Position numbers and translations under genes: made by a program | In this document: piece by piece, positions 1 to 64,000 of the stretch | Position numbering within the stretch: the first letter of the stretch is position 1 | Layout: each line of letters begins with the position of its first letter | Notes under the pieces: generated by a model | Told to the model about the DNA's origin: nothing | The model's database searches: none | The model's input: only the letters and a program-made list of their open reading frames with translations | Assembly (NCBI GenBank): GCA_963676395.1 | Contig: OY781066.1 | Coordinates: 1,696,001 to 1,760,000 of the forward strand | DNA from: a bacterium | GTDB lineage: Bacteria > Fidelibacterota > Fidelibacteria > Fidelibacterales > Fidelibacteraceae | Direction: 5' to 3' | Length of the DNA: 64,000 nt

Positions 1-45
1 ATTATGCGGGTAAGACAACTGAAAAATGATATATTTACAATGTTA

Positions 46-65
46 GGAACGGATTGAACCGTTCC
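46..65. repeat. Short palindrome (REP-like hairpin) upstream of metF
   Basis: GGAACGG-attgaa-CCGTTCC perfect 7-bp stem, no U-tract. Confidence 0.5.
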
Positions 66-93
66 CTATGCGATAAACGATATAGGAAGCAAT

Positions 94-1047
94 ATGAAAG
101 TCACAGAAATCATAAGCAAAGCAAACAAACCTCTTTTTACCTTTGAGCTCTTACCGCCGCTTAAAGGTCACACGATGGACGCTATTAATGCAGCCATCGA
201 GGCGATGTTGCCTTATGATCCGGCTTACATTAATATTACTTCGCATCAGGAAGAGGTGGTGTACCTGGAACGTGAAGATGGTCTGTTGGAACGTCGTACG
301 GTTCGTAAACGACCGGGCACAGTGCCAATGTCTGCTGCAACTCAATACAAGTATAATATTCCCGTGATCCCGCATCTTATTTGCGGTGGCAAGAATCGCG
401 ATCAGATCGAAGATCAGCTTATCGACCTGAATTTTTTGGGTATTGATAATATTTTTGCTTTACGTGGAGATCCCGCTAAAGGCGAACGTCGTTTTGTTGC
501 CAGCAAAGATGGGTACGAACATACCGATGGACTGGTGGCTCAGATCGCAGCCGCCAATCGAGGTGAATATCTGGATCCCACTATGAAAGATCCCCAACCG
601 GCGGATTTTTGTATTGGTGTGGCCGGTTATCCGGAAAAACATTTCGAGGCACCCAATTTAGAGCATGATATCCAGATGCTTAAGAAAAAAGTTGACGCCG
701 GTGCCCATTACATTGTAACGCAAATGTTTTTCGTCAATGATCATTTTTTCTCATTTGTCGATAAATGCCGTGAAGCCGGCATTACCGTTCCCATTATTCC
801 CGGTATTAAGCCCATTCGTAGACGTAAAGATATGGAATTCCTACCTCAGGTTTTTCATATTGATCTGCCGGGTGATCTGGTTAAAGATGTTGATAATGCC
901 AAGAATATCGCCGAGATCAAAGATATTGGCATTGAATTTTGTAAAGATCAGGTTCGTGGATTATTAAAAGGCGGTGTTCCCGGTGTACATTTCTACAGCG
1001 AAGGCAGAGCAGAGCAGATCACCAAAGTGATCGAGGCTACGTTTTAA
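94..1047 (+). CDS. metF: 5,10-methylenetetrahydrofolate reductase
   Basis: FELLPP, HLICGG, ALRGDP, VAGYPEKH, KKVDAGA..IVTQMFF and IIPGI motifs of MTHFR. Confidence 0.95.
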   Translation: MKVTEIISKANKPLFTFELLPPLKGHTMDAINAAIEAMLPYDPAYINITSHQEEVVYLEREDGLLERRTVRKRPGTVPMSAATQYKYNIPVIPHLICGGKNRDQIEDQLIDLNFLGIDNIFALRGDPAKGERRFVASKDGYEHTDGLVAQIAAANRGEYLDPTMKDPQPADFCIGVAGYPEKHFEAPNLEHDIQMLKKKVDAGAHYIVTQMFFVNDHFFSFVDKCREAGITVPIIPGIKPIRRRKDMEFLPQVFHIDLPGDLVKDVDNAKNIAEIKDIGIEFCKDQVRGLLKGGVPGVHFYSEGRAEQITKVIEATF

Positions 1048-1061
1048 TGAAATCAATGTAA

Positions 1062-1087
1062 GGGCACAAAACCTTGTGCCTTTTTTT
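1062..1087 (+). terminator. Rho-independent terminator after metF
   Basis: GGCACAA-aacc-TTGTGCC followed by T7. Confidence 0.8.
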
Positions 1088-1254
1088 ATATGCGTTCGAT
1101 ATTACAATTTCCGGTGGTATTATTTATTGGTTTATAATAATTAGGTTACCAGATTGCATGCAGGTTTGTGTATTTTTATCAATCTTTACCATCAAATTAT
1201 CATATTCCATCTTATCTCTTTTATTTTATCCCCTTATTAATTAAATTTCTGCCA

Positions 1255-2073
1255 ATGGCTAAAAAAAGCGACAGGATCAGGCTGCTGATCAACGAAACAA
1301 AAGGTCCCGGTATCAAACGGAAGAAACGGGAAAAGCCATTTCGTTCTTTTGTGATTTTTGTGATCATTTTTGGAATTTTCTGTGCTTTGGCCGCTGTGCT
1401 GATGAATTTTGTTGTTTTACCTAAATTTACCCGCCAGGGGCAGGAAAGAATTTTACTGAATGTTGAAGGCTTGACTTGGGAAGAAGCCCGACATCTTCTT
1501 GAACTGGAAAAATTCACTCCGGTTCGCGGTAAATCCATTCCCAAGGATGATATGGAGCCATTCCGTGTGATCGCTCAACAGCCACGTCCCGGTACACGCG
1601 TAAAGCTTAACCGTCGCGTTTATCTTGATATTGCCATTCCGCTTGAAAATGTCGTATTCCCGGATTTGCGAGGTAAAACTCTACGATCTGTAGAAATTTT
1701 ATTGCAGGAAAATAACTTAGCCATTGATTCCGTTTCTTATGGTTTTTCGGATATGCCGCGTGAAGTGATCTATTGGCAATCTATTGATCCGGGAAAATCT
1801 GTGCGACCCGGGTCGGGTGTGCATGTGAAGATCTCGCTTGGTTTGAACAACTGGGAGGTTCCAAATTTGATCAATATGAGTTTGGTTGATGCCCATAAGG
1901 CCATTAATGATGCCGGATTACGCATCGGAACGGTATCTTACCGCGATAGAAATGATCTCCTACCCAACACGGTGATCTATCAATCTGTTCCCGGTACCAC
2001 GGTTTTGAGTATCCCTCAGCCAATTGATCTGGTTGTATCCCGATATAATTCAGAACTTGAATCTAACGAATAA
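1255..2073 (+). CDS. Membrane-anchored protein with three PASTA domains
   Basis: One TM helix then three repeats of the VPxLxG...A...L...VI.Q.P.PG type; start reset to ATG 1255 (MAKKS). Confidence 0.85.
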   Translation: MAKKSDRIRLLINETKGPGIKRKKREKPFRSFVIFVIIFGIFCALAAVLMNFVVLPKFTRQGQERILLNVEGLTWEEARHLLELEKFTPVRGKSIPKDDMEPFRVIAQQPRPGTRVKLNRRVYLDIAIPLENVVFPDLRGKTLRSVEILLQENNLAIDSVSYGFSDMPREVIYWQSIDPGKSVRPGSGVHVKISLGLNNWEVPNLINMSLVDAHKAINDAGLRIGTVSYRDRNDLLPNTVIYQSVPGTTVLSIPQPIDLVVSRYNSELESNE

Positions 2074-2669
2074 TGCTTAGTCAACTTGAACTTCGAAGAC
2101 AGATTATTCATGCCGCTACGGCTATTATTCCACTATTGTATTGGTTTTTTCCCGATATTGGTCCCTTAAGCGGTCGGCAGATCGTGTTGATATTATTTGC
2201 GATCTTTGGTGGACTATTTATTTTTGCCGATTATTATCGCAGACGAAATGAAACCGTTAAAAAAGCTTTTCTTTTCCTGGTTTCGCCCTTTATTCGTAAG
2301 GTTGAAGAAGAAAAAATGACGAATGCTTCACATATTGGGATTACATTTTTTCTTGTACTGCTTATTTTTCCCAAGAATATTTCCGTACCGGCATGTATGC
2401 TGCTCAGCGTAGCGGATTCAGCTTCCGGGATCGTGGGACGATTGTGGGGAAAACACACTTGGTTTAAGAATTATACCTATGCAGGAAGCTTGGCGTTTAT
2501 TATTGCCGGTCTTCTACTCTATTATTTTGCCTTTCCATACATCATATTCTGGAAAGCTGCTTTGGTTGTTGCAATGTGCGCGCTTTTTGAAGGTCTGCTC
2601 TCGCATCTAGACGATAATGTCGTGATTCCAATCGCAGCCGCCATGATGCTGATGATGTTGGAAGTTTGA
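2073..2669 (+). CDS. Dolichol/phytol/diacylglycerol kinase-like membrane protein (SEC59/CTP_transf_1 family)
   Basis: ELRRQIIH, ADSASGIVG, GSLAF and DDNVVIP motifs; multiple TM helices. Confidence 0.8.
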   Translation: MLSQLELRRQIIHAATAIIPLLYWFFPDIGPLSGRQIVLILFAIFGGLFIFADYYRRRNETVKKAFLFLVSPFIRKVEEEKMTNASHIGITFFLVLLIFPKNISVPACMLLSVADSASGIVGRLWGKHTWFKNYTYAGSLAFIIAGLLLYYFAFPYIIFWKAALVVAMCALFEGLLSHLDDNVVIPIAAAMMLMMLEV

Positions 2670-2740
2670 AGATTGTGAAGAGGAAATAGTAAGATATTAC
2701 GTAGATGAAACATTAATTTTATGATCGACGGGAGTCGAAA

Positions 2741-2904
2741 ATAAAAATACATTACGATTGAGTGTCCGGGACAAAAGTATTAAGCTTACAAAAGACATTT
2801 ACACCATTATCAAAAAAAATCCCGATTACGAAAAATATGACTCATGCCCGCAAGTGCAACGTACTCCAGTTTTTGAGCTGGAAACAGACTTGGAATCAAA
2901 ATAA
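2741..2904 (+). pseudogene. Degenerate four helix bundle (IVP-like) gene remnant
   Basis: Manual translation of 2758-2904 gives LSVRDKSIKLTKDIYTIIKKNPDYEKYDSCPQVQRTPVFELETDLESK*, matching the family pattern L.VW.KS..L...IY.I...FP..EKY.L..Q..R...ELETQL with the central NIAEG segment missing; IKIHYD lies upstream in a shifted frame; no in-frame ATG. Confidence 0.65.
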
Positions 2905-2924
2905 AAATATTAGATTACTCGTCA

Positions 2925-3968
2925 CTATTTAATCAATCTTTTTATATACCTACTCATTACCTCGGCCATCCGCATTGCGCCTACATCGGTCAAATGGATG
3001 CCATCAACGGTGCCTTCTACAGCGACATGTCTGATCTTATCAAAAGGGATCATGTGTAGATTTTTGTGATCTTTTTTGAGTCGTTTATAAATGTCCACGA
3101 GTTCATCGTTTTCTGCAACGCAGGCATTATAAACTTCAGGGTCAAACCAACCGTCTTCCGACATGATATTGGGTGTTACCAATACGGGTGTGTTGGGATG
3201 TGCTTCAAGCAGTTTTTTTAATTCACGTTCGGTACGTTCTTTGATCATTTCCAGATCCATGTTGGGGAAACAATCGAAAATATAACAGTCAACATCTACA
3301 CTTGCGATGTAATCAATAATCTCCGGATCCATGCGGCCGTTGCCGGAAAAACCAAGATTAATATTTTCACGACCAAGTTTGCGACCAATGATGGCAGGAT
3401 ATGCCATGCCGGGACGAGATACGCAACCGCCTTGGGTAATGCTGGTACCATAAAAAAGGATAGGCTTTTCTTTGCGCTCAACTTTGGTAAGCGTGGCTTC
3501 GGGGTCAAGTCCGATCTCAAGTGAAACCAAGCCATCATAAAGCGGACAATATAACATAAATTCTTTTTCATCACTATTGAGGTTCTTGATCAAGCGACGT
3601 TGATTTTCTTTTTTATACGGCTTGCCGGTTCCCAAAAAGAACCATTTACCGTTTTCTTTTACATATAAATCCAGTCCGCGAATACCTGTGCCGGGCATAT
3701 GGCACATATGAAAATCGTTCAAAACCTCCCATTTTACGTGGATTTCACTGGAATTACTTCTAAAGTGTGCAGCGATCCCCGCTGAATTTTGGGCTAGTTC
3801 CCATACGGGTTTACGCACCAGATCTTTAGCTCCTTCGGGAAGACGCGTGTATGTTTTTGCATCATCAAAGGCCATACCTTCAAGAAATGCTTTTGCATCA
3901 TGAAAAACAGGGTCAATAGCGAATAGTGTAACAACACACACACATAATAGAACAACGATCTTGCGCAT
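2925..3968 (-). CDS. Secreted SGNH/GDSL hydrolase (GxDLY N-domain + Lipase_GDSL_3)
   Basis: Signal peptide, GLDLY, YGTSITQG, NLGFSGNG, DGIH motifs. Confidence 0.9.
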   Translation of the reverse strand: MRKIVVLLCVCVVTLFAIDPVFHDAKAFLEGMAFDDAKTYTRLPEGAKDLVRKPVWELAQNSAGIAAHFRSNSSEIHVKWEVLNDFHMCHMPGTGIRGLDLYVKENGKWFFLGTGKPYKKENQRRLIKNLNSDEKEFMLYCPLYDGLVSLEIGLDPEATLTKVERKEKPILFYGTSITQGGCVSRPGMAYPAIIGRKLGRENINLGFSGNGRMDPEIIDYIASVDVDCYIFDCFPNMDLEMIKERTERELKKLLEAHPNTPVLVTPNIMSEDGWFDPEVYNACVAENDELVDIYKRLKKDHKNLHMIPFDKIRHVAVEGTVDGIHLTDVGAMRMAEVMSRYIKRLIK

Positions 3969-4321
3969 AATATCCTCAATGGTTATATATTTTAAATTGA
4001 TTCCATAAATCCGGTGTAATTTAATGGAAAATATGAAATAAGTAAAGCTGATTTATAAGGGCATCATACAAAGCTGTAAAGTTGTACATTGCTTATAAAA
4101 TGAAACTTAATTGGATGTAATCGTTCTGCTTATTATTTTTACAAAATTACATATGCACACAATAAACACTAAGAAGCGGGGAACACAGTTTTATTAAAAA
4201 AATATAAGATTTTGTGTGCTTTATCTGTTTAATGTTTTGATGTGGTACATAGTGGCTTTTTGTGAGGTATTGAACTCAATTTTCAATTGTTAATGATTCT
4301 AAAAACCCCTAAATTTATAAG

Positions 4322-5821
4322 ATGAATAAGTCTAGACAATACATCCTCGTACTTTTTCTGTTATTGCTTTCCGTGCCTCTGTTTGCGCAAGTTGTTCCCT
4401 TTAGTCTGACACTGGGATCGGAAACTAAAAACGTGTTTGCTTCGGATCTTTACGGAGCCCGCTGGGTATCGTTGAACAGTTTTTTTCGTTCATTTGGTGT
4501 GGTTGAAAAAATGGATACCGAAAATTGGGAGCTAAGAACGACTTTATCAGGCAAGACGTACAAGTTTTATGCCAATTCATCCTTTTATCAGGTGAATGGT
4601 AAGTGGTTTCATCTGGCAACCACGGTGGAGCGCTTGGGTAATGGTTTGTACATTCCAGAGAAAGAATTTATTTTGGTACTACATCGGGAGGCCTTTCCCG
4701 AAATGGTTAAGGATATTGTATCCGGCGCTTATATTCTTGCGCCGACCGAATTTTCTATCACTGGGATGAATATTCTTGAAATGAAGAACGGAACCATCGT
4801 TCGTCTCAAAACCTCAAAATTCTTTAGAAAAGATCATTGCCGCGTATGGCAGGGAGCTAATCAGTATCTCTATATTTCTATTTACGATGCTACTGCCGAT
4901 ATGAATGGTTTGGCAAGAACATTTGATCATGGTGTTATACGTGAGATCGTGCCGGTGCAGGCGAAAGAAATGTTGCAATTCAATATGAAATTGCGCATGA
5001 GGATCAAAAGCATGGATTATTATATTGACCAGAATAACGGCGATATTGTAATCTCTTTGCGTCATGATTATCAAAAAAATCAAACCCCCATTAATGAAAC
5101 TCAGATCAAAAACCGCTGGTTGATCGATACCATTGTGATCGATCCCGGTCACGGTGGTCGAAAATCTCCCGGTGCCATCGGCCCGGATGGTACTTTGGAA
5201 AAAACCATTGCTTTGGATGTTTCTCGACGTCTTGGTTCAATGCTGGAGGATAAATTGGGTGTTAAGGTTATTTACACACGTGAAAACGATGTGTTTATTC
5301 CTCTTTATCAACGTCCAAAGATCGCCAATGAAGCGGGTGGAAAATTGTTTATATCCATTCACTGTAATTCTTCGACTTCATCTTCTCCCTACGGTACCGA
5401 AACCTATATTTTAGCACCAAAAAGCACAGAAAAATCCATTGAAATCGCGGCACGCGAAAACAAGGTGATCGAGCTTGAGGAAGATAGAGAACGATATGAA
5501 AAAATGCTGAGTTCTGAACAGTATATTCTTTCTACTATGGCTCAGTCTGTATATATGAAAGAAAGTGAGATGCTGGCGCAATCGATCGAAACAAAGTTTA
5601 AAGGACGTTTGGGTGCAAAAAGTCGTGGTGTTAAACAGGCTTCGTTTATTGTTTTGATAGGTCCGGCAATGCCTGCAGTGTTAACAGAGATCGGATTTAT
5701 TTCTAACTGGCGTGAATTGAGTAATCTTAAAAAAGATTCCTATCGCCAGGAAGTGGCATATTCCTTGTATCAAGCGATAAGAGATTTTAAGAATAATTTC
5801 GAGAAAGAAATAAAAGAGTAA
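4322..5821 (+). CDS. N-acetylmuramoyl-L-alanine amidase (Amidase_3)
   Basis: IDPGHGG, EK...L, FISIHCN, AVLTEIGFISN motifs; signal peptide. Confidence 0.93.
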   Translation: MNKSRQYILVLFLLLLSVPLFAQVVPFSLTLGSETKNVFASDLYGARWVSLNSFFRSFGVVEKMDTENWELRTTLSGKTYKFYANSSFYQVNGKWFHLATTVERLGNGLYIPEKEFILVLHREAFPEMVKDIVSGAYILAPTEFSITGMNILEMKNGTIVRLKTSKFFRKDHCRVWQGANQYLYISIYDATADMNGLARTFDHGVIREIVPVQAKEMLQFNMKLRMRIKSMDYYIDQNNGDIVISLRHDYQKNQTPINETQIKNRWLIDTIVIDPGHGGRKSPGAIGPDGTLEKTIALDVSRRLGSMLEDKLGVKVIYTRENDVFIPLYQRPKIANEAGGKLFISIHCNSSTSSSPYGTETYILAPKSTEKSIEIAARENKVIELEEDRERYEKMLSSEQYILSTMAQSVYMKESEMLAQSIETKFKGRLGAKSRGVKQASFIVLIGPAMPAVLTEIGFISNWRELSNLKKDSYRQEVAYSLYQAIRDFKNNFEKEIKE

Positions 5822-5823
5822 GC

Positions 5824-5851
5824 AAACAGCGTACAGCTGATAGTAGGCAGC
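5824..5851 (+). repeat. Degenerate heptamer array upstream of four helix bundle gene
   Basis: AAACAGC GTACAGC TGATAGT AGGCAGC; the NNNCAGC units are complementary to the downstream GCTGATA units. Confidence 0.6.
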
Positions 5852-5875
5852 AAATGCAAGTCATGGGGGTGACGG

Positions 5876-6235
5876 ATGCGTGATTTTAAGAAATATGATA
5901 TTTGGCATAAAAGTCATAATTTTGCAATGAAAGTATATTGTGAAACAAAGCTTTTTCCTAAAGATGAGACCTATGGATTAAGGAGCCAATTAAGAAGGGC
6001 GGCAACATCAATACCTACTAATATTGTAGAAGGTGCCGGTCGAGATGGCGACAAGCAGTTTGCACGATTTGTCGATATCGCTATGGCATCGGCATGTGAA
6101 TGCGAGTATTTACTTATATTGATACAAGAGTTAAACTATATTTCTGATAAAAATTATAGAGACCTTGAAAAGAAAGTCGTTGAAATCAAGAAAATGCTTG
6201 CAACTTTATATAAAAGATTGAAACTTGATAGCTGA
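5876..6235 (+). CDS. Four helix bundle protein (TIGR02436 / 23S rRNA IVP family)
   Basis: W.KSH...VY..T..FP..E.YGL.SQLRRAA.SIP.NI.EG..R and A..SA.E..Y signature. Confidence 0.95.
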   Translation: MRDFKKYDIWHKSHNFAMKVYCETKLFPKDETYGLRSQLRRAATSIPTNIVEGAGRDGDKQFARFVDIAMASACECEYLLILIQELNYISDKNYRDLEKKVVEIKKMLATLYKRLKLDS

Positions 6236-6326
6236 TAGCTGATAGCTGATAGCTGATAGCTGATAGCTGATAGCTGATAGCTGATAGCTGATAGCTGATA
6301 GCTGATAGCTGATAGCTGATAGCTGA
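6226..6326 (+). repeat. Perfect heptamer tandem repeat (TGATAGC)x14 + TGA
   Basis: Counted directly; supplies the stop codon of the four helix bundle gene. Confidence 0.98.
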
Positions 6327-6354
6327 CATAAACATAACCCGAAAGTATACTACA

Positions 6355-7179
6355 ATGTCCAAAGGTAAAATTGGCATCTTCGATAGCGGTTTAGGCGGCC
6401 TCACTGTCTATAAAGAGATCAGGAAATTGCTTCCCGATTACGATTATCTGTATCTTGGAGATTCTGCCAGAACGCCCTATGGTACTCGCTCTTTTGAAAC
6501 CATTTATCATTACACTCAGCAGGGTGTTGAAAAACTTTGGGATTTGGGTTGTCCACTCATTATTCTAGCTTGTAACACGGCGTCCGCGAAAGCATTGCGC
6601 AGTATTCAGCAGAAAGATCTCGTCGAAAAATATCCCGATCGTCGGGTTCTCGGTGTGATCCGTCCTTCGGTGGAGGTGGTGGGGGAGGCATCTAAAACGC
6701 GAAAAATAGGACTTTTTGGCACCACTGGAACCGTGAGATCGGAATCCTATAAAATGGAATTTGATAAACTATTTCCTGACCTTGAACTTTTCCAGGAAGC
6801 TTGTCCCATGTGGGTACCGCTGGTTGAGAATAATGAGATCGATACGCCGGCTGCAGATTATTTTGTGAAACGACATGTGGAGCATCTTTTAGGCAAGAAT
6901 GCTGATATCGATACGATCATTCTGGCTTGTACGCATTATCCCATGTTGGTTGACAAAATCAAACAATATTTGCCCGACGGAATTCGCGTGATGGATCAAG
7001 GTCCGCTGGTTGCCGATAAATTGGCAGATTATTTGCAACGCCATCCTGAGATAGAAAGCCGGTGTGCCAAGAACGGCAAAGAAGAGTTTTATACTACCGG
7101 TTCAACGGAATTGTTTAAGAAGAATGCTTCGATGTTTTTCGGTAAGAAGATTTTGGCGGGACACATAGAATTAAAATGA
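6355..7179 (+). CDS. murI: Glutamate racemase
   Basis: FDSGLGGLTV, PYG, ACNTAS and LACTHYP catalytic motifs. Confidence 0.96.
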   Translation: MSKGKIGIFDSGLGGLTVYKEIRKLLPDYDYLYLGDSARTPYGTRSFETIYHYTQQGVEKLWDLGCPLIILACNTASAKALRSIQQKDLVEKYPDRRVLGVIRPSVEVVGEASKTRKIGLFGTTGTVRSESYKMEFDKLFPDLELFQEACPMWVPLVENNEIDTPAADYFVKRHVEHLLGKNADIDTIILACTHYPMLVDKIKQYLPDGIRVMDQGPLVADKLADYLQRHPEIESRCAKNGKEEFYTTGSTELFKKNASMFFGKKILAGHIELK

Positions 7180-7227
7180 TATAGAGATGCGAGATTATGA
7201 GCATCTGCAGGGCCGAAGAAAGAATTC

Positions 7228-8496
7228 ATGCAAGATTACCTCTCCGATTTATACAAAAAACTCTCCGGCAAAATGAAGCTGGGGCGACAACGGGCCGAAA
7301 TGCTCATGCGGGAGCTGGGGCATCCGGAAAAAGCTTTTCCTTCGATACATATTGCCGGGACTAATGGCAAAGGCACTGTGACTACGGTTGCGGCTGCTAT
7401 TTTACAGCAATTGGGATATAAAACCGGCAAATTCACATCACCGCATTTAATGCGTTTTAATGAGCGGATCTCTGTTGCCGGCAAAGAGATCAACGATAAC
7501 TATATCAAATTGTTTTTAGCAAATCATGATGACTTGTTAGAGAAAAGCGAGGCCTCCTTCTTTGAGGTTACCACCGCTTTGGGCTTCCAATATTTTAAAG
7601 ATCAAGCCGTGGATATCGCGGTGGTGGAAACGGGTCTGGGCGGTCGCCTGGATGCGACCTCGGTATTGACTCCCGATGTTTCCGTGATCACGACCATTGG
7701 CTATGACCATACCGCCATTCTTGGTGAAACACTTCCCGAGATCGCAGCCGAAAAAGCCGGGATCATTAAAGAGGGGAAACCCGTGCTGACCTTGCCGCAA
7801 AGTGAAAAGGTGCTGAATGTTTTTCGGGAAAAGACCGATCTGCTGAGTATCGTAGATCCTAAAGATCTCTTTGCCGATGTAAAACAAACACCTCAAGGGA
7901 TGCGTTTTAATTATCTACCGGAAAGTAGAGAATTGCTGTTTCCGATATGCGGGGAGCATTTGCTGGGAAATATCGGACTGGCTATTGCGGCCGTTGAATG
8001 CTTTCTTGGAAAAAAACTCAAAGCGGATGATTTGCAAAAGGCATTTGATATACTTAGTTGGAAAGGTCGTTTTGAACACCTGTCTTTCGATCCGCCGGTG
8101 ATCTATGATGTAGCACATAATTTTCAGGGTGTGGCGGCTTTTTGTAAGACGGCTATGTTGGTGTATCCCGATAGGGGTTTTATTGCCGTAATGGGACTAT
8201 TAGACGATAAATCACCGGAGAAAGTGATGCAAGAATTGTCTGTTCTAAACGGCAAGATCATTCTTGCACCCGTCAACTCGCACCGCTCGATGAGTATGGA
8301 AAAACTACAGGCTTTGGCCGAAAATTATCCCGGAGTTAAAACGGCAGACTCCGTGACGCAAGCGTGCGAGCGAGCATACGACAAAATGAAAGAAAACGAT
8401 GTTCTGCTTATCCTTGGCTCGCATTATATAGCGGAAGAAGTCTACGGATTTACGAATAATCGAATGAGTGAACATTCGAATGAAATAATCGATTGA
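7228..8496 (+). CDS. folC: Folylpolyglutamate/dihydrofolate synthase
   Basis: HIAGTNGKG, FTSPHL..FNERI, ETGLGGRLDAT, EKAGIIK, DVAHN, GSHY motifs. Confidence 0.95.
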   Translation: MQDYLSDLYKKLSGKMKLGRQRAEMLMRELGHPEKAFPSIHIAGTNGKGTVTTVAAAILQQLGYKTGKFTSPHLMRFNERISVAGKEINDNYIKLFLANHDDLLEKSEASFFEVTTALGFQYFKDQAVDIAVVETGLGGRLDATSVLTPDVSVITTIGYDHTAILGETLPEIAAEKAGIIKEGKPVLTLPQSEKVLNVFREKTDLLSIVDPKDLFADVKQTPQGMRFNYLPESRELLFPICGEHLLGNIGLAIAAVECFLGKKLKADDLQKAFDILSWKGRFEHLSFDPPVIYDVAHNFQGVAAFCKTAMLVYPDRGFIAVMGLLDDKSPEKVMQELSVLNGKIILAPVNSHRSMSMEKLQALAENYPGVKTADSVTQACERAYDKMKENDVLLILGSHYIAEEVYGFTNNRMSEHSNEIID

Positions 8497-8573
8497 CGAA
8501 TGAGTGAATAAACAGACAGAACAATCGAGTGACGAATGAGTGAGCAATCGAATGCTTGATTAATCGATTGTTC
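8454..8573 (+). repeat. Degenerate 4/8-nt periodic repeat array overlapping the folC 3' end
   Basis: GAAT/GAGT/GAAC units; TGACGAATGAGTGA at 8494-8507 and 8530-8543; inverted pair GAACAATCGA (8519-8528) / TCGATTGTTC (8564-8573). Confidence 0.8.
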
Positions 8574-8642
8574 AAATAGTCTTGTCTTGCATCTCCAATA
8601 TAAACAAACAACTACGATTAAAATTGTAAAAGGTAGAAATAC

Positions 8643-8671
8643 TTGACAATGTAGCTATGTAGGTGTAGTTT
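8643..8671 (+). promoter_or_regulatory. Putative sigma70 promoter of the beta-propeller lipoprotein gene
   Basis: TTGACA-N17-TAGTTT. Confidence 0.5.
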
Positions 8672-8789
8672 TCGTTAAAGAATAATTAAAATGTGAACAG
8701 ATAATGAATCACTCGTCCTCTGTTCAAAAAAATAGTAGCTTGAAATGATAGCTCTATTCGTATAAATGATGTTAGTAATGGAAAAGTAA

Positions 8790-9824
8790 ATGAAAAGAGA
8801 ACTGCTACTAATCATAGTAATGTTTAGCATTATGATTTTGTTTAATGCATGTATTTTTAAACCAAATAATTCCAATGAATTCTACTACCTATATGTTGGT
8901 AATTGGGATAATGATGAGGTGTTTATCATCGACACAGAGGATAACTCCGTTATTGATACACTCGATGGTTTTGGACATGTTTGGGATCTAGCTATAACTC
9001 CGGGTGGGAGTAAACTCTATGTAAGTACCAGAGAAGGTATGTATAATCAACCTGGTGCTTTATTTTCTGTAGATTTACAAAGTAAGACAAAGAGAATCAT
9101 ATTAAACAGTGCTGCAGATGTTTTTATTAGTCCATCCGGTACACCACTTGTTATCGCGCATATTCCTAATGATACCATGGCGCAGGTGGGATTTATTGAT
9201 ACTTTGACGGATCAGATTAGTTTTATTGATAGTCTGAATATTTTAGATCAATCAATTAATTATCAGAATTTAGTTTTTGACCCAATAGAACCTATTTTTT
9301 ATGCTTGGACAAATCAACATTATTTATTTGGATATAATTATAATTGCGAGGGAATAGTTCATCTTTTTAACTCGGAATCGGTATCTGAAGAGATGATTAT
9401 ATCAAAAGATGGTAAATATATATTTTTTCCTGATAAGACATTAGATATAGTAAAAGATTCAATTATTGCGACTTGGGAAGGCAGAAAAGGTACAATGATG
9501 CAAAGTAATGATGGAAAAACTTTATACCTTACTGATTATGGGAATCCCTTTTCTACTTTGCTTGCTCCCCCTAGTGGTTTGGTAAGAGTTCTAGATTTAG
9601 AGACCTATACTATCGTTAATTCTATGAGTTTTAATGAAGCAGCGGAACATTATTATCCGCATTTAGATAGGATGATAATAACTCCAAATGGAAAAAAGGC
9701 CTTTGTAAGTAGCCCCGCTGAAATATTTAGTGTTGATCTAAATAGAAATATAGCTGTGAGTATCTTTAGACCGGTAGTAGGTAATTCTTGGTTTAAACCC
9801 ATTGTAGTTGGGAAAAAACCTTAA
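8790..9824 (+). CDS. YncE/YVTN-like beta-propeller lipoprotein
   Basis: Lipobox-like LFNAC; repeats such as LAITPGGSKLYV, ISKDGKYIF, SNDGKTLYL, ITPNGKKAFV; visibly more AT-rich than folC. Confidence 0.75.
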   Translation: MKRELLLIIVMFSIMILFNACIFKPNNSNEFYYLYVGNWDNDEVFIIDTEDNSVIDTLDGFGHVWDLAITPGGSKLYVSTREGMYNQPGALFSVDLQSKTKRIILNSAADVFISPSGTPLVIAHIPNDTMAQVGFIDTLTDQISFIDSLNILDQSINYQNLVFDPIEPIFYAWTNQHYLFGYNYNCEGIVHLFNSESVSEEMIISKDGKYIFFPDKTLDIVKDSIIATWEGRKGTMMQSNDGKTLYLTDYGNPFSTLLAPPSGLVRVLDLETYTIVNSMSFNEAAEHYYPHLDRMIITPNGKKAFVSSPAEIFSVDLNRNIAVSIFRPVVGNSWFKPIVVGKKP

Positions 9825-9935
9825 GTATCCGTATCTTTTCCTACGGCATATTCTTAAGAGAGACCGGAGATCCGCTACAGCCAAATGTTAATCCGATGGC
9901 AAACCAATTTGGAGAAAAAGCTTTAATGTATTAAA

Positions 9936-10031
9936 TTATTGCTTATCCTTGGTTCGCATAATATTGCGGAGGAGGTTTATAGTTGGGTGGGGCAATTTAC
10001 CCCGACGAATGGAGGGGTAATTCAAAGGTAA
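9936..10031 (+). pseudogene. Orphan duplicate of the folC 3' end
   Basis: 9939-9980 aligns with folC 8404-8445 at 34/42 nt; encodes LLILGSHNIAEEVY versus LLILGSHYIAEEVY, then runs to TAA at 10029-10031. Confidence 0.85.
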
Positions 10032-10214
10032 CCCGGGATGGGATCCCGGGAGAAGAATAATCCAAACATCAACAACCCTGAGCGAAGTCGAGGGGTTGAC
10101 CTGCGATACATAGATCAACCCTTCCATAAAGTCAGCTTGTAAACTTTTAGCATGGACGTTCTCAGGATTTCATCCCGGGGCAATAACAAATAATCCCTCG
10201 ATAACCTCGGGGTT
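10031..10214. repeat. Cluster of degenerate REP/MITE-like palindromes
   Basis: CCCGGGATGGGATCCCGGG; TCAAC-AACCCTGAGCGAAGTCGAGGGGTTGA; CAGGATTTCATCCCGGGG; CCCTCGATAACCTCGGGG. Confidence 0.65.
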
Positions 10215-10232
10215 TAAAATATGGAGAAAAAT

Positions 10233-10574
10233 ATGAATAACTGCATCTTTTGCAAAATCGCCAATAAAGAGATCCCCTCAACCGTCGTTTACGAAGACGA
10301 TGATGTTTTGGCATTTAAAGACCTTAATCCTCAGGCACCCGAACATGTACTCATCATTCCCAAACGGCATATCGCACGCATCGAAAATCTGCAAGAAGCC
10401 GATGCCGATGTCATGGGCAAGGTGATGGTCGCAGCAAAAAAAGTTGCGGACAAGCTCGGACTTAAAAACGGTTACCGTTGCGTATTTAATAATGGTTCCG
10501 ATGGTGGTCAGGAAGTGGAACATATCCACCTTCACCTGATGGGCGGACGGAAATTTTCTTGGCCTGCGGGGTGA
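10233..10574 (+). CDS. Histidine triad (HIT/Hint) nucleotide-binding protein
   Basis: CIFCKI, PQAPEHVLIIP, GQEVEHIHLH, WPAG; start reset to ATG after GGAG. Confidence 0.95.
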   Translation: MNNCIFCKIANKEIPSTVVYEDDDVLAFKDLNPQAPEHVLIIPKRHIARIENLQEADADVMGKVMVAAKKVADKLGLKNGYRCVFNNGSDGGQEVEHIHLHLMGGRKFSWPAG

Positions 10575-10767
10575 GAATTGAGGACTTGCGTGCTGAAAAT
10601 GGGAAAATAATAATGCAAGATACATGGACGCTTCGAGACGAGCGTCTTTCATAAATCAATATGATCATTCTAGCGTTTAAATATGTTTGTGCCTTAGTGT
10701 GAGATGTTTTCTTTGATTGGTGCCTGTTTTGTCTTAAATTACACGGTTAAATTTTTAAAATAACATT

Positions 10768-13700
10768 ATGTTTATATCTAAACTGGAAATTGTGGGCTTT
10801 AAATCTTTTGCGACCAAAACCGTTTTGCAATTTGGTAAGGGCGTAACGGCAGTGATCGGACCGAACGGCTGTGGTAAATCCAATGTCGTTGATGCGATCC
10901 GTTGGGTGATGGGCGAACAAAAAACACATACCCTTCGCTCGGAGTCCATGGTGGATGTGATCTTTTCCGGTTCTAAACATCGAAAACCTCTGAACTATGC
11001 TGAGGTAAATCTTACCATTCATAATGATGACGGTAAGCTTGGACTGGCTTATACCGAGGTTCAGGTTGGCCGTCGTTTATACCGCGACGGTTCTTCGGAG
11101 TATTTGCTTAACGAAGTACCGGTTCGTTTAAAAGATATTCAGAACCTTTTTGTCGATACAGGTATGAGCTCTAATGCTTATTCCGTAATTGAATTGAAAA
11201 TGGTAGAAGAGATCCTTAACGAAGATAAAATCCAGCGAAAACTACTTTTTGAAGAAGCCGCAGGTATTACAAAGTATAAATCTCAGCGTCGCTCTGCGAA
11301 ACGAAAACTTGATGCGACCCAAGAAGATCTCGCAAGACTTGAAGATATTATTTACGAAGTTGAAAGCTCGGTTCGTGGCTTGAAACGTCAATTAGGTCGC
11401 TACGAACGCTATGAAGGTTATGCCGAAGAACTTAAGAAGTTAGAGCTTACCTTAGCTCAGACCAACTGGTACGATTACGAAGATAAGATAGTCCCCCTGG
11501 AAAAGCAGTTATCCAATAATCAGATCCGTAACGAAGAAACCGGTAAACAGCTTGGTATCGAAGAAGCCATGTTGACCTCATACAAACAGGAGCTTGAAAA
11601 GATCGAAGCGGGTATGAATGAGGTGAATGATAAGCTGCAGGAACTAAATGATAAGTTTAATTCCGAATCTTCTAAAAAATTGGTTTGGCAGGAAAAAATC
11701 GGGAATGCGCAAAGTAATAAGGTCCGCTTGCAAAACGAAAAAGAATCTGCAAAGATCCGACTTCAATCCAATATAGAAATGCAGGAAAATCTATCATCAC
11801 AATTGGGCGATGATGATCCTGAATTGGTTGCGATGCGCGAGGAACTCGAAAAAGTGCGTGAAAATTTTGAAGAAGTTCAAAGCATCTATCAAAATGCTTC
11901 TCATCGTCTGGATGAGTTAAGGCAAGATCTTCGTGAACAGCAAAATCAGTTGGGGAATTCACAGCAGCAAATCCTTCGCCTGCGAGATCAACGTAAACAA
12001 TATTCGCGATTGCAGGATGAAGAGCTGCAACGTCGTGAGCAATTGATCTCACGCTCAGGCTCACAGGAAGAACAAGTTAAGTCACTCAAAGTTGAATTAG
12101 AGAATAAAGAAAAAGAACTCGAAGAGGCCAACGCTCAGGTAGAACAATGTGAAGTTGAGCGACGAGCTTTTGAGTCAAAAATACAGACCCTTAATTCCGA
12201 GATCGTACAAAGGCAGACGGCATATGAACGAAATCGTTCCGATGCCGCATTTTACAAAGACCTTGTAGAATCGCTGGAAGGTTACAATCCGGGTGTTAAA
12301 TATGTAATGAAAACTATGAAGCATTCGGGCATTCGTGGAACGGTTGCGGAGTTGATTTCTGTAGATAAAGAATACGGTACAGCGATAGAGATCGCTCTTG
12401 GAAATGTTGCAAAATATCTGGTAGCCGAAACTAAATCAGATGCCATGGATGTGGTTGACGAATTAAAAGCAAAAAAACGCGGGCGAGTCAGCATTGCTCC
12501 AATGGATGTAATGAAGAAACGCCTCAAAGACCCCTTAAAGAATCCTTTTCACGATTCAAATATTTTAGCTCATGCCGTTGATATCGTTTCGGCTGAAGGC
12601 GATAATCAATTATTGGTTGATTATTTTTTGGGTAACGTATTGATCGTTCGCTCATTGCGCGATCTAAGTGAAGCTGCATTAAAAGATGCCCGATTCCGAT
12701 ATGTTACCCCCGAAGGTGATTACATGGATGGACGTGCCATGATTCGCGGTGGTAAGGGACAGGGACAAAACCAGCAGATCATTGGTCGTCAGGAAAAATT
12801 GAAAGAACTGAATGAGTTTGCCGAAAAGCTCAAAGATGATCTTGAATTTTCTAAGAAATCGCTTTCTGATCTCGAAAGGGCTCGTCAGGATCTTATCAAG
12901 AAAACCGGAGAAGTTTCGCGACACTCCAAGCTTATTATGCAAGAACGTCTTGAGGTCGAAAAGAAAATGTCGGCATTATCATATGCTGTAAATCATCATC
13001 ACGACAGTATGGAAGAGATTGATCGCAAGGTCGAGGATTATGCCGGACGCATTCTTGAAATAGATAAGCAGATGAGCTCATCGGAAGACCTTCTTGCTAC
13101 AAGTAAGATCAATGAAGAAAAAGCTCAAAAAGATCTGGAAAGATATCGTGCGGAATATGAAGATATTTCATTTCAACGTGATAAGTTGAACAATGAATTA
13201 CAGGATATGCGTGTTTCATTGATCGCAAAAGAAAAAGAAAAGGACAATGTCCGTTTTCAATATAAAAATGCGACAGCAACCATCGAAGAGATGAATAAAC
13301 GACTTCTTGAGATTGATGAACAAGTGAAAAGCTTGAATGATTTGATCAGTGAAGGCGAGAGCAATACTGCGGAGCTTGATGTTAGTCTGGAATTGCTTCG
13401 CTCTAAGCGAGATGATGCTCGTGAGCAACGTGATAAAGTTTATAAAGAATTGAGTGTGAAACGCGATCAGATCCAACAGGTCGAAAATGCGATTGCGGAA
13501 TATCATCGGAATCGCGAAGATGCTTTTGAGACCCTTCGGGATCTGGAAGTCCGCGTTAAAGATCTCCAATTACGACAGAGTCAGTTGAAAGATCGCATGT
13601 ACGAACGATATCATATTGATATTCTCAAGAAACCTTATGAACCTATGGATATGGATAGGCGTGAGATGGAAGAGAAAATAGAAAAGCTTACACATCGCAT

Positions 13701-14328
13701 TGAGCTGATCGGCCCCATCAATATGGCAGTTCGTGAGGAATACAATGAACAATCCACGCGACTCAATTTTCTTAAGGAACAAAGAGCTGATCTTTTGGGT
13801 GCCGAAGCCAGCATCAATGAAACCATTGATAAACTTGATAACGAAGCACGAAGGCAATTTACCGAAATTTTTACACAGATCCGGGAGAACTACAAGAAAA
13901 CCTACAAACTGTTCTTTGCACAGGGCGAATGTGATGTGCGCTTAGAAGGTTCCAGTGATCCGCTTGAAGCTGATGTGGAAATATTCTCTCGTCCCAAAGG
14001 TAAGCAAATGAAGTCGCTTCGTGCGCTTTCCGGTGGCGAAAAAGCCTTAACCGCTATTGCTCTACTATTTGCTATTTATCTTGTAAAACCATCACCATAC
14101 TGTATTCTAGATGAGGTCGATGCTCCTCTTGATGACACCAATGTAAAACGCTTTACGCACGCATTGGAACACTTTACCGACAAAACACAATTTATTATCG
14201 TTACACATAACAAGCTGACAATGAACGCATGTGATTATTTATATGGGATCACAATGCAAGAAGAAGGTGCATCTACTGTTGTCTCTGTAAAATTCAAAGA
14301 CAGCGAACTCGATAAGCTATTAAAATAG
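10768..14328 (+). CDS. smc: Chromosome segregation protein SMC
   Basis: GFKSF, GPNGCGKSN Walker A, coiled coils with hinge, LSGGEK signature, LDEVDAPLD. Confidence 0.97.
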   Translation: MFISKLEIVGFKSFATKTVLQFGKGVTAVIGPNGCGKSNVVDAIRWVMGEQKTHTLRSESMVDVIFSGSKHRKPLNYAEVNLTIHNDDGKLGLAYTEVQVGRRLYRDGSSEYLLNEVPVRLKDIQNLFVDTGMSSNAYSVIELKMVEEILNEDKIQRKLLFEEAAGITKYKSQRRSAKRKLDATQEDLARLEDIIYEVESSVRGLKRQLGRYERYEGYAEELKKLELTLAQTNWYDYEDKIVPLEKQLSNNQIRNEETGKQLGIEEAMLTSYKQELEKIEAGMNEVNDKLQELNDKFNSESSKKLVWQEKIGNAQSNKVRLQNEKESAKIRLQSNIEMQENLSSQLGDDDPELVAMREELEKVRENFEEVQSIYQNASHRLDELRQDLREQQNQLGNSQQQILRLRDQRKQYSRLQDEELQRREQLISRSGSQEEQVKSLKVELENKEKELEEANAQVEQCEVERRAFESKIQTLNSEIVQRQTAYERNRSDAAFYKDLVESLEGYNPGVKYVMKTMKHSGIRGTVAELISVDKEYGTAIEIALGNVAKYLVAETKSDAMDVVDELKAKKRGRVSIAPMDVMKKRLKDPLKNPFHDSNILAHAVDIVSAEGDNQLLVDYFLGNVLIVRSLRDLSEAALKDARFRYVTPEGDYMDGRAMIRGGKGQGQNQQIIGRQEKLKELNEFAEKLKDDLEFSKKSLSDLERARQDLIKKTGEVSRHSKLIMQERLEVEKKMSALSYAVNHHHDSMEEIDRKVEDYAGRILEIDKQMSSSEDLLATSKINEEKAQKDLERYRAEYEDISFQRDKLNNELQDMRVSLIAKEKEKDNVRFQYKNATATIEEMNKRLLEIDEQVKSLNDLISEGESNTAELDVSLELLRSKRDDAREQRDKVYKELSVKRDQIQQVENAIAEYHRNREDAFETLRDLEVRVKDLQLRQSQLKDRMYERYHIDILKKPYEPMDMDRREMEEKIEKLTHRIELIGPINMAVREEYNEQSTRLNFLKEQRADLLGAEASINETIDKLDNEARRQFTEIFTQIRENYKKTYKLFFAQGECDVRLEGSSDPLEADVEIFSRPKGKQMKSLRALSGGEKALTAIALLFAIYLVKPSPYCILDEVDAPLDDTNVKRFTHALEHFTDKTQFIIVTHNKLTMNACDYLYGITMQEEGASTVVSVKFKDSELDKLLK

Positions 14329-14479
14329 GTGCTTTATATAAGCTTTTGGCTTCGTATTTTCAGTGATAATTATTATGCAAATGATTTCCGCTTTTATGGT
14401 GATTGTATGTGCTATTACGATATTGATAAAGCTTTTGAAAATTTTTAATATATAAATAAAGGGCTATGAGGCCAAGAGG

Positions 14480-14642
14480 CGGGGTCCTGTTGATATCTCA
14501 CGTAAGTAGGACGAAGAGCGCTAAAAGATCATGAAATATGGATCTATGAAGGCGTGCGTGGGGAAATGCAGTTTATATTTGTGATACCTAGGGACGGGGT
14601 GAATATGAGCTGATCTAAAGCAATTTAGAGGGGGAATTACGA
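14480..14642 (+). pseudogene. Decayed C-terminal fragment of a GWxTD-domain-like gene
   Basis: Stitched frames: RGPVDISR / KDHEIWIYEGVRGEMQFIFV / DT*GRGEYELI*SNLEGELR, resembling G.PD.I.R...EIW.Y...FIFVD..G.G.Y.LIHS...GE. Confidence 0.5.
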
Positions 14643-15347
14643 ATGCAAATTAAAAGGATGTGCCTACGGCCGGCGCAAGGAATTATTAATTTACTCAGGT
14701 CGATCATAGATTTCATTTATCCACCCATCTGTATGATATGCGGCGATATGTCGGATTTTCAACCTTTTGTATGCAATAAGTGCTTCAATAAAATTCCTAA
14801 ATTTGATGCGACACCCGACTCGATCCGCTATCATAAAGGGCATTCTGTTAAGCATGTTATGGCATTGTACTATTTCGATAAGGTGCTTCAAAATATTATT
14901 CATCATATCAAATATCAGGATTCGGATTATATGGCTGTTTTTCTGGGTAAAGAATTAGGGAAATATTATAAAGATCATCCCATTTCTGATTGTGATGCGT
15001 TGATACCTGTACCGCTTCATTCCGCAAGAAAGCGTGAGCGAAGCTATAATCAGTCTACCTGCCTTGCACGTGGGATCGCATCCGTTTGGGGTGTAGATGT
15101 CATTAAAAACGGTTTAAAGCGTCAACGATATACCAATACCCAAACTAAATTAAATAAAGATGAACGGCAAAAGAATATTAAAGATGCTTTTATTGTGCGG
15201 CGCGCCGAATGCCTACCCGCGCGCGTTTGTATTGTTGATGATGTATTTACGACAGGTGCAACCACCATGGAAATTGCGCGTATTCTCAAGAATGCTGGCG
15301 TAAAAGAAATTAGTATTCTTTGCCTTGCGACGCCATATCATGATTAA
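14643..15347 (+). CDS. comF: ComF family protein (double zinc ribbon + PRTase domain)
   Basis: YPPICMIC...CNKC, IPVPLH..R..ER.YNQ, IVDDVFTTGAT; exact start uncertain. Confidence 0.9.
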   Translation: MQIKRMCLRPAQGIINLLRSIIDFIYPPICMICGDMSDFQPFVCNKCFNKIPKFDATPDSIRYHKGHSVKHVMALYYFDKVLQNIIHHIKYQDSDYMAVFLGKELGKYYKDHPISDCDALIPVPLHSARKRERSYNQSTCLARGIASVWGVDVIKNGLKRQRYTNTQTKLNKDERQKNIKDAFIVRRAECLPARVCIVDDVFTTGATTMEIARILKNAGVKEISILCLATPYHD

Positions 15348-15535
15348 ATATTTAGAATGATTATCATGAATGAGCGGGTATCTTTGAATTACCTGGAGCT
15401 GCCTTTGCATTAGTTTGAAATCGTTATTATGTAGCGAATCGTAGTCGAAAGGTCTATTTATAAGATTAATATTTAAAATGATAAAAAAAGCCTCGGGAAT
15501 AAACCCAAGGCTGATCAATTCTTTTAGTAAAGATA

Positions 15536-15739
15536 TTACTTGAAAATATTTTTTGATGGAATAATTACCCAGCAAATTAAATAAACAAGAGCAGCGGGGA
15601 ATATTGCTGAGAAAATCCCAATGAAAACAAATAATACTCTGATAAGCGTGACATCGATATTGAAGTAATCGGCAATGCCGGACATAACGCCGCCGATCAT
15701 GGCATTGTCTATTGAGCGATATAATTTCTTCTGTGTCAT
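15536..15739 (-). CDS. PspC domain protein
   Basis: KKLYRS..NAMIGGV..GIADYFNID.T.IR...Y...W..IP. Confidence 0.9.
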   Translation of the reverse strand: MTQKKLYRSIDNAMIGGVMSGIADYFNIDVTLIRVLFVFIGIFSAIFPAALVYLICWVIIPSKNIFK

Positions 15740-15975
15740 TTTTATATTTCCTTCTATTGCTTTTACAAAATACGATATTTATGATTTGTTGTCAAGGGAA
15801 TGAAATAAAGAGTACCTTTGTTCCTATTAAAATATATCAAACAGCCCACGTTGAATTAATGTGTTAAAAAAACATTAGCTCGTTAATACAATTATAATCA
15901 TTTTTATTCTGCTGTTTTATCTAAGGGGAATTTGCCGGAATTTCATTTTGTTTAAATAAAAAAATCCGTCAAAAT

Positions 15976-16002
15976 AAAAAAACCTGTCTTTCGACAGGTT
16001 TT
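15976..16002 (-). terminator. Terminator downstream of tRNA-Asn
   Basis: AAAACCTGTC-tttc-GACAGGTTTT with an A-run giving a U-tract on the minus strand. Confidence 0.8.
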
Positions 16003-16012
16003 CTTTGCTCCG

Positions 16013-16084
16013 CTCCGGGAATAGGATTCGAACCTACAACCTAGTGGTTAACAGCCACCCGCTCTACCGTTGAGCCATCCCGGA
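16013..16084 (-). tRNA. tRNA-Asn(GTT)
   Basis: Reverse complement TCCGGGATGGCTCAACGGTAGAGCGGGTGGCTGTTAACCACTAGGTTGTAGGTTCGAATCCTATTCCCGGAG; cloverleaf, anticodon GTT. Confidence 0.95.
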
Positions 16085-16185
16085 ATATTACCCATTTGGG
16101 TCAAAAAGCCAGCTAATTTAATTAGAATTGAGTCCCCAGTCAATAAAAAAATGTAGTCTACCATCTTTTTTATGTTTTAAAAAAA

Positions 16186-16201
16186 TGTGACCTGGATCAC
16201 A
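16186..16201. promoter_or_regulatory. CRP/FNR-family operator-like palindrome
   Basis: aaaTGTGA-cctgga-TCACActt, an exact TGTGA-N6-TCACA match. Confidence 0.6.
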
Positions 16202-16401
16202 CTTTAAAAATCGGACTTGAATTTAGTGACAATCATCTCTATTTTCTCCTAGAAAACAATCAAAATTGGCAGAAAAATGGGATCAACTTTACATCTGAAT
16301 ATGTCGGATATTCTTACCATTCCGGGATCTGCGGCATATGCTCATCCTCCTTAGCGATGGGATGTGCTAATCCATAATAATTTAATGAAAGAGGGGTTTA
16401 G

Positions 16402-17178
16402 ATGAAAAACACCATAAGGATCTTATTGATCGTAATTATTGTTCTGTTTGCGTCTTGCGGCCATCCTATTTCGGGACCGCAGCAGAGGCTGGAAGAACTA
16501 AAACAGCATTATGACGAAGTTGGTTTTTGTCATAATCAAGAACTTGATGTACTGAAACATGAGTTTCATAAATGTGATGATATTACCCTTGAGAGTGCAA
16601 AAGCATTGATCGAAACACATTATCAACAGCTTGATCCTGTATTCTCAAATAGTGTTGCAGAAGGATTGTTTAACTATATTGCTAATGCTTCAATATTGGG
16701 TAAAAGTACCGTTAATGCCGAGTTGATTGACCTTTTAGCTGATAGCCTTGAACTCTATGCGCGCTATCCCGAAGTATTTGATTCGATGTCCTATGTTTTG
16801 GATATGAATATCTCAGTTCGTGAAAAATGCCATAATCTCGAAAAAATTTATCTATTTGCAGATCAAAAGGCAGTAGATGATGAAGATAAGGATGCATTGA
16901 TGAACGGACTAAGTACGACTATTCATTCGTTGGAATACTGGGAGAATAATTATCATGATTGGCATGAAACGCTTACGGGAAATATGGCAAAGCCTAGCTT
17001 AGGAATAGTAGGTGCCATAGGAATTATCGATGGAGCCGGAGCTGTCGTTGGAACTATCGAAGGTTTTCGTGATATACCCAAAGGTACGGAAAAACGAGGG
17101 CGAAAGATCGTTGGTCGGGCTGTCGGTGAGGGAGTGAAAACATCCGCCTTTGCTGTTTTATCATTAGTATTATTGTAA
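16402..17178 (+). CDS. Hypothetical lipoprotein with hydrophobic glycine-rich C-terminus
   Basis: Lipobox LFASC, RBS GAGGGG; C-terminal GIVGAIGIIDGAGAVVG...GRAVGEG. Confidence 0.8.
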   Translation: MKNTIRILLIVIIVLFASCGHPISGPQQRLEELKQHYDEVGFCHNQELDVLKHEFHKCDDITLESAKALIETHYQQLDPVFSNSVAEGLFNYIANASILGKSTVNAELIDLLADSLELYARYPEVFDSMSYVLDMNISVREKCHNLEKIYLFADQKAVDDEDKDALMNGLSTTIHSLEYWENNYHDWHETLTGNMAKPSLGIVGAIGIIDGAGAVVGTIEGFRDIPKGTEKRGRKIVGRAVGEGVKTSAFAVLSLVLL

Positions 17179-17187
17179 AGGTTAATT

Positions 17188-17358
17188 ATGAAAAAGATAA
17201 TTTCAGTCACTCTGTTGCTTCTTATGATTTTTATGCTTGAGTTCAATTGGTTAGAGGGGGTGCTCCCCGGAATCTATATCTGGGTGGAATCCATTCTTGC
17301 TATTGGAGTTATGATATCGTTGATTATGTGGAATGATCTGATTAAACGTAAATCATAA
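17188..17358 (+). CDS. Small two-TM membrane protein (56 aa), not in ORF track
   Basis: MKKIISVTLLLLMIFMLEFNWLEGVLPGIYIWVESILAIGVMISLIMWNDLIKRKS*; 9 nt after the upstream stop, AAGG RBS, hairpin at about 17397-17420. Confidence 0.7.
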   Translation: MKKIISVTLLLLMIFMLEFNWLEGVLPGIYIWVESILAIGVMISLIMWNDLIKRKS

Positions 17359-17489
17359 GAAGTAAATCTGATAATTTTAGATTTATTGGAAGACGTAGGG
17401 GAAACTTTTGAGTTTCCCTTATGTTTTTATTTGTAAAAAAAAGAGGCACGCTATAACGTACCTCTGATATTTTGAATTAGAACGATTGT

Positions 17490-18098
17490 TTAACCAAATA
17501 CTGCGTGACAAACGATTACAGATGCGATCATACCTGCAAGATCGGCTGTTAAAGCTGCAGGTAAGGCGTGACGAGTTTGTCTAACATTGATCGACCCGAA
17601 GTATACGGCGAGAATGTAAAAGGTTGTCTCGGTTGAGCCCATCATAATTGAAACCAAGCGACCAATAAAGGAATCAGCTCCGTGAGTTTTAATCAATTCA
17701 GACATAATACCCAAAGCACCGGAACCTGACAAAGGTCTCATAAGAGCCATAGGGACCACTTCGCCGGGCATACCGATTTTAGATGTGATAGGAGAGAGTA
17801 TCCACGTAAGGATATCCATAGCACCTGATGAACGGAATACGGAGATAGCTAAAAAGATAGCTACAAGGAAGGGGATAATTCTCAATGCGACCTGGAAACC
17901 TTCTTTGGCACCTTCAGTGAATTCTTCGTAGACTTTTAATCCTTTGTTATAACCATAAATCGGAATCAAAACAATGATGGCGGGGATAGCGATCACGGAG
18001 ATTACATTCATAACTTGTGCAAAAGGAAAAAAGATGAAAAGAGCAACCACTACTGCAAGAGAAAGAATAAGGATAATACGATTTTTAGTTTTACTCAT
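17490..18098 (-). CDS. spmB: SpmB-like nucleoside recognition (Gate) membrane protein
   Basis: VYEEFTEGAKEG, MRPLSGSGA, GSTETTFY..AVYFGS, RHAL; start reset to MSKTK. Confidence 0.9.
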   Translation of the reverse strand: MSKTKNRIILILSLAVVVALFIFFPFAQVMNVISVIAIPAIIVLIPIYGYNKGLKVYEEFTEGAKEGFQVALRIIPFLVAIFLAISVFRSSGAMDILTWILSPITSKIGMPGEVVPMALMRPLSGSGALGIMSELIKTHGADSFIGRLVSIMMGSTETTFYILAVYFGSINVRQTRHALPAALTADLAGMIASVIVCHAVFG

Positions 18099-18768
18099 TG
18101 TCGGCCTCCTCAACACTATCAACATAATTTTCTACCTGAAATCGTGGAAGTCTCTGTAATACCTTGGATACAACGACTGCGACAGTTGTTGAAACAACGG
18201 TTGCAATAATAACCGGAGCAATGATTTCAGACGGGTTTGATGAACCCGCAGCGGTTCTGATACCGATAATGGTTGCGGGGATAATGGTAACCGATGAAGT
18301 ACTCATCGCCATATAGGTAACTTGGGCATTCGTTGCAATATCTTTATGCTTGTTGAGTTTTTGCATATCAGCAAAAGCTTTTAATCCTAAAGGTGTTGAG
18401 GCATTACCCAATCCCAACATGGTAGCTGATAATGCCATAATGATAGATCCCATAGCAGGATCTTCTGGGGGAATTTCAGGGAAGAGTCGAACCATAACAG
18501 GTTTTAAACCTCTGGCAAAAACATTAATTAAGCCGGATTTTTCGGCAATTCGCATAATGCCAAGCCATAAAGCCATGAGGCCAACAAGACCTAAAGCTAA
18601 TTCAACGGCAAATTTTGAATATTCGAATACTGAATTCGTAACCATTGCCAAAGGCTCGGGTGAAGCGAAAAAATAAATACCCAGGGGAGTGATTGTAATC
18701 CCCAAACAACGAATAGCTGCAACAACTACACCAATAATGATCATAGCTAGCCAAATTACATTTATCAT
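18091..18768 (-). CDS. spmA: SpmA-like nucleoside recognition membrane protein
   Basis: MIN.IW, LWLGIMRIAEKSGL, LFPEIP, MLGLGNASTPLGLKA. Confidence 0.9.
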   Translation of the reverse strand: MINVIWLAMIIIGVVVAAIRCLGITITPLGIYFFASPEPLAMVTNSVFEYSKFAVELALGLVGLMALWLGIMRIAEKSGLINVFARGLKPVMVRLFPEIPPEDPAMGSIIMALSATMLGLGNASTPLGLKAFADMQKLNKHKDIATNAQVTYMAMSTSSVTIIPATIIGIRTAAGSSNPSEIIAPVIIATVVSTTVAVVVSKVLQRLPRFQVENYVDSVEEADNE

Positions 18769-19005
18769 AAGCTCTCCTTAAACAAGCTGTTTAATATTGA
18801 TAAATAAAATACTTTTATCAGTCGAAAATGTAATGAAAAATGCTCGGATGAACAAAGGGTTATTGAGATAATATGTATCCTAAAGACTAGAATTGAAACC
18901 GAGTAAAGAAGCAATACATTTCATCTCTATTCGCTAGTTTTTATTCATTATTCTTTAGTCAAAATACCAAGAATGGTTTTGTTCTTTCCCCATAAAATAT
19001 ATTTA

Positions 19006-20217
19006 TTATGCTTCTCTACTTAACTTAAACTTTTGCACCCAGCGTTTTTTAAGAAAAACTTCAGGATTCCTATTGGTTAATCCCAGTTCTTCATATGCAG
19101 CGGAGTGAATAAGTTGCCGCCATTCAAAATAATTGGGATATTTATATGTACGATCGGGATGAACCGCATTGGTTAATAGGATTACATACACATCATTTTC
19201 AGCATCGATCCATAAAGATGTACCGGTGTAACCTGTATGGCCAAAGGAATGGGGTGAGATATAAATACCACCCGAACTTTCACCTTCCGGACTATCCCAG
19301 CCTAAGCATCGTGAAGAGCTTTCGCTAATTCTGGATGTGAAGAGTTTGATGGTCTCGGGTTGGAATATTCTTACACCTTCAAGTTCCCCTTTATGTAGCA
19401 TCATACGACAAAATAAACTTAAATCAGGCGCCGTCGAGAATAAACCGGCATGACCTGCAACTCCACCCAAGCTATGCGTATTCTCATCATGTACCCAACC
19501 ATGGATCAAAACATCACCTTCATACTCTGTGGGAACGATTCTGTTTAGTAAGTCAGGATTAGGATTATAATCGGTATCTTTCATGCCCAGTGGCGCAAAG
19601 ACATGCTTTTTTAAGTACTCATTTTGAGGCATGCCGGAGATCTTTTCTACGATCTTGCCCATTAACATTAGACCTATATCGGAATATTTTGTGCTATCGC
19701 CGGGTTTATAGTAGATTTTGCTGTCATAAACTGAATCCCATCTGGCTTCAACACTGCAGTCCATTTTGTAAAATAATCTAAAAGGTTCAAAACCGGCTGA
19801 GTGAGTTAACAGATGTTTAACCGTGATCTCTTTTTTTAATCTGGTGCTTTCGGGATCTGGACCTTTTAATTGAGGTAGATAAGTGATCACTTTATCATCA
19901 AGAGAAAGCTGTCCGCTTTCTACCAACTGCATCACGGCGGAGGTTGTACCAATTACCTTTGAAACAGATGCTAGATCAAATATATCATTTATTTTGGTTT
20001 TAACCTTCTGGTCATAGGTATGATAACCAACCGCTTTATGGAAAACTATTTCATCTCCATGGCCGATTATTAGTACTGCACCCGGCCATGCCGAATCGGC
20101 AACAGCGTCAGCTAAAATTGTTTCAAGTGAGGCATATTTGAGTCCTTTCGTTCCACAACTTGTAAAAAGTATGAGTACTAACAAAAATGTAATAAAAAGT
20201 GCAGATAGTTTTTTCAT
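19006..20217 (-). CDS. Serine hydrolase lipoprotein, beta-lactamase class C/AmpC-like family
   Basis: Lipobox LFTSC; FDLASVSK (SxxK), LLTHSAG, YSD, GHAGLFST, GHTGYTG. Confidence 0.9.
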   Translation of the reverse strand: MKKLSALFITFLLVLILFTSCGTKGLKYASLETILADAVADSAWPGAVLIIGHGDEIVFHKAVGYHTYDQKVKTKINDIFDLASVSKVIGTTSAVMQLVESGQLSLDDKVITYLPQLKGPDPESTRLKKEITVKHLLTHSAGFEPFRLFYKMDCSVEARWDSVYDSKIYYKPGDSTKYSDIGLMLMGKIVEKISGMPQNEYLKKHVFAPLGMKDTDYNPNPDLLNRIVPTEYEGDVLIHGWVHDENTHSLGGVAGHAGLFSTAPDLSLFCRMMLHKGELEGVRIFQPETIKLFTSRISESSSRCLGWDSPEGESSGGIYISPHSFGHTGYTGTSLWIDAENDVYVILLTNAVHPDRTYKYPNYFEWRQLIHSAAYEELGLTNRNPEVFLKKRWVQKFKLSREA

Positions 20218-20296
20218 GTTTAGTCCCGTTTTTTAATTGACGGATATTGCAAAAAAAAGTGTAAATTTCAAAGCTAAAATATTTATTGAGGTAAGA

Positions 20297-21304
20297 ATGA
20301 AAAATAATTTGCGAATTTCTATTTTGATCATGTTTGGATTCTTGCTTTTGTGCTCATGTTCAAGAGCACCTCTTATGACGATTTATGGTAAAACCATGGG
20401 GACGTGGTATACCGTTAAAGTACATGGTGTTAAAAATGATAATGATCGTGAGCGTTTACAATTAGCCATTGATATGGCACTCGAGAAGATCAATTTAAGT
20501 GTAAATACCTACAATCCTGATAGTGAGATTTCAAAATTTAATGCTTTATCAAAAGTAGATTCATTTTCTTTATCAAAAGATTTCATGCGTGTGGCAAGAA
20601 TCGCAAAAAAGGTATATGATGTTTCCGGGGGTGCTTTTGATCCAACTGTCAAAATTCTTGTAGATCTCTGGGGTTTTGGAGCCAAAGGTCTGGTCTGGCC
20701 TACTGATATCGATTTGAACGAAATACTGGAAAACGTTGGATATAATAAATGTACCTTGCTTGATAACGCTATTTTAAAAAAAGATCCTAATATACAGCTG
20801 GATTTTTCTGCCATCGCTAAGGGCTATGGTGTTGATTTGGTGCTAGAGGAGATCGCAGCATTGGGATATGATGATATTCTTGTGGAAATTGGTGGTGAGG
20901 TTCGTGTTTTAGGCAAGAATGGTACACGCACATGGAAGATTGGTATCGCAGTCCCCAGTGATGATAATATTGGGAATGTCAAAGCGAATGAGCGTCTTGA
21001 ACTACATGATATTGCCTGCGCAACATCAGGTGATTATCAGCAGTTTTATATTCAAGATGGGATTAGATATTCTCATTTAATAAATCCTAAGACCGGCTAT
21101 CCTATTCGACATGAAGTTACATCTGTAACCGTTATTGCTAAAAATTGCATGCTTGCCGATGCCTGTGCTACGGCAGCTATCGTTTTAGGTAAGGATAAGG
21201 GATTGGCTTTTATCGAATCAATGGAAGATGTTGAAGCATATTTTATTTATCGGGTAGGGGATGAATTGAAAACGATTCAGAGTCAGGGGTGGGAGAAGCA
21301 GTAG
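20297..21304 (+). CDS. apbE: FAD:protein FMN transferase lipoprotein
   Basis: GKTMGT, GAFDPTV, DFSAIAKGYGVD, EIGGE, ATSGDY, SHLINPKTG, ADA.ATA; start reset to MKNNL. Confidence 0.95.
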   Translation: MKNNLRISILIMFGFLLLCSCSRAPLMTIYGKTMGTWYTVKVHGVKNDNDRERLQLAIDMALEKINLSVNTYNPDSEISKFNALSKVDSFSLSKDFMRVARIAKKVYDVSGGAFDPTVKILVDLWGFGAKGLVWPTDIDLNEILENVGYNKCTLLDNAILKKDPNIQLDFSAIAKGYGVDLVLEEIAALGYDDILVEIGGEVRVLGKNGTRTWKIGIAVPSDDNIGNVKANERLELHDIACATSGDYQQFYIQDGIRYSHLINPKTGYPIRHEVTSVTVIAKNCMLADACATAAIVLGKDKGLAFIESMEDVEAYFIYRVGDELKTIQSQGWEKQ

Positions 21305-21305
21305 A

Positions 21306-21345
21306 TAGTAAGTAGTAAGTAGTGAGTAGTATACTACTTCTAAAC
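21306..21345. repeat. Heptamer array with central palindrome between convergent genes
   Basis: TAGTAAG TAGTAAG TAGTGAG TAGTATA; perfect palindrome AGTAGTATACTACT at 21325-21338. Confidence 0.75.
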
Positions 21346-21361
21346 GACTCAGTTTTACATC

Positions 21362-21898
21362 TTAAATATATTTCACAATCTCATCTATATTTTTTCGCTT
21401 TTTATCACGGATTCGGGTATGCCCCGAATAGCCAAGAGTAATGATAAGTACAGGCTTTTTAGGTGATTTAATGCCTAAAATTTTCATGATATTTTTAGTA
21501 CGAAACCATCCTAACATACATGTGCCAAGACCTTCCTCGGCAGCTTGAAGGCAAAAGTGTTCGGCGGCAATACCGATATCTATTAGATTGAATTGACGAT
21601 TTTTTAAAATACCACCAATAGCAATGTGCAAGGCAGGCTTCCAAGAATTTATAACGACTAAAACAGGTGCCGAAGGCACCCAACGATTAAATTTAATCAT
21701 AGGACCATAGGTTGCATGAGCAACCTTGTTTTTTAAATCCGTATCCTGTACAACAATGAATTCCCAAGGTTGAGAGTTTGATGCCGAGGGTGCAATATGT
21801 GCAGCTTTAATACAGCGTTCTATTTTTTCTTTTTCGACAGGTTTATCAAGATATTTCCTATCACTTTGACGAGTTTTTGCTAGATCTAAAAAATTCAT
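21362..21898 (-). CDS. Nitroreductase family protein
   Basis: RQSDRKY, APSASNSQPW, DIGIA..H..L.A...GLGTC.LG. Confidence 0.92.
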   Translation of the reverse strand: MNFLDLAKTRQSDRKYLDKPVEKEKIERCIKAAHIAPSASNSQPWEFIVVQDTDLKNKVAHATYGPMIKFNRWVPSAPVLVVINSWKPALHIAIGGILKNRQFNLIDIGIAAEHFCLQAAEEGLGTCMLGWFRTKNIMKILGIKSPKKPVLIITLGYSGHTRIRDKKRKNIDEIVKYI

Positions 21899-22317
21899 AA
21901 TTGAGCTTCTATTTCTTTCTTGTAAAGGGCTTTAAACTGTGCTTCGATTTCATCGCGTACCTCGCGGTATACGCGCATAACTTCAGCACTGCCGTGTGCC
22001 ATATACGGGTCGCGAAATGGCATATGTAAACGATTTCGCACTACACCACGAAAAACCGGACACATCTCATCGGCATAATCACAGACAGTGATAACATAAT
22101 CAAAGGAATCAGAAATATAGTAATCAACATGTTCCGGATAGTGTCCGCTAATGTCAATGCCTTTTTCTTTCATGACTTCAACAGCTTCCGGCATAACGCG
22201 AGAGGAGGGCGATACACCGGCAGAATAGACTTCCAAGTTATTGTTGAATGAATTTAGGAAGCCGTGAGCCATTTGGGAACGGCAAGAATTACCCGTGCAG
22301 ATTACAAGGATTTTCAT
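21895..22317 (-). CDS. arsC: Arsenate reductase, thioredoxin-dependent (LMW-PTP fold)
   Basis: CTGNSCRSQMA P-loop plus ITVC...CP resolving cysteines, DP motif. Confidence 0.88.
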   Translation of the reverse strand: MKILVICTGNSCRSQMAHGFLNSFNNNLEVYSAGVSPSSRVMPEAVEVMKEKGIDISGHYPEHVDYYISDSFDYVITVCDYADEMCPVFRGVVRNRLHMPFRDPYMAHGSAEVMRVYREVRDEIEAQFKALYKKEIEAQL

Positions 22318-22319
22318 AT

Positions 22320-23183
22320 TTAATCTTTCTTTTTTCGTCTGCTTTTAAAGAAGATCATGAGAGCAATGATCAAAATCCAAATTGGCCAATATGCGATAAA
22401 CCAGAAAAAGACTATGCCAATACCTGCAAGTCCATTATCTAACGATCTTAGGAATTTCGCGCCAAAACTTTCAGGTTTTTCGGGAATATAGCTTACAGGG
22501 ACTACCTGGTAGATGTTTATACTCACCTCGCTCATATCAACTTGATGGCTCAAATATTTTAATCGAGCTTCCTGAGATTCGATCTCTTCTTGAAGACGGC
22601 GGATCTTGTCTTCGACCGTCATAATATCTTTGACCGTATTGGCTTTTTGAAGTATCTCACGATAGCGGGTGAGAGCAAGATTCTTGGTCTCAAGACGAGA
22701 TTCAATATCTACGAATTGTTCAGTTACATCCTGCGAAGAAATGCTTTTATCTTCAAGTTTTCGAATTTTATCTTGATCCATCAGTGCATTGATGAAATTA
22801 TGAAAATGTTTTGAAGGGACTCTTAAGGTAAGCGACATGTATTTGCGGTTCCCCGAATCATATTGGCGTTCGTTTTGGACGAGGCCATCATATTCTTTCA
22901 AAGTACTGGATATAAGCGCCAGCGAAGAATCAAGATTGAAAACTTCATAGCGTAAATTTGCGTTTTTGATGACCTTTTGCTCGGTAGTTTGATCTTGCAT
23001 TATACTGTTGGAACCACCGGCTCGTTTACTCATCATAGGCGCGACATCCATCATTGCTGTTTCTTTAGCCATTTTGGAATGACCATCATAATAGTTTTCT
23101 TCGGTTAAAACTTCTCTGTTATTATCATTGCTGCATGATATTAGCAGGATGAGTGTGAATAATGCAAATATAACACGTTTCAT
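22320..23183 (-). CDS. DUF4349 domain lipoprotein
   Basis: Lipobox LISC; KVIKNA.L, LRVPS, DVTEQFVD..SRL, C-terminal TM. Confidence 0.85.
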   Translation of the reverse strand: MKRVIFALFTLILLISCSNDNNREVLTEENYYDGHSKMAKETAMMDVAPMMSKRAGGSNSIMQDQTTEQKVIKNANLRYEVFNLDSSLALISSTLKEYDGLVQNERQYDSGNRKYMSLTLRVPSKHFHNFINALMDQDKIRKLEDKSISSQDVTEQFVDIESRLETKNLALTRYREILQKANTVKDIMTVEDKIRRLQEEIESQEARLKYLSHQVDMSEVSINIYQVVPVSYIPEKPESFGAKFLRSLDNGLAGIGIVFFWFIAYWPIWILIIALMIFFKSRRKKKD

Positions 23184-23194
23184 TTGATCCCTTT

Positions 23195-23626
23195 CTATTT
23201 AACTCCCGTTGATCCGAATCCACCTAAACCACGGTCAGATTCACCAAGTTTTTCAACTTCATATATTTCAGGATGTTTCGGTGTTTGAAAAATAAATTGA
23301 GCTATACGATCCCCCTCAGAAACTTGAAAATCTTCTTCTCCAAAATTTGCAAGAATAACGCCGATCTCGTTTCTATAACCGGCATCAACTGTGCCGGGAG
23401 CGTTCAAGCAAAAGATACCTTTTTTAAAAGCCAAGCCCGAACGAGAGCGAACTTGCAATTCCATTTCCTGAGGTAGTTCTACTGCTAAACCGGTTTTAAT
23501 CAGTGCCCATTTACCGGCGGGAATAATTTTTTCTTCGACAGATGTAACATCGTAGCCGGCATCATAAGCATGTTGTTGTGAAGGGATTATAGCTTTGGGG
23601 GATAGGCGCTTGAATTTAACTTTCAT
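23195..23626 (-). CDS. dut: dUTP diphosphatase
   Basis: AGYD, RSGLA, GTVDAGYR, GDRIAQ, RGLGGFGSTG. Confidence 0.97.
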   Translation of the reverse strand: MKVKFKRLSPKAIIPSQQHAYDAGYDVTSVEEKIIPAGKWALIKTGLAVELPQEMELQVRSRSGLAFKKGIFCLNAPGTVDAGYRNEIGVILANFGEEDFQVSEGDRIAQFIFQTPKHPEIYEVEKLGESDRGLGGFGSTGVK

Positions 23627-23701
23627 GACTTCTTTATTCCTTTATTTTTAAAGATTTTACTTGACTTTAACGTAATTTATCAAGATTATCATTACCGCGA
23701 T

Positions 23702-23785
23702 GCCGAGGTGGTGAAATTGGTAGACGCAGTGGACTCAAAATCCACCTGGCTTCGGTCAGTGCGGGTTCGATTCCCGCCCTCGGTA
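23702..23785 (+). tRNA. tRNA-Leu(CAA)
   Basis: GCCGAGGTGGTGAAATTGGTAGACGC...GTGGA CTCAAAA TCCAC, long variable arm, GGTTCGATTCC. Confidence 0.96.
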
Positions 23786-23791
23786 CAAGCA

Positions 23792-23818
23792 AGGCTCCAG
23801 CGAAAGTTGGAGCTTTTT
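23792..23818. terminator. Terminator after tRNA-Leu
   Basis: GCTCCAGC-gaaa-GTTGGAGC then T5. Confidence 0.8.
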
Positions 23819-23962
23819 GTATTCTGCTATTATATTTAATGGCAGTCACTGCAGGTTCATCCGATAAATTCAATGGTTAAAAATAGGGGAGGAGAGTGAG
23901 AAAAACAACATTTGCTTTTCAATAGCTTTGGGTTTAGGATCAAGGCTGTTGAAAATATATTT

Positions 23963-25480
23963 TTATAAGAAAATCAATGTAAATATAACACCAAGAATAC
24001 CCAATATTGCCAATAAGCCAACCATACGTCGTGGCATTTCTCCATTGTTGCTCATGGCTTTTCCAAACATGCCAAAGACTACCGGGTGGATTAAGAATGG
24101 CATGGCAAAGATAAAGGAAATAAGTCCGGCAGATTCAGCTCCAAACATGCCACCTTGGATAGAGGCAAAGAGTCCGAAATGCGAAATGGCAGATGAATTC
24201 GCCATGGCTGCATATTCCAGTTTCATACCCGACAAATGCAGTAAAATAAACCCACCAAATACGGCAATAAGCTGCCAACCAAGTGAAAAGAAGATCAGTC
24301 CTTTGATCTCTTTACTTTCTTCGTTATTGGATTTGCGTAAAGTCGTGAGTGCAAGGAAAGTTAATATAATGCCGGCAAGGACAATCAATAGAGAAGGTAC
24401 TATTAAAAGCTTCCCGCGGGTGGCACTCATGGCCAGAATCGTAAAGACGAATAAATGACCAAAGAATGGGATGTTGATCATGATCGGTGCTCGCTCTTTT
24501 GCTATATCTCCTAAATCACCGGCAGTACAAGCACCGGTGAGTCCGGAGTGCGATAAAGAACCTGCCATACCGGGTGCCAGGATATTGACTTTATTGACTT
24601 TTCCCAAAAAGACCAACAGTGCCATACCAACGAACATCCAGAAGAGCTGTCCGAAAAAACCAAAGGCCATAACCTGTAGCATGCCGTCCAATTCAAAGGC
24701 TGAGATCAATCTGGAACCACCGATAATAAAAACGGCTGCCAATACCATGGGGATACCGCCAAAAAGTAATGATCTAATGGTGGGGCCGGGTTTCCAGTCT
24801 GAGAATATCATTCCTAACCCACTTGAAAGCAACATAGCAAAAAAGATTTGTGGTAAAGCGATTACATCCTTTACCCATATTGAAATATAGTATGATAAAA
24901 CAAGTATACTCAGAATGGTAAGTATTTCAACAATACCCCGTCCGAGATATTTACGTCTATCGGCAATAATGGCTTTTCTGTCGATAAGGATAAGAGCTCC
25001 GGCAATACCAAAGAATGCGATCAGTGGATAATAAGTAGCAAGATCACCTGTGGTCTGTCCAATGATAATTCGCTTTATTCCTTCAATCCCAAGAAGAATA
25101 AAATAGGCTCTGATGATGAAAACAAACTGTGTGCCTTTAGTACCCAGCATGACTTCGCTATCATTGAGAGTTACATCATCTTTTCCGGGGAGTTTGGGTT
25201 TAAAGAATGTATTTCGGAGCTTTTGACCTCCAACAAAGAAAGTTGCCACAAGTGCTGTGATAGTTACAGCCGAGGCTAATCCTATCATAGGAAATTCTTT
25301 TAGTCCGGGTGTGCCAATTCTCGTGAGCTCAATAATGAGTCCCAGGGTAAGTCCAAAGATCACAATGATCAGAATAGGGGAATATTTACTCCCCGCCACG
25401 ACCGCTCTTGAGATAAGGATAACCGGTAGTAATAATAGTAAAGTCAGCCAAAAGTGGTTCAGGATCTCTAAGTTTGCCAT
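23963..25480 (-). CDS. Uncharacterised polytopic membrane protein, possible transporter
   Basis: 505 aa, many hydrophobic helices, no family motif recognised. Confidence 0.75.
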   Translation of the reverse strand: MANLEILNHFWLTLLLLLPVILISRAVVAGSKYSPILIIVIFGLTLGLIIELTRIGTPGLKEFPMIGLASAVTITALVATFFVGGQKLRNTFFKPKLPGKDDVTLNDSEVMLGTKGTQFVFIIRAYFILLGIEGIKRIIIGQTTGDLATYYPLIAFFGIAGALILIDRKAIIADRRKYLGRGIVEILTILSILVLSYYISIWVKDVIALPQIFFAMLLSSGLGMIFSDWKPGPTIRSLLFGGIPMVLAAVFIIGGSRLISAFELDGMLQVMAFGFFGQLFWMFVGMALLVFLGKVNKVNILAPGMAGSLSHSGLTGACTAGDLGDIAKERAPIMINIPFFGHLFVFTILAMSATRGKLLIVPSLLIVLAGIILTFLALTTLRKSNNEESKEIKGLIFFSLGWQLIAVFGGFILLHLSGMKLEYAAMANSSAISHFGLFASIQGGMFGAESAGLISFIFAMPFLIHPVVFGMFGKAMSNNGEMPRRMVGLLAILGILGVIFTLIFL

Positions 25481-25877
25481 GATTTCACTTCCTTGCTTGT
25501 ATAAATTTACCTATGTCAAATTATTTTGCTTCGGTACTGTTACAGCTGCAATAATAAATGTGTCTTTTTCTTTTATTAATTGTTCATATTATTACATGTA
25601 AAATATAGTAATGCTTCGTTAAATACAATGAAATTAATGTACAGAGGTGCACTGGAAGGTTGTGGCCTTCTCTTATGCTTTGGAAATTGAACATAAAATC
25701 CAATGGCATAATAAATTATGATGGTAGGGGTTATTTTATAAGCATTTTATGATTAATGAACGGCAGCTCTCAAGTATTATTTATAACATTCGTGTAATTT
25801 TTTAAGAAATCACTTCCCAAAATAAAACCCCCGTCAAGGACAGGGGTGAGTATTTTTATTACGTAGATAAAACTGAT

Positions 25878-26675
25878 TTATACACAGAACAGAATATATT
25901 TCATGACATCCATAATGGTATCTGCTTCAAATCTTATCGTGTAGGAGTCGATCAATTTGGCACCGGGATAAAATGATGCCTTGTAAGCGAGTGGATGTTT
26001 GGTGTAACGAGTATCCAGAATATAATGCTCAGGTAATTCCAGTGAGTAGGATTTTAGATCTTTTGCCAGCGCTTTTTCAACACCTGCTTTAATCGCGGGT
26101 ACAGTGAGTTTAGGATTATTACTGAGTGTTGAATTTCCCTCACCCTTAATAGTGGAAACTGTTACGATTTGAGGTTCCATTTTTGCAGATAGTTTACATA
26201 TCCCTTCATCTCCTGAGAGGAAGACGGATGGAACACCATGTGAACGTGCAACCAAAGAATGTATCATGAATTCGGAACATATTTCACCATTCAATGTCAT
26301 TTGATGGATTTTCACTGAGCTCATTGTATGCGACAGAGGATTTTCGTTAGATCCGGAGGGGGAGTGGTATCCTATAAAGGCAAGGGCATCAAAACTTTCA
26401 TCAATACCAAAAACCATAGAATAAGGGTGAGCCCAGTTCCGGATAAGTTTAACTTCTGTGGGCAAATCTTCTACACGTAAATTTCTACCGGAATCATGCG
26501 CATCTTTTACCACGATTTCTGTGGCTCCAGCTGCTAATGCACCTTCGCAGGCGGCGACAACTTCTTTGGTCATCTGTATGCGGAATTCTGAATAATCGGG
26601 ATTATTCTTGTTTGTCTCAGACCAATTGTTGATCCCGGTGACACCTTCAATGTCGGCGGATATGAAAAAACGCAT
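25878..26675 (-). CDS. dppA: M55 family D-aminopeptidase
   Basis: FISADIEG, VKDAH, FIGYH, LSHT, LSGD; start reset to MRFFIS. Confidence 0.9.
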   Translation of the reverse strand: MRFFISADIEGVTGINNWSETNKNNPDYSEFRIQMTKEVVAACEGALAAGATEIVVKDAHDSGRNLRVEDLPTEVKLIRNWAHPYSMVFGIDESFDALAFIGYHSPSGSNENPLSHTMSSVKIHQMTLNGEICSEFMIHSLVARSHGVPSVFLSGDEGICKLSAKMEPQIVTVSTIKGEGNSTLSNNPKLTVPAIKAGVEKALAKDLKSYSLELPEHYILDTRYTKHPLAYKASFYPGAKLIDSYTIRFEADTIMDVMKYILFCV

Positions 26676-26676
26676 A

Positions 26677-26835
26677 TTATGCTTCCTCACCGTCCTCAAC
26701 ATCCCGCAATTCCAACTCATCGTCAAAATCCAGATCAGGGTTCTTTAACAAGAATTTGTCCAAAAGAAATTTTGTGGCAATCCCCAGTCCTGTCATGACC
26801 AGCCCCGCAATGATCAACTTCTTTCCCGTTTTCAT
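26677..26835 (-). CDS. Small protein (52 aa) with N-terminal TM and acidic tail, not in ORF track
   Basis: MKTGKKLIIAGLVMTGLGIATKFLLDKFLLKNPDLDFDDELELRDVEDGEEA*; RBS GGAGG; stop 1 nt before the dppA ATG. Confidence 0.75.
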   Translation of the reverse strand: MKTGKKLIIAGLVMTGLGIATKFLLDKFLLKNPDLDFDDELELRDVEDGEEA

Positions 26836-26918
26836 TTAAGCCTCCAGATTGTTTACCCTAATATACTAAAAGGTAGTAAATTCACAAAGTAAAACAGATT
26901 ATCGAATTAACATTTTTA

Positions 26919-27665
26919 TTAGGCTTTTTTAATCCAATTTGTTTCCATTTTTAGGACACTTTTTTTACTGCTTTGGTTAATAACATGGTGAAGAATCCTA
27001 AATCCATCATGCTTGGGGATCACTTCGCATTGCGATAGGAGTATCTCGCCATAAAATGCTTGTCCTTTGAATGTGATTTGAGCATCGACGAGTTTGGAAC
27101 CCAGAAGGATATTAATAGGGATACTTTCAATTCCAAACTCAACTAATGGTCTATTATTAACATGCTTATTGATGTCAATATCATGCTTGCGAATTCTGAT
27201 TTCTTGTGAATGCTCAATGTTTTTGGGAAGCTCAAGTGAGGGGAAATTATCATCGATGGCTCGTTCATCTACCAATGAATCAAAAATAGGTAGATGTTCT
27301 TCAACATTAACGATTTGCTTGGTTTTGAAATCGTATATAACAAATGAAGATGTCATTCTGGCCAGCTTCTCACCATTTTCGCTTTCAAGCATGAATTCGC
27401 GAAGTGTGAAAAGACCTTTACAGGATGAAGGCCAGGTTTTCATTACCACAGTTTCACCATAGGCGGGGTAGCGTTCTACAGAAATGTGGTAGCGAGACAG
27501 CATCCATGTGAGTCCCTTTTTAAATAAGTCAAAAATGCTCACATTTAAGATCACTGAGTGTTCTGCAGCGATATCCTGCATCATGTTCATAAGAGAGGAA
27601 AAGCTGAGTTTTAGGTCAAGTCCGCACTCGGGCTGACGAATAGTAAAGTGTTTTTCATATTTCAT
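26919..27665 (-). CDS. Acyl-ACP thioesterase
   Basis: Double hotdog pattern, W.L.R, DIDINKHVNN. Confidence 0.9.
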   Translation of the reverse strand: MKYEKHFTIRQPECGLDLKLSFSSLMNMMQDIAAEHSVILNVSIFDLFKKGLTWMLSRYHISVERYPAYGETVVMKTWPSSCKGLFTLREFMLESENGEKLARMTSSFVIYDFKTKQIVNVEEHLPIFDSLVDERAIDDNFPSLELPKNIEHSQEIRIRKHDIDINKHVNNRPLVEFGIESIPINILLGSKLVDAQITFKGQAFYGEILLSQCEVIPKHDGFRILHHVINQSSKKSVLKMETNWIKKA

Positions 27666-27692
27666 GTTTACTCCTGTGTAAGGCGGAAATGT

Positions 27693-27731
27693 AAAGTTAA
27701 AAGGAAAAAGTTAAAAGGAAAAAGTCAAAGG
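27693..27731. repeat. Tandem 14-mer/heptamer array
   Basis: AAAGTTAAAAGGAA x2 + AAAGTCAAAGG. Confidence 0.75.
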
Positions 27732-27779
27732 CTTAACAAATATTGGATAAGTTTACAAAGTTTATATGTTTGTTGGGAT

Positions 27780-28373
27780 TTACCCTTTTAGAATAGAAAT
27801 GGCAATCAGAATCATGATGACCGCAATGATTCCATTAAAAACGAAGTAAAATGTTTTGTTTTCAAAGTATTTTGACAAGCTAGAGCCAATCAAGGTCCAT
27901 AATGAAATGCAGATATAAGCCAGAATGACAGCAAAAATCACTGTAAGAATCACTGATATAGGTGATATGCTAACAACATCGGCAAATGAGGTAAAGATAG
28001 TTAATCCGAAAAATATGAGTTTGATATTTAGCAATTGTAATATCATTCCCGAAACAAAACTGTAAGTGATCTCTTTGCTACTTTTTTTACTATTCATAAA
28101 TATAAATGGAGCCAATCCCAAAAAGATTATATATCCGGCACCGGCCCATTTTAAAATATTGAAAAAAAGTGATTCGGTATTGAGTGATGATGTAAAGAAA
28201 CCTGCAACAAATAAGACAATGGATATTCCAGAGCAAATGCCCAGTATGTAAGGAATGGTTTTACGATATCCGATTTTTACACCCGCAGCTGCAGATGTGA
28301 TGTTGTTAGGTCCGGGCGTAATGGTTGCAGTGACTGTAAATAAAATAAAGCTAATGAGTAGTTCGTTTTGCAT
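27780..28373 (-). CDS. LysE family exporter (EamB-like)
   Basis: TPGPNN, LKWAGAGY, G.ILQLLN.K; start reset to MQNE. Confidence 0.88.
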   Translation of the reverse strand: MQNELLISFILFTVTATITPGPNNITSAAAGVKIGYRKTIPYILGICSGISIVLFVAGFFTSSLNTESLFFNILKWAGAGYIIFLGLAPFIFMNSKKSSKEITYSFVSGMILQLLNIKLIFFGLTIFTSFADVVSISPISVILTVIFAVILAYICISLWTLIGSSLSKYFENKTFYFVFNGIIAVIMILIAISILKG

Positions 28374-28393
28374 TGTTTCTCCAATGCGATAAA

Positions 28394-28440
28394 ATAATTG
28401 AAAATTGAAAATTGGCAAAGGAGAATTAAATTAAGAATTG
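28394..28440. repeat. Degenerate heptamer array
   Basis: ATAATTG AAAATTG AAAATTG ... AGAATTA ... AGAATTG. Confidence 0.6.
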
Positions 28441-28518
28441 TAATCGTTTTAATTTGCCTCAAATTAGATACTTCAAGCTTTCGACTTTTTAATCTAAAAA
28501 GAAAATTGGACAATAATG

Positions 28519-29910
28519 TTATACGGGTTCAGTAAAAATTTTCTTTTCTTTACGCATTTCTATACTCAACCAAATAATTGCCATGGCACAGGATGCATAA
28601 TCCGCTAAAGGCATCGACCACCAAATACTGTCAACACCATAAATAGGCGTTAGAATTAAAATAAGAGGAATAAGTATTAATACTTGACGAGCTGATGAAA
28701 TAACAAGGGCAGGAATAGCTTTTCCGATGGATTGAAAATAGCCACTAGCTACAATTTGTAATCCAAGGGTGGGGACACCAAGTATGATTAGTCTAAGGAT
28801 TTTTGCACCCAATTTAACAGTTTCACTTTCTTGGATAAATGCACCCACAATAGGCTTGATGAATATGAAAATTAGAATAAAGCCGATTATAGATATCATG
28901 CTTGCCGACAGTGCTGAAATTTTAAGCGCTTTATTGGAACGATCGACCTGCTTTGCACCGAAGTTATAACCTACAATAGGTTGCATTCCTTGGGCAATAC
29001 CTATCGAAGGCATCATTACAAATGATACGACGGGCGATAAAACTCCCATGATCGCAAAGTGGACATCAAGACCATACTGTTTAATTGCATTATTTATTAC
29101 GATAGAAAAAAGTGTAAATGCACCGGTTCTTACCAATGAAGGTAGTCCAATAGCAAAAGTTTTTCCAATGATATCCCAATCAACTATAAACATATTTGCT
29201 TTAATCTTGAAATAACTTTTTCCAGAAAGGAAGTATGTTGTGATTAATATAAATCCCAAGAATTGAGCAATGATCGTCGCAATTGCAGCCCCCTCTACTC
29301 CCATTTTAAAAATAATAACAAAGAGATAATCAAGTGGAATATTTAATACAGTACCAACGATCATCACAACCATGGCCATAATAGCATTTCCTTCAGCACG
29401 AATGATGTTATTCATTGAAACTGTAACACTAAAGAAAATAGTTCCGTAGAACACTATTTTTGTATAGGCTAGTGCATAAGGCATTATCGCATCTGTTGCG
29501 CCAAATATCCGAAGTATGGGTTCTGTGAAAAGTGTACCTACCGTTGTTAAGATAGCTGAGAGAACAATGATCATCATAAGAGAATTCCCAAATGTAACAT
29601 CAGCTTTATGGAACTCCTTGGCACCCAGGTAACGAGAGATGAGAGAGGAAGCACCTATGCCCATCATGGTTGCAAGAGCAATAATTAGCATTTGTATTGG
29701 GAATGCAATGTTTAGTCCAGCTAAACTTAAGGTCCCCACATGTACAACATCCCCGGCAGTATTTATGATATCGGCTTGATTTCCAATAAACAGTTTATCA
29801 ACAATATTATAAATTGAGTTTAGTAACATTCCTAATACGGCTGGAATCGAGAACTTAAATAGTAGTTTTCCAATAGGTTCATTTCTTAGTGCTTGTTGAT
29901 TTTTATTCAC
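28519..29910 (-). CDS. MATE family efflux transporter (MepA-like)
   Basis: YNIVD..FIG, IRAEG, LNI.LD..F, GV.GAAIAT, QPIVGYNFGA. Confidence 0.93.
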   Translation of the reverse strand: MNKNQQALRNEPIGKLLFKFSIPAVLGMLLNSIYNIVDKLFIGNQADIINTAGDVVHVGTLSLAGLNIAFPIQMLIIALATMMGIGASSLISRYLGAKEFHKADVTFGNSLMMIIVLSAILTTVGTLFTEPILRIFGATDAIMPYALAYTKIVFYGTIFFSVTVSMNNIIRAEGNAIMAMVVMIVGTVLNIPLDYLFVIIFKMGVEGAAIATIIAQFLGFILITTYFLSGKSYFKIKANMFIVDWDIIGKTFAIGLPSLVRTGAFTLFSIVINNAIKQYGLDVHFAIMGVLSPVVSFVMMPSIGIAQGMQPIVGYNFGAKQVDRSNKALKISALSASMISIIGFILIFIFIKPIVGAFIQESETVKLGAKILRLIILGVPTLGLQIVASGYFQSIGKAIPALVISSARQVLILIPLILILTPIYGVDSIWWSMPLADYASCAMAIIWLSIEMRKEKKIFTEPV

Positions 29911-29952
29911 TTAGCAAATTCCTTGCTTTTGAGTTCATGTTTTTTTAATATA

Positions 29953-30002
29953 GTTGCGCAAGCAACCAAGAGAGTATAATGAATATTGGTTGCGATGGCA
30001 AC
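29953..30002. promoter_or_regulatory. Two GTTGC-N4-GCAAC palindromes, probable MarR operators
   Basis: GTTGCGCAAGCAAC (29953-29966) and GTTGCGATGGCAAC (29989-30002) between divergent MATE and MarR genes, flanking a TATAAT. Confidence 0.75.
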
Positions 30003-30019
30003 AATAATTTGGAGAATTT

Positions 30020-30457
30020 ATGCATAAATCTCATGGACAAAGAATCGGATATCTGAGCAGAATGTCTCACCGGTATTTTAGTGAAAAGTTAGGTGCAATG
30101 GGGATCGGTCCCGGTCAGACATTCATTTTAAAAAGCCTATATCATGAAGATGGTGTTCATCAGGAATCTCTTGTGGATAATTGTCAATTACATAAAGCCA
30201 ATGTTGCCAGAGCGCTTGCAAAATTGGAAGAAAATGGACTTGTGAAGCGTGAGTCTGATCTCAATGATAAACGAGCAAAGCTTATTCGTTTAACTCCCAA
30301 AGCGATAGAGATCAAAGATGATTTCTTTACAGCTTTTAGATCTTGGAGTGAAATGCTCACTCAAGGTTTTACAGATAAAGAAAAAGAGCTTTCTTTTGAG
30401 TTGCTCGACCGTATGGCTGCAAATGTAGAGCCCTATTATGGTGATAAGAATAATTGA
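30020..30457 (+). CDS. MarR family transcriptional regulator
   Basis: DG..Q..L, KANVARAL.KLEE.G.V.R, DKR...I.LT. Confidence 0.93.
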   Translation: MHKSHGQRIGYLSRMSHRYFSEKLGAMGIGPGQTFILKSLYHEDGVHQESLVDNCQLHKANVARALAKLEENGLVKRESDLNDKRAKLIRLTPKAIEIKDDFFTAFRSWSEMLTQGFTDKEKELSFELLDRMAANVEPYYGDKNN

Positions 30458-30675
30458 GAGTGGAAAATTCAATTAAGAATTAAAGCTCCGCAAACTTGTT
30501 TTCAATAAAGTTTTTGCTTGGATAAAAAATAATATATTATATCTGTAATAATATTGAACTTTAGCTTAAGTCGGTTGATTATTTCAATTCACTAATCCTC
30601 AACTTTTCATCTTGTAAAGAAAAAGACTCGAGAAATCGAGTCTTTACATTTTAAAATTTTGTTCTTTGCCTTGAG

Positions 30676-31590
30676 CTATATATGTAGCTCTTTGCCTTCT
30701 TCATCCAGTACTTTTCTTAAAGCCCCGCCATGTTTAGCAAGTCTTTCGCGGGCGGTAGGAGCATCAACATCCAAAAGAACCATAACTAAAGCTGTTTTAA
30801 CACTGCCTTTAGATTCTTTAAGTTTTTCCATACCATAATCATAGTCAACACCGGTACAGTGGCGGATGATACGAGCTCCACGATCCCATAGTTTCTTATT
30901 GGTGGTCATTAAGTCCACCATCAGATTACCATAGGTTTTATTCATTTTGATCATGGTTGCCGTTGTGATCATGTTTAAGATAAGTTTTGTAGCAGTTCCG
31001 GCTTTCATGCGGGTTGAACCGGTTACGATTTCCGGTCCTACAACTGCTTTGATCAAAATATCAATATCTTTTGTTTTTTCGAATTCGTTACAAACCAACA
31101 AACCGGTTGTTCCACCGATCTCTTTGGTTCGTTTTAAAGCAGCATGTACGTAAGCTGCAGAACCACTGGTTGTTATACCAAGAAGGCAGTCATTTTCCGT
31201 TAAGCCGCGTTCGCCAATAATGCGGTAACCTTCATCAAAATCATCTTCGGCACCTTCAACAGCTGTTACCAGTGCTTCCATGCCACCACACATGATACCT
31301 TGTACCAGATGATTGGGGGCGGAATATGTTGGGGGGATCTCAGAAGCATCTAGAACACCTAAGCGACCTGAAGTTCCTGCACCGATATAAAAAAGTCGAC
31401 CACCTTTTTTCATTGAGTCGACAACAGCATCTACAAATTCAGTAATAGCAGGAATAGCTTGTTCAACTGCATTGGGAACTGTCTTGTCTTCATTGTTCAT
31501 GGTGACAAGAATTTCATTTGTGCTCATCTGATCAATGTTCTTGCTTGCTTGATTTTGTTGTTCTGTTGCCTTATCGCTAATTTGCTTCAT
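30676..31590 (-). CDS. murQ: N-acetylmuramic acid 6-phosphate etherase
   Basis: GAGTSGRLGVLDASE, AVEGAED, GPE..TGSTRMKAGTATK, GNLMVD. Confidence 0.96.
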   Translation of the reverse strand: MKQISDKATEQQNQASKNIDQMSTNEILVTMNNEDKTVPNAVEQAIPAITEFVDAVVDSMKKGGRLFYIGAGTSGRLGVLDASEIPPTYSAPNHLVQGIMCGGMEALVTAVEGAEDDFDEGYRIIGERGLTENDCLLGITTSGSAAYVHAALKRTKEIGGTTGLLVCNEFEKTKDIDILIKAVVGPEIVTGSTRMKAGTATKLILNMITTATMIKMNKTYGNLMVDLMTTNKKLWDRGARIIRHCTGVDYDYGMEKLKESKGSVKTALVMVLLDVDAPTARERLAKHGGALRKVLDEEGKELHI

Positions 31591-31654
31591 GTTTTCCCTT
31601 TTTTTATCCTGTAAAATCGGTTATTATTTTAATACGAAAAACGAATGAAAACAA

Positions 31655-33304
31655 GTGAATAAAATGTTTAAAAAATACGCACTTATAACTCTTATGGTAT
31701 TTGCTGTTTTGGGGATGAATTCTCTTATTGCTTTGCCTATGGTCTACGATTTACGACACGTTGATAGTACCACTTCCTATATTTCTTTAGTTCGCGATCA
31801 ACAGGGTGGAACTTGTTGGACGCATGGTACTATGGCTGCAGTTGAAAGCAATATGCTGCGAAACGGATTATGGCCTTTATCAAATTTACATGAATTGAAT
31901 CTTTCTGAGTATCATTTAGATTGGTGGAATGGTTTCAATCTTTATTACAATGAAGATTTTGGTTTTCATCCCGTTGCAGGATTAGATGTTCATTTTGGGG
32001 GTGATTATCGTGTTTCAACCGCCTATATGTCCAGGGGTGATGGGGCGGTTTTGCATAGCGATGCACCGGCCTATGAAAGTGTTTATCCTCGGAGACAAAC
32101 TCATTATACCTATTATTATCCTCGTCATGTTGAGTGGTATGTGCTAAAGAACGATATGAGTAATCTTAATGATCTAAAGCAAGTAATCATGGATCAGGGT
32201 GCTGTTGGTACTTGTATGTATGTTGGTTCGGGTTTTCTAAATGATTCAACCGGTATACATTATCAACCTGCATCGGACCAAAATGATCCCAATCACTCAA
32301 TTGCCATCGTTGGTTGGAATGATACATTGACGACACAAGCAGATCTACCGGGTGCCTGGTTATGCAAGAATTCCTGGGGAGAAAGCTGGGGCTCGGCATG
32401 GCATGGTAGTGGATATTTTTGGATATCGTATTATGATAAACACACAGCCAGGCAGGAGCAAATGGGATTTGTTTCATTTCAGGATGTTGAAGAAATGAAA
32501 TACGATACGGTGTATTATCATGATTATCATGGTTGGCGTGATGAGTTGGCCGATGTAGATGAAGTGGCTAATATTTTTAAAGCTGAAGGTAATGATACAC
32601 TTAAAGCCGTAAACTTTTTTACCGCTGCTGATTCAGTAAATTGTATAATTCGTGTTTATATGGGTGTGCAAAAAGCTTACGAAAATAATCCGGAGTTGAT
32701 CCAAAGCAAATTTTATGCTCATACCGGTTTGCATACCCTTGATCTGGAAAATGCTATCCAACTGACAAAAAATGATACGTTTGTTGTCTCGGTGGAGTTT
32801 GATAATAAACTTTATCCATACGATAAAACATCCGAAGTCCCCGTGCTTTTAGATGTGCCGTCCATTTATAATATGGCCCCTCAAAACACCATGGTACCGT
32901 CTAAGGCTTCCATGCGTGAGAGCATGTTTAAAGTATATGGACAGTGGTTGGATCTGCAATATTTGGATCAAAGTGCAAATTTTTGCGTTAAAGCTTTGAT
33001 AGATCGCTCGAAAACTCCGTCGGCATTAACACAAAATCCTGTCTCCAACTCCTTTTCCTTGTATCCCAATCCTTCGCCCGGGCGAATACATATTGATTTT
33101 GAATTACCTGCCAGTTCAGAGATTAAGATCACTCTATATGATCTTAGCGGTAGACGCTTGAAAGTCCTTGAAAATGCTCATTATTCAATGGGGTATAATG
33201 TGAAGATCTTTGATTTTTCCGACTTGTCCAATGGCATATATGTTTGTACTTTTGAGATGAATGGAATAATGATGAATATACAAAAACTTATGGTGGTTAA
33301 ATGA
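31655..33304 (+). CDS. Papain-like C1 peptidase with lectin-like domain and C-terminal secretion (T9SS-type) domain
   Basis: DQ..GTCW, NHSIAIVGW, KNSWG catalytic motifs; LYPNP...YDLSGR...GIY tail. Confidence 0.88.
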   Translation: MNKMFKKYALITLMVFAVLGMNSLIALPMVYDLRHVDSTTSYISLVRDQQGGTCWTHGTMAAVESNMLRNGLWPLSNLHELNLSEYHLDWWNGFNLYYNEDFGFHPVAGLDVHFGGDYRVSTAYMSRGDGAVLHSDAPAYESVYPRRQTHYTYYYPRHVEWYVLKNDMSNLNDLKQVIMDQGAVGTCMYVGSGFLNDSTGIHYQPASDQNDPNHSIAIVGWNDTLTTQADLPGAWLCKNSWGESWGSAWHGSGYFWISYYDKHTARQEQMGFVSFQDVEEMKYDTVYYHDYHGWRDELADVDEVANIFKAEGNDTLKAVNFFTAADSVNCIIRVYMGVQKAYENNPELIQSKFYAHTGLHTLDLENAIQLTKNDTFVVSVEFDNKLYPYDKTSEVPVLLDVPSIYNMAPQNTMVPSKASMRESMFKVYGQWLDLQYLDQSANFCVKALIDRSKTPSALTQNPVSNSFSLYPNPSPGRIHIDFELPASSEIKITLYDLSGRRLKVLENAHYSMGYNVKIFDFSDLSNGIYVCTFEMNGIMMNIQKLMVVK

Positions 33305-35640
33305 TAAAGAAGTTTGCTGTAATATCTGTTTCCCTATTGGCTTTATTGGCGGCCGCCGAATTTGTATATGACTACGATTTTTCGGCTCCTGTTTTTTCTC
33401 AAAAAGAAGCTCATTTATTGATGGAAGTGGAAAATTGTATGTTACAAGGAATTGAGGGGGAACCGCTTCTGCCTCATCGTGCATTTTCAATTTTACTGCC
33501 TCCCGGCGAATCGCTGGAATCCGTGGAAGTCAGTATTCTTGCTAAAAAAAGCTATCCTCTGATGTTGCCTCTTTTACCCAAACAGGCCGATAGACCTCTA
33601 TCACATGGTAGAAGTGGAAAATTCATGAAAAAAGAAAGTATTTATAGCAAGAATGAATATCGTAGCGAGAAAATTCGCGCACAGGTTCAGTATTTCGGTG
33701 GAGCCGCTGTGGTAACCGGGGCACTCATTCCTGTAAGTTATTTCCCGGCCAAGGGTATGGTTGATTTGAATACAAAGCTCAGTTTAAAAGTGAAAACTAA
33801 TTCTTCTAACCAGGATATTCATTTAGATGCCGGTTTGTTAAAACAATTGGAAGTTATGGTTGATAATCCGGATATGTTGGCAAGTTATTCAGTGCCTGAT
33901 CAAGATGAAAGAGAGCGCATGTTGATCATTTCATCATCGACTTATGAAAGTGTTTTTGATACATTGATCGAGCATTATTCACATTATGGTATCGAAGCGA
34001 ATTTTATGTCTGTAAATGATATCTCGACAAATTACTCTGGTGTTGATCTTCAGGAAAAGATCCGAAATGCTATTAAAGAATATTATATCGTCAATGATTT
34101 GGATTATGTTTTACTGGGTGGAAATATCATGATAGTTCCTGCAAGAGGTTTGAGCTGTCGCGTGCTTTCCGGAGGCAGCTGGATATCTTCTGATAATATT
34201 CCATCGGATCTTTATTATGCTGCGCTGGATGGGACTTGGGATACGAATTTGAATGGTGTTTACGGGGAGTATAATGACACGACCGGCTTTGATGAAGCAG
34301 ATTTAATACCCGAATTAGCCATTGGTCGTTTTCCGGCAAATACCCTTGATGAAATGAAAAATATGATCAACAAATCTTTGTTATACCAACAATCACCTAT
34401 TGTAGATGAAATGGACAAACATGTGTTTTTTGGTGAGTTTTTATGGGGAGATCCCGAAACATGGGCAGCGGATTACATGGAATTACTTATCGGTTCCCGA
34501 AATGATAACGGTTACACTACCGTTGGCTTATCTGAGAATTTAACGATTAATAAATGGTATGATCAAGATAGTTTGGGGTTATGGAGTGAATTAACGGTAA
34601 AAGAAGAATTGGCATCAGGTTATTCATTTCTACATCATGACGGGCATGCAAATTACTCATATATGATGAAGTTTGACCTAAGTGAAGTGAATGATTCCGA
34701 TTTTGTCACGGTTAACGGTATTGACCATACTACACCGGTTTTTTATTCACATGGATGTAGTTGTGGAGGTTTTGATCGTATAGATTGTATAGCTAAAAAG
34801 ATCGTAACTTCTCCATATATCTCTGTGGGTGGAATATTTAACTCACGATACGGTTGGTTTAACGAAGGGCAGACCGAAGGACCTTCTATTCACATACATC
34901 GAGAGTTTGAAGATGCTATTTATGGACATCATTATAATCAATTGGGTAGGGCTTTAAGTTTGTCCCGAGGGGCAACAGCACCCTGGGTGACAGCAATGGG
35001 GCAACATGAACAGAATGCTTTACGTTGGAATTTTTATACCATTAATGTTTTGGGTGATCCTGCCATGCGGATTTACTCACAAAAACCTGTACTTCCTGAG
35101 GTCTTATATGATATAAGTCAATTACATCTTGGGCATCTGTCAGCAATAATTAAAAAAGATGATATTGTGATGGCGGATGCTGGTTTGGCAATTGTGGATA
35201 CCAGCGGTCAGTTGGTCGGTTTTGCCTTGAGTGATGCACGTGGTATCGCAAGTATTGAACTTGATCAAGCTCCGATTGATGGAGAGGTATTACATTTTTA
35301 TGTAAGTGGTGAAAACCTTTTACTGAGTGATACCACCATTGTTTCTAGAGAAAGTTCTATTGATATTGTTGATTCACATGTTTTATTGACTGCATATCCG
35401 AATCCGTTCAATCCCAGTGTGGCAATTTCATATAATATTCCAAGCATGATGAATGTAACAGTAAAATTATATGATGTAAATGGTAGGGTTGTAGATGTAT
35501 TGGCAGAAGGACAGCATATTGCCGGGAACTATCAACTTGATTATCATGCCGGAACACTTTCTTCGGGATTATATATTTGTCGAATAGAATCAGAGAATAT
35601 TGAACACACTGTTTCAAGAAAATTATTATTATTAAAATAA
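33301..35640 (+). CDS. C25 (gingipain-like) cysteine peptidase with propeptide and T9SS-type CTD
   Basis: GEP.LP propeptide, YVLLGG, SDLYY, IGRFP, H.GH, GC..GGFD, LGDPA, YPNPFNP. Confidence 0.9.
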   Translation: MIKKFAVISVSLLALLAAAEFVYDYDFSAPVFSQKEAHLLMEVENCMLQGIEGEPLLPHRAFSILLPPGESLESVEVSILAKKSYPLMLPLLPKQADRPLSHGRSGKFMKKESIYSKNEYRSEKIRAQVQYFGGAAVVTGALIPVSYFPAKGMVDLNTKLSLKVKTNSSNQDIHLDAGLLKQLEVMVDNPDMLASYSVPDQDERERMLIISSSTYESVFDTLIEHYSHYGIEANFMSVNDISTNYSGVDLQEKIRNAIKEYYIVNDLDYVLLGGNIMIVPARGLSCRVLSGGSWISSDNIPSDLYYAALDGTWDTNLNGVYGEYNDTTGFDEADLIPELAIGRFPANTLDEMKNMINKSLLYQQSPIVDEMDKHVFFGEFLWGDPETWAADYMELLIGSRNDNGYTTVGLSENLTINKWYDQDSLGLWSELTVKEELASGYSFLHHDGHANYSYMMKFDLSEVNDSDFVTVNGIDHTTPVFYSHGCSCGGFDRIDCIAKKIVTSPYISVGGIFNSRYGWFNEGQTEGPSIHIHREFEDAIYGHHYNQLGRALSLSRGATAPWVTAMGQHEQNALRWNFYTINVLGDPAMRIYSQKPVLPEVLYDISQLHLGHLSAIIKKDDIVMADAGLAIVDTSGQLVGFALSDARGIASIELDQAPIDGEVLHFYVSGENLLLSDTTIVSRESSIDIVDSHVLLTAYPNPFNPSVAISYNIPSMMNVTVKLYDVNGRVVDVLAEGQHIAGNYQLDYHAGTLSSGLYICRIESENIEHTVSRKLLLLK

Positions 35641-36194
35641 TGGAGCCAAGAATGTATACACCGTTTTTATGTGGAAAAAAAGTTGATCTTTGTCCGGTAA
35701 GTGAGGCGGATATTGAAATATTTAAAAAAGGCTACAATGATCCTAATGTTCGTGATGCCATGTTTATGTATTTTCCTTTGACTCAGTCTGAAACTGAGAA
35801 GAAGATCGAGAAAATGGCTGAGAATGAAAAGGCTATAAATTTTGCCATTGTAGATAAAGAAACAAAACAAACCGTCGGACATACGGCATTGGTACATCCA
35901 GACTGGGTTTCTCGCATGATGACCTTTTATATTGTTTTGCTTGATAAAAGTACATGGGGAAAGGGATTTGGTTCCGAAGCAACTCAATTGGTCGTTGATT
36001 ATGGTTTTCAAATGTTAAACCTGAATCGCATTCAGTTGCATGTGAATGCGGAGAATGAACCCGCAAAGGCAGTGTATAAAAAGATTGGATTTCAATACGA
36101 AGGCAATTTGCGTCAGGCTATGTACAAAAATAATAAGTATTATGACTTTTGGTTAATGAGTATTTTAAATGAGGAATATTTTAACAATGATTAA
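35640..36194 (+). CDS. GNAT N-acetyltransferase (RimJ/RimL type)
   Basis: WGKGFGSEA, LNLNRI.L, N..A..VY.K.GF..EG.LR. Confidence 0.9.
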   Translation: MEPRMYTPFLCGKKVDLCPVSEADIEIFKKGYNDPNVRDAMFMYFPLTQSETEKKIEKMAENEKAINFAIVDKETKQTVGHTALVHPDWVSRMMTFYIVLLDKSTWGKGFGSEATQLVVDYGFQMLNLNRIQLHVNAENEPAKAVYKKIGFQYEGNLRQAMYKNNKYYDFWLMSILNEEYFNND

Positions 36195-36301
36195 AGTGAA
36201 ATTAATTTTACTTTAAGTACCTAACATATTCAGCCTACAAAGCCAAACCATTAAGTTCAACTTGTTATTACGTTTAAAAGTAATCCGGTAAAAAAAAGCG
36301 C

Positions 36302-36330
36302 TTGCCAAAAACAAAATTCCTTATTATAAT
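36302..36330 (+). promoter_or_regulatory. sigma70 promoter of tRNA-Met
   Basis: TTGCCA-N17-TATAAT, 15 nt upstream of the tRNA. Confidence 0.75.
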
Positions 36331-36345
36331 AGCAGGCTTATTTAT

Positions 36346-36419
36346 GGCGAAGTAGCTCAGTCGGTTAGAGCATCGGAATCATAATCCGAGTGTCCGGGGT
36401 TCGAGTCCCTGCTTCGCTA
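36346..36419 (+). tRNA. tRNA with CAT anticodon (probably elongator Met)
   Basis: GGCGAAGTAGCTCAG...TCGGA ATCATAA TCCGA...GGTTCGAGTCC; lacks initiator features; Ile2 not excluded. Confidence 0.9.
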
Positions 36420-36613
36420 CAGTCCCTGTCTTTAACGGCAGGGATTTCTTGTTTATAACAAACAATTAGCTGAGGGGGGGTAAGGAGTCAAGAAACGGAA
36501 TTCCATACCCAAAACAATTTTGTTTATCCTATTAACACGTTTGAAAAAACATGAAACATCTTGTCTAAAATCTCGTCAAATTGTAAATTTACTTCCTAAC
36601 ATAAGGAATATTC

Positions 36614-37594
36614 ATGACTACCGTTGAAACATTAAAAAATGTTAATAAACAATACGAAGCCATACGTAAAGAAATTGCAAAAGTGATCATTGGCCAGGAT
36701 GATGTGCTTGAAGCCTTAATGATCGCTTTGTTTTCTAAAGGTCATGCCCAGTTGGTGGGTGTACCGGGTTTGGCAAAGACCTTAATGATACAAACTTTGG
36801 CTGAAGTTATGGATCTTGATTTTCGTCGCATTCAATTTACACCTGATCTAATGCCTTCGGATATAACCGGCACTGAAGTGATTGAAGAGGATCGCAGTTC
36901 GGGACGTCGTGAATTTCGCTTTATTAAAGGGCCGGTTTTTGGTAATATTATTCTTGCCGATGAGATCAACAGAACACCGCCAAAAACACAATCTGCCTTA
37001 TTGGAGGCCATGCAGGAAAAACAGGTAACTGCTGCGGGGCAGTCACATCAGTTGGACGCACCGTTTTTTGTATTGGCAACGCAGAATCCAATTGAGCAAG
37101 AAGGCACTTATCCTTTGCCTGAAGCTCAGCTTGACAGGTTTATGTTTCAACTTTTAGTTGGATATCCCGACATGAATGAAGAAAAAGAGATCGTAAATCG
37201 TACAACTGTAAGTTCTCAAGCGAATATCAAAAAGATCATTTCCAAGAAAGATCTGCTGGCTGTTCAAGAGGCATTAACCGAGATCCCGGTGGCAGAGCAT
37301 ATTGTTGATTATGCTGTTGCCATTGTACGAGCAAGTCGCCCGGATAGCTCCAATGTGGAAATAATACAAAAATATGTTAAATGGGGTGCCGGTCCCCGTG
37401 CTTCACAGTATATGGTCATTGCATCAAAAACCAGAGCCGCTCTATTAGGTAAAATGACCCCCGATGAAGAGGATGTCCGTGCTGTCGCTCCGTTGGTTCT
37501 GCGCCATCGCATTCTTCGCAATTTTAAGGCAGAAGCCGAAGGTGTAAGTGTTGATGCGATCATTGAAGAATTGACTCAGGTAAAGCATGGCTGA
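36614..37594 (+). CDS. MoxR family AAA+ ATPase
   Basis: GVPGLAKT, RIQFTPDLMPSD, LADEINR.PPKTQSALLEAMQE, ATQNPIE.EGTYPLPEAQLDRF. Confidence 0.95.
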   Translation: MTTVETLKNVNKQYEAIRKEIAKVIIGQDDVLEALMIALFSKGHAQLVGVPGLAKTLMIQTLAEVMDLDFRRIQFTPDLMPSDITGTEVIEEDRSSGRREFRFIKGPVFGNIILADEINRTPPKTQSALLEAMQEKQVTAAGQSHQLDAPFFVLATQNPIEQEGTYPLPEAQLDRFMFQLLVGYPDMNEEKEIVNRTTVSSQANIKKIISKKDLLAVQEALTEIPVAEHIVDYAVAIVRASRPDSSNVEIIQKYVKWGAGPRASQYMVIASKTRAALLGKMTPDEEDVRAVAPLVLRHRILRNFKAEAEGVSVDAIIEELTQVKHG

Positions 37595-38477
37595 TACCGA
37601 TTATAGTCCGGAAAATATTGTTCATCTTGGGAACCTTCGTTTCAAAGCAAAAACCATTGTAGAAGGTCTTCTGTTGGGGCTTCATCATTCTCCATATCAC
37701 GGCTTTTCCGCCGAATTTTCTCAGCATCGGCAATATATGCCGGGTGATGATATCAAACATATTGATTGGCAGGTTTATGCGAAGACCGATCGTTATTATA
37801 TCAAACAATATGAAGAAGAAACAAATTTGAACACTTATATCATGGTTGATAATTCGGCCTCCATGGGTTTTGCCTCGGAAAAAAATATTTCGAAATTTGA
37901 GTATGCCAGACTGATAGCAGGGGCATTAACATATTTGTTGATAAATCAGAATGATGGAGTTGGGTTGAGTATCTTTAATGATAAACCTGAAATTCTCTAT
38001 CCGCCAAGATCGGTCAGGTCCTATATCAATGAATTATTAATAGCATTGGAAAAAACTCAGTGTTCCAATACAACCGGTACCGGCAAAGCGCTTGAATTAA
38101 TTTGCGAAAAGTTGACTCGTAAAGGACTGGTGATTATGATCTCAGATTTGCTGGATGATAAGGATGAGATCATGAAAGGGTTAAAACATTTACGATATCT
38201 TGGACATGATGTATTAGTTATTCAATTGCTTGATCCTGGAGAATGGGAGCTGAACACAGGACAAAAATATCGCTTCCGGGATCTGGAAAGCAATGAAGAA
38301 ATTAAATTAGATGTTCGACAGATAAAAAAAGAATATCAAAAAAGGATCAGGAATTATTGTGATGAGATCGATCGCGAATGTGGAGAGAATGGGATTGATC
38401 ACAGTTTGATCTTTAGCAATATGGACTGTCGGATCGCTCTGATGGAATTTTTACGTAAACGCGGAAGACTTGCTTAG
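37587..38477 (+). CDS. DUF58 domain protein
   Basis: G.HHSP..G.S.EF.QHRQY.PGDD...IDW, KQYEEE, D.S.SM, ISD. Confidence 0.93.
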   Translation: MADTDYSPENIVHLGNLRFKAKTIVEGLLLGLHHSPYHGFSAEFSQHRQYMPGDDIKHIDWQVYAKTDRYYIKQYEEETNLNTYIMVDNSASMGFASEKNISKFEYARLIAGALTYLLINQNDGVGLSIFNDKPEILYPPRSVRSYINELLIALEKTQCSNTTGTGKALELICEKLTRKGLVIMISDLLDDKDEIMKGLKHLRYLGHDVLVIQLLDPGEWELNTGQKYRFRDLESNEEIKLDVRQIKKEYQKRIRNYCDEIDRECGENGIDHSLIFSNMDCRIALMEFLRKRGRLA

Positions 38478-38608
38478 GCAAAACTTTTCAAGTTTCATCT
38501 TCAATTCTCCATGTTTTATTATTTTCTTTTTTCTTTTTACTTTTAATTTGTACTGGCTATATTTCCTTGCTTAAAATAAAATTGCAAATTCAGGAAGGCT
38601 TTGATTTA

Positions 38609-41600
38609 ATGAGACTTAGAAGATTTCTAATTGCTTTTGTACTTGTTGCAATCGCATTTGCATCGGCTCCTGCCGGTTATTATGATTCAGCGGCCGGATT
38701 AACCGGTTCTTCCTTGCGTCAGGAACTACATAATGTTATTGATGATCATATAGTAAAATCATATGATTATTTGTGGACTGCTTTTGCCACGACTGATATT
38801 CGAACATCATTAGGTTCAGACTATATTTGGTGCATGTATACCGAATTGGAATTTCATCATGATGAAGACCAATCTACAGGTTCGTCCGTTTATACAACCT
38901 ATAACAGGGAACACTCTTGGCCAAAAAGTTGGACCAGCGAATATTCTCCGCATTATACAGATCTTTTTCATTTATATCCCACACAAGCTTACGCAAATTC
39001 AAATCGCTCAAATTTACCTTATGGTGAAGTTGCAACCGGGGCTGAAACATGGGTATCGGAAAATGGAACAAAAAAGGGTCCTGCGAGATCCGGTCTGGGA
39101 TACACCGGTACGGTATTTGAGCCCATTGACGAGTATAAAGGAGATTTTGCACGTACATATTTTTATATTTCAACACGCTATTTGGGAGAGGATAGTACCT
39201 GGGATCCTGCTCATGAATATGAGTATATGGCAATCGGTGCGGAGCTTAAACAATGGGCTGTGGACATGCTTTTGGAATGGCATCATAACGATCCTGTTTC
39301 AACCAAGGAAACAGTGAGAAATGATGAAGTTTATGCTATCCAGAATAATAGGAATCCTTTTATTGATAATCCGGCTTATGCCGATTCAATTTGGTCGTCG
39401 TCCGGTGGCAGTCTTGGTGCACCAGTTGCTCAATCAGCTACATCGATCACAACGAGTGGATTTACCGCAAATTGGAATTCGGTAAGTGGAGCGACCGGTT
39501 ACAAACTCTATGTTTCAACTTTAAGTGATTTTTCTTCATATATTGCAAATTATGGTCCCAAAGATGTCGGTAACGTTACATCAGAGATCCTGACGTCACT
39601 TTCTTCCGGTACGGATTATTATTATCGAGTTAGAGCATATGATGCCTCAAGTGAATCTGCAAATTCAAATGAAATATCGTTGACCACTTCAAGTGGAAGC
39701 GTTGGTGGTTCAGGAGAGGATCATTGGACGGAAAATTTTGATTCCGGTGTTGCAAATGTATATACTACTGGAATACAAACGCTTTCCACTGGTGATTGGT
39801 ATACATCTGATGCATATCAAGAATCAAGTGCGGATTCTCGTGGAGGTGTTGGTCATGCTGTACGTTTAAATGATGATACTAATGGAGCAAGCTTAAGAAC
39901 TCCCGCCGTTAATACAGTCGGAACCGTTACTTTCTATTATCGCGAATTAAACAGTGGTGGTGGCACTTTTATTCTTGAAAAGAGCTATAATAATTCTGAC
40001 TGGACACAGGTAACAACTCAAGCATTTTCAGGTGAGACTTATACTGAATTTTCATATGCTGTTAATGATGCCGCTTCAACAATATATTTACGTGTAGTAA
40101 ATGATAATCAGGCCGGACATTTAATTATTGATGATTTTACAGTTAATAGTTATTCTGCTGCCGATCCCGAACCTACAAATCATCCATCATCATTTATTTC
40201 ACCATCTAAAACAGAAAGTTCAATTACATTGACCTGGAGTGATAATGATGGTGCACAGATAGCGGCAGGATTTCTTGTCAAGGCCAGTACGGGATCTGTT
40301 ATAGATCCTATTGATGGTACCGCAGAATCAAATGATATCGATCTATCTGATGGTTCAGGTGCAGTGAATGTTTCGCATGGGATAGAAACTTATGAATGGA
40401 CCGGATTAACTGAGAATCAAACTTATAATTTCAAAATATTTGCTTACACAAACTCGGATACTAGTATAGACTACAAAACAGCATCTGCTCCTTCAGTTAG
40501 TGTCACAACGGATGAGGCTGTAGCGGCGGCAGAAGATTTTATCGAAGATTTTAGTACCGGTGATAAATATACCGTTACTTTGGGTAGTGAAGGACAAGGC
40601 GGTAGCGAGGATTATTTTATTAGAACGGATGATAATCTGGGGCATAATATTTCACCTGCTTATCTGGAGGCTGATGGATATTTCTTTGCGGCACAAGATA
40701 TTGATGATGTTGGTTGGGTAGGATCTGCATCACCTTCGGAATTAACTTGGACCGGTATTGATATATCTGGAAATAGTGCAACACAACTGTCTATAGATTT
40801 TGCTTCTATTGCAACACTTAAAATTGATGTAGCAGATTATGTTCATGTTCAATATCGAATTGATGGAGGTTCTTGGACAAACATTCTTGCATTTGAAAAT
40901 GACGGGACTCAATATAATACAAGATTTTATGAAGATACAAATTTTGATGGGAATGGTGACGGAAGCGCTTTAAGCAGTACATTTACTACTTTTACAAAAG
41001 ATATTACCGGTACGGGTTCTACATTGGATGTTAAAATTATTGTGGCCGTTGATGCCGGTGGTGAAGATGTTGCTTTTGATAATCTAATCATCAGCAATAG
41101 TGGCGGTGCAACACCCATTTGTCTTTCAAGCTTTACAGCTGAAGCCAAGAACGGTGTGGTTGAATTATCATGGGAAACCGCATCAGAAACCAATAACGCT
41201 CAGTTTTTGATTTATAGGAATGATAAAGAAATTGCAAGCGTAGAAGGTGCCGGGACAACAACAGGAACCACGTACTATAACTATGTGGACGCTACAGTTG
41301 TGCCGGGTATCACGTATACTTATGTGTTAGCTGATGTTGATTATGCTAATATCTTAACTTATTATGACGACAAAGCGATTACACTGGTTATTGAAGATGA
41401 CCTTGCCGAAGCTGATTTTAAGATCGGTGCTGCTTATCCCAATCCTTTTAATCCCTCAGCACTTATTCCGATTGAATTATCACGCGAAGCTGTTGTGGAA
41501 GCTAAACTCTATACACTGGCGGGTCGTGAAATTGCAACACTGGCAAATGGTACCATGAATGCCGGTGTGCATGAACTTTGTATTGCAGCAGATAACATGA

Positions 41601-41674
41601 CAACAGGTCTTTATCTTGTAAAAGTTATGATTGAAAATGTGATTGATGTACAAAAGGTTGTGTTTGTAAAATAA
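38609..41674 (+). CDS. Secreted endonuclease I family nuclease with FN3/beta-sandwich domains and T9SS-type CTD
   Basis: PAGYY, NREHSWPKSW, DLFHLYP, N..RSN.PYG, KGDFAR, QNNRNPFID; FN3 repeats; YPNPFNP; start reset to MRLRR. Confidence 0.9.
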   Translation: MRLRRFLIAFVLVAIAFASAPAGYYDSAAGLTGSSLRQELHNVIDDHIVKSYDYLWTAFATTDIRTSLGSDYIWCMYTELEFHHDEDQSTGSSVYTTYNREHSWPKSWTSEYSPHYTDLFHLYPTQAYANSNRSNLPYGEVATGAETWVSENGTKKGPARSGLGYTGTVFEPIDEYKGDFARTYFYISTRYLGEDSTWDPAHEYEYMAIGAELKQWAVDMLLEWHHNDPVSTKETVRNDEVYAIQNNRNPFIDNPAYADSIWSSSGGSLGAPVAQSATSITTSGFTANWNSVSGATGYKLYVSTLSDFSSYIANYGPKDVGNVTSEILTSLSSGTDYYYRVRAYDASSESANSNEISLTTSSGSVGGSGEDHWTENFDSGVANVYTTGIQTLSTGDWYTSDAYQESSADSRGGVGHAVRLNDDTNGASLRTPAVNTVGTVTFYYRELNSGGGTFILEKSYNNSDWTQVTTQAFSGETYTEFSYAVNDAASTIYLRVVNDNQAGHLIIDDFTVNSYSAADPEPTNHPSSFISPSKTESSITLTWSDNDGAQIAAGFLVKASTGSVIDPIDGTAESNDIDLSDGSGAVNVSHGIETYEWTGLTENQTYNFKIFAYTNSDTSIDYKTASAPSVSVTTDEAVAAAEDFIEDFSTGDKYTVTLGSEGQGGSEDYFIRTDDNLGHNISPAYLEADGYFFAAQDIDDVGWVGSASPSELTWTGIDISGNSATQLSIDFASIATLKIDVADYVHVQYRIDGGSWTNILAFENDGTQYNTRFYEDTNFDGNGDGSALSSTFTTFTKDITGTGSTLDVKIIVAVDAGGEDVAFDNLIISNSGGATPICLSSFTAEAKNGVVELSWETASETNNAQFLIYRNDKEIASVEGAGTTTGTTYYNYVDATVVPGITYTYVLADVDYANILTYYDDKAITLVIEDDLAEADFKIGAAYPNPFNPSALIPIELSREAVVEAKLYTLAGREIATLANGTMNAGVHELCIAADNMTTGLYLVKVMIENVIDVQKVVFVK

Positions 41675-41705
41675 TAAAGCTCTAAGCTAACATAAACGAT
41701 TATAC

Positions 41706-41734
41706 TGGCGGACTTTTATGTTCGCCATTTTTTA
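41706..41734 (+). terminator. Terminator after nuclease gene
   Basis: TGGCGGAC-ttttat-GTTCGCCA then T6. Confidence 0.7.
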
Positions 41735-41925
41735 ATCTCTTAAAAAATGAAATTTATATAGGTAATTCTAAAATCGCTCGACATCTGGCTAATAGCGGTT
41801 ATTAAGTTCAATCTTAAAAGGTGTAATATTTTGTTCTTTGTCATCTCTAAATATTTCCCTAATTTATCGCGACTAATTAAAAGTGACTTAATTACAGTTA
41901 AAACATAACAATAAGTGAGGAAAAT

Positions 41926-43122
41926 ATGGCCGCACCTCGTGGAGAAAGACTCATCATAACTTTACTTGGACGACGCAATGTAGGTAAATCTTCATTGATC
42001 AATGGTATCACCGAGCAGGATATTTCTATTGTATCAAAAACGCCCGGTACAACAACTGATGCCGTTGCTAAACATTATGAACTAATTCCCGTAGGTCCTG
42101 TAACCTTTTATGATACAGCCGGTATTGATGATATTGGTGAACTTGGCGAACAGCGCGTAAAGGCAACTCGTCGCGTGCTATGGCGCTCTGATATGGTACT
42201 GCTTGTATTTGATAAAGAGACTTTGGATGATCAAGACAAAAATACTATTCAAGAACTTAAAGGAATGGATATTCCTTTTCTTATTATTTTTAATAAAGCA
42301 GATCTTTATCAACCAAAAGCTGAAACGCTGAAATATTTAGATGACGAAGAATTAGTCTACATTTCAGTGACTTCGAGTAATAGTGATGACATGGTCGATC
42401 TTCGTGAAAAATTGATTGATTTGGTTCCTGAATATTTTAAAAAAGAACCGGTTATTATCGGTGATATTATTAACGAAGGTGATGTCGTCGTTTTGATCAT
42501 TCCTATTGATCAGGAAGCGCCAAGGGGTAGGATTATTTTGCCACAGATGCAGGTGCTACGTGAGGTTTTAGATAACAATGCTATCGCTGTTACTGTTCAA
42601 GATACTGAAGTTAAAGAGGCCTTTAAAAGTCTAGGCAAAAAAGCAAAATTGGCAATTACGGATTCTCAGGCAGTGCTTCAAGCTGCCGCTGATACACCTG
42701 AAGATGTACCTTTTACAACTTTTTCGACTGCTTTTGCTCGTTACAAAGCAGACCTTGGCGTATTGTTGGAGGGTCTTAAAAAGTTGGATGATCTTAAGAA
42801 TGGTGATAAACTGCTTATTGCTGAAGCATGTTCACATCATGTGAATTGCGATGATATTGGTCGTTATAAAATCCCCAAATGGATCGAAGAATATACCGGT
42901 AAAAAACTAGAGTACGAAATTGCTGTGGGTCATGATTATCCCGATGATTTGACTCCTTATGATTTAATTATTCACTGTGGTGGTTGTATGAATACCGGAC
43001 TTGAATACAAGCGTCGTATTCGCCATGCACATGCTCAGGGTGTTCCTATCACAAATTATGGTATTTTGATCTCTAAGACTCAAGGGTTACTTGATAGAGT
43101 TGTGAAGCCTTTTGGATTTTAA
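41926..43122 (+). CDS. hydF: [FeFe]-hydrogenase H-cluster maturation GTPase
   Basis: GRRNVGKSS, GTTTD, DTAG, NKAD, AP.GR.ILPQ, EACSHH...DDIGR.KIP, HCGGCM, TNYG. Confidence 0.95.
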   Translation: MAAPRGERLIITLLGRRNVGKSSLINGITEQDISIVSKTPGTTTDAVAKHYELIPVGPVTFYDTAGIDDIGELGEQRVKATRRVLWRSDMVLLVFDKETLDDQDKNTIQELKGMDIPFLIIFNKADLYQPKAETLKYLDDEELVYISVTSSNSDDMVDLREKLIDLVPEYFKKEPVIIGDIINEGDVVVLIIPIDQEAPRGRIILPQMQVLREVLDNNAIAVTVQDTEVKEAFKSLGKKAKLAITDSQAVLQAAADTPEDVPFTTFSTAFARYKADLGVLLEGLKKLDDLKNGDKLLIAEACSHHVNCDDIGRYKIPKWIEEYTGKKLEYEIAVGHDYPDDLTPYDLIIHCGGCMNTGLEYKRRIRHAHAQGVPITNYGILISKTQGLLDRVVKPFGF

Positions 43123-43141
43123 TGTTTTCATTATGAATTAT

Positions 43142-43169
43142 AAAAGTCACGCAATTGCGTGACTTTTTT
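43142..43169. terminator. Bidirectional terminator between hydF and DUF2461 gene
   Basis: AAAAGTCACGCAATTGCGTGACTTTTTT perfect palindrome. Confidence 0.85.
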
Positions 43170-43193
43170 ATTTGTCTGATAATTTGACTTGAA

Positions 43194-43871
43194 TCATTTT
43201 ATTGCAATATCCATCCAAAGGTGATACAATTTTGCCAGTTCCATAAATCTCATTTCGATAAATGGTATTAATTCATCAGAGAATAGTAGCTTATCATGCT
43301 TGCGCTTGCTGATAATATAGGCGTTTTTTCGTTGATGCCAAGACTTTAGCTCATCCGGTAGGTCAGCTTTGAATGGACGTTTATAAAGCCTACCTTCTAA
43401 TAAATAATTTTCTTCTCCCGGAAAAAATGAAGTGGCTTTTTTGAATTTTATGGGATTCGTTTCCAATAGATCTCTGAAGTTCTTCATTGTAACTGAGCTG
43501 GCATCGTAAAAGCCCATACCAAATGTATATTTATCGGGTGTGATCTCAAACCACCAACTGGGTATATCATACCAGTTATTAATAGGTCGTTTAAATTTTA
43601 TCCACATATGGTCACGAAACATTCGCTTATCTTTGGCAAAGCGTGTATCACGATATATTCTTGAAATGGTTTTATTTACAAGGGGTCTGACATCGATCTC
43701 AGGGTCAATATCAATCATAATGGGACTTAAGGCCATGACCAGTTTTCTCAAAGGAATGAGAATGAGTTCTTCATAATCATATCGATGTGCTTCAAACCAG
43801 GTTTTGTTATTATTGGCCTGTAATTCTTTTAAAAAGTGTGGAAAATCTCGAGAGAATCCGTCAAAGGTCAT
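43194..43871 (-). CDS. DUF2461 family protein
   Basis: FL.EL..NNNK.WF..HR..YE, RIYRDTRF.KDK. Confidence 0.88.
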   Translation of the reverse strand: MTFDGFSRDFPHFLKELQANNNKTWFEAHRYDYEELILIPLRKLVMALSPIMIDIDPEIDVRPLVNKTISRIYRDTRFAKDKRMFRDHMWIKFKRPINNWYDIPSWWFEITPDKYTFGMGFYDASSVTMKNFRDLLETNPIKFKKATSFFPGEENYLLEGRLYKRPFKADLPDELKSWHQRKNAYIISKRKHDKLLFSDELIPFIEMRFMELAKLYHLWMDIAIK

Positions 43872-45397
43872 TAAGAGATCCCTAGATCTTTTTTGATTTG
43901 TTCCGCACAGATTTCACCGGCAGTCATTGCACCTCCAAAACCGGCACCGGGTAAAACCCAGGCAGAGGCAAAGTAAAGGTTTGGAATATTCGATTTGGCT
44001 TTGGGTCTAAAGATTAAGGCCTGTTTAATTGAGTTAGAATAGCCGTAAGCTGTACCGTTAGGTGTTTTTAAGTATCTTTTCATGGTTTTGGCTGTTGCTA
44101 ATTCTACGTGTTCTATTTGATCCCGCATTTTTGGGAAGATATCACATATCCTATCAACTAAAATATCCATGACCTGTTTTTTCTTAAATTTATATTCACT
44201 TTCACTTAGATGCTCCCAATCCTTAAGGTAATCCATTAGAGAAAGAACTAAATAACCTTTCCCTTCCGGTGATAGTTGGGAATCAAGTTGACTATAGTCA
44301 CAAAGGATTGCTGGCCTAGTTTTAAAGTCACCTTGATTTAATTTCTTAAATGTTTTCAAACTAAAATCTTTTGAATCGTAAAGCGTAAGCGAATAAAAAT
44401 TATTTCCAAGGTCCTTTAGAGGTTTTTTTAATGCTATATACAAAGTCATGATGGATGGACCTATTGTGAAAGAATCAAATTTCTTTAGAGATTTTGTCGT
44501 TTCCTGATCCATGAGTTCATGTCTTACATTAGGAATGGCTGTATTCGCAATAATGGTATCAGCATATGCCTCAATTTTTTGAGAATCCTTACGTTTGGAT
44601 TTATAGCGTACACCAATTGCTTTGCCATTTTTAGTTAGAATCTTTGTCACCTCTTGCAATGTGTGAATCTCACCGTCATGATTAGTGATGATATTTGCCA
44701 GAGAATCAGGCAGCTGATGTGAACCACCTTGGATATATGCACCACCATAACGATAGTATCCTGTTTGTGCGATTGCATAAAATATCATTGATATATCGTA
44801 TGGATCATCTCCATAATAGCCCATATTCCCAAGAAGAATAGCCTTAAGATTTTCATTTTTGAAATGTTTATCAAGATATGTACCCAAGGTTGTAAAAATG
44901 CTTTTTAACAATTTTGGGTAGATAAATGGAGATGCGAGTAAAGAGAGAAAAAAGCCCAGTGGTTTTCTGTTGTTAATTTTCATGGTTTGATCATGGATCT
45001 TGAAAATGGTTTCAAAGTAGGTCTTAATGGCTTTTGCATCATCTGGAAACATCTCAGAGAGATCACGAATATTTTCTTCTACATTATTTTTGAATGTGTA
45101 TTCATAACCATTACCCTTGATATGATAAAATTCCGGGACAGGGACAAAATTGATTTTATCAAGAATGCCCATACGTTTGAATAAGCTATCATTTCCATTT
45201 TGAGAATTGATCATGGCTGTCATATGAAGTCCTGCTTCAAAAATATGACCTTTGCGATTAAAGGATGTGGCTGAACCTCCAACCCTAAAATGTTGCTCTA
45301 AAACACAAACTTTTTTACCGGCTTTTGCAAGATCTGCGGCTGCGGTCAAGCCTCCCAGACCGGAGCCTATAACGATTATATCATATGTATTTTTCAT
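43871..45397 (-). CDS. FAD-dependent oxidoreductase, phytoene desaturase/retinol saturase superfamily
   Basis: IVIGSGLGGL, VLEQH..VGG, FEAGLH, GGS..L, G.AYG, PG.GF.GAM..G. Confidence 0.88.
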   Translation of the reverse strand: MKNTYDIIVIGSGLGGLTAAADLAKAGKKVCVLEQHFRVGGSATSFNRKGHIFEAGLHMTAMINSQNGNDSLFKRMGILDKINFVPVPEFYHIKGNGYEYTFKNNVEENIRDLSEMFPDDAKAIKTYFETIFKIHDQTMKINNRKPLGFFLSLLASPFIYPKLLKSIFTTLGTYLDKHFKNENLKAILLGNMGYYGDDPYDISMIFYAIAQTGYYRYGGAYIQGGSHQLPDSLANIITNHDGEIHTLQEVTKILTKNGKAIGVRYKSKRKDSQKIEAYADTIIANTAIPNVRHELMDQETTKSLKKFDSFTIGPSIMTLYIALKKPLKDLGNNFYSLTLYDSKDFSLKTFKKLNQGDFKTRPAILCDYSQLDSQLSPEGKGYLVLSLMDYLKDWEHLSESEYKFKKKQVMDILVDRICDIFPKMRDQIEHVELATAKTMKRYLKTPNGTAYGYSNSIKQALIFRPKAKSNIPNLYFASAWVLPGAGFGGAMTAGEICAEQIKKDLGIS

Positions 45398-45489
45398 AGG
45401 TCAATAATAGGTAGATTTGATGTGAAATCATAAATAAAAGTTTATGCGTAGTGAGTGAGCGCTAGTGTTGTTTTGCGAATGAAGTGAGC

Positions 45490-46878
45490 TTACCACGTCA
45501 TTCCAACCCCCATGGATATAGACAAGCCACCATAGTATTTTATATTTCCCGGCTCAACAGGAATAGGTTCTGGTTTTAGTTGTTTAATAAAAGGGATCAA
45601 TTGCGATATGTTTAAGTTTATATGAAGATCTGAGTTTAAAAAGAATTTTGAATTTATACCCGGAGAAGCAAAAATGGCAATGTGTTGGTATTGCTTATCA
45701 ATATTAATATCCTCTATACCAAATTGTAAAAGTGCCAGTGCATTTAAATGAGAAAAATAATATCCACTAATTATATCAAATCGCGGGGTGAGTTCAAAAA
45801 TCCCCATATTAAAAGAATGATCTATATGAGACCTGAATTGAATATAATGTGTTGTAAGGGTGATATCACCTTGATGAGCGATAGGGAGTATGCTAAATAC
45901 ATAGCCAAGTACGGGAGTCGCAAGATGACTGGAACCACCTGTCCTTCCAAATCGAAGTGAAAGATCAAAATTAGTTTTTGTGTTGGTATGTGCATAAGCA
46001 AATGTTCCGGAAAATGAATTTAGCTTACCTGAATTCAGCTTGATGATCTCAAGCGTATCGGGATCGTTTGGAAATACGGTGTGAGACCAATCAATTGGGG
46101 TATGATTAAATGTCATGCCAAGCTTTAGGACAGCATTGGTATCGACTTTTAGTAAGACCAAACTGTTGAAATTAATGGTTTTAAAGTGAACGAGGGATTC
46201 TCTCGGCCCCTGAAGTTGATTTACATCACCTAGATTCCAATGCCTCTCATTCAATTTGTTGTGTGTTATGCTGTAATCGAGGTATAATGAAAATCCCCTT
46301 GTTGCATTCATTCTTTCAATGTATAAGTTTGAATTGAATTTATTGTATGTATTGTTGTAAAGAATACTATCACCGAATGTACCGGGTAGCAGATCAAAGA
46401 AATAATCGTTATAGATCCTTTCTTCGCTAACCGGGTATTTTTTTATAAAGAGTGTATCGCTAAATGTTGAAAAGCTAAATCCTAATCCTGGAATTAATAA
46501 ATAATGTCCCATTCTGAATTGAATCTTTCCTTCAATAGTCTGTATGTCGGGTTTTATTGTGCTTCGCGTATAATCATTATTAAATAGATCATTTATATCA
46601 AGAATATTTCGATGATAATCAATCCTATAGTTTATATCTTTAAGTTTTTGGGTGCATTTAATATGTTGTTGTCTTATCGTGTATCGAGATAATAAAGTAT
46701 CGTTTCTGCTTGCTCTTAATAATTCAAGATGGTCTAAAGAATAGTTTAATCCATTGGACTCTATTTTTCCTGACCTTGGATATTCTTGCCAAAAAGAATT
46801 AAAAATATCACCAGCATGTGATGGCGTGAAAAATGAAAATAGTAGAAGAACTGCAATGAGGAATTTGTGTTGTTTCAT
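45490..46878 (-). CDS. Hypothetical protein, probable outer-membrane beta-barrel
   Basis: Signal peptide, alternating aromatic/hydrophobic strands, C-terminal GGLSISMGVGMTW; start reset to MKQHK. Confidence 0.7.
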   Translation of the reverse strand: MKQHKFLIAVLLLFSFFTPSHAGDIFNSFWQEYPRSGKIESNGLNYSLDHLELLRASRNDTLLSRYTIRQQHIKCTQKLKDINYRIDYHRNILDINDLFNNDYTRSTIKPDIQTIEGKIQFRMGHYLLIPGLGFSFSTFSDTLFIKKYPVSEERIYNDYFFDLLPGTFGDSILYNNTYNKFNSNLYIERMNATRGFSLYLDYSITHNKLNERHWNLGDVNQLQGPRESLVHFKTINFNSLVLLKVDTNAVLKLGMTFNHTPIDWSHTVFPNDPDTLEIIKLNSGKLNSFSGTFAYAHTNTKTNFDLSLRFGRTGGSSHLATPVLGYVFSILPIAHQGDITLTTHYIQFRSHIDHSFNMGIFELTPRFDIISGYYFSHLNALALLQFGIEDINIDKQYQHIAIFASPGINSKFFLNSDLHINLNISQLIPFIKQLKPEPIPVEPGNIKYYGGLSISMGVGMTW

Positions 46879-46927
46879 AAAGGGAAAAAGACCGACCACA
46901 AAAGTAGCCGGTCTGTAAATTGTTTTT

Positions 46928-49384
46928 TTATTTAAGTAGTGTCATTTTCTGATAGGCAATGTCGGTATTGTACTGAACTCTGAGCAAATAAACACCTGAT
47001 GCATGCTCTGCGGCATTCCAGATTACATCATATGTGCCGGCATTCATGTATCGGTCATCAATTAGATCAGTGACTTTTTGACCGGCAATATTAAAGATGC
47101 TCATTGTTACATTACCTTCAATTGGAATATCAAATGAAATGGTTGTATTGGGGTTAAACGGGTTAGGATAATTTGATCTCAATGCAAATTCTTCCGGTAG
47201 GATGTCCACGCCAACGGTATCGGGAATTATTATAACGCGGGTGGGGAAGAAACCGCCCAAACTTGGATCAGTACCCTCAAGATAGTTTTGGAATACTTTT
47301 ACAAGATTATTGGGGATGCTATCAAACCAAGCTGACATATTCATGGTATCCGGTCCCATAATGCTAAAGACTTCAGGAACATCCATATCGGCAGATATCA
47401 TTTTAACACCTTGTGAAACGGAAAAGAGATCCATCATCATGGTATCATAATCTTCGGGTTTCATGCCTAGCTCGAACATGAGTGAATCGGCATAAACCAT
47501 GGTGGCGATTAATGAATCTGAAAAATCGCACAGTAGATGCAGGCCATTTCGCATATTCATACCAAGTTCGGCAAAGGCGATTTTACCATCGGGTGTGAAT
47601 TCGCCAAAATTAGGATTTGCTGCTTGAAAACGATATATGAGATCAAGCGGACCTTGGACATCGGAAAGATTCAATAGGTTTGGGTTAAGCGTGATATCAA
47701 CCAGTGAATCCACATAATTGTAGGCCATATCGAGTTTCATTCCCAGCTGTTCTAAACCATATTGGATGGCATATGATGTATTTACTATAGTACCGCTAAT
47801 TTGAGGAATGACATACAATGGATACACCATGTCTCCTGGAGTAACAATTTCTCCAGTAGAAGACATGTTGGGGTCTTTGATAAGAATGGTGAATAAGACA
47901 ATATTGCTATCATTGTAGATTGATGTCATATGATAGTCAAGGTCCATCTGTATTGAAGCTAATTCTTGACTATAATCCAAATTCATCCAATTGTAATTTT
48001 GAAAAAGACTGTCAATACGACCGCCGTCAACCAAGGCCAATATTTGATCGATCTGCATGCCGAGGTCATCAAGCATAAAGATTAGGTCAATATAACCTCT
48101 TCCTACATGAGCATTAATATTTTCCGGCATATCCTGAAGTACTAAATTGAATTCCGTTCGTTTAGTGTCTAAATAAGCCATTAGAGTGGACTTGTCATCA
48201 CGAGGATCAATGACTAGATCCGGGAGTAGCTCTATGATCGTAGCTTGAGGCAAGCCGTCCGGGAAAATATTTCTAAAATTATAGGTGAAGGGGTCCGGGA
48301 CAGAATAAAGATCTATGTAGGTACGATATAAACCATAGGGAATGTTTTCAAGAATACCAACGGGACGGAAAGAAACTTTCGGATCATGACCAACCATGTA
48401 TATCTTGCCACCCAAGAGGCTGTCTGCACTTGCAAGGGCATCTTTAACATCCTGGAAAGTGACACTGTCCTGTTGATTTGATTCTTCGTCCCAGTAGTGA
48501 ATGATGGTTGTATCAACCAAATCCAACATAAATGGATTATTCAGTGTATCCAATACCTGATTAAAAGATGTAATCGCCATTCTTAAGGTATCAATTCCTT
48601 CAAAGGCAAGACTGTCATTTAAAATACATCTTAATCCTGCTCCCAGATAATTTAGACCGTCTTCCATGTTATGAATAGCAGCGTTGATACTTTCATAGGT
48701 TTCATCATAGATCACTGCGACCTCAGTTGTATCATATATTGGAAGAACTAACTCGGAACCCGGAGTAAAATCGACAACACCAATTCTGAATGTGAAGTCT
48801 TCGTCGGCTGTAAGTACATCCTCGAAGCGAACATTGCAAGTGTCAAAAAGACTATCAAGGTCATTAAGTGTCTGTTGCCATAGCATGTGTGAATTATATA
48901 AGTTGTTATAGTGAGTCAATTCTGCATCATAGATCCATTGCATGACAGAATCATCATACCCGTTTTTTAAATAATCATGGAGATTATCGATCAAATCATA
49001 CTGACTGTTAACACTATCGGTGATAAACCAGATTGATTCAAGAATAGAAAATACAACTTTTTCGTAAGCGGAAATGGTTTCCCAGGCATAATCACTTTGG
49101 GTGCTTGCAGCAGAGGACAGTGAATCACGAGCGGTGAACATATCTAAAATGATGTGCCCTGTTTGTCCTTTGCTGAAATAACCCTGTAGAGTGGAGTCTG
49201 ACCACATATCGTATACTACACGATATTGTTCTATGATCATTTCTTGTTCTTCTTCGGGAATATCGTTATCGTCAGGAATTGCCATATCCCAGTATGGGCT
49301 TTCTCCCGGTGGGGGAGGAAGTTGGGCAAATAATCCGGCGAATACAATAACACTGAGAAGAATGATTAGCAATTTTCTCATCAT
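46928..49384 (-). CDS. Large acidic secreted protein with T9SS-type CTD, unknown function
   Basis: Signal peptide, Asp-rich body, LPEEFAL.SNYPNPFNPNT...SGVY...KMTLLK. Confidence 0.85.
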   Translation of the reverse strand: MMRKLLIILLSVIVFAGLFAQLPPPPGESPYWDMAIPDDNDIPEEEQEMIIEQYRVVYDMWSDSTLQGYFSKGQTGHIILDMFTARDSLSSAASTQSDYAWETISAYEKVVFSILESIWFITDSVNSQYDLIDNLHDYLKNGYDDSVMQWIYDAELTHYNNLYNSHMLWQQTLNDLDSLFDTCNVRFEDVLTADEDFTFRIGVVDFTPGSELVLPIYDTTEVAVIYDETYESINAAIHNMEDGLNYLGAGLRCILNDSLAFEGIDTLRMAITSFNQVLDTLNNPFMLDLVDTTIIHYWDEESNQQDSVTFQDVKDALASADSLLGGKIYMVGHDPKVSFRPVGILENIPYGLYRTYIDLYSVPDPFTYNFRNIFPDGLPQATIIELLPDLVIDPRDDKSTLMAYLDTKRTEFNLVLQDMPENINAHVGRGYIDLIFMLDDLGMQIDQILALVDGGRIDSLFQNYNWMNLDYSQELASIQMDLDYHMTSIYNDSNIVLFTILIKDPNMSSTGEIVTPGDMVYPLYVIPQISGTIVNTSYAIQYGLEQLGMKLDMAYNYVDSLVDITLNPNLLNLSDVQGPLDLIYRFQAANPNFGEFTPDGKIAFAELGMNMRNGLHLLCDFSDSLIATMVYADSLMFELGMKPEDYDTMMMDLFSVSQGVKMISADMDVPEVFSIMGPDTMNMSAWFDSIPNNLVKVFQNYLEGTDPSLGGFFPTRVIIIPDTVGVDILPEEFALRSNYPNPFNPNTTISFDIPIEGNVTMSIFNIAGQKVTDLIDDRYMNAGTYDVIWNAAEHASGVYLLRVQYNTDIAYQKMTLLK

Positions 49385-49476
49385 AGTACCTCCGTTATTT
49401 TTGTTAATACGCTTAAAATAAGATAGTTAAAAGAATAATGACTATCAAGGAAAAAAAGATATAGGATTCAGGAGGA

Positions 49477-49962
49477 TTAATGAACTATTTTTATAATCCA
49501 GTCGAGTGCTTCGGCGCCGGTTAATACGGCGATTAAAACAATGATGGCTGCAATGAGCACACCTACAACACTGGCAAGAACAAAGTGCTTGGGTTTGATA
49601 TCTAATACAAAGGCGGCTAAAGCTCCGGTATAAACGCCTGATCCGGGGAGCGGAACTCCGATAAATAATGCTAACCCCCAAAATCCATATTTTTCTACTT
49701 TGGGTTGGATCTTGGTCTGAACTTTATGGAGAGTGCGTTCATAAAGTCTATTAAAAACAGGTACTTTAACAACAACATCCAAAAATAGTTTAAGGGCAAA
49801 ATACACCAATGGAGCTAGGATTATGTTTATAATAACAACAAGAACAAAAGCCCAATACCAGGGCATATCGACGACAAGTATTGCATACGGGAGACTGGCT
49901 CTTAATTCCAGTGCTGGTATAAGTGTTATGAGGATGATATGGAGGATATCATTAAAATTCAT
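49477..49962 (-). CDS. COG2426 / small multi-drug export family membrane protein
   Basis: P.LELR..LP, GLALFIGVPLPGSGVYTGAL. Confidence 0.9.
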   Translation of the reverse strand: MNFNDILHIILITLIPALELRASLPYAILVVDMPWYWAFVLVVIINIILAPLVYFALKLFLDVVVKVPVFNRLYERTLHKVQTKIQPKVEKYGFWGLALFIGVPLPGSGVYTGALAAFVLDIKPKHFVLASVVGVLIAAIIVLIAVLTGAEALDWIIKIVH

Positions 49963-50645
49963 TGTTTATCCTGCTTGTAGGATTTAAAGAAAGAAGAGAC
50001 AATCATACCGATAAATCCGAATGTTGAATCAATATAGGTCATCTTACTTTTATGTTTCTTTCCATAAATGGTTGGTATGGTTATTGTTAGTAATTCAATT
50101 TTATTTGCAGCCCAGGCAATGAGCATTTCGTTTTCAAATATAAAGCCTTTGATCTTAGAAAGTTTCCATGAAATGTACTGATGCGGGATCAAACGAAAAC
50201 CACATTGAACATCATAAAATCTTTTACCTGTTCTTAGGCTAGTTATCCATGCCGATACGCCATTACTAAATTTTCGAGTCCATGGCATATTCTTGTCCCG
50301 TTTTCTCATCCCAAGAATAATAGCATCTGGATGTTTACTGTACATATCGATAAATTTCGGGATATAGTTGGCAGGGTGTTGTCTGTCTGCATCAAAGGTT
50401 ATAACAAAATCTATATCTAACTTTGAAGCAAATTTGAATCCACTTTGAAGCGCAGCGCCTTTCCCCAAATTTTCTGAGTGTTCAACAAGCATGGCTCCGG
50501 CATTTTTTGCAATGTTGGAGGTTTTGTCGGTAGAGCCATCATTTACGACTAGGATTTCTAAATTATCGTAAATCTTCAGTTCTTCAAATACTTCAGCTAA
50601 AGTATCTTCCGCATTATATGCCGAGATCAGTATAAGTCCTTTCAT
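49959..50645 (-). CDS. Glycosyltransferase family 2 (DPM synthase-like)
   Basis: AYN, VVNDGSTD, N.GKGAAL..G, DAD.QH, D.QCGFR. Confidence 0.92.
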   Translation of the reverse strand: MKGLILISAYNAEDTLAEVFEELKIYDNLEILVVNDGSTDKTSNIAKNAGAMLVEHSENLGKGAALQSGFKFASKLDIDFVITFDADRQHPANYIPKFIDMYSKHPDAIILGMRKRDKNMPWTRKFSNGVSAWITSLRTGKRFYDVQCGFRLIPHQYISWKLSKIKGFIFENEMLIAWAANKIELLTITIPTIYGKKHKSKMTYIDSTFGFIGMIVSSFFKSYKQDKQ

Positions 50646-50665
50646 AGATGCGAATATAAGCTTTT

Positions 50666-50700
50666 AAAGCTAAAAGGGAAAAGGAAAAAGCTAAAAGGGA
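50666..50700. repeat. Heptamer array AAAGNNA x5
   Basis: AAAGCTA AAAGGGA AAAGGAA AAAGCTA AAAGGGA. Confidence 0.7.
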
Positions 50701-50807
50701 ACAATTGAGATTTGTAAAAAAGAAATTTGCAAAGTATAATAGAAAGACTTGTTTTTATTACCTTTGGGTATTATTAACCCGAGATGATCAAGAATAGTTA
50801 TTAAATA

Positions 50808-50835
50808 TAAAAAAGCCCCTCAAGTGAGGGGCTTT
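50808..50835 (-). terminator. Terminator after LysM gene
   Basis: A-run then AAAGCCCCTC-aagt-GAGGGGCTTT. Confidence 0.85.
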
Positions 50836-50855
50836 AATCATTTGAAAAAATACTC

Positions 50856-51479
50856 TTAGAGATCTTTTCTTACCTTAAGAACGGTACCGGCTGATAGAGA
50901 GTCATAGTCTTCTCCGACAACTTCCATATTGTCGCGAAGTAATACAACCCAAGCGTAGTTATTGCCGTAAAGTTTTTTAGCTATGCACCATAGTGTTTCG
51001 CCTTCTTTTACGGTATAGTCGTAAACTTCAACTTCTTTTTCTTCAACGTTACCGTCTTTTAAGAGATTAAGTTCGTCGTAAGGGTAAATAAGGTCAGGAT
51101 TGTCGCCAACCAATTCTTTGTTCCAGTCCCAGATTTCGCGCCACATTGTAACAACGCCATATTCTTCAAGGGCGATTTTCATTAAATAGTCACCAGGTTG
51201 GATCATATATTTGGTCCAAACAGCTTCTTGGACAGCTTCTTTAACCTCTTCAGGAAGAACTTCAACAACTTCAACAACTTCTTCAACAGCTTCTGTAACT
51301 TCTTCGGCTGTTTCTTTAGCTGTATCATCTACGACAGCTACTTCTTCTTCTAGGACGATTTTTTCTTTGTCACATGCATCACCTTCGAGGTATGTGCAAC
51401 CGATAGTTTCTCTTTTAGCACAACCAAAAAGCATGAATACACTTAATACGATAGCAAGCAATGTTAAAACGCGTTTCAT
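50856..51479 (-). CDS. Lipoprotein with two LysM domains
   Basis: Lipobox LFGC; Y.IQPGD.L..IA...YG...NPDLIYP and YTVKEGETLW.IA...YG. Confidence 0.9.
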   Translation of the reverse strand: MKRVLTLLAIVLSVFMLFGCAKRETIGCTYLEGDACDKEKIVLEEEVAVVDDTAKETAEEVTEAVEEVVEVVEVLPEEVKEAVQEAVWTKYMIQPGDYLMKIALEEYGVVTMWREIWDWNKELVGDNPDLIYPYDELNLLKDGNVEEKEVEVYDYTVKEGETLWCIAKKLYGNNYAWVVLLRDNMEVVGEDYDSLSAGTVLKVRKDL

Positions 51480-51539
51480 TTATAATCTCCTTACATGTTT
51501 TACAATACTCTATAAAGGTAATTCTTATTATATCTATTG

Positions 51540-52466
51540 TCAAGTTTTTCTATTGGTGGACAGTAATTTTTCGGCAATGGTGAAAGGACTGGGTTTTTGC
51601 ATATTATTACCGTAGATACTATCCTTCAAAAAAGCTATTTTACCTTTGTCCCAAAAGGATATTGTTAGTTTGTCAATAACCAGTTGTTTTACTTTTTCCT
51701 CTAATCTTTTTTGCCTTAGGATGCTCCATTGTTCTTCTGATTTCAATTTATTAAGATAATTATCTAAAACCTTAACGATTTCCTTAACACCTTCACCTTT
51801 GTTGGCAATTGATCTTAAAACCGGTTGTTCCCAAATGTCATTATTCCCGCTTGTTCGAAGTTTCGTTAATGATCTGAGGTTTAATATCATAGCTTCAGCA
51901 CCATGTCTGTCGGCTTTGTTGACAACGAATATATTCGTAATTTCCATGATGCCGGCTTTCATGGCTTGGATATCGTCTCCGGATTCTGGAACCAATACCG
52001 TTAACGTAACATCTGCGGCTCGAGCAATGTCCAGTTCAATTTGCCCCACACCCACAGTTTCAATGAGGATGATGTCAAAGCCTTCTCCATCCAAAATATC
52101 GCAAACATCATGAGTTTTCATACTTAAGCCGCCTAGGCTACCACGCGTAGCCATAGAGCGAATGTAAACATTCGGGCGTTTACTCAGTGTGTTCATCCTG
52201 ATCCGGTCACCAAGTATCGCACCACCGGTAAAAGGGGAAGAAGGGTCGACTGAAATGACGGCCACTTGTTTATCCTCATCAGAAAAGTGTTCTGCAAGAC
52301 AGTTGACTAAGGTACTTTTACCTGCTCCGGGAGGTCCTGTTATCCCAACCCGATAGGCATGGTTACCCGATTTCCATGCTTCATCAAGAAGCCGGTTTGC
52401 GTTGGGAGCATCATTTTCTACACAAGTGATCTTTGATGCCAGAGATTTTATGTCTTTTGAGGTCAT
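51540..52466 (-). CDS. meaB: Methylmalonyl-CoA mutase-associated GTPase
   Basis: GITGPPGAGKST, VDPSSPFTGGAILGDRIRM, ETVGVGQ, GDDIQAMKAG, NKAD. Confidence 0.95.
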   Translation of the reverse strand: MTSKDIKSLASKITCVENDAPNANRLLDEAWKSGNHAYRVGITGPPGAGKSTLVNCLAEHFSDEDKQVAVISVDPSSPFTGGAILGDRIRMNTLSKRPNVYIRSMATRGSLGGLSMKTHDVCDILDGEGFDIILIETVGVGQIELDIARAADVTLTVLVPESGDDIQAMKAGIMEITNIFVVNKADRHGAEAMILNLRSLTKLRTSGNNDIWEQPVLRSIANKGEGVKEIVKVLDNYLNKLKSEEQWSILRQKRLEEKVKQLVIDKLTISFWDKGKIAFLKDSIYGNNMQKPSPFTIAEKLLSTNRKT

Positions 52467-52900
52467 TCGGGTATAACTTCTGTTTCATGTGTGATATTTA
52501 CATTGCCTTTTAACATGGCAGCCACCGAACAATATTTTTCATGACTTAATTCTACTGCCCGTTGAAGGCTCTTAAGTGCTTTTTCTCCTTCATTCGAATA
52601 TAGTGTGAATTTTATGTGAATATCCGTGTAGACTTTCGGATGTTCTTCGGCTCGGTCACCGATTAATTCTATGTCCAAATGTGTAAAAGAAATCCGTTTT
52701 TTCTTGAGGATGGCCAAGGTATCCATTCCCTGGCAACCTCCTAGAGATTCAAGTAATAACTCAATTGGGGTTGCGGCAGCACCATTTCCACCGACTTCCG
52801 CTTTAGCGTCCATGATGGTAAAATGACCCGAATTACTCTTTGCTGCAAAGGTCATGTCTTGGTTTACACTGGCGAGTTTTACTTTTAATGCGTTAGCCAT
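52463..52900 (-). CDS. OsmC/YhfA family protein
   Basis: P.ELLL..LGGC, RAEEHPKVY, AVELS.EKYCSV. Confidence 0.9.
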   Translation of the reverse strand: MANALKVKLASVNQDMTFAAKSNSGHFTIMDAKAEVGGNGAAATPIELLLESLGGCQGMDTLAILKKKRISFTHLDIELIGDRAEEHPKVYTDIHIKFTLYSNEGEKALKSLQRAVELSHEKYCSVAAMLKGNVNITHETEVIPE

Positions 52901-53105
52901 ATCATACTCCTATATTTATTGTTTAAATATACCAAGAATAAAAATCAATTACAAGGAAAGCTAAAACAGAAGGCAGAAGTCAGAATAATGTGACTTAATA
53001 GTCTTGAATTTAAACATAAGGCTATTGAGTTGATGAATTTTTCAATTATCTCCAAAAAATATTTGCATTAAGCTTAAATGTCATTATATTTGACGGCTTT
53101 TTTAA

Positions 53106-53176
53106 TGGGTTGTCGTCCAACGGCAGGACATGCGGCTCTGGACCGTAGAATCGGGGTTCGAATCCCTGCAACCCAG
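53106..53176 (+). tRNA. tRNA-Gln(CTG)
   Basis: TGGGTTG/CAACCCA acceptor stem, loop CTCTGGA, GGTTCGAATCC. Confidence 0.95.
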
Positions 53177-53183
53177 CTGAGAT

Positions 53184-53255
53184 GGCGCGTTCGTCTAGTG
53201 GTTAGGACGCTGGCTTCTCACGTCGGTAACACGAGTTCGACTCTCGTACGCGCTA
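53184..53255 (+). tRNA. tRNA-Glu(CTC)
   Basis: GGCGCGT/ACGCGCT acceptor stem, loop TTCTCAC, AGTTCGACTCT. Confidence 0.93.
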
Positions 53256-53277
53256 CTTAAAATTGAAATGAATATAT

Positions 53278-53351
53278 GCGCCCGTAGCTCAATTGGATAG
53301 AGCGTCTGGCTACGGACCAGAAGGTTAGGGGTTCGACTCCTCTCGGGCGTA
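53278..53351 (+). tRNA. tRNA-Arg(ACG)
   Basis: GCGCCCG/CGGGCGT acceptor stem, loop CTACGGA, GGTTCGACTCC. Confidence 0.95.
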
Positions 53352-53354
53352 CAT

Positions 53355-53385
53355 AAACCCACTCGCAATAACGAGTGGGTTTTTT
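53355..53385 (+). terminator. Terminator of tRNA operon
   Basis: AAACCCACTCG-caataa-CGAGTGGGTTT then T-run. Confidence 0.88.
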
Positions 53386-53430
53386 GTTTTGAATGCTATA
53401 TATTCCGAGCTGAATAAGTAAAGGGATGGA

Positions 53431-54600
53431 ATGAAACTTCCAAAGAACGTAATTAAAAATCCTATGTACATATACATGACATTATTGGTGGTTGTGGCTA
53501 CGGCAGGGCACCAGATGTGGAGAACATTATTAAATAATTATGCCGTAGACCAAGTGGGTTTAAGTGGATTCCATATGGGGTTTATTCAATCACTGCGTGA
53601 AGTTCCTGGCTTTTTGACTTTCTTGGTAGTATATGTTTTGCTGATATTTAAGGAACATCGTCTATCTGCATGGTCGGTGATCTTGTTTGGGGCGGGTATT
53701 ATTTGTACCGGTTTGTTTCCTTCTTTTTCCGGTTTAATGGTAACCACTTTTTTCATGTCTTTAGGATTTCATTATTTTGAAACGACACGCCAATCTTTAG
53801 TTTTACAATATTTTAATAAGCAAGAATCACCGCTGGTCCTTGCAAATTGGCGTAGTTTAAGCGCTTTGGCAAATATTTCTATCGGTGCATTAATATGGTT
53901 GGTGTTTAAATTTACTGATCTACCTATGTCTTGGGCTTATACTATCATGGGATTGATGATCATTGCTGTGGGTGTCTATTCTTTAACAAAGGATCCTGCG
54001 GACAAAGATCTGCCAATTCAGCATAAAAAGATCGTTATCAGGAAAAAATATTGGCTGTTTTATGTTCTTAATTTTCTTAGCGGTGCCCGAAGACAAATAT
54101 TCGTTGTTTTTGCGGTATTTATGTTGGTTGAAAAGTATGCTTTTTCTGTGTGGGAAATATCTGCCTTGTTTGTATTGAATAATGTTATTACATGGTTGGT
54201 GAGCCCGTATATTGGTAAAGCGATCAATCACTATGGTGAAAAGAGAATGTTAAGTTTTGAATATATTTCATTGATACTCATTTTTATTGGTTATGCCTTT
54301 GTCAGTCAAAAATATTTTATCGTAGCACTTTATGTACTTGATCATATATTTTTTAATTTTTCCATCGGTATTCATACCTTTTTTCAAAAAATGGCAGATC
54401 CCAAAGATATAGCTCCTTCAATGGCAGTTTCTTTTTCAATTAATCATATCTCTGCGGTTGTTATTCCCGCTATTGGTGGAATGTTATGGATGTTGAATTG
54501 GCGGATACCTTTTATTGCAGGTGCCTGTTTGGCTGTTTTGTCACTGATTTTTGTTCAATATATTAAATTACCTGCTCCGGATCTATCGAATAAAATATAA
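53431..54600 (+). CDS. MFS transporter
   Basis: About 12 TM helices; REVPGFL, YWLFY.L.FLSGARRQIF motifs. Confidence 0.85.
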   Translation: MKLPKNVIKNPMYIYMTLLVVVATAGHQMWRTLLNNYAVDQVGLSGFHMGFIQSLREVPGFLTFLVVYVLLIFKEHRLSAWSVILFGAGIICTGLFPSFSGLMVTTFFMSLGFHYFETTRQSLVLQYFNKQESPLVLANWRSLSALANISIGALIWLVFKFTDLPMSWAYTIMGLMIIAVGVYSLTKDPADKDLPIQHKKIVIRKKYWLFYVLNFLSGARRQIFVVFAVFMLVEKYAFSVWEISALFVLNNVITWLVSPYIGKAINHYGEKRMLSFEYISLILIFIGYAFVSQKYFIVALYVLDHIFFNFSIGIHTFFQKMADPKDIAPSMAVSFSINHISAVVIPAIGGMLWMLNWRIPFIAGACLAVLSLIFVQYIKLPAPDLSNKI

Positions 54601-54753
54601 GTAAAGAAATAATAAAACGACAAAAGCGATTACATGCCAAATAAGTCGTCGCTTTGGGCGACGTTCTTCGTGCACCTTGCGAAAATGTAAGCGTTTATCA
54701 TCTTCGGGTTCTTTAACCACCCAGCGTGAGCGGCGTACGGGTTTTTGTGGCAT
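54583..54753 (-). CDS. Small basic protein with C-terminal TM helix (56 aa), not in ORF track
   Basis: MPQKPVRRSRWVVKEPEDDKRLHFRKVHEERRPKRRLIWHVIAFVVLLFLYLYFIR*; RBS AAGGAG. Confidence 0.7.
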   Translation of the reverse strand: MPQKPVRRSRWVVKEPEDDKRLHFRKVHEERRPKRRLIWHVIAFVVLLFLYLYFIR

Positions 54754-55002
54754 GCTTTCTCCTTGTCTTATGCGGTAAATTCCGTAGAAAACGGCGATAT
54801 GTCAAGCAATATTATTTTTCTCATATAGTATCCGGGTGATGTATCGTATGTCATACATATATTTTATAATCATGTTAATCTTGTTCTTGCGGGCTCCCAT
54901 AGGAATGACAGTGTTAAAATTTTTTCATTTAAAAAATATAATTTTCTTTGCATTAAAATAACACTTGGTTATATTGCCAAATGAGAAAACGAAAGGGTTC
55001 GA

Positions 55003-55299
55003 ATGGACATTAAGGAAAAGCGAAGATTAGAAGAACTGACAGAGATATTCAAGGCTCTGGCGCATCCTGCCAGACTGTGGATGGTTGAGCAGTTGTTTGA
55101 GCAAGAAAAATGTGTTTGTGAATTCGTTGATGTCCTCCAACTGGATTTTTCAACCGTGTCCAAACATTTATCCGTTTTGAAACATGCCCATGTGATCGAA
55201 GATGAAAAGAGAGGAAAGAATGTATATTATTCTCTCAGAACAAAATGTTTACCACATATTATTGAATGCCTTAAAAATAATGCTAAACTGGAGAACTGA
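55003..55299 (+). CDS. ArsR/SmtB family transcriptional regulator
   Basis: FKALAHPARL, EKCVCE, STVSKHL..L, RGK.VYY. Confidence 0.93.
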   Translation: MDIKEKRRLEELTEIFKALAHPARLWMVEQLFEQEKCVCEFVDVLQLDFSTVSKHLSVLKHAHVIEDEKRGKNVYYSLRTKCLPHIIECLKNNAKLEN

Positions 55300-56282
55300 T
55301 GTTAAAGGTATTTAAATGGCTTGCCGATATCATTGTGTACAATTGGTTGAAGATGGAAGAAGCTTCACGTTGGGCAGGTGCTTTGCATTTTTTTATAGAA
55401 GATATTACTAAGATATTTTTTTTGTTGGTGATCATGATCTATGTGATCGGTTTATTGAGAGCAACACTGAATACTGAGCGTATTCGCATTTTTCTGCAGG
55501 GAAAAAGTCGTTTCTTTGGTTATTTTCTGGGAGCCGGCTTTGGTGCGGTAACTCCTTTCTGTTCATGTTCAAGTATCCCGCTTTTTCTTGGCTTTACTCA
55601 GGCGAGGATTCCTATTGGGATCACCATGTCTTTCCTGATTACTTCTCCGGTCATCAATGAAGTGGCCGTGGTTTTGCTTGGAGGATTGTTAGGCGTAAAA
55701 TTTATGATCATTTATATCGGGATCGGTATTCTGGTCGGTGTGATTGGCGGTATCTTTATTGATGCAATAAAAGCGGAGCGATTTTTAATGCCAATTGCCG
55801 AAAGTATGCGGAGTTCCGAAACAGTAATGCCAGATACAGAAAATTCACAGCCAAAAAAAATGACGTTTAAAAAACGCCACGCATTCGCCAAAGGCGAATT
55901 GAATGAAATTCTTGGAAGAGTTTGGAAGTGGGTATTTATCGGTGTTGGTCTGGGGGCCTTTCTTCATGGTTTTGTCCCCGAAGAATTTATTGTTAATAAT
56001 CTAGGTTCAGGACAATGGTGGAGTGTGCCGGTAGCTGTATTGCTGGGTATACCTCTTTATTCAAATGCAAGTGGTATGATCCCCATTGCTGAAACCCTTC
56101 TTGCTAAAGGTTTACCGGTTGGTACAACCCTTGCATTTATGATGAGTACCGTGGCGGCCTCGTTTCCGGAATTTGTTATATTAAAACAGGTCATGAAACC
56201 AAAATTGTTGGTGATATTTTTTGCTATGCTATTGGTTATGTTTACTTTTGTAGGACTTGTATTAAATGTGATACCATTTTAG
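55299..56282 (+). CDS. ArsP/DUF318 family permease
   Basis: TPFCSCSSIPLF, FLITSP, GIPLY.N..G.IP, GTTLAFMM. Confidence 0.9.
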   Translation: MLKVFKWLADIIVYNWLKMEEASRWAGALHFFIEDITKIFFLLVIMIYVIGLLRATLNTERIRIFLQGKSRFFGYFLGAGFGAVTPFCSCSSIPLFLGFTQARIPIGITMSFLITSPVINEVAVVLLGGLLGVKFMIIYIGIGILVGVIGGIFIDAIKAERFLMPIAESMRSSETVMPDTENSQPKKMTFKKRHAFAKGELNEILGRVWKWVFIGVGLGAFLHGFVPEEFIVNNLGSGQWWSVPVAVLLGIPLYSNASGMIPIAETLLAKGLPVGTTLAFMMSTVAASFPEFVILKQVMKPKLLVIFFAMLLVMFTFVGLVLNVIPF

Positions 56283-56293
56283 AGGAGATTAAA

Positions 56294-56530
56294 ATGAAAA
56301 TTCAAGTATTGGGAACAGGATGTTCCAAATGTAATCAATTGATGAGTCGTACCGTAAATGCGGTCAATGAATTGGGCTTGGATATTGAGGTTGAAAAGGT
56401 CTCGGATATCAATGAGATCGTGGCGTTTGGAATTATGACCATTCCGGCTTTGGTTGTGGATGGAAAAGTACTGGTTCGTGGGAACGTCCCCAAACTCGAT
56501 GATTTAAAAGAATTAATAACGAAAGGATAG
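56294..56530 (+). CDS. Small thioredoxin-like redox-active disulfide protein (MTH895/Thioredoxin_3 type)
   Basis: MKIQVLGTGCSKC, EKV.D..EI...G.M..PALVVDG. Confidence 0.92.
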   Translation: MKIQVLGTGCSKCNQLMSRTVNAVNELGLDIEVEKVSDINEIVAFGIMTIPALVVDGKVLVRGNVPKLDDLKELITKG

Positions 56531-56532
56531 AT

Positions 56533-56966
56533 ATGAAAAAAAGAACAGGATTATTTACGCTGATGACAGTTGCTGTGCTTATCGCCGCATTGTTCCTCAC
56601 AGGATGTTCAGAAAAGAAAGCTGATGTTAGTGCAAGTGCAAAAAAAACTTCAGTCGCGACTGCCTCAGAAAAGCTTCCAAGAATGGTTGATTTTGGGCTC
56701 CTCATTGTCCCCCGTGTCGACAAATGATCCCCGAATTAGAAGAATTACATGAAAAATATGCGCATGCTTTTAATTTGGTAAAGATCAATACCTCTTTGGA
56801 AGAAAATCAAATGGCTGCCCGTGCCAATGATATTAAATATATTCCCACTCAGATATTCTATGATGAAAACGGAAAACAATTATTTCGTCATGTAGGATAT
56901 ATGTCCAAACAGGATATTTTGAGCAAATGGGAAGAGTTAGGTTATACTATGAAAGCTCAAGATTAG
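56533..56966 (+). pseudogene. Thioredoxin-family lipoprotein split by a 1-nt frameshift
   Basis: Lipobox LTGC...KLPRMVDF, then frame change at TTTTGGG (56691-56697) to APHCPPCRQMIPELEEL...IPTQIFYD..GK.LFRH.G. Confidence 0.85.
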
Positions 56967-56994
56967 TATATTTAACTTTGTTTGTGAGATTGAG

Positions 56995-57022
56995 GAGGCG
57001 CAACTTGTTGCGTCTCTTTTTT
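56995..57022. terminator. Terminator of the ArsR operon
   Basis: GAGGCGCAAC-tt-GTTGCGTCTC then T-run. Confidence 0.75.
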
Positions 57023-58616
57023 ATTGTTTTGATAATATTTCATCTGCTGCATACCAACCGGTCATAATGGCAATGGGGATCCCCGCGGGTGTATAGGTCC
57101 ATTGCCCGGCTTGGTAGATGTCTTTGATTGGTGTTTTTATTGCTCGCGGCATGCCGAAAATTTTGTTTTCTACCGGGACTTTCTCAATATAAGACCAACC
57201 TGTTATAGCACCTTCGGAGCTTCCTCCGATATGTTCTATGGTCAATGGCGTAGCTGAAAATTTAAATAAAATTTTCTCTTTGAGTCCGGGATATATCGAA
57301 GCATTCAATACTTGAATAATGTTATCTTCAGTTGCCGAAATAAATTCTTTTAACCAGCCGGCTTTTTTGATCTTTTTAATTAATTCATATTCCATAAAGA
57401 AATTGATGATCACTCCGCTTTGTCCTTTTGGCGCTAAGGCAGGATCACGATATGCCGGAATGGATATTTCATAAGTATCTCGCTCGCATGATGTTTTTAA
57501 CCAAGTGAGAACATTTTCTTTTTTGATGGAGTCGAAATTCTTGATCAAATCTTGTACATTATCATATCGGGCCGCTCCCAATCCTTGTGAAGAAGGGGTG
57601 TAGAAGAAATGCCCATGATTCTTTTTGGCAAAGTAATCTATCGGGAGATCAGTTGCTAAGTATAGACTGAATACAGAGTCACCACCGCGCTTGGATAAAA
57701 GTTTTTTTGATATCTTTGATACTTTGTTTTTCGTATTGCTATCAAGAGTGCCGGTATCAAGATGTTTATATAGGAATTTGGTATCTCCACACCAAATCAA
57801 TTGATCATAACTGTAACTTTTACCGTTCTTGTCTGTGATAAGCTTTTTGTTTGCATCAATATTTTCAATAAAAGTTTCATATGAGATGCTTCCACCAAAT
57901 TCAATGATCTTTTCGGCAAGTTTTTGGGTTAATTGCCCTGTACCACCTCTAGGATATATATAATCACCATAAACGTAATAATAACCCAAGGCAAAGAATA
58001 CATTGGTGTGATAAAAGAAATGTTGACAAATAATATCTATCAAAGAACTATCATTCGTGAACTTGGTTAAATAATCTTCAATAGGCTCGGTCATTCGCCC
58101 CATTCGCCATACGGCGGGAAGAAAATTCCGCATCTGTGGGATCAATTCCAAAAACAGATATTTTTTATCTTTCTTGAAATCTCTAAAGATCGGATTATCA
58201 AAACCGTAGATACCGTGCATAGAGCGCATGATTCTTTTAATGACTTTGAATATTCTATTGATGCCTTTTTCTTCATTGGGAAAAAGCTTGATCAATAGAT
58301 TCTGATATTGTTTCATACTATCCTTTGATGTGAAATCAATGATCGTATCGGCAATACCAAGGGAAACGGGACTCTCAAGAAGGTCCATGTCTATTCCAAG
58401 TTCTCGGATCATTGGACGGATCACTCCGGAATTTTCTATGGAGCGCGCTCCGCTGTCAAATGTAAATCCTTCTCTTTCAAATGAGGTTAATAAGCCGCCG
58501 GGAACAGAGTTTTTATCGATTAATAGAACATTTTTTCCGGCCTTTGATAAGTAAGCAGCGGCCGTAAGCCCGGCTAATCCGGCACCTACAATAATAATCT
58601 TATTCTGTGAATGCAT
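57021..58616 (-). CDS. FAD-dependent oxidoreductase, phytoene desaturase superfamily
   Basis: IVGAGLAGL, PGG..SF.REGF.FDSG, YP.GG, P.LAP.G, TP.T, G...GW, AGQW. Confidence 0.88.
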   Translation of the reverse strand: MHSQNKIIIVGAGLAGLTAAAYLSKAGKNVLLIDKNSVPGGLLTSFEREGFTFDSGARSIENSGVIRPMIRELGIDMDLLESPVSLGIADTIIDFTSKDSMKQYQNLLIKLFPNEEKGINRIFKVIKRIMRSMHGIYGFDNPIFRDFKKDKKYLFLELIPQMRNFLPAVWRMGRMTEPIEDYLTKFTNDSSLIDIICQHFFYHTNVFFALGYYYVYGDYIYPRGGTGQLTQKLAEKIIEFGGSISYETFIENIDANKKLITDKNGKSYSYDQLIWCGDTKFLYKHLDTGTLDSNTKNKVSKISKKLLSKRGGDSVFSLYLATDLPIDYFAKKNHGHFFYTPSSQGLGAARYDNVQDLIKNFDSIKKENVLTWLKTSCERDTYEISIPAYRDPALAPKGQSGVIINFFMEYELIKKIKKAGWLKEFISATEDNIIQVLNASIYPGLKEKILFKFSATPLTIEHIGGSSEGAITGWSYIEKVPVENKIFGMPRAIKTPIKDIYQAGQWTYTPAGIPIAIMTGWYAADEILSKQ

Positions 58617-58639
58617 GAAGCCTCTTTAAAGAAGATGCA

Positions 58640-59266
58640 TTATTGTTTTCTTAGAACATTATTATAGCCAGCACAAATAATGGTATCTTGTCCCTCGGTT
58701 CTTACCGCCCATTCTTGACCATATTGAGTTTCTATTACATGAGGAATGTAAGATTTATTCCAGGCTGTAGGTGAGTGTGCTGCCCGGTAGACAGAATCTT
58801 CAGTAAATGTATATATTTGTCCACGAGTATTGCTCCAAGAACCTACAATATCATCGACCAGGAAATCAATACGAGGAACAACAGCATCACTTAAATAGAT
58901 CTTAGTGATTTCGCTATCGTTTTGACTGTAAAGAATGTAACTGCTGGTATCTTTAATCTCAATATATGTGAACTTACCATTACTGAACCATGGTGTGCTG
59001 GTAAATGTTATAACATCATCTACTATTTCCCATGAGAAAAAATCAGATTCACATAGAGGGGGATCCCAAAAACCACCTTCACCAGTACCATCATCCCAAA
59101 ATTGAAGATATAATTCGGTTAAAGGAGGGTTTGGATCAGGGGAGCCCGGATCAGGTAGTGCAAAACGATAGCAACCGCTTGGAACTGTTGCTTCGGGTAC
59201 TTGAATACAAGATACAAGTGTGAGTAGCGCGATGAAAATTATGAATGGCAATAGTTTCTGTTTCAT
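58640..59266 (-). CDS. Hypothetical lipoprotein
   Basis: Lipobox LVSC; beta-rich, IVGSWSN motif reminiscent of lipocalin-like domains. Confidence 0.7.
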   Translation of the reverse strand: MKQKLLPFIIFIALLTLVSCIQVPEATVPSGCYRFALPDPGSPDPNPPLTELYLQFWDDGTGEGGFWDPPLCESDFFSWEIVDDVITFTSTPWFSNGKFTYIEIKDTSSYILYSQNDSEITKIYLSDAVVPRIDFLVDDIVGSWSNTRGQIYTFTEDSVYRAAHSPTAWNKSYIPHVIETQYGQEWAVRTEGQDTIICAGYNNVLRKQ

Positions 59267-59285
59267 GTTATTCCTTTATGAAAAA

Positions 59286-60893
59286 TTAGTTCAAAACTGA
59301 GAAATCTGCAAAAACTACAAAAATACTTATAATAATAGCAAGAATAATTCCTGCTGCCCATTTTGCACCTTTCCAGGGAGTCATATCAACGGCTTTGACA
59401 TCTTCTTGAATAAATTCTGTCTCTCTGGGGTTTGTCTCTCCCATAATTAACATCGTGATGATAAGGTAAAGAAAGACAAGTCCAAGAAAATGGTATTCAT
59501 GCATCTGTGCCACGATCTTATCAAAAGGTGGGACGAAATAGCCGATTGCAATAATGATAATACCGCCAAGAAGTCCAAAATTCGCGGCGCGCTGAGGGAC
59601 GCGTTTGGTTAACATTCCGGTTAAAACAACCGCAAAGATCGGAATAAAGTAGATACCATTCATTTTTTGCAAATAGGAATAAATAGACCCTGTTTTTGCC
59701 AGTAAGGGTGCGACAACAACGGCAAAGATTGCCAGGATAATTCCAAAGATCTTTCCTGATGATACGATTTGTTTTTCGCTGGCTGTTTTGTTGAGTTTTT
59801 CTTTATAAATACCCAAAGAGAAAAGTGTACAGGTAGAGTTTAATGCTGAGTTAAATGATGAAAGAATAGCACCTAGCATGGCGGCGGCAAAAAAGCCTGC
59901 CAAAGGTGTGGGTAGTACTTCATTGACCAACATTCCGTATGCATGGTCAGCCTTGATGCCTTGTCCGGCAAACAGAGCAAAAGCAATAATACCGGGAAGA
60001 ACCAAATAGAGTGGCCCTAAAAGCTTTAATCCACCGGTAAGTAAGACACCTTTTTGACCTTCGGACAAAGAGCTGGCAGCAAAAGTTCTTTGAATGATCT
60101 GCTGATTGGTTGTCCAGTAGAAAAAGTTAAGTAACATCACACCGGAGAAGACGGTGGAGAAGGGGACCGATGTTTCAGGGCCTCCGATAGAGTTCATTTT
60201 TTCGGGTACCAGTTCAGCAAGATTACGAATACCCTCTAAAAAGCTACCATCGCCAAGCATTTTAAAAGCAAAAAATGTAATGAGGAAACCACCTGTAAGT
60301 AATCCGATGCCATTTAAAGTATCCGAAACCGCAACGGTACGCAGGCCTCCGGTAAGAGCATAAAGTGAACCTATTACACCTACAGAGATTACGACAAGTA
60401 CAAGAACGGTTCCATAATCCTGAATGCCAAGCAATGTCTGCAGATCAAGAATACCTATCAAACCAACCGCTCCCGTATAAAGGATAATAGGCAATAGGAT
60501 CAAGGCATAGGCTGAGAGCATAATAATATTTGTAATGAATTCACTGGTTTTACCAAAACGGATGCTTAAATATTCGGGTACCGTGGTAACACCGCTTTTA
60601 AGAAAGCGTGGTAAAAAGAATAAGGCCATGGCAAGAAGAGCAAGCACCGCGCCGACTTCCCATACCATGACGGCAAAACCATCGGTAAAGGCTGAGCCGT
60701 TAAGTCCAACCATTTGCTCGGTTGATAAATTGGTCAGCAATAATGAACCTGCGATTAGCGGAAAGGATAAATTGCGTCCCGCCAGAAAATAACCGTTTTT
60801 CGAGCTCATATCCTGCTTGCGTGTGAAGAACCATGTTAACACAGCAACAAGAAGAGTGAAAAATAAGAATGAAATGATGATGAAGAAGTTCAC
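59286..60893 (-). CDS. Sodium:solute symporter (SSS, YidK-like)
   Basis: GYFLAGR, SLLLTNLSTEQ.VG, GGLR.VA.SD, YW.TNQ.IIQR, GAILSSFNS.LNS. Confidence 0.93.
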   Translation of the reverse strand: MNFFIIISFLFFTLLVAVLTWFFTRKQDMSSKNGYFLAGRNLSFPLIAGSLLLTNLSTEQMVGLNGSAFTDGFAVMVWEVGAVLALLAMALFFLPRFLKSGVTTVPEYLSIRFGKTSEFITNIIMLSAYALILLPIILYTGAVGLIGILDLQTLLGIQDYGTVLVLVVISVGVIGSLYALTGGLRTVAVSDTLNGIGLLTGGFLITFFAFKMLGDGSFLEGIRNLAELVPEKMNSIGGPETSVPFSTVFSGVMLLNFFYWTTNQQIIQRTFAASSLSEGQKGVLLTGGLKLLGPLYLVLPGIIAFALFAGQGIKADHAYGMLVNEVLPTPLAGFFAAAMLGAILSSFNSALNSTCTLFSLGIYKEKLNKTASEKQIVSSGKIFGIILAIFAVVVAPLLAKTGSIYSYLQKMNGIYFIPIFAVVLTGMLTKRVPQRAANFGLLGGIIIIAIGYFVPPFDKIVAQMHEYHFLGLVFLYLIITMLIMGETNPRETEFIQEDVKAVDMTPWKGAKWAAGIILAIIISIFVVFADFSVLN

Positions 60894-60915
60894 GTAGATT
60901 TCTCCTTAATTGTTA

Positions 60916-60933
60916 AGATTAAGATTAAGTAGA
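60916..60933. repeat. Left arm of 18-bp perfect inverted repeat (AAGATT-type hexamers)
   Basis: AGATTAAGATTAAGTAGA; exact reverse complement of 61406-61423. Confidence 0.9.
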
Positions 60934-60971
60934 AATGAGATTTTAGTTTTAAGTTTGTTTTTTCGCATGAA

Positions 60972-61352
60972 TTATACAGAATAATTTTTAAGTGTTTTTA
61001 TAATTTTATTTAGACTATGAACAACCTTTTGTATTTTAGATTCATAGTTGTTTACTGTTTCTTTTGTAAAATATTTTACTTTATTTCCGTATATCAAGTG
61101 ACTTTGCAGTTCACAAGCGGAACCTCTACTGTATCTGTAGAAATTCAACTTATCTTTTAGATGTTCTCTTCCAAAAGCTTCGGCGATATTTGCTGATATG
61201 CTATTGGCACTTCTTCTCATTTGAGAAGCAAGTGCATAATCCTCGACTTTTGGTAGCTTTTCAGTTAAATTATATATCTCAACGGATATATCAATTGATT
61301 CTTGCCATACAGGAAAATCCTTAAAGGATTTATATCCTTTGATTTGAGTCAT
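60972..61352 (-). CDS. Four helix bundle protein (TIGR02436 / 23S rRNA IVP family)
   Basis: SFKD..VWQ.S...IY..T..LP..E.Y.L.SQMRRSA.SI.ANIAE..GR, RGSA.ELQS.L. Confidence 0.95.
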   Translation of the reverse strand: MTQIKGYKSFKDFPVWQESIDISVEIYNLTEKLPKVEDYALASQMRRSANSISANIAEAFGREHLKDKLNFYRYSRGSACELQSHLIYGNKVKYFTKETVNNYESKIQKVVHSLNKIIKTLKNYSV

Positions 61353-61405
61353 AACGTCCCCCGCTATTTTATCAAATTATACCAAACTTAATCTTATTAC
61401 TTAAA

Positions 61406-61423
61406 TCTACTTAATCTTAATCT
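61406..61423. repeat. Right arm of 18-bp perfect inverted repeat
   Basis: TCTACTTAATCTTAATCT; imperfect complementarity continues inward to about 61383/60957. Confidence 0.9.
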
Positions 61424-61434
61424 CGACAATCAAT

Positions 61435-61917
61435 TTACTCATCTGTTTTCTCAATATTTTTCACTGAAATCAACGGCGGTCCCGGAGAAAATACCTTTTT
61501 TACCAAAGGTAAAATGCCTGATTCGGATTTTTCAATTTCTACTTCGGCTTCTTTGAGAACGCCTGCCCACATGGTGGCAAACCCCGGATGTTTTTCGAAC
61601 ATGATATGAATGGCTTTATCATAAACGTAAAGAACACGCAATTTATCGCGACCGGGACGTTCTTTTAGTGAAGATATGGTAGATTTTAAGTTTTCGATGG
61701 TCTTTTGTTTATTTGCTAAATCATTATTGAGCGCTTCGTTACCTTTTGCAGTAATATTCATGGTGGTGTTCAGATGACTTTTAAGTTGGGAATTTTCTTC
61801 TACGAATGCTTTTAATTTTTGTCTGTTTTTAATTCGCCCTTGAAGCCAAACTACAATACATAATAATAGACCAACACCTAGTCCGATCAATAATGATGAA
61901 AATGAAAAATTATCCAT
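61435..61917 (-). CDS. Hypothetical membrane-anchored coiled-coil protein
   Basis: N-terminal TM then heptad-rich segment; AAGGA RBS. Confidence 0.75.
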   Translation of the reverse strand: MDNFSFSSLLIGLGVGLLLCIVVWLQGRIKNRQKLKAFVEENSQLKSHLNTTMNITAKGNEALNNDLANKQKTIENLKSTISSLKERPGRDKLRVLYVYDKAIHIMFEKHPGFATMWAGVLKEAEVEIEKSESGILPLVKKVFSPGPPLISVKNIEKTDE

Positions 61918-62060
61918 AAGCCATTCCTTTATATATGTTTAACACTGTAAGATAAGGCAAAATTGTATATGATTCAAGATGTAAGTCGCCAGTTCTTTCA
62001 AGCTAGTTAAAACTATTTTAATAGCATCCGTTTTTTTGTTTGAATTTTAGCTGTATTTTC

Positions 62061-62146
62061 TTATTCGGAACGATTCTTAATAAAAGGCTTGCATTGTAAG
62101 ATAATCTATTGTATACTTGTGTTGTAATCGGAATGATTCCGAATAA
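62061..62146 (+). promoter_or_regulatory. sigma70 promoter flanked by two Fur/PerR-type palindromes
   Basis: TTATTCGGAA-cga-TTCTTAATAA (62061-62083), TTGCAT-N17-TATACT (62089-62117), GTAATCGGAA-tga-TTCCGAATAA (62124-62146). Confidence 0.75.
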
Positions 62147-62156
62147 GGAAAAGCAA

Positions 62157-62561
62157 ATGAAAGATCAGACATACAGAAATACAAAGCAGAGAAAGAGAAT
62201 ACTGGAAGTCTTGAGTATGACAGATATACATCCTACGGCTTCTTGGGTTTACGATCAGTTAAAACCGGAATTTCCCTCTTTGAGTTTAGGAACGGTTTAT
62301 CGCAATCTTGCCATTCTCGAGGAACAGGGACTATTGATAAAACTGCATTCAGGCTCTACCTTTGATCGTTATGATGCAATGGTATCGCCACACGCTCACT
62401 TTGTATGTAAGGTTTGTGGTGGTCTATTTGATATCAAAGACATGGAACTTGGCGAGCTGAAGCATTCTGCAGAAATAAAAACACGCCACCATATTGAAGA
62501 TGTTAAATTGACTTATACGGGAGTCTGTGATGATTGCTTAAATAAAGAGATGAAAGATTAA
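62157..62561 (+). CDS. perR: Fur family regulator, PerR-like
   Basis: T.QR..IL, HPTA, SLGTVYRNL, RYD...H.HFVC..C, GVC..C; adjacent to a peroxiredoxin; start reset to MKDQ. Confidence 0.85.
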   Translation: MKDQTYRNTKQRKRILEVLSMTDIHPTASWVYDQLKPEFPSLSLGTVYRNLAILEEQGLLIKLHSGSTFDRYDAMVSPHAHFVCKVCGGLFDIKDMELGELKHSAEIKTRHHIEDVKLTYTGVCDDCLNKEMKD

Positions 62562-62583
62562 TTAAAAACAAGAGGTAAATACA

Positions 62584-63267
62584 ATGGAAGAACAAGTAAA
62601 AGAAACTTACGCAATGCCATTAATCGGGGACAGCGCACCGGCATTTACAGCCAATACAACTCAGGGAACGATTAATTTTCCTGAAGATTATAAAGGTAAA
62701 TGGGTTGTATTGTTCAGTCACCCAGCTGATTTCACACCGGTATGTACAACCGAATTTATGACTTTTGCCAGCATGAAAGAAGAATTTGCTGCATTGAATA
62801 CCGAACTAATAGGTCTTTCAATTGACAGCTTATACGCTCACATTGCCTGGTTGCGTACGATCAAAGAAAAAATTGAATACAAAGGCATGAAAGATGTGGA
62901 CGTTACTTTTCCGGTGATCGAAGATCTTAAAATGGACGTAGCCAAGAAATTCGGTATGGTCCAACCCAATGCTTCAACAACGCAAGCGGTTCGTGCCGTT
63001 TTTGTGATCGATCCGGACGGTAAGGTCCAGGCCATTATTTATTACCCGCTCTCGAATGGCCGGAATATGGATGAGATCAAACGACTGATCCTGGCTTTGC
63101 AGAAAACACGTAAGGACGGTGTAGCCACACCCGCCAACTGGCAGCCCGGTGATGACGTGATCATTCCTCCTCCAGGTTCATGCGGTGCTGCAAAAGATCG
63201 CGTTGAGTCAGAAGAAGAAGGAAAGTACTGCCTTGATTGGTTCATGTGCCTGAAGAAAGACAAGTAA
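62584..63267 (+). CDS. Peroxiredoxin (Prx6 subfamily)
   Basis: FSHPADFTPVCTTE, VRAVF.IDP, GRN..EI.R, TPANW.PG, CLDWFMC. Confidence 0.95.
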   Translation: MEEQVKETYAMPLIGDSAPAFTANTTQGTINFPEDYKGKWVVLFSHPADFTPVCTTEFMTFASMKEEFAALNTELIGLSIDSLYAHIAWLRTIKEKIEYKGMKDVDVTFPVIEDLKMDVAKKFGMVQPNASTTQAVRAVFVIDPDGKVQAIIYYPLSNGRNMDEIKRLILALQKTRKDGVATPANWQPGDDVIIPPPGSCGAAKDRVESEEEGKYCLDWFMCLKKDK

Positions 63268-63300
63268 CATAATAAACACTAACATTTCGTTTTGCTCATT

Positions 63301-63330
63301 AAAAAAGGGTTGTTAAAAAACAACCCTTTT
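63301..63330 (+). terminator. Terminator after peroxiredoxin
   Basis: AAAAGGGTTG-ttaaaaaa-CAACCCTTTT. Confidence 0.75.
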
Positions 63331-63473
63331 CTTAATACAAAACTAACTTTTAAATTTTTTAAAATTTTGTTATAATATTTCGGATATTTGAGAGAGAGTA
63401 TTTCATCATTCCTGTTGAATGGTTCCTCCTCCAATATAAGTAAAAAAGAAAATCTGTATCTAAAACCGGAGAG

Positions 63474-64000
63474 ATGATGAAAAAGTTATTTGTTATTTTG
63501 TTATTAATTGGTCTGACACCACTTTTTGCGAACAGTTCGTTGGAATTCGATGGCATTGATGATTATGTCCAATTATCGTCCATATTGAACATAGGCAGCA
63601 GTAGCTCTACGATCGAAGCCTGGGTAAAGATCCCCACGGTGGGAACAGGTAATTTGATTTCGGATGAAAGAGTGGGGGTCATTATCGGGAATTGGGGTGT
63701 CGATGCAAATAACGTTGCATTGGAAGTCTATTCGGCAGGACAGTTACGATACTTCTGGAATAACGGTGAATTCGATCTGAAAGGATCAAAAGATCTCCGT
63801 GATGGAAGCTGGCATCATGTTGCTGCGGTAAGAGATAAAGTTAATGACTTGATTGTTATGTACGTTGACGGCGTTTTGGAATTTGATAATTCAAGTGCCG
63901 GAGCCGATTTCAACATTGTCCAAACCCATCGTATCGGTAGGGATAATCGAGGTGGAACACCGATCTCTTTTCATGGAGAGATCGATGAAGTGCGAGTATG
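63474..64000 (+). CDS. Secreted LamG/concanavalin-like domain protein (partial, runs off window)
   Basis: Manual translation: MMKKLFVILLLIGLTPLFANSSLEFDGIDDYV...TIEAWVK...DGSWHHVAAV...YVDG...IG...FHGEIDEVRV; GGAG RBS. Confidence 0.88.
   Translation, partial: MMKKLFVILLLIGLTPLFANSSLEFDGIDDYVQLSSILNIGSSSSTIEAWVKIPTVGTGNLISDERVGVIIGNWGVDANNVALEVYSAGQLRYFWNNGEFDLKGSKDLRDGSWHHVAAVRDKVNDLIVMYVDGVLEFDNSSAGADFNIVQTHRIGRDNRGGTPISFHGEIDEVRV

Follow-up and report, generated by a model that had tools for sequence, protein, structure and literature searches.

The closest described systems are the intervening sequences (IVS) of 23S rRNA genes. The helix-45 IVS of Coxiella burnetii carries an S23p ORF, closes in a terminal stem of 28 bp and is an RNase III substrate; two to three tandem heptamers (GACAGAT) lie ahead of the ORF, their number varying by strain, and S23p is described as a toroidal homopentamer (PMC4990558). 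The same paper names ORF-bearing 23S rRNA IVS also for Leptospira, Xanthomonas and Brucella.

Heptanucleotide repeats have been described elsewhere in bacterial genomes, among them the STRR of cyanobacteria. The TAACTGA repeats of Beggiatoaceae, Cyanobacteria and Bacteroidetes are intergenic heptamers that lie near start codons and give stop codons in one orientation; relatives are empty at the same position, and the mechanism is not known (PMC4679880). The main text of that paper makes no mention of four-helix-bundle, S23 or IVS genes. In Haemophilus influenzae, transcription of the (ATCTTTC)n repeat in the 5'-UTR of hmw1A gives a long hairpin that RNase III cuts, and repeat length matters there (PMC12721329). 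Our literature search, with subscription journals and supplements outside its range, found no description outside rRNA of a cassette such as the one analysed here, no tie between heptanucleotide or STRR repeats and four-helix-bundle, S23 or IVS proteins, and no TGATAGC dimer on either strand; PF05635 was met only in the context of DGRs.

The locus presented here is a heptamer-armed gene at a junction that is empty in relatives, in a variant form with direct arms and an expanded 3' arm. With the 23S rRNA IVS it shares a PF05635 protein, a small ORF enclosed by repeats, heptamers directly 5' of that ORF, an insertion tolerated by the host transcript and a mobile-element origin that has been proposed and is unexplained. 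It differs from them in lying between two protein genes (amidase and murI) rather than inside an rRNA gene, in having direct arms with no terminal inverted stem, and in a 3' arm of 14 perfect units. The ORF here is also intact, conserved and preceded by a strong G-run, whereas that of Coxiella is described as decaying and probably untranslated. As with the TAACTGA and STRR heptamers, the repeats form intergenic tandem arrays near start codons, give stop codons in one orientation, and are missing from the equivalent sites of relatives; unlike the TAACTGA repeats, those here lie on both sides of, and run into, genes of one particular family. The hmw1A hairpin forms between the repeats and a G-rich partner, ahead of a surface-adhesin gene, and, unlike this locus, involves no four-helix-bundle gene.

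The window (the whole 64,000-nucleotide stretch of DNA that was analysed) carries the cassette between an N-acetylmuramoyl-L-alanine amidase gene (4322–5821, + strand; 499-aa ORF, PF01520 with E 2.2e-50), which is the left border of the insertion, and murI, the glutamate racemase gene (6355–7179, +; 274-aa ORF, assigned from PF01177 and synteny), which is its right border. A co-directional folC-type Mur-ligase-family gene (7228–8496, +; PF08245 and PF02875) lies downstream of murI. The 5' repeat arm (5817–5851, +) consists of five degenerate heptamers in one 7-nt register, AGTAAGC AAACAGC GTACAGC TGATAGT AGGCAGC, the first of which overlaps the amidase stop codon (5819–5821). Next comes a leader (5860–5875, +) whose Shine–Dalgarno-like G-run lies inside a small GTCA/TGAC inverted repeat and which abuts the ATG of the four-helix-bundle protein gene (5876–6235, +; 119-aa ORF, PF05635/TIGR02436). 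GGGGAC precedes 0.2% of the 1692 long ORFs of the genome as against most of the four-helix-bundle paralogues. The expanded 3' arm is a (TGATAGC)14.4 array (6226–6326, +; TRF period 7, 14.4 copies, 100% matches, score 202) that covers the last codons and the stop of the ORF. The reading frame ends ...CTT GAT AGC TGA, the first unit of the array taking its T from the Leu codon (third base) and the second unit bringing the stop. A spacer of 28 nt (6327–6354, +), unpaired in the predicted folds, separates it from the murI ATG at 6355. The first-pass annotation had described just this arrangement of 14 perfect heptamers, and the TRF coordinates bear it out. Its remark that stop triplets occur in all sense frames and in no antisense frame is also correct (+ strand 10/10/9, − strand 0/0/0). 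This asymmetry follows trivially from a unit that contains both TGA and TAG and a period that is not divisible by 3. Overall, the observation made there is partly confirmed and its interpretation, in which each paralogue travels with a cognate repeat that could be the RNA ligand of a ring protein and whose array length could tune expression of murI and folC, is partly supported.

The two cell-wall genes, amidase and murI, normally lie almost in contact, and the 533 nt that separate them here are an insertion in their entirety. The order amidase–murI–folC is kept in 28 relatives, and the amidase gene adjoins murI in every relative in which the junction is visible; in seven genomes of the same genus, which are basal on the murI tree, the gap is 7–17 nt. 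Among the relatives of the synteny set, tblastn placed a match of the 119-aa protein between amidase and murI in this genome (G000) only. An orthologous cassette occupies the same amidase|murI junction in another species (G004). On the murI tree, the sister of G000 (G011/G006) is without the cassette, so that several losses or a transfer are required. A filled and an empty site within one genus are a handle for experiments.

The 119-aa protein is a member of the 23S-rRNA-IVS "S23p" family (PF05635, 130.8 bits against a cut-off of 33.8, E 2.8e-38; TIGR02436, 128.7 bits against 24) and has an Avd-like fold. Its AlphaFold model (pLDDT 95.9) has four helices, and Foldseek matched it to 2gsc (TM 0.92, rmsd 1.5), 2rld (TM 0.82) and DGR Avd (TM 0.73–0.77). 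The entries 2gsc and 2rld contain five chains each, which together with the Coxiella homopentamer agrees with the earlier suggestion of an oligomeric ring family; by homology the protein here is probably pentameric. The likeness to DGR Avd (4dwl; RNP 8ub7–8ube) extends to the four-helix bundle, the pentameric family and the presence of Avd in a nucleic-acid complex. Unlike Avd, the protein shows only 9–11% identity, scores 27.1 bits with the Avd equivalog NF033474 (cut-off 80) and belongs to a 95%-complete genome without a match to reverse transcriptase (PF00078); on these grounds a DGR identity was ruled out. The score with PF22296 (25.2 bits) also falls below its cut-off of 40, and PADLOC assigned neither of the two window paralogues to a defence family.

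The units upstream of the gene had been read as an arm complementary to the array. They do exist, five of them in 7-nt register, but they are degenerate direct copies of the array unit: their Watson–Crick complementarity to it is 4/7 per unit, and local alignment of the 5' flank with the reverse complement of the 3' flank scores no better than shuffles (z 0.2). The arms of the G004 orthologue are likewise direct (z 14.3) rather than inverted (z 1.7). IVS-type complementary termini or a stem around the ORF are therefore absent here and in G004. In the minimum-energy fold of 5800–6380 the array folds back on itself and leaves the upstream units out of its pairing. Folded alone, the sense RNA of the array is predicted to form a hairpin at −50.8 kcal/mol (z −6.5; none of 200 shuffles reaches it) with an A.A mismatch once per 7 nt, and the same hairpin recurs in the predicted 581-nt fold; the antisense RNA has no comparable fold (z −0.3). 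A unit whose sense RNA is self-complementary and whose antisense RNA is not provides an experimental handle.

From these features, we think that there is an even chance that the locus is a self-contained cassette of the IVS type, placed at the stop/start junction of two protein genes and carried as a tolerated, semi-selfish passenger whose 3' arm has expanded by slippage. Its parts are the five-heptamer 5' arm, the leader with its own G-run, the S23p/Avd-like gene and, on the 3' side, an arm built from heptamers of the same kind, which presumably grew by replication slippage to 14 perfect TGATAGC units. The cassette would be co-transcribed with amidase, murI and folC, and the sense repeat RNA may fold into a hairpin of ~45 bp through AGCU cores and G.U pairs. 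Such a hairpin might serve as a processing or stability element of the RNase III type, as in rRNA IVS (an RNase III gene is found in the genome), and its processing could leave expression of the essential murI unharmed by the passenger; the exact length of the array would then be of little consequence. The RNase III cuts in the Coxiella IVS (PMC4990558) and in the hmw1A hairpin of H. influenzae (PMC12721329) are precedents. Several points weaken this reading. The inverted arms of an IVS are missing, the hairpin is a prediction with its A.A mismatch in every 7 nt, and the sister pair without the cassette on the murI tree counts against it. Nor does either strand stand out in general as the one that pairs as RNA: across 74 loci the arm duplex is more stable in the sense RNA in 33 and in the antisense RNA in 41, cognate arm pairs beat the non-cognate mean in just 42 of 74, and G.U-type mismatches in 20 cassettes number 38 in the sense and 31 in the antisense orientation. 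To our knowledge, moreover, no mobility mechanism for such cassettes is known, which we also count against the reading.

A further difficulty for an explanation by structure alone comes from the comparison with G004. The cassette gene is identical at 89 of 119 residues (75%) and 255 of 357 nucleotides between the two genomes, with dN of 0.19 (0.23 for murI) and dS saturated beyond estimation. Despite this saturation, G004 keeps the TGATAGC unit. It has a 5' arm of five units at the equivalent position (AAATAGC TAACAGC CGATAGC TGATAGC CAATAGC), its leader is identical in 15 of 15 bases (GTCATGGGGGTGACG), and its array likewise begins within the ORF and supplies the stop. The cassette is thus of considerable age, and constraint acts on its protein as well as on the unit, arm and leader, which do not code. 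Survival of the unit, the five-unit arm and the leader at saturated synonymous divergence is, judged from the sequences, tantamount to selection acting on the repeats as sequence, and makes the orthologous pair another experimental handle. That the exact unit persists over such divergence points to sequence-specific recognition and so weakens an account in which only the structure matters.

Sequence recognition is the essence of a second reading, with TRAP as its model. TRAP (trp RNA-binding attenuation protein) is a beta-sheet ring of 11 subunits, each of which binds one regularly spaced RNA triplet, and its binding is proven. By analogy, a toroidal pentamer could bind one heptamer of single-stranded RNA (or DNA) per subunit, with the five-unit arms as candidate sites; the protein might then regulate itself at its own start, the 3' array might affect murI, and arrays of the same unit might respond in trans. 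What is shared with TRAP is the idea of a ring and spaced motifs; the folds are unrelated, and triplets there stand against heptamers here, so the comparison remains an analogy. The five chains in the entries of solved relatives and the toroidal homopentamer of PMC4990558 are consistent with this scheme, as is the occurrence of Avd pentamers, which match the model at TM 0.73–0.77, within a solved RNA–protein complex, going by the titles of the entries. The arms have five units here and in G004, as does the 3' arm of a further locus (L012). A conserved core with variable positions, and a unit that is identical across saturated dS, would also suit a protein that reads sequence, and the preference for period 7 in arms and arrays, given below, speaks for this reading too.

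Other cassettes bear on this reading from both sides. In 62 cassettes at the groES|groEL junction the arm abuts the start codon, the core of the unit is kept and its other positions vary; the longest xxxxxGC run is exactly 5 units in 32 on the 5' side and in 42 on the 3' side, and rarely more, in counts made after the register had been chosen by its GC feature and on a set that is probably one inherited insertion. An AGC core at 7-nt spacing occurs in 64 of 79 cassettes whose proteins are at least 45% identical to the 119-aa protein, a sample in which orthologous groES|groEL inserts are frequent and a few loci were entered twice, against 1 of 30 distant paralogues. The unit core thus tracks the protein clade across phyla and ~7 insertion sites. 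Against this stand three orthologous cassettes upstream of purC (59–64% identical to the 119-aa protein), which carry three different units and show that the unit is not fixed by protein clade. In a diverse set from the genus, moreover, the arms are spread over 3–8 units with no sharp peak at 5. We therefore regard a heptamer-reading pentamer as possible and no more than tentative.

The second cassette of the window gives a view of the family within one genome. Its four-helix-bundle paralogue (60972–61352, − strand; 126 aa) is 33% identical to the first (38/115), and a G-run precedes the ATG of both. Its 5' arm (61386–61425, −) has units of GATTAAG type on the sense strand and is inverted relative to the 3' arm (60907–60957, −; CTTAATC-type units on the sense strand, TRF TTAAGA × 2.8), with z 8.9–11.6. 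A divergent protein with a different unit, as the first-pass annotation had it, is thus real, and this cassette has the complementary termini that the one at amidase|murI lacks. The genus carries from 10 to more than 17 paralogues per genome, and PF05635/TIGR02436 as a whole is an orphan family of very large size, with at least 413 relatives confirmed in one scan. In four genomes of the genus, the two flanks of a cassette match each other far better than shuffles in 19–20 of 33 cassettes, the unit differing from one cassette to the next, and complementary termini are found in 19–20 of the 33. One arm has often grown to 10–18 units. Period 7 is favoured over periods of 5–9 in 24 of the 33 3' arms, and in the inverted cassettes the polarity of the arms is fixed relative to the gene in 19 of 19. 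That each paralogue has its own cognate repeat is in keeping with the matching flanks and distinct units of these cassettes; it does not extend to the purC orthologues with their three units.

Repeats without the gene are much more numerous. Some 25 strong arrays of period 7, 14 or 21 are present in G000, with 7 as the sole short period, and three of them lie within 2 kb of a paralogue; a second TGATAGC array of 9.4 units has no four-helix-bundle gene near it. The amidase|murI junction itself holds gene-less arrays or hairpins of other units in four relatives (G018, G002, G015 and G003), most relatives having no repeat ahead of murI, and the site upstream of folE has a different array in almost every species. 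Among 80 metagenomic arrays of at least four TGATAGC units, one has a four-helix-bundle ORF within 700 nt. These observations suit a third reading, in which arrays are generic intergenic filler of fast turnover and the cassette landed in or beside an array already there; the direct flanks are what an insertion into an array would give. We consider it unlikely. For nearly every paralogue the two arms are alike and distinct from the arms of the rest, far beyond shuffles in the 19–20 cassettes mentioned, the core of the unit follows the protein clade across phyla, arm polarity is fixed, and the array starts inside the ORF and gives its stop both here and in G004.

The same rarity of gene-bearing arrays speaks against a heptamer-reading ring, as does the limited sharing of units. 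Ten long-array units of G000 were compared with the paralogue arms by means of 10–14-mers, single 7-mers being uninformative (null 7.6/10): 4, 2 and 2 of the 10 were shared against null means of 1.0, 0.2 and 0.03, and 2 of 10 recur as at least two tandem copies in the arms of resident paralogues. Joint occurrence of unit and protein in the genus points neither way: among 22 genomes, (TGATAGC)x3 is present in three (G000, G004 and G009), and homologues at least 59% identical to the 119-aa protein are found in G000, G004, G033 and G014; (AGTAAAC)x3 is present in six of the 22, and the matching paralogue has no homologue above 58% anywhere.

Repeats with and without the gene could be joined in one scheme, which we hold to be doubtful: PF05635 pentamers would read heptamers sequence-specifically, each subunit taking one 7-nt unit and each arm offering five, with a unit of its own for each clade; cassettes with the gene would be autonomous, and gene-less arrays (STRR, TAACTGA, TGATAGC and others) non-autonomous or left over. 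A relation of this kind, like that of RAYT to REP or of transposase to MITE, would explain the origin and the 7-nt period of bacterial heptanucleotide repeats. In the REP/BIME and RAYT system a genome has many short gene-less repeats and few copies of the gene, flanked by those repeats. RAYT is an enzyme with a known catalytic motif, whereas the four-helix-bundle protein has no known one, and the parallel is one of analogy. The locus forms a link between an orphan family of proteins and the 7-base repeats, so far unexplained, that occur in bacterial genomes. If the protein does read the repeats, a new modular principle of nucleic-acid binding (5 × 7 nt) would follow; if not, the cassettes form a widespread class of passengers housed at operon junctions, groES|groEL of Flavobacteriia among them, with consequences for annotation and for the understanding of operon expression.

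Array length is the point at which two further readings meet the data. The array lies in a one-contig assembly of 2.34 Mb. In the Logan contigs of a public run, the sequence is broken at both edges of the array, and short array-only contigs have a depth of 230–250 against 11–16 for the flanks; such depths are not copy numbers, and the excess is roughly that expected of two arrays of 14.4 and 9.4 units. Breakage of short-read graphs at the array is what an assembly artefact would show, an explanation that we hold to be extremely improbable: the independent assembly of G004 has TGATAGC at the same site, the array-only contigs are deep, and many similar arrays exist elsewhere. The four public runs consist of contigs that end at the array. 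Between assemblies, the array has 14.4 units in G000 and, in G004, at least 15 up to the end of one contig and 10 on a second.

This difference, together with the proneness of perfect 14-unit arrays to slippage, is consistent with a contingency locus in which array length varies in the population and sets expression of murI and folC as a phase or rheostat switch. The heptamer rheostat of H. influenzae, which involves RNase III (PMC12721329), and the strain-dependent number of heptamers in the Coxiella IVS (PMC4990558) are precedents. For this locus we find a switch quite improbable, murI being a housekeeping gene that in most relatives has no repeat before it. In addition, the array contributes to no promoter- or terminator-like site beyond what chance would give. 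The promoter scan returned 9 sites against 10.8 expected by chance; one 10/12 match (6323–6351) uses the array end and is not kept in G004. No GC-rich hairpin with a U-run, as in an intrinsic terminator, was found at the array, which is followed by GACATAAACATAACCC, and Rfam with E up to 0.1 gave no match at either the cassette or the folE locus.

The orientation of the arrays with respect to their neighbours was also recorded. In G000, the stop-rich strand of arrays between co-directional genes is the sense strand in 6 and the antisense strand in 5. For the metagenomic TGATAGC arrays, a crude ORF call gave an apparent bias (++ 33, −− 3) that we rejected after Pfam verification of the neighbours, a hand tally of 150 of 231 candidate ORFs at loci L200–L251 only, in which 30 genes were co-oriented and 28 opposite. 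Between verified co-directional genes, 9 of these arrays lie in the sense and 4 in the antisense orientation.

The entire intergenic space between the stop of the N-acetylmuramoyl-L-alanine amidase gene (4322-5821, + strand, PF01520) and the start of murI (6355-7179, +) covers positions 5822-6354 (+) and holds an ORF of 119 residues (5876-6235, +); a folC-type gene (7228-8496, +) follows murI. In profile searches the ORF scored 130.8 bits against PF05635 (23S rRNA-intervening sequence protein; cut-off 33.8) and 128.7 bits against TIGR02436 ('four helix bundle protein'; cut-off 24), and fell under the cut-off of the Avd models. By sequence, the protein is a member of PF05635/TIGR02436. Its AlphaFold model (alignment of 29 sequences) has four helices with a pLDDT of 95.9 and superposes on 2gsc (TM 0.92) and 2rld (TM 0.82), and more weakly on 4dwl and the Avd chains of the DGR ribonucleoprotein (TM 0.73-0.77, 9-11% identity). 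Both 2gsc and 2rld contain five chains per entry, and a passage of the Coxiella IVS paper (PMC4990558) describes the Xanthomonas protein as a toroidal homopentamer. No reverse transcriptase gene was found in this genome (G000), so a DGR role is excluded, and a known defence gene is ruled out as no defence model matched.

TRF and the sequence itself bear out the first-pass annotation in that a perfect array, (TGATAGC)14.4 (6226-6326, score 202), starts within the final codons of the ORF and supplies its stop. The first base of the array is the third base of a Leu codon, the C-terminus reads L D S stop with the stop codon coming from the second unit, and 28 nt separate the end of the array from the murI ATG. 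Stops do occur in all three frames of the + strand and in none of the - strand, as had been noted, though the TGA and TAG in the unit and the period of 7 make this automatic. Upstream, the 5' arm (5817-5851, +) consists of five heptamers in one register, AGTAAGC AAACAGC GTACAGC TGATAGT AGGCAGC, the first overlapping the amidase stop. The annotation had described upstream units in 7-nt register that were complementary to the array; the units and their register stand, whilst the complementarity does not. They are degenerate direct copies of TGATAGC with Watson-Crick pairing to the array at 4/7 positions per unit, the arm aligns with the reverse-complemented 3' flank no better than expected by chance (z 0.2), and the predicted fold of the entire cassette leaves them unused.

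Gene order amidase-murI-folC is shared by 28 relatives within the phylum, and in this comparison a match to the 119-residue protein between these genes is found in G000 only. The amidase-murI gap is 7-17 nt in seven same-genus genomes, three genomes have a spacer of 57-68 nt with a plain stem-loop, and four have gene-less heptamer tracts of other units. The gene-less tract has nine units, nnnCAGC/nnAAAGC, in G018 and about ten (A/G)AACGAT followed by ATCGACA-type units in G002. On the murI tree (single gene, 274 columns, several open forks) the genomes with empty sites branch at the base, and those with filled or littered sites group in a single derived clade. Compared in this way, the 533 nt at the junction are an insertion. 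The sister of G000 on this tree is without the cassette, so that losses or an old transfer are needed. With arms in direct orientation, as in this cassette, recombination from one arm to the other would excise the gene and leave an array by itself, an outcome that the G018 tract would match.

A second species, G004, carries the cassette at the same junction, again with a 119-residue ORF after a leader. Its 5' arm is AAATAGC TAACAGC CGATAGC TGATAGC CAATAGC, with the amidase stop inside the first of the five units, and its 3' array of at least 15 TGATAGC units reaches the contig end; a second contig holds the last 31 nt of the gene (one difference), 10 units and then murI. The two proteins are identical at 89/119 residues and the ORFs at 255/357 bases, dN is 0.19 against 0.23 for murI, and synonymous sites are saturated, the Nei-Gojobori estimate failing for both genes. 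The heptamer is nevertheless identical, both arrays are perfect, both 5' arms have five units, and the 15-nt leader GTCATGGGGGTGACG before the start codon is the same in both. Had the cassette been transferred recently, its ORF too would be near-identical; the ORF divergence rules against this, and we read the repeat sequence and leader as being under selection, or constrained homogenisation.

The TGATAGC unit is quasi-palindromic, and (UGAUAGC)n RNA is predicted to self-pair through AGCU cores with two G.U pairs and one A.A mismatch per unit. With short flanks, the array has a predicted fold of -50.8 kcal/mol (z -6.5; 0/200 shuffles as good), and the complementary strand does not stand out from its shuffles (z -0.3). 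In the predicted fold the 28-nt spacer ahead of murI is unpaired, and the array is not an intrinsic terminator because no U-run follows it. G000 encodes RNase III, and the most economical reading is that the array RNA would be an RNase III-type processing hairpin, because there are two precedents. In the Coxiella IVS (PMC4990558), 2-3 GACAGAT heptamers, their number strain-dependent, precede an S23p ORF, the terminal stem is 28 bp long, and RNase III cleaves at the first repeat. In the H. influenzae hmw 5'-UTR (PMC12721329), (ATCTTTC)n lies in a hairpin that RNase III cleaves. Across cassettes, neither of two general tests for selection at the RNA level gave a signal.

Profile search of G000 (2.34 Mb, one contig) gave 10 PF05635 matches, most of them bracketed, in sense orientation, by short-unit repeats of their own type. 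In 19-20 of 33 cassettes from four genomes of the genus the 5' and 3' flanks are inverted complements well over shuffles, and in six, including the G004 orthologue, they are significantly direct; the amidase|murI cassette of the window is significant as neither when its flank alignment is compared with shuffles. Among periods 5-9, lag 7 was best in 24/33 3' arms and 18/34 5' arms, with lag 8 second. Most arms have ~3.5-6 units, and expansion of one arm accounts for a tail of 7-18; the 14-unit array is thus an ordinary expanded arm. The GGGGAC leader G-run precedes most paralogues, yet only 0.2% of 1692 long ORFs, and is part of the cassette. The inverted cassettes also show a polarity (loci L002, L003 and L151-L181 from G000, G002, G004, G018 and G033; ~15 distinct unit families): on the sense strand of the 5' arm G exceeds C in 19/19 significantly inverted cassettes, and this arm is purine-rich in 18/19 and has more stop triplets than the 3' arm in 15/19 (3 ties). 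The window's amidase|murI cassette breaks this rule, its G>C, stop-rich arm being the 3' array.

Among the matches listed, the 80 closest relatives (47-75% identity) are in records titled Neomarinimicrobiota and, mostly, in Flavobacteriia. Their insertion sites are of about seven kinds, ~62/80 lying between groES and groEL (loci L015-L090, Flavobacteriia). Three AGC at 7-nt spacing occur in a flank of 64/79 cassettes with at least 45% identity against 1/30 more distant paralogues, with ~0 expected from shuffles, the 79 including many orthologous loci and three or four fetched twice. On the sense strand, both arms of the groEL-site cassettes read nnTAAGC/nTAAAGC, with a conserved core and variation at the leading positions. 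The longest xxxxxGC heptamer run is exactly five in 32/62 on the 5' side and 42/62 on the 3' side, the register being picked by the same GC feature and the set probably being one old insertion. These five-heptamer arms take up the entire spacers, abutting both start codons, and in culturable bacteria such cassettes offer a convenient experimental system. Conservation of the unit, arms of five units and a pentameric protein family together leave a TRAP-like relation, in which the protein would recognise its repeat, as a less likely reading. In three orthologous cassettes at a site 5' of purC (59-64% identity to the 119-residue protein) the units are of the TGATAGC type, the 8-mer CTGAGAAG type and the TTGGCTT type, which argues against a fixed cognate unit. 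The closest paralogue, at 64% (L012, the same sequence as G004:C145 and L153), lies upstream of a purC-like gene and is probably a pseudogene, since a TAA interrupts its frame in the region of the conserved NIAEG motif; its 5' arm is expanded to at least 10 copies of the 14-mer CTATCAG CAGTCAG, the complement of TGATAGC-type units, and its 3' arm five TGATAGC-like units.

Repeats without the protein are common. At TRF scores of 60 or more, every one of the 16 short-period arrays of G000 has period 7, periods 2-6 and 8-11 being absent, and another 17 rows show period 14 or 21. Arrays of period 7 and 14 lie between genes, and only three are near a paralogue. Units of the long gene-less arrays recur as at least two tandem copies in resident paralogue arms in 2/10 cases (null mean 0.03, P 0.006), a partial overlap and not a rule. 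A second array, (TGATAGC)9.4, is located 67 nt ahead of folE and has no four-helix-bundle gene in its vicinity. Elsewhere, at least 120 metagenome stretches contain (TGATAGC)x4; among the matches listed, 1/80 such loci with flanks has a four-helix-bundle ORF within 700 nt, and the G+C of the array flanks ranges from 33 to 73%. Gene-less TGATAGC arrays occupy the Pfam-verified junctions nuoH|nuoI, rpsH|rplF, psaA|psaB and rpsF|rplI (metagenome loci L208, L221, L224 and L240), which are in highly conserved operons, the type of site that cassettes also use. With heptamer arms on nearly all genes of the family and mostly gene-less arrays, the association is asymmetric: the gene implies repeats, and repeats do not imply the gene.

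The cassette differs from an rRNA IVS in lying outside rRNA and having no terminal stem; by analogy, it would work most like a cassette of the IVS type relocated to an operon junction. Our literature search gave no paper linking PF05635/TIGR02436 to heptamer repeats beyond the Coxiella IVS, and the main text of the TAACTGA repeat paper does not mention the four-helix-bundle family. What this locus contributes is the series of filled, empty and littered states at one site, the retention of unit, arm and leader despite saturated divergence, the direct-arm variant with its strand-specific self-pairing unit, and the asymmetry of the association.

Several smaller observations were made. The spot upstream of folE has a different short-unit array, mostly of heptamers, in seven of the species read (G000, G013, G006, G004, G002, G033 and G016). 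The ~65 nt directly before folE (...ctttggaatatc...gtaaatgtaaatttatggtcgaattgaaaggaa...; G000:C1:266439-266505, ~1434-1500 of locus L184, outside the window) are kept in most same-genus genomes, and in nearly all species another heptamer array takes the place of the DNA just 5' of them; they had no Rfam match at E up to 0.1 and may represent either a promoter/leader or an RNA element not yet described. In metagenome locus L218 (~666-693) an antisense (TGATAGC)x4 lies between two ORFs that match Pfam BacA (undecaprenyl-diphosphatase), one its N-terminal and the other its C-terminal half, and so is inside, or splits, a gene. A 186-residue ORF after GGGGGAC (G000:C1:1871131-1871688, -, outside the window) has a ...PNHYHYLI... 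motif, which we take to be typical of IS200/RAYT-type Y1 transposases. TRF rows at G000 820153-820215 and 820838-820899 have a 25-nt unit containing AACCGAGTCGGTT. In the same gene row as the murI cassette, a tract at window positions 8461-8554 (TRF period 36, 2.6 copies), built from CGAATGA/GTGAxxx-type 7-nt words, begins within the final folC codons and extends beyond the folC stop.

Follow-up and report, generated by a model that had tools for sequence, protein, structure and literature searches.

A folC 3' end duplicated around an inserted lipoprotein gene in a genome of the Fidelibacteraceae

In a genome of the Fidelibacteraceae (assembly GCA_963676395.1, contig OY781066.1), a bacterium whose relatives are titled Candidatus Neomarinimicrobiota, about 1.5 kb of lineage-specific DNA has been inserted at the 3' end of folC, so that one copy of the gene end lies on either side of it. 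The insert has a GC content of 0.28–0.39, compared with 0.42–0.50 in the flanking genes. All positions refer to the window, a stretch of 64,000 nucleotides (contig positions 1,696,001 to 1,760,000), and all features discussed in it lie on the forward strand. The original prediction held that a foreign folC end, together with repeats and cargo, had recombined into this locus; the insertion at the folC end is borne out by the data presented below, whereas the foreign origin of that end is an inference. We favour a lineage-specific additive insertion through one homologous crossover and one non-homologous joint, by a route independent of an integrase, and give this explanation about an even chance of being correct.

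The two copies, at 8404–8445 and 9939–9980, are 1535 nt apart from start to start, and direct reading confirmed the reported match of 34 of 42 nt, with seven of the eight differences being synonymous (8404, 8418, 8430, 8436, 8439, 8442 and 8445). The only non-synonymous difference, Tyr to Asn at 8425, is found on the downstream copy (hereafter, the orphan) and alters the GSHY motif, which all 25 relatives listed have preserved. The probability of so many synonymous differences is 3e-4 if all substitutions are equally likely and 3e-3 if only transitions are considered. The same pair was recovered by a repeat search (8404/5–8444/5 versus 9939/40–9979/80, family D4), and a blastn comparison of gene ends with the whole genome assigned it an E-value of 6e-6, indicating more than a chance resemblance. 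The outer limits of the block are abrupt, with identity falling to 5 of 14 nt on its left and 7 of 30 on its right. Homology of the orphan begins sharply at 9939/40 and then runs on into native DNA; that of the live copy (LLILGSHYIAEEVY) extends leftwards into folC and ends after VYG. The insert is thus flanked by direct repeats, one of which is situated inside the folC 3' end, as would be expected of attL and attR sites. Within the block, an identical core of 13 nt, TGCTTATCCTTGG (8405–8417 = 9940–9952), has no further occurrence in the 2,335,625-base genome and is the likely crossover site.

Live folC (7228..8496, 422 aa, from the ORF list) contains the Pfam domains Mur_ligase_M and Mur_ligase_C and scores 349.6 bits against the NCBIfam profile TIGR01499 (folC), which covers residues 21–407. 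Its catalytic domain extends to approximately residue 407 (..EEVY), and the final 16 residues constitute a new tail, GFTNNRMSEHSNEIID, encoded with its stop codon at 8446–8496. Since the frame stays open for 422 aa with the insert-borne end, and the profile match continues up to residue 407, the gene end supplied by the insert keeps folC open and putatively functional. The new tail runs into a stop-rich tandem repeat with a CGAATGAGTGA-type motif (8461–8554; period 36, 2.6 copies by TRF; repeat families D3 and D5), consistent with the repeat array that had been described between the copies. The tails themselves had been read correctly for the orphan, including its stop, but the residues GF had been omitted from the live tail. 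The CGAATGAGTGA-type motif is also present at several intergenic sites of the genome. At 710–713 kb, the ORF lists show two adjacent tyrosine-recombinase genes with a repeat motif between them. In the relative represented by the metagenomic contig sets X1 and X2, a 7-nt insertion after 8467 shifts the frame of the folC tail. Annotators should be aware that the C-terminus of this folC is encoded by a repeat and lacks conservation.

The orphan (9939..10031) comprises a folC 3' end, LLILGSHNIAEEVY, and a native-type tail, SWVGQFTPTNGGVIQR, but no gene body. It reads ...VYSWVGQFTPTNGGVIQR up to a stop codon at 10029–10031, and another stop codon is found four codons upstream of the orphan (9924–9926). 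This 30-codon fragment should be annotated as a relic and not as a gene. Its tail is equal in length to, and homologous with, the real folC tails of the relatives G002 and G015, and the tail together with the spacer of about 190 nt that follows it can be aligned with the genuine counterparts in G002, G015, G006 and G011. This native folC-HIT spacer (10032..10220) is a hairpin-rich element common to these relatives, and RNAalifold yielded 59 pairs, six of which have compensatory changes. A 30-nt piece of the spacer is found once more elsewhere in the genome. Because the orphan runs into a native tail and spacer known from four relatives, we conclude that it occupies the ancestral position of the folC end.

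Next to the spacer lies a HIT-family gene (10221..10574; Pfam HIT, 108 bits), which is the neighbour of folC throughout the genus wherever the site could be compared. In 18 of 21 genus relatives, folC is followed directly by HIT, with a gap of -16 to 277 nt as opposed to 1724 nt here, and none of these 18 has a homologue of the cargo gene at the site; of the other three, one has a contig that breaks off within folC, and two, both incomplete genomes, have no folC match. These empty alleles establish the proposed insertion at the folC 3' end and exclude the possibility that all relatives share the arrangement, and comparison of the folC-HIT intervals shows that the orphan is colinear with what relatives have there, namely their native tail, spacer and HIT gene. 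A scan of metagenome contigs with folC returned 80 loci, the best of which had 64% identity, and no close relatives.

The only real ORF of the insert (8446–9938) is the cargo gene. It is preceded by an AT-rich non-coding leader (8555..8789; GC 0.28–0.32), which is about 88% conserved in the X1/X2 relative, contigs of both X1 and X2 aligning over 8484–8863. Despite a TTGACA at 8643–8648, a consensus scan of 8555–8789 detected no promoter-like site, and the promoter previously postulated in the insert was therefore not confirmed. The cargo gene (8790..9824) encodes a predicted lipoprotein of 344 aa with a signal peptide ending in ..LFNAC, followed by a predicted seven-bladed YVTN-type beta-propeller. 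The profile TIGR02276 scores 30.2 bits (cut-off, 27.85), the AlphaFold model has a pLDDT of 86 and a pTM of 0.82, and the best PDB match of this model is the YVTN propeller 1l0q_A (E 7e-16, TM 0.69), YncE (3vgz) matching as well. Profile, model and GC content thus agree with the earlier description of an AT-rich beta-propeller lipoprotein gene. A Pfam match to MHC_II_alpha is spurious (E 0.0084; 16.3 bits, below the 23-bit cut-off), and Pfam gave nothing else for this protein at E ≤ 0.01. Only eight homologues were found among 5.8 billion proteins, and the remaining members of the family reside in unrelated genomic contexts. Residues 1–25 (8790–8863) are common to a different cargo protein of another lineage (P0008, P0001). 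Downstream of the gene, the right-hand spacer (9825..9938) contains a terminator-like hairpin (9829–9846); its positions 9833–9876 match separate X1/X2 contigs, and 9898–9938 are conserved beside the orphan in X1. For an open frame in this spacer (9827–9931), the genome itself offered no convincing match, the best one covering 31 aa at E 0.007. Aside from the repeat motif, spacer and leader matched none of the fetched loci, and an Rfam search over 5500–11000 returned nothing with E ≤ 0.3.

The arrangement is not peculiar to one assembly. A Logan contig of run X4, which is probably the source data, spans 7000–11000 with 0 differences, and X1 and X2, which stem from another study, have the same junctions in a metagenomic organism of about 85% identity, their contigs bridging both the passage from folC to the start of the cargo gene and that from the cargo through the orphan to HIT. 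Although the genome is a single contig, possibly from mixed material, nothing speaks for an assembly artefact that joined two strains, and in view of these contigs we regard a chimera as having a negligible probability. In the X1/X2 relative, as judged from contig tables and not from contig sequence, the same signal peptide is followed by a different mature cargo protein; the cargo varies between lineages. The lipoprotein is a recent accessory cargo, which carries a frameshift in one lineage and has given way to another protein in a second. No joint indicative of excision between the repeats was seen in the contigs of four runs, a type of data from which rare forms are dropped.

Within the insert, the ORF list revealed no recombinase and no integrase fragment, and neither a transposase nor terminal inverted repeats were found there. 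Genome-wide, there are five tyrosine-recombinase matches (PF00589), three of them full length and the nearest about 310 kb away, as well as two integrase fragments located elsewhere, but no match to serine recombinases (PF00239). Searches of viral contigs with the back-translated folC-end pattern and with the cargo family were negative, as was a search of phage and plasmid records with the insert; no parent ICE or IME with att sites in a folC end was encountered in any of these collections, nor did we find a donor arrangement consisting of folC, repeat and lipoprotein gene without the orphan. Titles and the opening parts of abstracts listed by literature searches likewise disclosed no folC-targeting element. 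The genome does contain ComEC and DprA genes, natural transformation being a candidate process in this phylum; since both genes are widespread in controls, their presence is weak support for the explanation favoured here. The earlier characterization of the locus as an integrase-free cargo insertion accordingly holds for the present content of the insert, which does not in itself reveal the mode of arrival.

Similar displaced-end fragments accompany at least four other genes of this genome, at least three of them at the 3' end, as determined by blastn of gene ends and k-mer scans. The CitF end is duplicated over 47 nt around a nucleotidyltransferase gene and a partner ORF; the latter has no Pfam match, and a 'HEPN-like' label for it is unsupported. 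An aldehyde dehydrogenase end is duplicated over 166 nt (90%) around two small lipoprotein-like ORFs with a GC content of 0.20–0.31, a HAD hydrolase end is duplicated with 24 of 30 aa identical and no cargo gene, and a 231-aa ORF has two copies containing stops. No integrase was found beside the other end-duplications examined. In an unbiased scan, the gene fragments situated downstream of their genes proved to be C-terminal, the single one situated upstream was N-terminal, and none came from mid-gene. The remaining rows of that scan are a periodic repeat array (395653) and a short N-terminal match downstream of its own gene (718325).

To polarise the differences between the two folC ends, we used the closest relative, G019, from which the orphan differs at 4 and the live copy at 7 of 42 nt, the latter only at synonymous sites. 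Five of the seven polarised changes fall on the live copy, all of them synonymous, and the orphan has one synonymous and one non-synonymous change. An excess of synonymous differences alone does not prove that both copies evolved as working alleles, as had been proposed, because every model has the live copy evolving under selection. The relative rate is more telling: starting from identical copies, an unconstrained orphan should have received about 80% of the changes, yet it took only two of seven (P = 0.004), which argues that the live end is of foreign origin. Rightwards of the 13-nt core, the orphan shares the G019 base at five of five polarised sites; leftwards, the two copies differ at 8404 alone, and there it is the live copy that matches G019. 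The polarity of the insertion nevertheless appears only partly settled by these comparisons, since the unusual closeness of the orphan and HIT to G019 (see below) suggests another recombination tract, whether later or alternative, and such a separate tract may distort the outgroup polarisation. Furthermore, the type of spacer, with a long hairpin element in G000 and short in X1/X2 and G019, is reticulate across lineages.

The main competitor of the favoured explanation is a decayed site-specific element, of the e14/phage 21 type or similar to a CIME, in which a tyrosine integrase would have acted at the 13-nt core on an attP that mimics the folC end, and the integrase and mobility genes would have been deleted later or have acted in trans, so that only attL, cargo and attR were left. 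We consider this possible but rather unlikely. The anatomy is classical, with direct repeats, a restored gene end and mostly synonymous differences, as in icd/icdC around e14 (PMC13626634), and remnants of 1.2–13 kb that have lost their recombination genes but retain att sites are described as common at streptococcal gene 3' ends (PMC7563491). The identical core occupies the left edge of the repeat, as an attP would require, and two integrase fragments exist elsewhere in the genome. However, an integrase or a fragment of one is missing both from the insert and from the vicinity of the other end-duplications examined; the genome has only three intact tyrosine recombinases, and none of the serine type, for at least five affected target genes; neither the folC-end pattern nor the cargo family nor the insert occurs in the viral, phage and plasmid records searched; and the integrase-less state is already common to the lineage of about 85% identity.

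A reversal of polarity, in which the live end, repeat and cargo are older, and the orphan and HIT were imported later from a cargo-less relative resembling G019, with homology in HIT as the anchor and a non-homologous joint at 9938|9939, is in our judgement improbable. It does account for the identity of the orphan with G019 at 13 of 14 third positions, compared with a gene-wide value of 0.55 (P = 0.003), and for a fraction of identical codons between HIT and its G019 counterpart of 0.745, as opposed to 0.48–0.55 for amidase, murI, folC and SMC, a peak that is not seen in the comparison with G015; the live copy, identical at 8 of 14, displays the ordinary divergence between G000 and G019. Yet it calls for two events, of which one, a clean cargo insertion, has no explanation, and an incoming folC end should have paired with the resident end and deleted the cargo instead of joining illegitimately. 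Moreover, the orphan tail and the long spacer differ from those of G019, and the X1/X2 lineage has the same junction at 9898–9987, so that the event would need to be older than the separation of the two lineages. Even less probable, and in our view very unlikely, is an in-situ origin, in which the insertion produced a target duplication of about 42 nt whose identical copies then diverged. Direct repeats around an insert do resemble target-site duplications, and the sole non-synonymous change is located in the orphan; a free orphan, however, should have changed about four times as much as the live copy, and the counts are 2 versus 5. Transposase-type target duplications are far shorter than the 42–166 nt observed in this genome, and the insert has none of the hallmarks of a transposon looked for above.

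According to the explanation we favour, additive insertion by one homologous and one non-homologous joint, the incoming DNA would have had at its front a diverged version of the final 14 or so conserved folC codons, behind which came the stop-rich tandem repeat, the AT-rich leader and the beta-propeller lipoprotein gene. A single crossover within the folC end, most likely in the core at 8405–8417, would have connected it to the resident gene, and its opposite end (9938|9939) would have been sealed by a joint without homology. This topology is expected of a circle that integrates in the Campbell manner, and just as much of a linear fragment that enters by homology-facilitated illegitimate recombination (HFIR). 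As a result, folC has retained its catalytic domain and gained the insert-borne tail, and the original end, native tail, spacer and HIT have been displaced 1.5 kb downstream, the end persisting as a dead fragment. With regard to the enzyme, the data fit either an integrase or RecA as the maker of the crossover, and a 13-nt core in a 42-nt block of 81% identity is short for RecA; we favour a route in which DNA of a related lineage paired with the short homeologous block in the manner of RecA, no dedicated integrase being involved. After the insertion, the conserved flanks would provide homology arms through which lineages could exchange the mature part of the cargo.

Several known systems resemble this locus in part. 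HFIR during natural transformation usually deletes recipient DNA beside the anchor, and the retention of the recipient folC end as a duplicate differs from this pattern. The locus resembles HFIR, or Campbell-type additive integration, in that one junction lies in a homeologous block with a 13-nt core and the other is devoid of homology; HFIR combines one homologous anchor with one joint without homology, adds foreign DNA beside a conserved gene and needs only RecA (PMC6382021). The element e14, which integrates in E. coli icd, carries its own icd end, leaves the displaced icdC fragment downstream with mostly synonymous or conservative differences, and excises by site-specific recombination (PMC13626634), is similar in that e14 and phage 21 also enter the 3' end of a housekeeping gene, bring its end along, which keeps the gene intact, and leave the old one downstream. 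By the features that define such elements, the folC insert has flanking repeats, an open target gene and an empty attB, but no recombinase inside. Unlike e14, which measures about 15 kb, it is 1.5 kb long with a single cargo gene, it has a repeat of 42 nt, and its version of the gene end brings a novel tail encoded by a repeat. CIMEs (cis-mobilizable elements), decayed ICE or IME remnants in which the att sites persist, are cargo islands of 1.2–13 kb at the 3' ends of conserved genes, with direct repeats and without integrase or transfer genes (PMC7563491). The folC insert shares with them its small size (about 1.5 kb), its one cargo gene and the lack of integrase, relaxase and transfer genes, but while CIME att sites are related to those of known ICEs or IMEs, no parent element turned up in the collections searched. 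Finally, tycheposons of marine picocyanobacteria place cargo at fixed sites, with partial tRNA copies as scars and integrase-less remnants (10.1101/2020.12.28.424599). Here, too, a streamlined marine genome has received cargo at a gene site and kept a partial target copy as a scar; tycheposons, however, mostly target tRNA genes and are defined by tyrosine recombinases, in contrast to the protein-gene ends without a recombinase observed here.

A gene end present on either side of an insert is the textbook footprint left by an integrase. The folC scar is thus of a familiar kind and is unusual only in that the integrase is missing: the footprint occurs without an integrase in the insert, and it recurs at several genes of a small genome. 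We tentatively suggest, as a broader and less probable proposition, that this integrase-poor marine lineage routinely gains accessory genes from related cells at the ends of conserved genes without a recombinase and exchanges the cargo like cassettes. Acquisition would proceed by a short homeologous crossover and an illegitimate joint, the displaced end being left as a direct repeat, and the two repeats, along with the conserved leader, would then provide homology arms for the exchange of a lipoprotein gene or a nucleotidyltransferase pair; at least five end-duplications in 2.3 Mb and the swap in X1/X2, precise to the signal peptide, would be the footprints of this process. If homologous pairing does suffice, this would help to explain the turnover of surface-protein and defence-like genes in streamlined, uncultured marine bacteria that possess few classical mobile elements, and displaced gene ends would offer a simple, searchable marker of such insertions.

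The genome under study (G000) is a single contig of 2,335,625 bases (GC 38%), the window being G000:C1:1696001-1760000, and in this window folC (7228-8496, plus strand) encodes 422 aa with Mur-ligase M and C domains, TIGR01499 covering residues 21-407. The folC codons for LLILGSHYIAEEVY at 8404-8445 occur a second time at 9939-9980, 1535 nt away from start to start, with 34 of 42 nt identical. Seven of the eight differences are synonymous and the eighth, Tyr to Asn, lies on the downstream, orphan copy, in a GSHY motif that is unbroken in all 25 listed relatives; the duplication of the folC end, in copies differing almost only at synonymous sites, is thus as originally predicted. The match is above chance, since a blastn search of all gene ends against the whole genome returned it with E = 6e-6, the identical core TGCTTATCCTTGG occurs genome-wide at 8405 and 9940 only, and similarity is lost abruptly outside the block (5/14 identical on the left, 7/30 on the right). 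The orphan frame has a stop codon four codons upstream of the block and ends, in agreement with the original prediction, in SWVGQFTPTNGGVIQR* (stop codon 10029-10031); the tail of the live gene, which had been given without its GF, reads in full GFTNNRMSEHSNEIID* and is the product of the start of a tandem repeat (8461-8554, period 36).

Nineteen of the 21 congeneric species have a folC match, and the two genomes lacking one are 66% and 72% complete. One relative's contig terminates within folC, and 18 relatives have both folC and the HIT gene on the same locus, with a spacing ranging from a 16-nt overlap to 277 nt; the distance in G000 is 1724 nt. None of these 18 relatives carries a relative of the cargo gene at the folC-HIT site. 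The comparison of folC-HIT intervals therefore reveals an insertion in G000 with empty sites in relatives. The insert is present once in the genome, and its GC content is 0.28-0.39 versus 0.42-0.50 in the flanking genes. Across 41 genomes, the cargo protein has matches only in G013 (58%), G017 (40%) and G035 (42%) as well as two weak ones, all in other contexts.

The predicted repeat array between the copies is the stop-rich tandem repeat at 8461-8554, built of a CGAATGAGTGA-type motif that is found again at several intergenic sites. It is followed by an AT-rich leader of 235 nt, in which TTGACA is present at 8643-8648 and a consensus scan called no promoter, so that the one claimed earlier is not confirmed; by the sole gene of the insert, the cargo gene (8790-9824); by a terminator-like hairpin (9829-9846); and by a right-hand spacer of 114 nt. 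The cargo protein has a signal peptide ending in LFNAC, which we take to be a lipobox, and one YVTN repeat exceeding the NCBIfam cut-off. For its AlphaFold model (pLDDT 86, pTM 0.82) the best solved structure is 1l0q_A, a YVTN propeller from an archaeal surface-layer protein (E 7e-16), and YncE is also among the matches. The family is rare, with 8 proteins in 5.8 billion and nine loci in species-representative genomes, whose titles name them as MAGs of Neomarinimicrobiota, Bacteroidota or Latescibacterota. As had been claimed of an integrase, no recombinase lies inside the insert; in the G000 genome as a whole, PF00589 has five matches (three full length, the nearest ~310 kb away) and PF00239 none.

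We compared the insert with contigs of four sequencing runs (X1-X4). X4, the probable source of the assembly and thus no independent support, contains the whole stretch on one contig with 0 differences. X1 and X2, which belong to one other study, contain an organism that is ~85% identical. One of its contigs, in X2, extends from position 7588 in folC across the live block and the repeat to the start of the cargo (8863). Another, a 9213-nt contig in X1, aligns with 8484-8863, has 631 different letters replacing 8864-9897, matches 9898-9987 (spacer and orphan, 14 differences in 90) and has 73 letters replacing 9988-10218 before it proceeds into HIT. X3 supplied two 151-nt cargo pieces with 1-3 differences. 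Protein P0008 (212 aa) has the signal peptide of the cargo up to CIFKP and an unrelated mature part; from this N-terminus and the length of its contig (9213), we infer that the contig is that of X1. Another protein, P0001, shares 95% identity with the cargo over 242 aa; its early end is consistent with the loss of one base in comparison with the window. On these alignments, the insertion and its junctions are common to at least two lineages; one lineage has exchanged the cargo exactly after the signal peptide, and in another the cargo is broken. In X1/X2, 7 nt inserted after 8467 change the reading frame of the folC tail, which is therefore not conserved as protein. The orphan-HIT spacer of X1/X2 (73 letters plus 2) has about the length of that in G019, the closest relative (75 by our own count), and the comparison as a whole shows a reticulate history for the right-hand side of the insert. 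The 44 nt behind the cargo gene (9833-9876) match, with 5 differences, separate contigs of 8543 nt in X1 and 674 nt in X2, and this match is absent from the folC-locus contig of the same organism; the cargo block may thus originate from a different locus, along with its 3' flank.

Another small insert specific to G000 (5822-6354) lies 2 kb upstream, between the amidase gene and murI, which are adjacent in all six relatives' loci holding both. It contains a 23S-rRNA-IVP/Avd-like four-helix-bundle gene (5876-6235; PF05635, 130.8 bits), a match to which was found in none of the seven relatives' loci searched, with (TGATAGC)x14 behind it (6226-6326); a partial repeat seed, CAGCTGATAG, stands directly behind the amidase stop. 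Short stop-rich tandem repeats, often heptamers, are found behind many genes of the genus, in the window at 6226-6326, 8461-8554 and 21306-21331 and in the relatives' loci L145, L147, L148 and L150. Their units include TGATAGC and TAGTAAG (G000), GACGTAA (G002), GGTTAAG (G008), GAAGCAA (G014) and AGTTTAG (G026, G014), and the folC tails of G003 and G004 likewise extend into such repeats.

Whole-genome scans for gene ends repeated downstream identified further cases outside the window. At the CitF gene (G000:C1 1024740-1027511, minus strand), a 47-nt copy of the 3' end lies 1217 nt downstream, its orphan reading VNVMVIDVVREVKT*, and behind each copy stands a separate terminator-like hairpin; the AT-rich insert of 1.17 kb holds a nucleotidyltransferase gene (PF18765/PF01909) with a partner ORF of 158 aa that has no Pfam match. 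At an aldehyde dehydrogenase gene (G000:C1 ~698240-701394, minus strand), 166 nt are repeated at 90% identity ~1.5 kb downstream, start to start. This orphan, 31 of whose 32 residues are identical before a compensated frameshift, has a (TAAACGGTGAACAG)-type repeat and a terminator-like hairpin behind it; two small lipoprotein-like ORFs (GC 0.20-0.31) lie between the copies, and G000 alone among 22 genus genomes has the extra fragment. A HAD hydrolase (G000:C1 2282187-2283420, plus strand) has 30 C-terminal residues repeated, 24 of them identical, 357 nt downstream with no cargo gene. The remaining cases, a 231-aa ORF whose end recurs 7-9 kb downstream in two copies that contain stops and a gene with N-terminal fragments upstream, concern ORFs ending at 902641 and 1674643, both on the minus strand. 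The ORF lists of the inserts examined (CitF, aldehyde dehydrogenase, HAD hydrolase) contain no recombinase. Mid-gene fragments were absent from the genome scan, apart from a single short N-terminal match lying behind the ORF that ends at 718325 and a periodic array (G000:C1 ~394930-396400), which gave rows at all ORF positions around 395653, has multiples of 66 nt, repeats the peptide LFLVSFLHQVTT and may be a repeat array, CRISPR-like or otherwise. In these displaced-end cases both copies precede sequence resembling relatives' downstream regions, a resemblance that fits incoming chromosomal DNA of related lineages.

At folC, the orphan tail is homologous to, and equal in length to, the working folC tails of the relatives G002 and G015 (TWVGEITPTNGGVKHN*), and the next ~190 nt can be aligned to the hairpin-rich spacer between folC and HIT in G002, G015, G006 and G011, so the orphan is colinear with native downstream DNA. 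This conserved spacer element (10032-10215) contains a pair of 23-nt inverted repeats at about 10076-10100 and 10194-10213, and its first hairpin codes for the native folC tail TPTNGGV; RNAalifold gives 59 pairs, of which 6 are compensatory, a 30-nt stretch is found again at G000:C1:2278796, and Rfam has no match to an element that could be REP/MITE-like or a structured RNA. As the live copy, in turn, is colinear with the body of folC, the pattern is that expected of a single crossover within the block. From G019 (83% aa identity in folC) the orphan block differs at 4 nt and the live block at 7. With G019 as the outgroup, five of the changes can be assigned to the live copy, every one of them synonymous and located right of the 13-nt core, and two to the orphan (that at 8404, left of the core, and Tyr to Asn), one difference not being polarisable. 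The synonymous excess (P = 3e-4 under random change, 3e-3 counting transitions only) is a weak argument on its own, because synonymous changes fall on the copy under selection in any model. The relative rate is a better one: given 42 free sites in the orphan and ~10 synonymous sites in the live copy, ~80% of changes would be expected on an orphan that began identical, which carries only 2/7 (P = 0.004). The live end thus most likely diverged elsewhere, within a working folC, before joining here, and the predicted foreign origin is probably right on this ground, the synonymous excess alone being insufficient. A reversed polarity of insert and orphan is kept alive by the similarity of the orphan to G019, with which it agrees at 13/14 third positions versus 0.55 gene-wide (P = 0.003); codon identity with G019 is 0.745 in HIT versus 0.48-0.55 in amidase, murI, folC and SMC, and the G015 comparison has no such peak. 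This looks like a recombination tract common to the G019 lineage (9939-10574 against its locus L035), which could make the orphan seem 'unchanged'; the reversal requires two events, however, and therefore has a low probability.

The topology requires one crossover in the shared folC block and one joint without homology, and either Campbell-type integration of a circle or homology-facilitated illegitimate recombination (HFIR) of a linear fragment would yield it. For the crossover we favor, with evenly divided confidence, RecA-type pairing, as in HFIR (PMC6382021), over an integrase. This preference rests on the at least five targets with repeat lengths of 42-166 nt alongside almost no recombinases, on the absence of a parent element from viral, phage and plasmid collections, and on flanks that resemble related chromosomal DNA; the presence of ComEC and DprA genes in G000 lends weak support. 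That a site-specific integrase made the crossover and was lost afterwards seems rather unlikely on the same counts, although it has precedents: such an integrase carries out the crossover of e14 in icd (PMC13626634), unlike the folC insert without a recombinase, and CIMEs are remnants left after integrase loss (PMC7563491), which the folC insert would resemble.

A duplicated gene end around an insert is a scar of a known kind, and the literature searched by title and abstract start yielded no description of folC as an integration target. What sets the present case apart is that no integrase is present, that such scars recur within a single small genome and that the exchange of cargo is precise to the signal peptide; these features make it a variant deserving systematic survey rather than a new category.

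Follow-up and report, generated by a model that had tools for sequence, protein, structure and literature searches.

A four-helix-bundle gene between inverted hexamer arrays: a candidate insertion cassette outside rRNA

Results

Organization of the locus

The window (the whole 64,000-nt stretch analyzed, from a bacterium of the Fidelibacteraceae) includes three co-oriented genes on the minus strand, the middle one of which lies between two repeat arms. The features are listed in the direction of transcription.

61435..61917 (-), upstream host gene, 160 aa, without a Pfam or NCBIfam match (profile search)
61381..61433 (-), 5′ arm (purine/G-type), a degenerate hexamer array; core 61406-61423, stem part 61406-61433
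61355..61362 (-), GGGGGACG, ribosome-binding-site-like motif just 5′ of the ATG (sequence)
60972..61352 (-), four-helix-bundle gene, TIGR02436 / PF05635, 126 aa (profile matches, AlphaFold model)
60906..60958 (-), 3′ arm (pyrimidine/C-type); core 60916-60933, stem part 60906-60933
60902..60907 (-), AAGGAG of the transporter, Shine-Dalgarno-like, adjoining the stem (sequence; putative function)
59286..60893 (-), downstream host gene, solute:sodium symporter (SSS), NF007790 / PF00474 (profile search)

The cassette occupies the entire gap from the stop codon of the upstream gene to the ribosome-binding site (RBS) that follows. The 18-nt perfect inverted repeat that a first-pass annotation had seen around this gene is present: AGATTAAGATTAAGTAGA occupies 60916-60933, and 61406-61423 carries its exact reverse complement. 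The co-oriented neighbors that the annotation had named (a hypothetical gene and an SSS transporter) were also found. The PF05635 gene is the sole ORF of the cassette and no transposase is encoded there, in agreement with the earlier view that the element has no recombinase of its own. The 18-mer has no other copy in the 2.34-Mb genome, which contains a total of six perfect inverted repeats of at least 18 nt with a spacer of 200-800 nt.

Folding of the minus strand (60880-61450), a check suggested with the annotation, gave -136.9 kcal/mol (z = -7.58), an energy that none of 100 shuffles reached, with 61433-61406 pairing with 60906-60933 as 8 bp, one C·A mismatch, and 19 bp. Two G·U pairs are included in this 27-bp stem, and the whole arms (53 nt) are 72% complementary. 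Starting 1 nt past the upstream stop codon, the stem extends through the first two A's of AAGGAG, the transporter RBS next to which the downstream arm had been placed. The annotation had also extended the pairing by about 24 nt inward; the perfect core held, but the inward 25 nt pair loosely and the stem runs outward, so the firmest extension of the 18-nt repeat is the outward one. Chance or an assembly artefact as the source of the repeat was ruled out by the fold z-score and the uniqueness of the 18-mer; an artefact is also countered by orthologues in three other genomes and by one spanning contig, which may be the window's own source. No joined form without the cassette was seen among the assembled contigs, which are silent on expression.

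Elsewhere in the window, inverted and direct AT-rich boxes (TTATTCGGAACGATTCTTA-like) at 62045-62162 lie upstream of a Fur/PerR-family gene and are probably its operator; the gene that follows is presumably peroxiredoxin-like. Outside the window, at C1:1609394-1610040 of the same genome, another 18-nt perfect inverted repeat encloses a gene that we take to be TetR-like; its arms are likely operator sites.

The encoded protein

The 126-aa protein scored 115.7 bits against TIGR02436 (cut-off 24) and 116.1 bits against PF05635 (cut-off 33.8), and its best named relatives (65-68% identity) come from Ca. Neomarinimicrobiota MAGs, a phylum to which the window itself probably belongs. The AlphaFold model (pLDDT 92.9) consists of helices 14-30, 35-61, 65-91, and 97-125. 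Foldseek matched it to 2GSC (TM 0.84), 2RLD (TM 0.78), and Avd 4DWL (TM 0.78; rmsd 1.8 Å, 10% identity), and the structural kinship to Avd that the annotation cited for the family is upheld in the predicted fold. Entries 2GSC and 2RLD contain five chains each, and by homology to them the protein would be a pentameric ring like Avd. Among the three intact orthologues at this site, dN was 0.17-0.27 and dS was saturated; the gene is judged to be under purifying selection.

A GGACG motif near the start codon was found in 36 of 59 family genes of this genome or the same genus, spanning protein clades. Among the controls, it was found in 0 of 21 other relatives, 2 of 73 cross-phylum genes, and 10 of 1422 long ORFs of the genome. 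A GGACG-type motif before the start is thus typical of TIGR02436/PF05635 genes in this genus only; it presumably resembles the GGANG of CsrA/RsmE sites and could be a site for a host regulator.

Filled and empty junctions in related genomes

The upstream 160-aa gene is present in 17 of the 22 genomes of the genus and adjoins the transporter in 8. Four of these eight junctions are filled (G000, the focal genome, G004, G011, and G006) and four are empty, with gaps of 35, 40, 40, and 138 nt. The search for empty sites in relatives thus found that the presence of the gene is not fixed and that the cassette is a discrete unit, as had been proposed. In G006, the gene is deleted except for approximately 20 codons and the arms are kept. 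The three intact proteins form one clade (100/98), and the hosts with a filled junction do not (AU p = 0.008), by which a single gain without loss is rejected. The simplest history would be a single ancient gain, with clean loss or recombination on at least one occasion. The insertion at this junction would be old, vertically inherited, and in the course of being lost. No target-site duplication was visible at the empty junctions, which are too diverged to read one, and no near-identical copies were found elsewhere in the genome, where the 18-mer does not recur and paralogues are only distantly related.

In one run X2 contig, from a near-identical relative with 3 differences in 801 nt of the transporter, the 3′ half of the cassette gene is divergent; in the same contig (depth 6.5), another 179 letters replace window positions 60882-61062, and the affected stretch as a whole is 60882-61163. 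This single low-depth contig is only a hint of allele exchange.

Repeat arms of other family members

PF05635 matches numbered 10 in the focal genome (several broken) and 1-18 in each of 36 of the 41 genomes searched (203 matches). We took 102 loci (10 own, 3 site orthologues, and 89 of the best-scoring matches), and found 99 ORF hits; 81 were kept as near-full length with full flanks and 18 were dropped. Complementarity between a locus's own flanks exceeded the 99th percentile of mismatched flanks at 42 of the 81 loci and the 95th percentile at 60, whereas 3 of 200 other small ORFs exceeded the 99th. The proposed survey of family flanks therefore showed complementary arms to be enriched, and inverted repeat arms are present around most family members sampled. 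Repeat periods in this set were mostly 7 and 8, and the units tracked the protein tree. The median distance from stop codon to arm was 7 nt (n = 58). Similarity to 23S rRNA was found at 0 of 175 family loci, and 11 pattern matches in viral contigs included no relative.

Downstream of a second family gene of the window (approximately 5875-6320; C1:1701876-1702320) lies a long perfect array of TGATAGC heptamers; the upstream arm of this gene is only weak. Family genes also cluster (G020:C12, G005:C1, G044:C9, G045:C25), with at least seven on one 41-kb contig; at least one clustered gene (L104) sits between nucleotide-sugar genes, presumably rfbB-rfbA-like, hinting that polysaccharide loci are hot spots for the family.

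The hexamer clade

Five period-6-armed proteins from three different junctions formed a long-branch clade (support 100/100 in a smaller careful tree). A protein-only scan of 185,579 genomes with the alignment of these five proteins yielded 156 relatives, and we retained the best 80, which represent 78 loci. A periodic signal was present in 59 upstream and 59 downstream flanks of these loci (19 of 78 unscored on each side), and in 56 of the 59 on either side the best period was 6. The profile of 963 units was A-G-(G76/A24)-(T74)-(T71/A18)-(A48/G40), approximately AG-R-Y-W-R. With 30 further loci from five cross-phylum genomes, and after removal of 4 edge hits and of 12 rows that were duplicated or short, the set comprised 177 proteins. 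The cross-phylum loci were chosen by two peptide patterns of the clade, whereby residues 9-16 and 36-44 were fixed; clade-specific polar residues outside these patterns are K68, Y72, R76, H85, Y88, N115, and K116.

Inside the clade (78 rows), 68 loci had period 6, one had period 7, one had period 9, and 8 were unscored. Outside it (99 rows), 47 had period 7, 33 had period 8, 2 had period 10, one had period 6 (with a different hexamer), and 16 were unscored. Period 6 was therefore found in 68 of 70 scored members versus 1 of 83 scored nonmembers, a contrast in which the clade counts as one evolutionary event and not as 68 independent ones. Support for the clade was 0.63 with FastTree and 98 (SH-aLRT) with IQ-TREE (175 rows). 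The period label changed 3 times on the tree, compared with 49.8 times when shuffled (0 of 500 as few). Five genomes of other phyla carry hexamer-clade loci and loci of other periods side by side, so the repeat period is not a host trait.

Clade members span about ten phyla, with a median identity of 55% (minimum 40%), and 57 distinct flank classes are found among the 78 members. The three newly found clade genes all had the predicted hexamers (4 of 4 when one repeat locus is included). The hexamer clade keeps one unit at many different sites in many phyla, and the other clades have 7-base or 8-base units. A G-arm at the 5′ side with a C-arm at the 3′ side was found at 44 of 76 clade loci, and the reverse arrangement alone was found at one; 32 of 76 did not have one of the two arms by the arm pattern used. 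In some clade loci (L131, L157, L167, L175, L177, L154, L302), a whole hairpin, G-arm then C-arm, takes the place of the single arm on one or both sides of the gene.

The family gene faces the same way as its upstream neighbor at 135 of the 151 called loci (158 examined), as would be expected for a gene without its own promoter, and both neighbors are co-oriented with it at 114 of 158. This orientation, a stem that touches the downstream RBS, and purifying selection would all suit a regulatory module, in which protein and hairpin tune the downstream gene by pausing or, presumably, by controlling access to its RBS or covering a C-rich loading site for Rho, and cassettes spread because they are useful in variable operons. 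We consider a regulatory module very unlikely: the downstream genes are unrelated (47 classes among the 78 clade members) and lie on the opposite strand at 25 of 152 family loci, and clean loss and pseudogenes are common.

Pairing between the arms

The first-pass annotation held that the arms loop out the gene in the transcript. As an mRNA intervening sequence, the arms would pair in the transcript and RNase III would free the gene's RNA, as for rRNA intervening sequences (IVSs); the stem would bring the upstream stop codon next to the downstream RBS, so that the insertion is tolerated. The focal 27-bp stem (z = -7.58) is about as long as the RNase III-cut 28-bp stem described in passages of PMC4990558 on Coxiella, and an RNase III gene is present in the genome. 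In all four filled orthologues, the stem fills the distance between the upstream stop codon and the downstream RBS, and the arm sequences differ. Empty gaps are just 35-40 nt, so the closeness of arms to stop codons (median 7 nt) is partly trivial.

The focal arms mirror each other's irregularities: they match each other over 18 nt, compared with at most 15 nt for the 77 other clade arms. The own partner arm was best in 3 of 4 site orthologues, own partners within the clade matched over 13.4 nt versus 10.9 nt when shuffled (0 of 5000), and across all 132 nearest-neighbor pairs the own partner arm won 89 to 41 over the arm of the relative. Some element-specific pairing or copying therefore exists. 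However, in the 77 nearest-neighbor pairs with at least 65% identity, the own partner's advantage was gone (38 to 37). Cross-arm match was 16, 21, 28, 33, and 39 for protein identities of <40, 40-49, 50-59, 60-69, and ≥70%, respectively; synonymous sites are saturated at approximately 65% protein identity.

Isolated transition mismatches in the arms did not show a G·U excess. The clade gave 33 G·U to 44 A·C, with 50 of 78 loci scorable, and loci outside it gave 45 G·U to 35 A·C (63 of 99); the totals at the 113 of 177 loci with a scorable stem are 78 and 79. The control of 104 terminator-like hairpins, found strand-symmetrically in the focal genome, gave 27 G·U to 3 A·C, a ratio that the T-tail filter may inflate; the filter does not affect the U·G versus C·A count of 13 to 1. 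Another measure of G·U asymmetry (50:44) gave no support for an RNA stem, and per-position sign tests found no asymmetry (p 0.10-0.53). Transversion mismatches were as frequent as transitions.

The fixed G-arm/C-arm polarity does not by itself point to RNA, because an inverted pair reads alike from both strands. Together with the 32 of 76 clade loci without one arm by pattern, these counts make an mRNA intervening sequence unlikely in our view, and the earlier idea of arms kept as an mRNA stem is not supported on two points, the G·U bias and the own-partner advantage at ≥65% identity. From sequence alone, we read the arms primarily as arrays of a motif, to which local copying or a degree of pairing has been added.

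Arrays without the gene

A strict three-unit hexamer pattern occurred in 53 of the 121 genomes of the phylum (with a reversed-pattern control near zero) and the clade gene in 7 of the 121, many of which are fragmented MAGs. That the protein is present whenever arrays are present was thus rejected. Separate genome-wide hexamer scans were threshold-sensitive, and each recovered only one of the two known pairs. At 20 hand-picked array sites in 8 genomes, no clade gene or opposite arm was found nearby; several of these sites are strings of mixed repeat types before a start codon, and some are within coding sequence. Cassettes are therefore a minority of array sites.

The focal genome has a gene-less hexamer hairpin between gyrA and yggS (C1:1571743-1571806). 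Among 21 loci of this junction placed in a tree, 16 are empty, several of them reading TAAATG; the other 5 have hairpins, which belong to three unit types and sit exactly between TAA and ATG. The five hairpins may come from one gain (AU p = 0.475), in which case units can change without an adjacent gene. No family gene was found there in any of the 23 loci examined, and an origin as an emptied full cassette was rejected. Long dispersed heptamer arrays were also observed at 23 intergenic sites of the focal genome (e.g., C1:266368, 514947, 740514, 1511862, 1610069); their units are like those of family arms, and they are mostly unpaired and gene-less.

Slippage-grown simple repeats that are ignored by the protein and inherited with a gene of other function would also produce arrays far commoner than the gene, some of them inside coding sequence, and unit changes such as those at gyrA-yggS. 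Such neutral hitch-hiking seems distinctly improbable to us, because proteins from about ten phyla, 40-55% identical, keep one unit while synonymous sites saturate, the inward-facing polarity is fixed, and all three newly found clade genes had the hexamers predicted for them.

Discussion

The cassette resembles the ORF-bearing IVSs of 23S rRNA, which encode S23p / 23S_rRNA_IVP and occur in Coxiella burnetii and Leptospira: the protein family is the same, the gene is in the loop of a 27-28-bp terminal stem, the size is similar, and the stem has short tandem repeats (GACAGAT heptamers in Coxiella, period 6 here). The IVS of Coxiella burnetii (helix 45) is described, in the passages of PMC4990558 that concern it, as having a 28-bp stem cut by RNase III, heptamer repeats, and an ORF that is probably unexpressed and decaying, whereas the cassette ORF has a good RBS and is under purifying selection. 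CPR rRNA insertions are reported in 10.1101/2024.02.27.582315, and PMC10053308 notes the PF05635-Avd homology; jointly with PMC8700078, these sources cover the homology, strain-specific copies, and scattered rRNA insertion sites. Unlike an IVS, the cassette lies between protein-coding genes (C1:1756906-1757433), approximately 1.3 Mb from the single 23S gene (C1:458917-461894).

REP/REPIN-RAYT systems and MITEs combine one gene set between inverted short repeats with numerous copies of the repeats elsewhere in the genome that have no gene. The cassette is like REP/REPIN-RAYT in having one gene between inverted short repeats and gene-less arrays elsewhere, and its terminal inverted repeats are an IS/MITE-like trait. 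Unlike RAYT, its protein is not an HUH/Y1 transposase and has no known catalytic site, and its repeats are tandem 6-8-mers, whereas REPs are palindromic and carry a tetranucleotide foot. The focal genome has four genes for Y1 (RAYT/IS200-like) transposases, all located elsewhere (C1:1828266, 200267, 1669874, 1871407), and two of these genes have REP-like inverted repeats around them.

The fold is shared with Avd of diversity-generating retroelements (DGRs; 4DWL, 8UB7), the pentamer of which is described in parts of 10.1101/2023.10.23.563531 as binding a stem-loop through flipped bases between protomers. Unlike DGR Avd, the cassette gene is flanked by periodic arms, and no match to a reverse transcriptase (PF00078) was found in the 95%-complete focal genome; none was encoded by the five ORFs scanned at window positions 54000-64000. 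In layout, the cassette is IVS-like, but it is neither an rRNA IVS nor a DGR nor an IS.

Dispersed heptamers of Xanthomonas (GGGAATC) and Nostoc are G-rich after stops and C-rich before starts and form many inverted pairs; in its passages on these repeats, PMC4692102 treats them as possible quadruplexes and draws no link to the protein family. An entry in its supplement has a GGGAATC array 6 nt after bccP that overlaps the start of XCC0516. XCC0516 is the gene of structure 2GSC. These heptamers share the polarity of the cassette arms, the units of which have no G-runs. Our literature search, covering subscription journals only in small part, found no gene-plus-arms cassette outside rRNA and no clade-specific units, and the focal cassette belongs to a widespread, apparently unpublished kind.

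The explanation that we favor, to which we give an even chance, is an enzyme-less insertion cassette with clade-specific arm arrays that are self-recognized by the encoded Avd-like ring. The cassette would be a four-helix-bundle gene between two inward-facing short-repeat arrays, and the ring (a pentamer by homology) would bind its own arrays, each subunit taking up one unit or a few. The arrays would serve as end signals that are strand-symmetric, comparable to the binding-site arrays at transposon ends and the REPs around a RAYT gene, and would not be an mRNA stem under selection. Movement would need a host or trans-acting enzyme, loss of the gene would leave hairpins or single arrays behind, and the transcript may still fold into the 27-bp hairpin, with RNase III cutting as a side effect. 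The period that follows the clade even where both kinds share a genome, the cross-arm match that rises with identity, the variety of flank classes, the fixed arm polarity, the absence of a G·U excess, the clade-specific polar residues, nucleic-acid binding by Avd, and the filled and empty junctions, one with the gene deleted between retained arms, are the evidence for this explanation. Several findings count against recognition arrays: units would also follow the tree if gene and arms were simply inherited together, arrays are in 53 and the gene in 7 of 121 genomes, none of the 20 hand-picked array sites had the gene or an opposite arm nearby, the focal arms match each other better than other clade arms and own partners win over all nearest-neighbor pairs, no target-site duplication is seen at empty junctions, and co-orientation with the upstream gene (135 of 151) fits a role in the transcript.

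A wider proposal is tentative and, in our estimate, somewhat unlikely to hold in full: IVP/Avd-like pentamers would be the specificity factors of transposase-less mobile cassettes, each recognizing a lineage-specific 6-base, 7-base, or 8-base repeat, with a recruited host or trans-acting enzyme copying or inserting the unit at stop-start junctions and arms being left behind. To our knowledge, no function has been assigned to the TIGR02436/PF05635 family in approximately 30 years, and we know of no source of the dispersed 6-8-mer repeats of bacteria. The clade-specific unit offers a direct test with the 126-aa protein, AG-R-Y-W-R arrays, 7-mer and 8-mer arrays as built-in negative controls, and candidate specificity residues. 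If the proposal is true, then the family would be the source of the dispersed bacterial 6-8-mer repeats, with rRNA IVSs and DGR Avd as offshoots, and a ring protein that reads lineage-specific short repeats would represent a new nucleic-acid code and would explain the origin of Avd.
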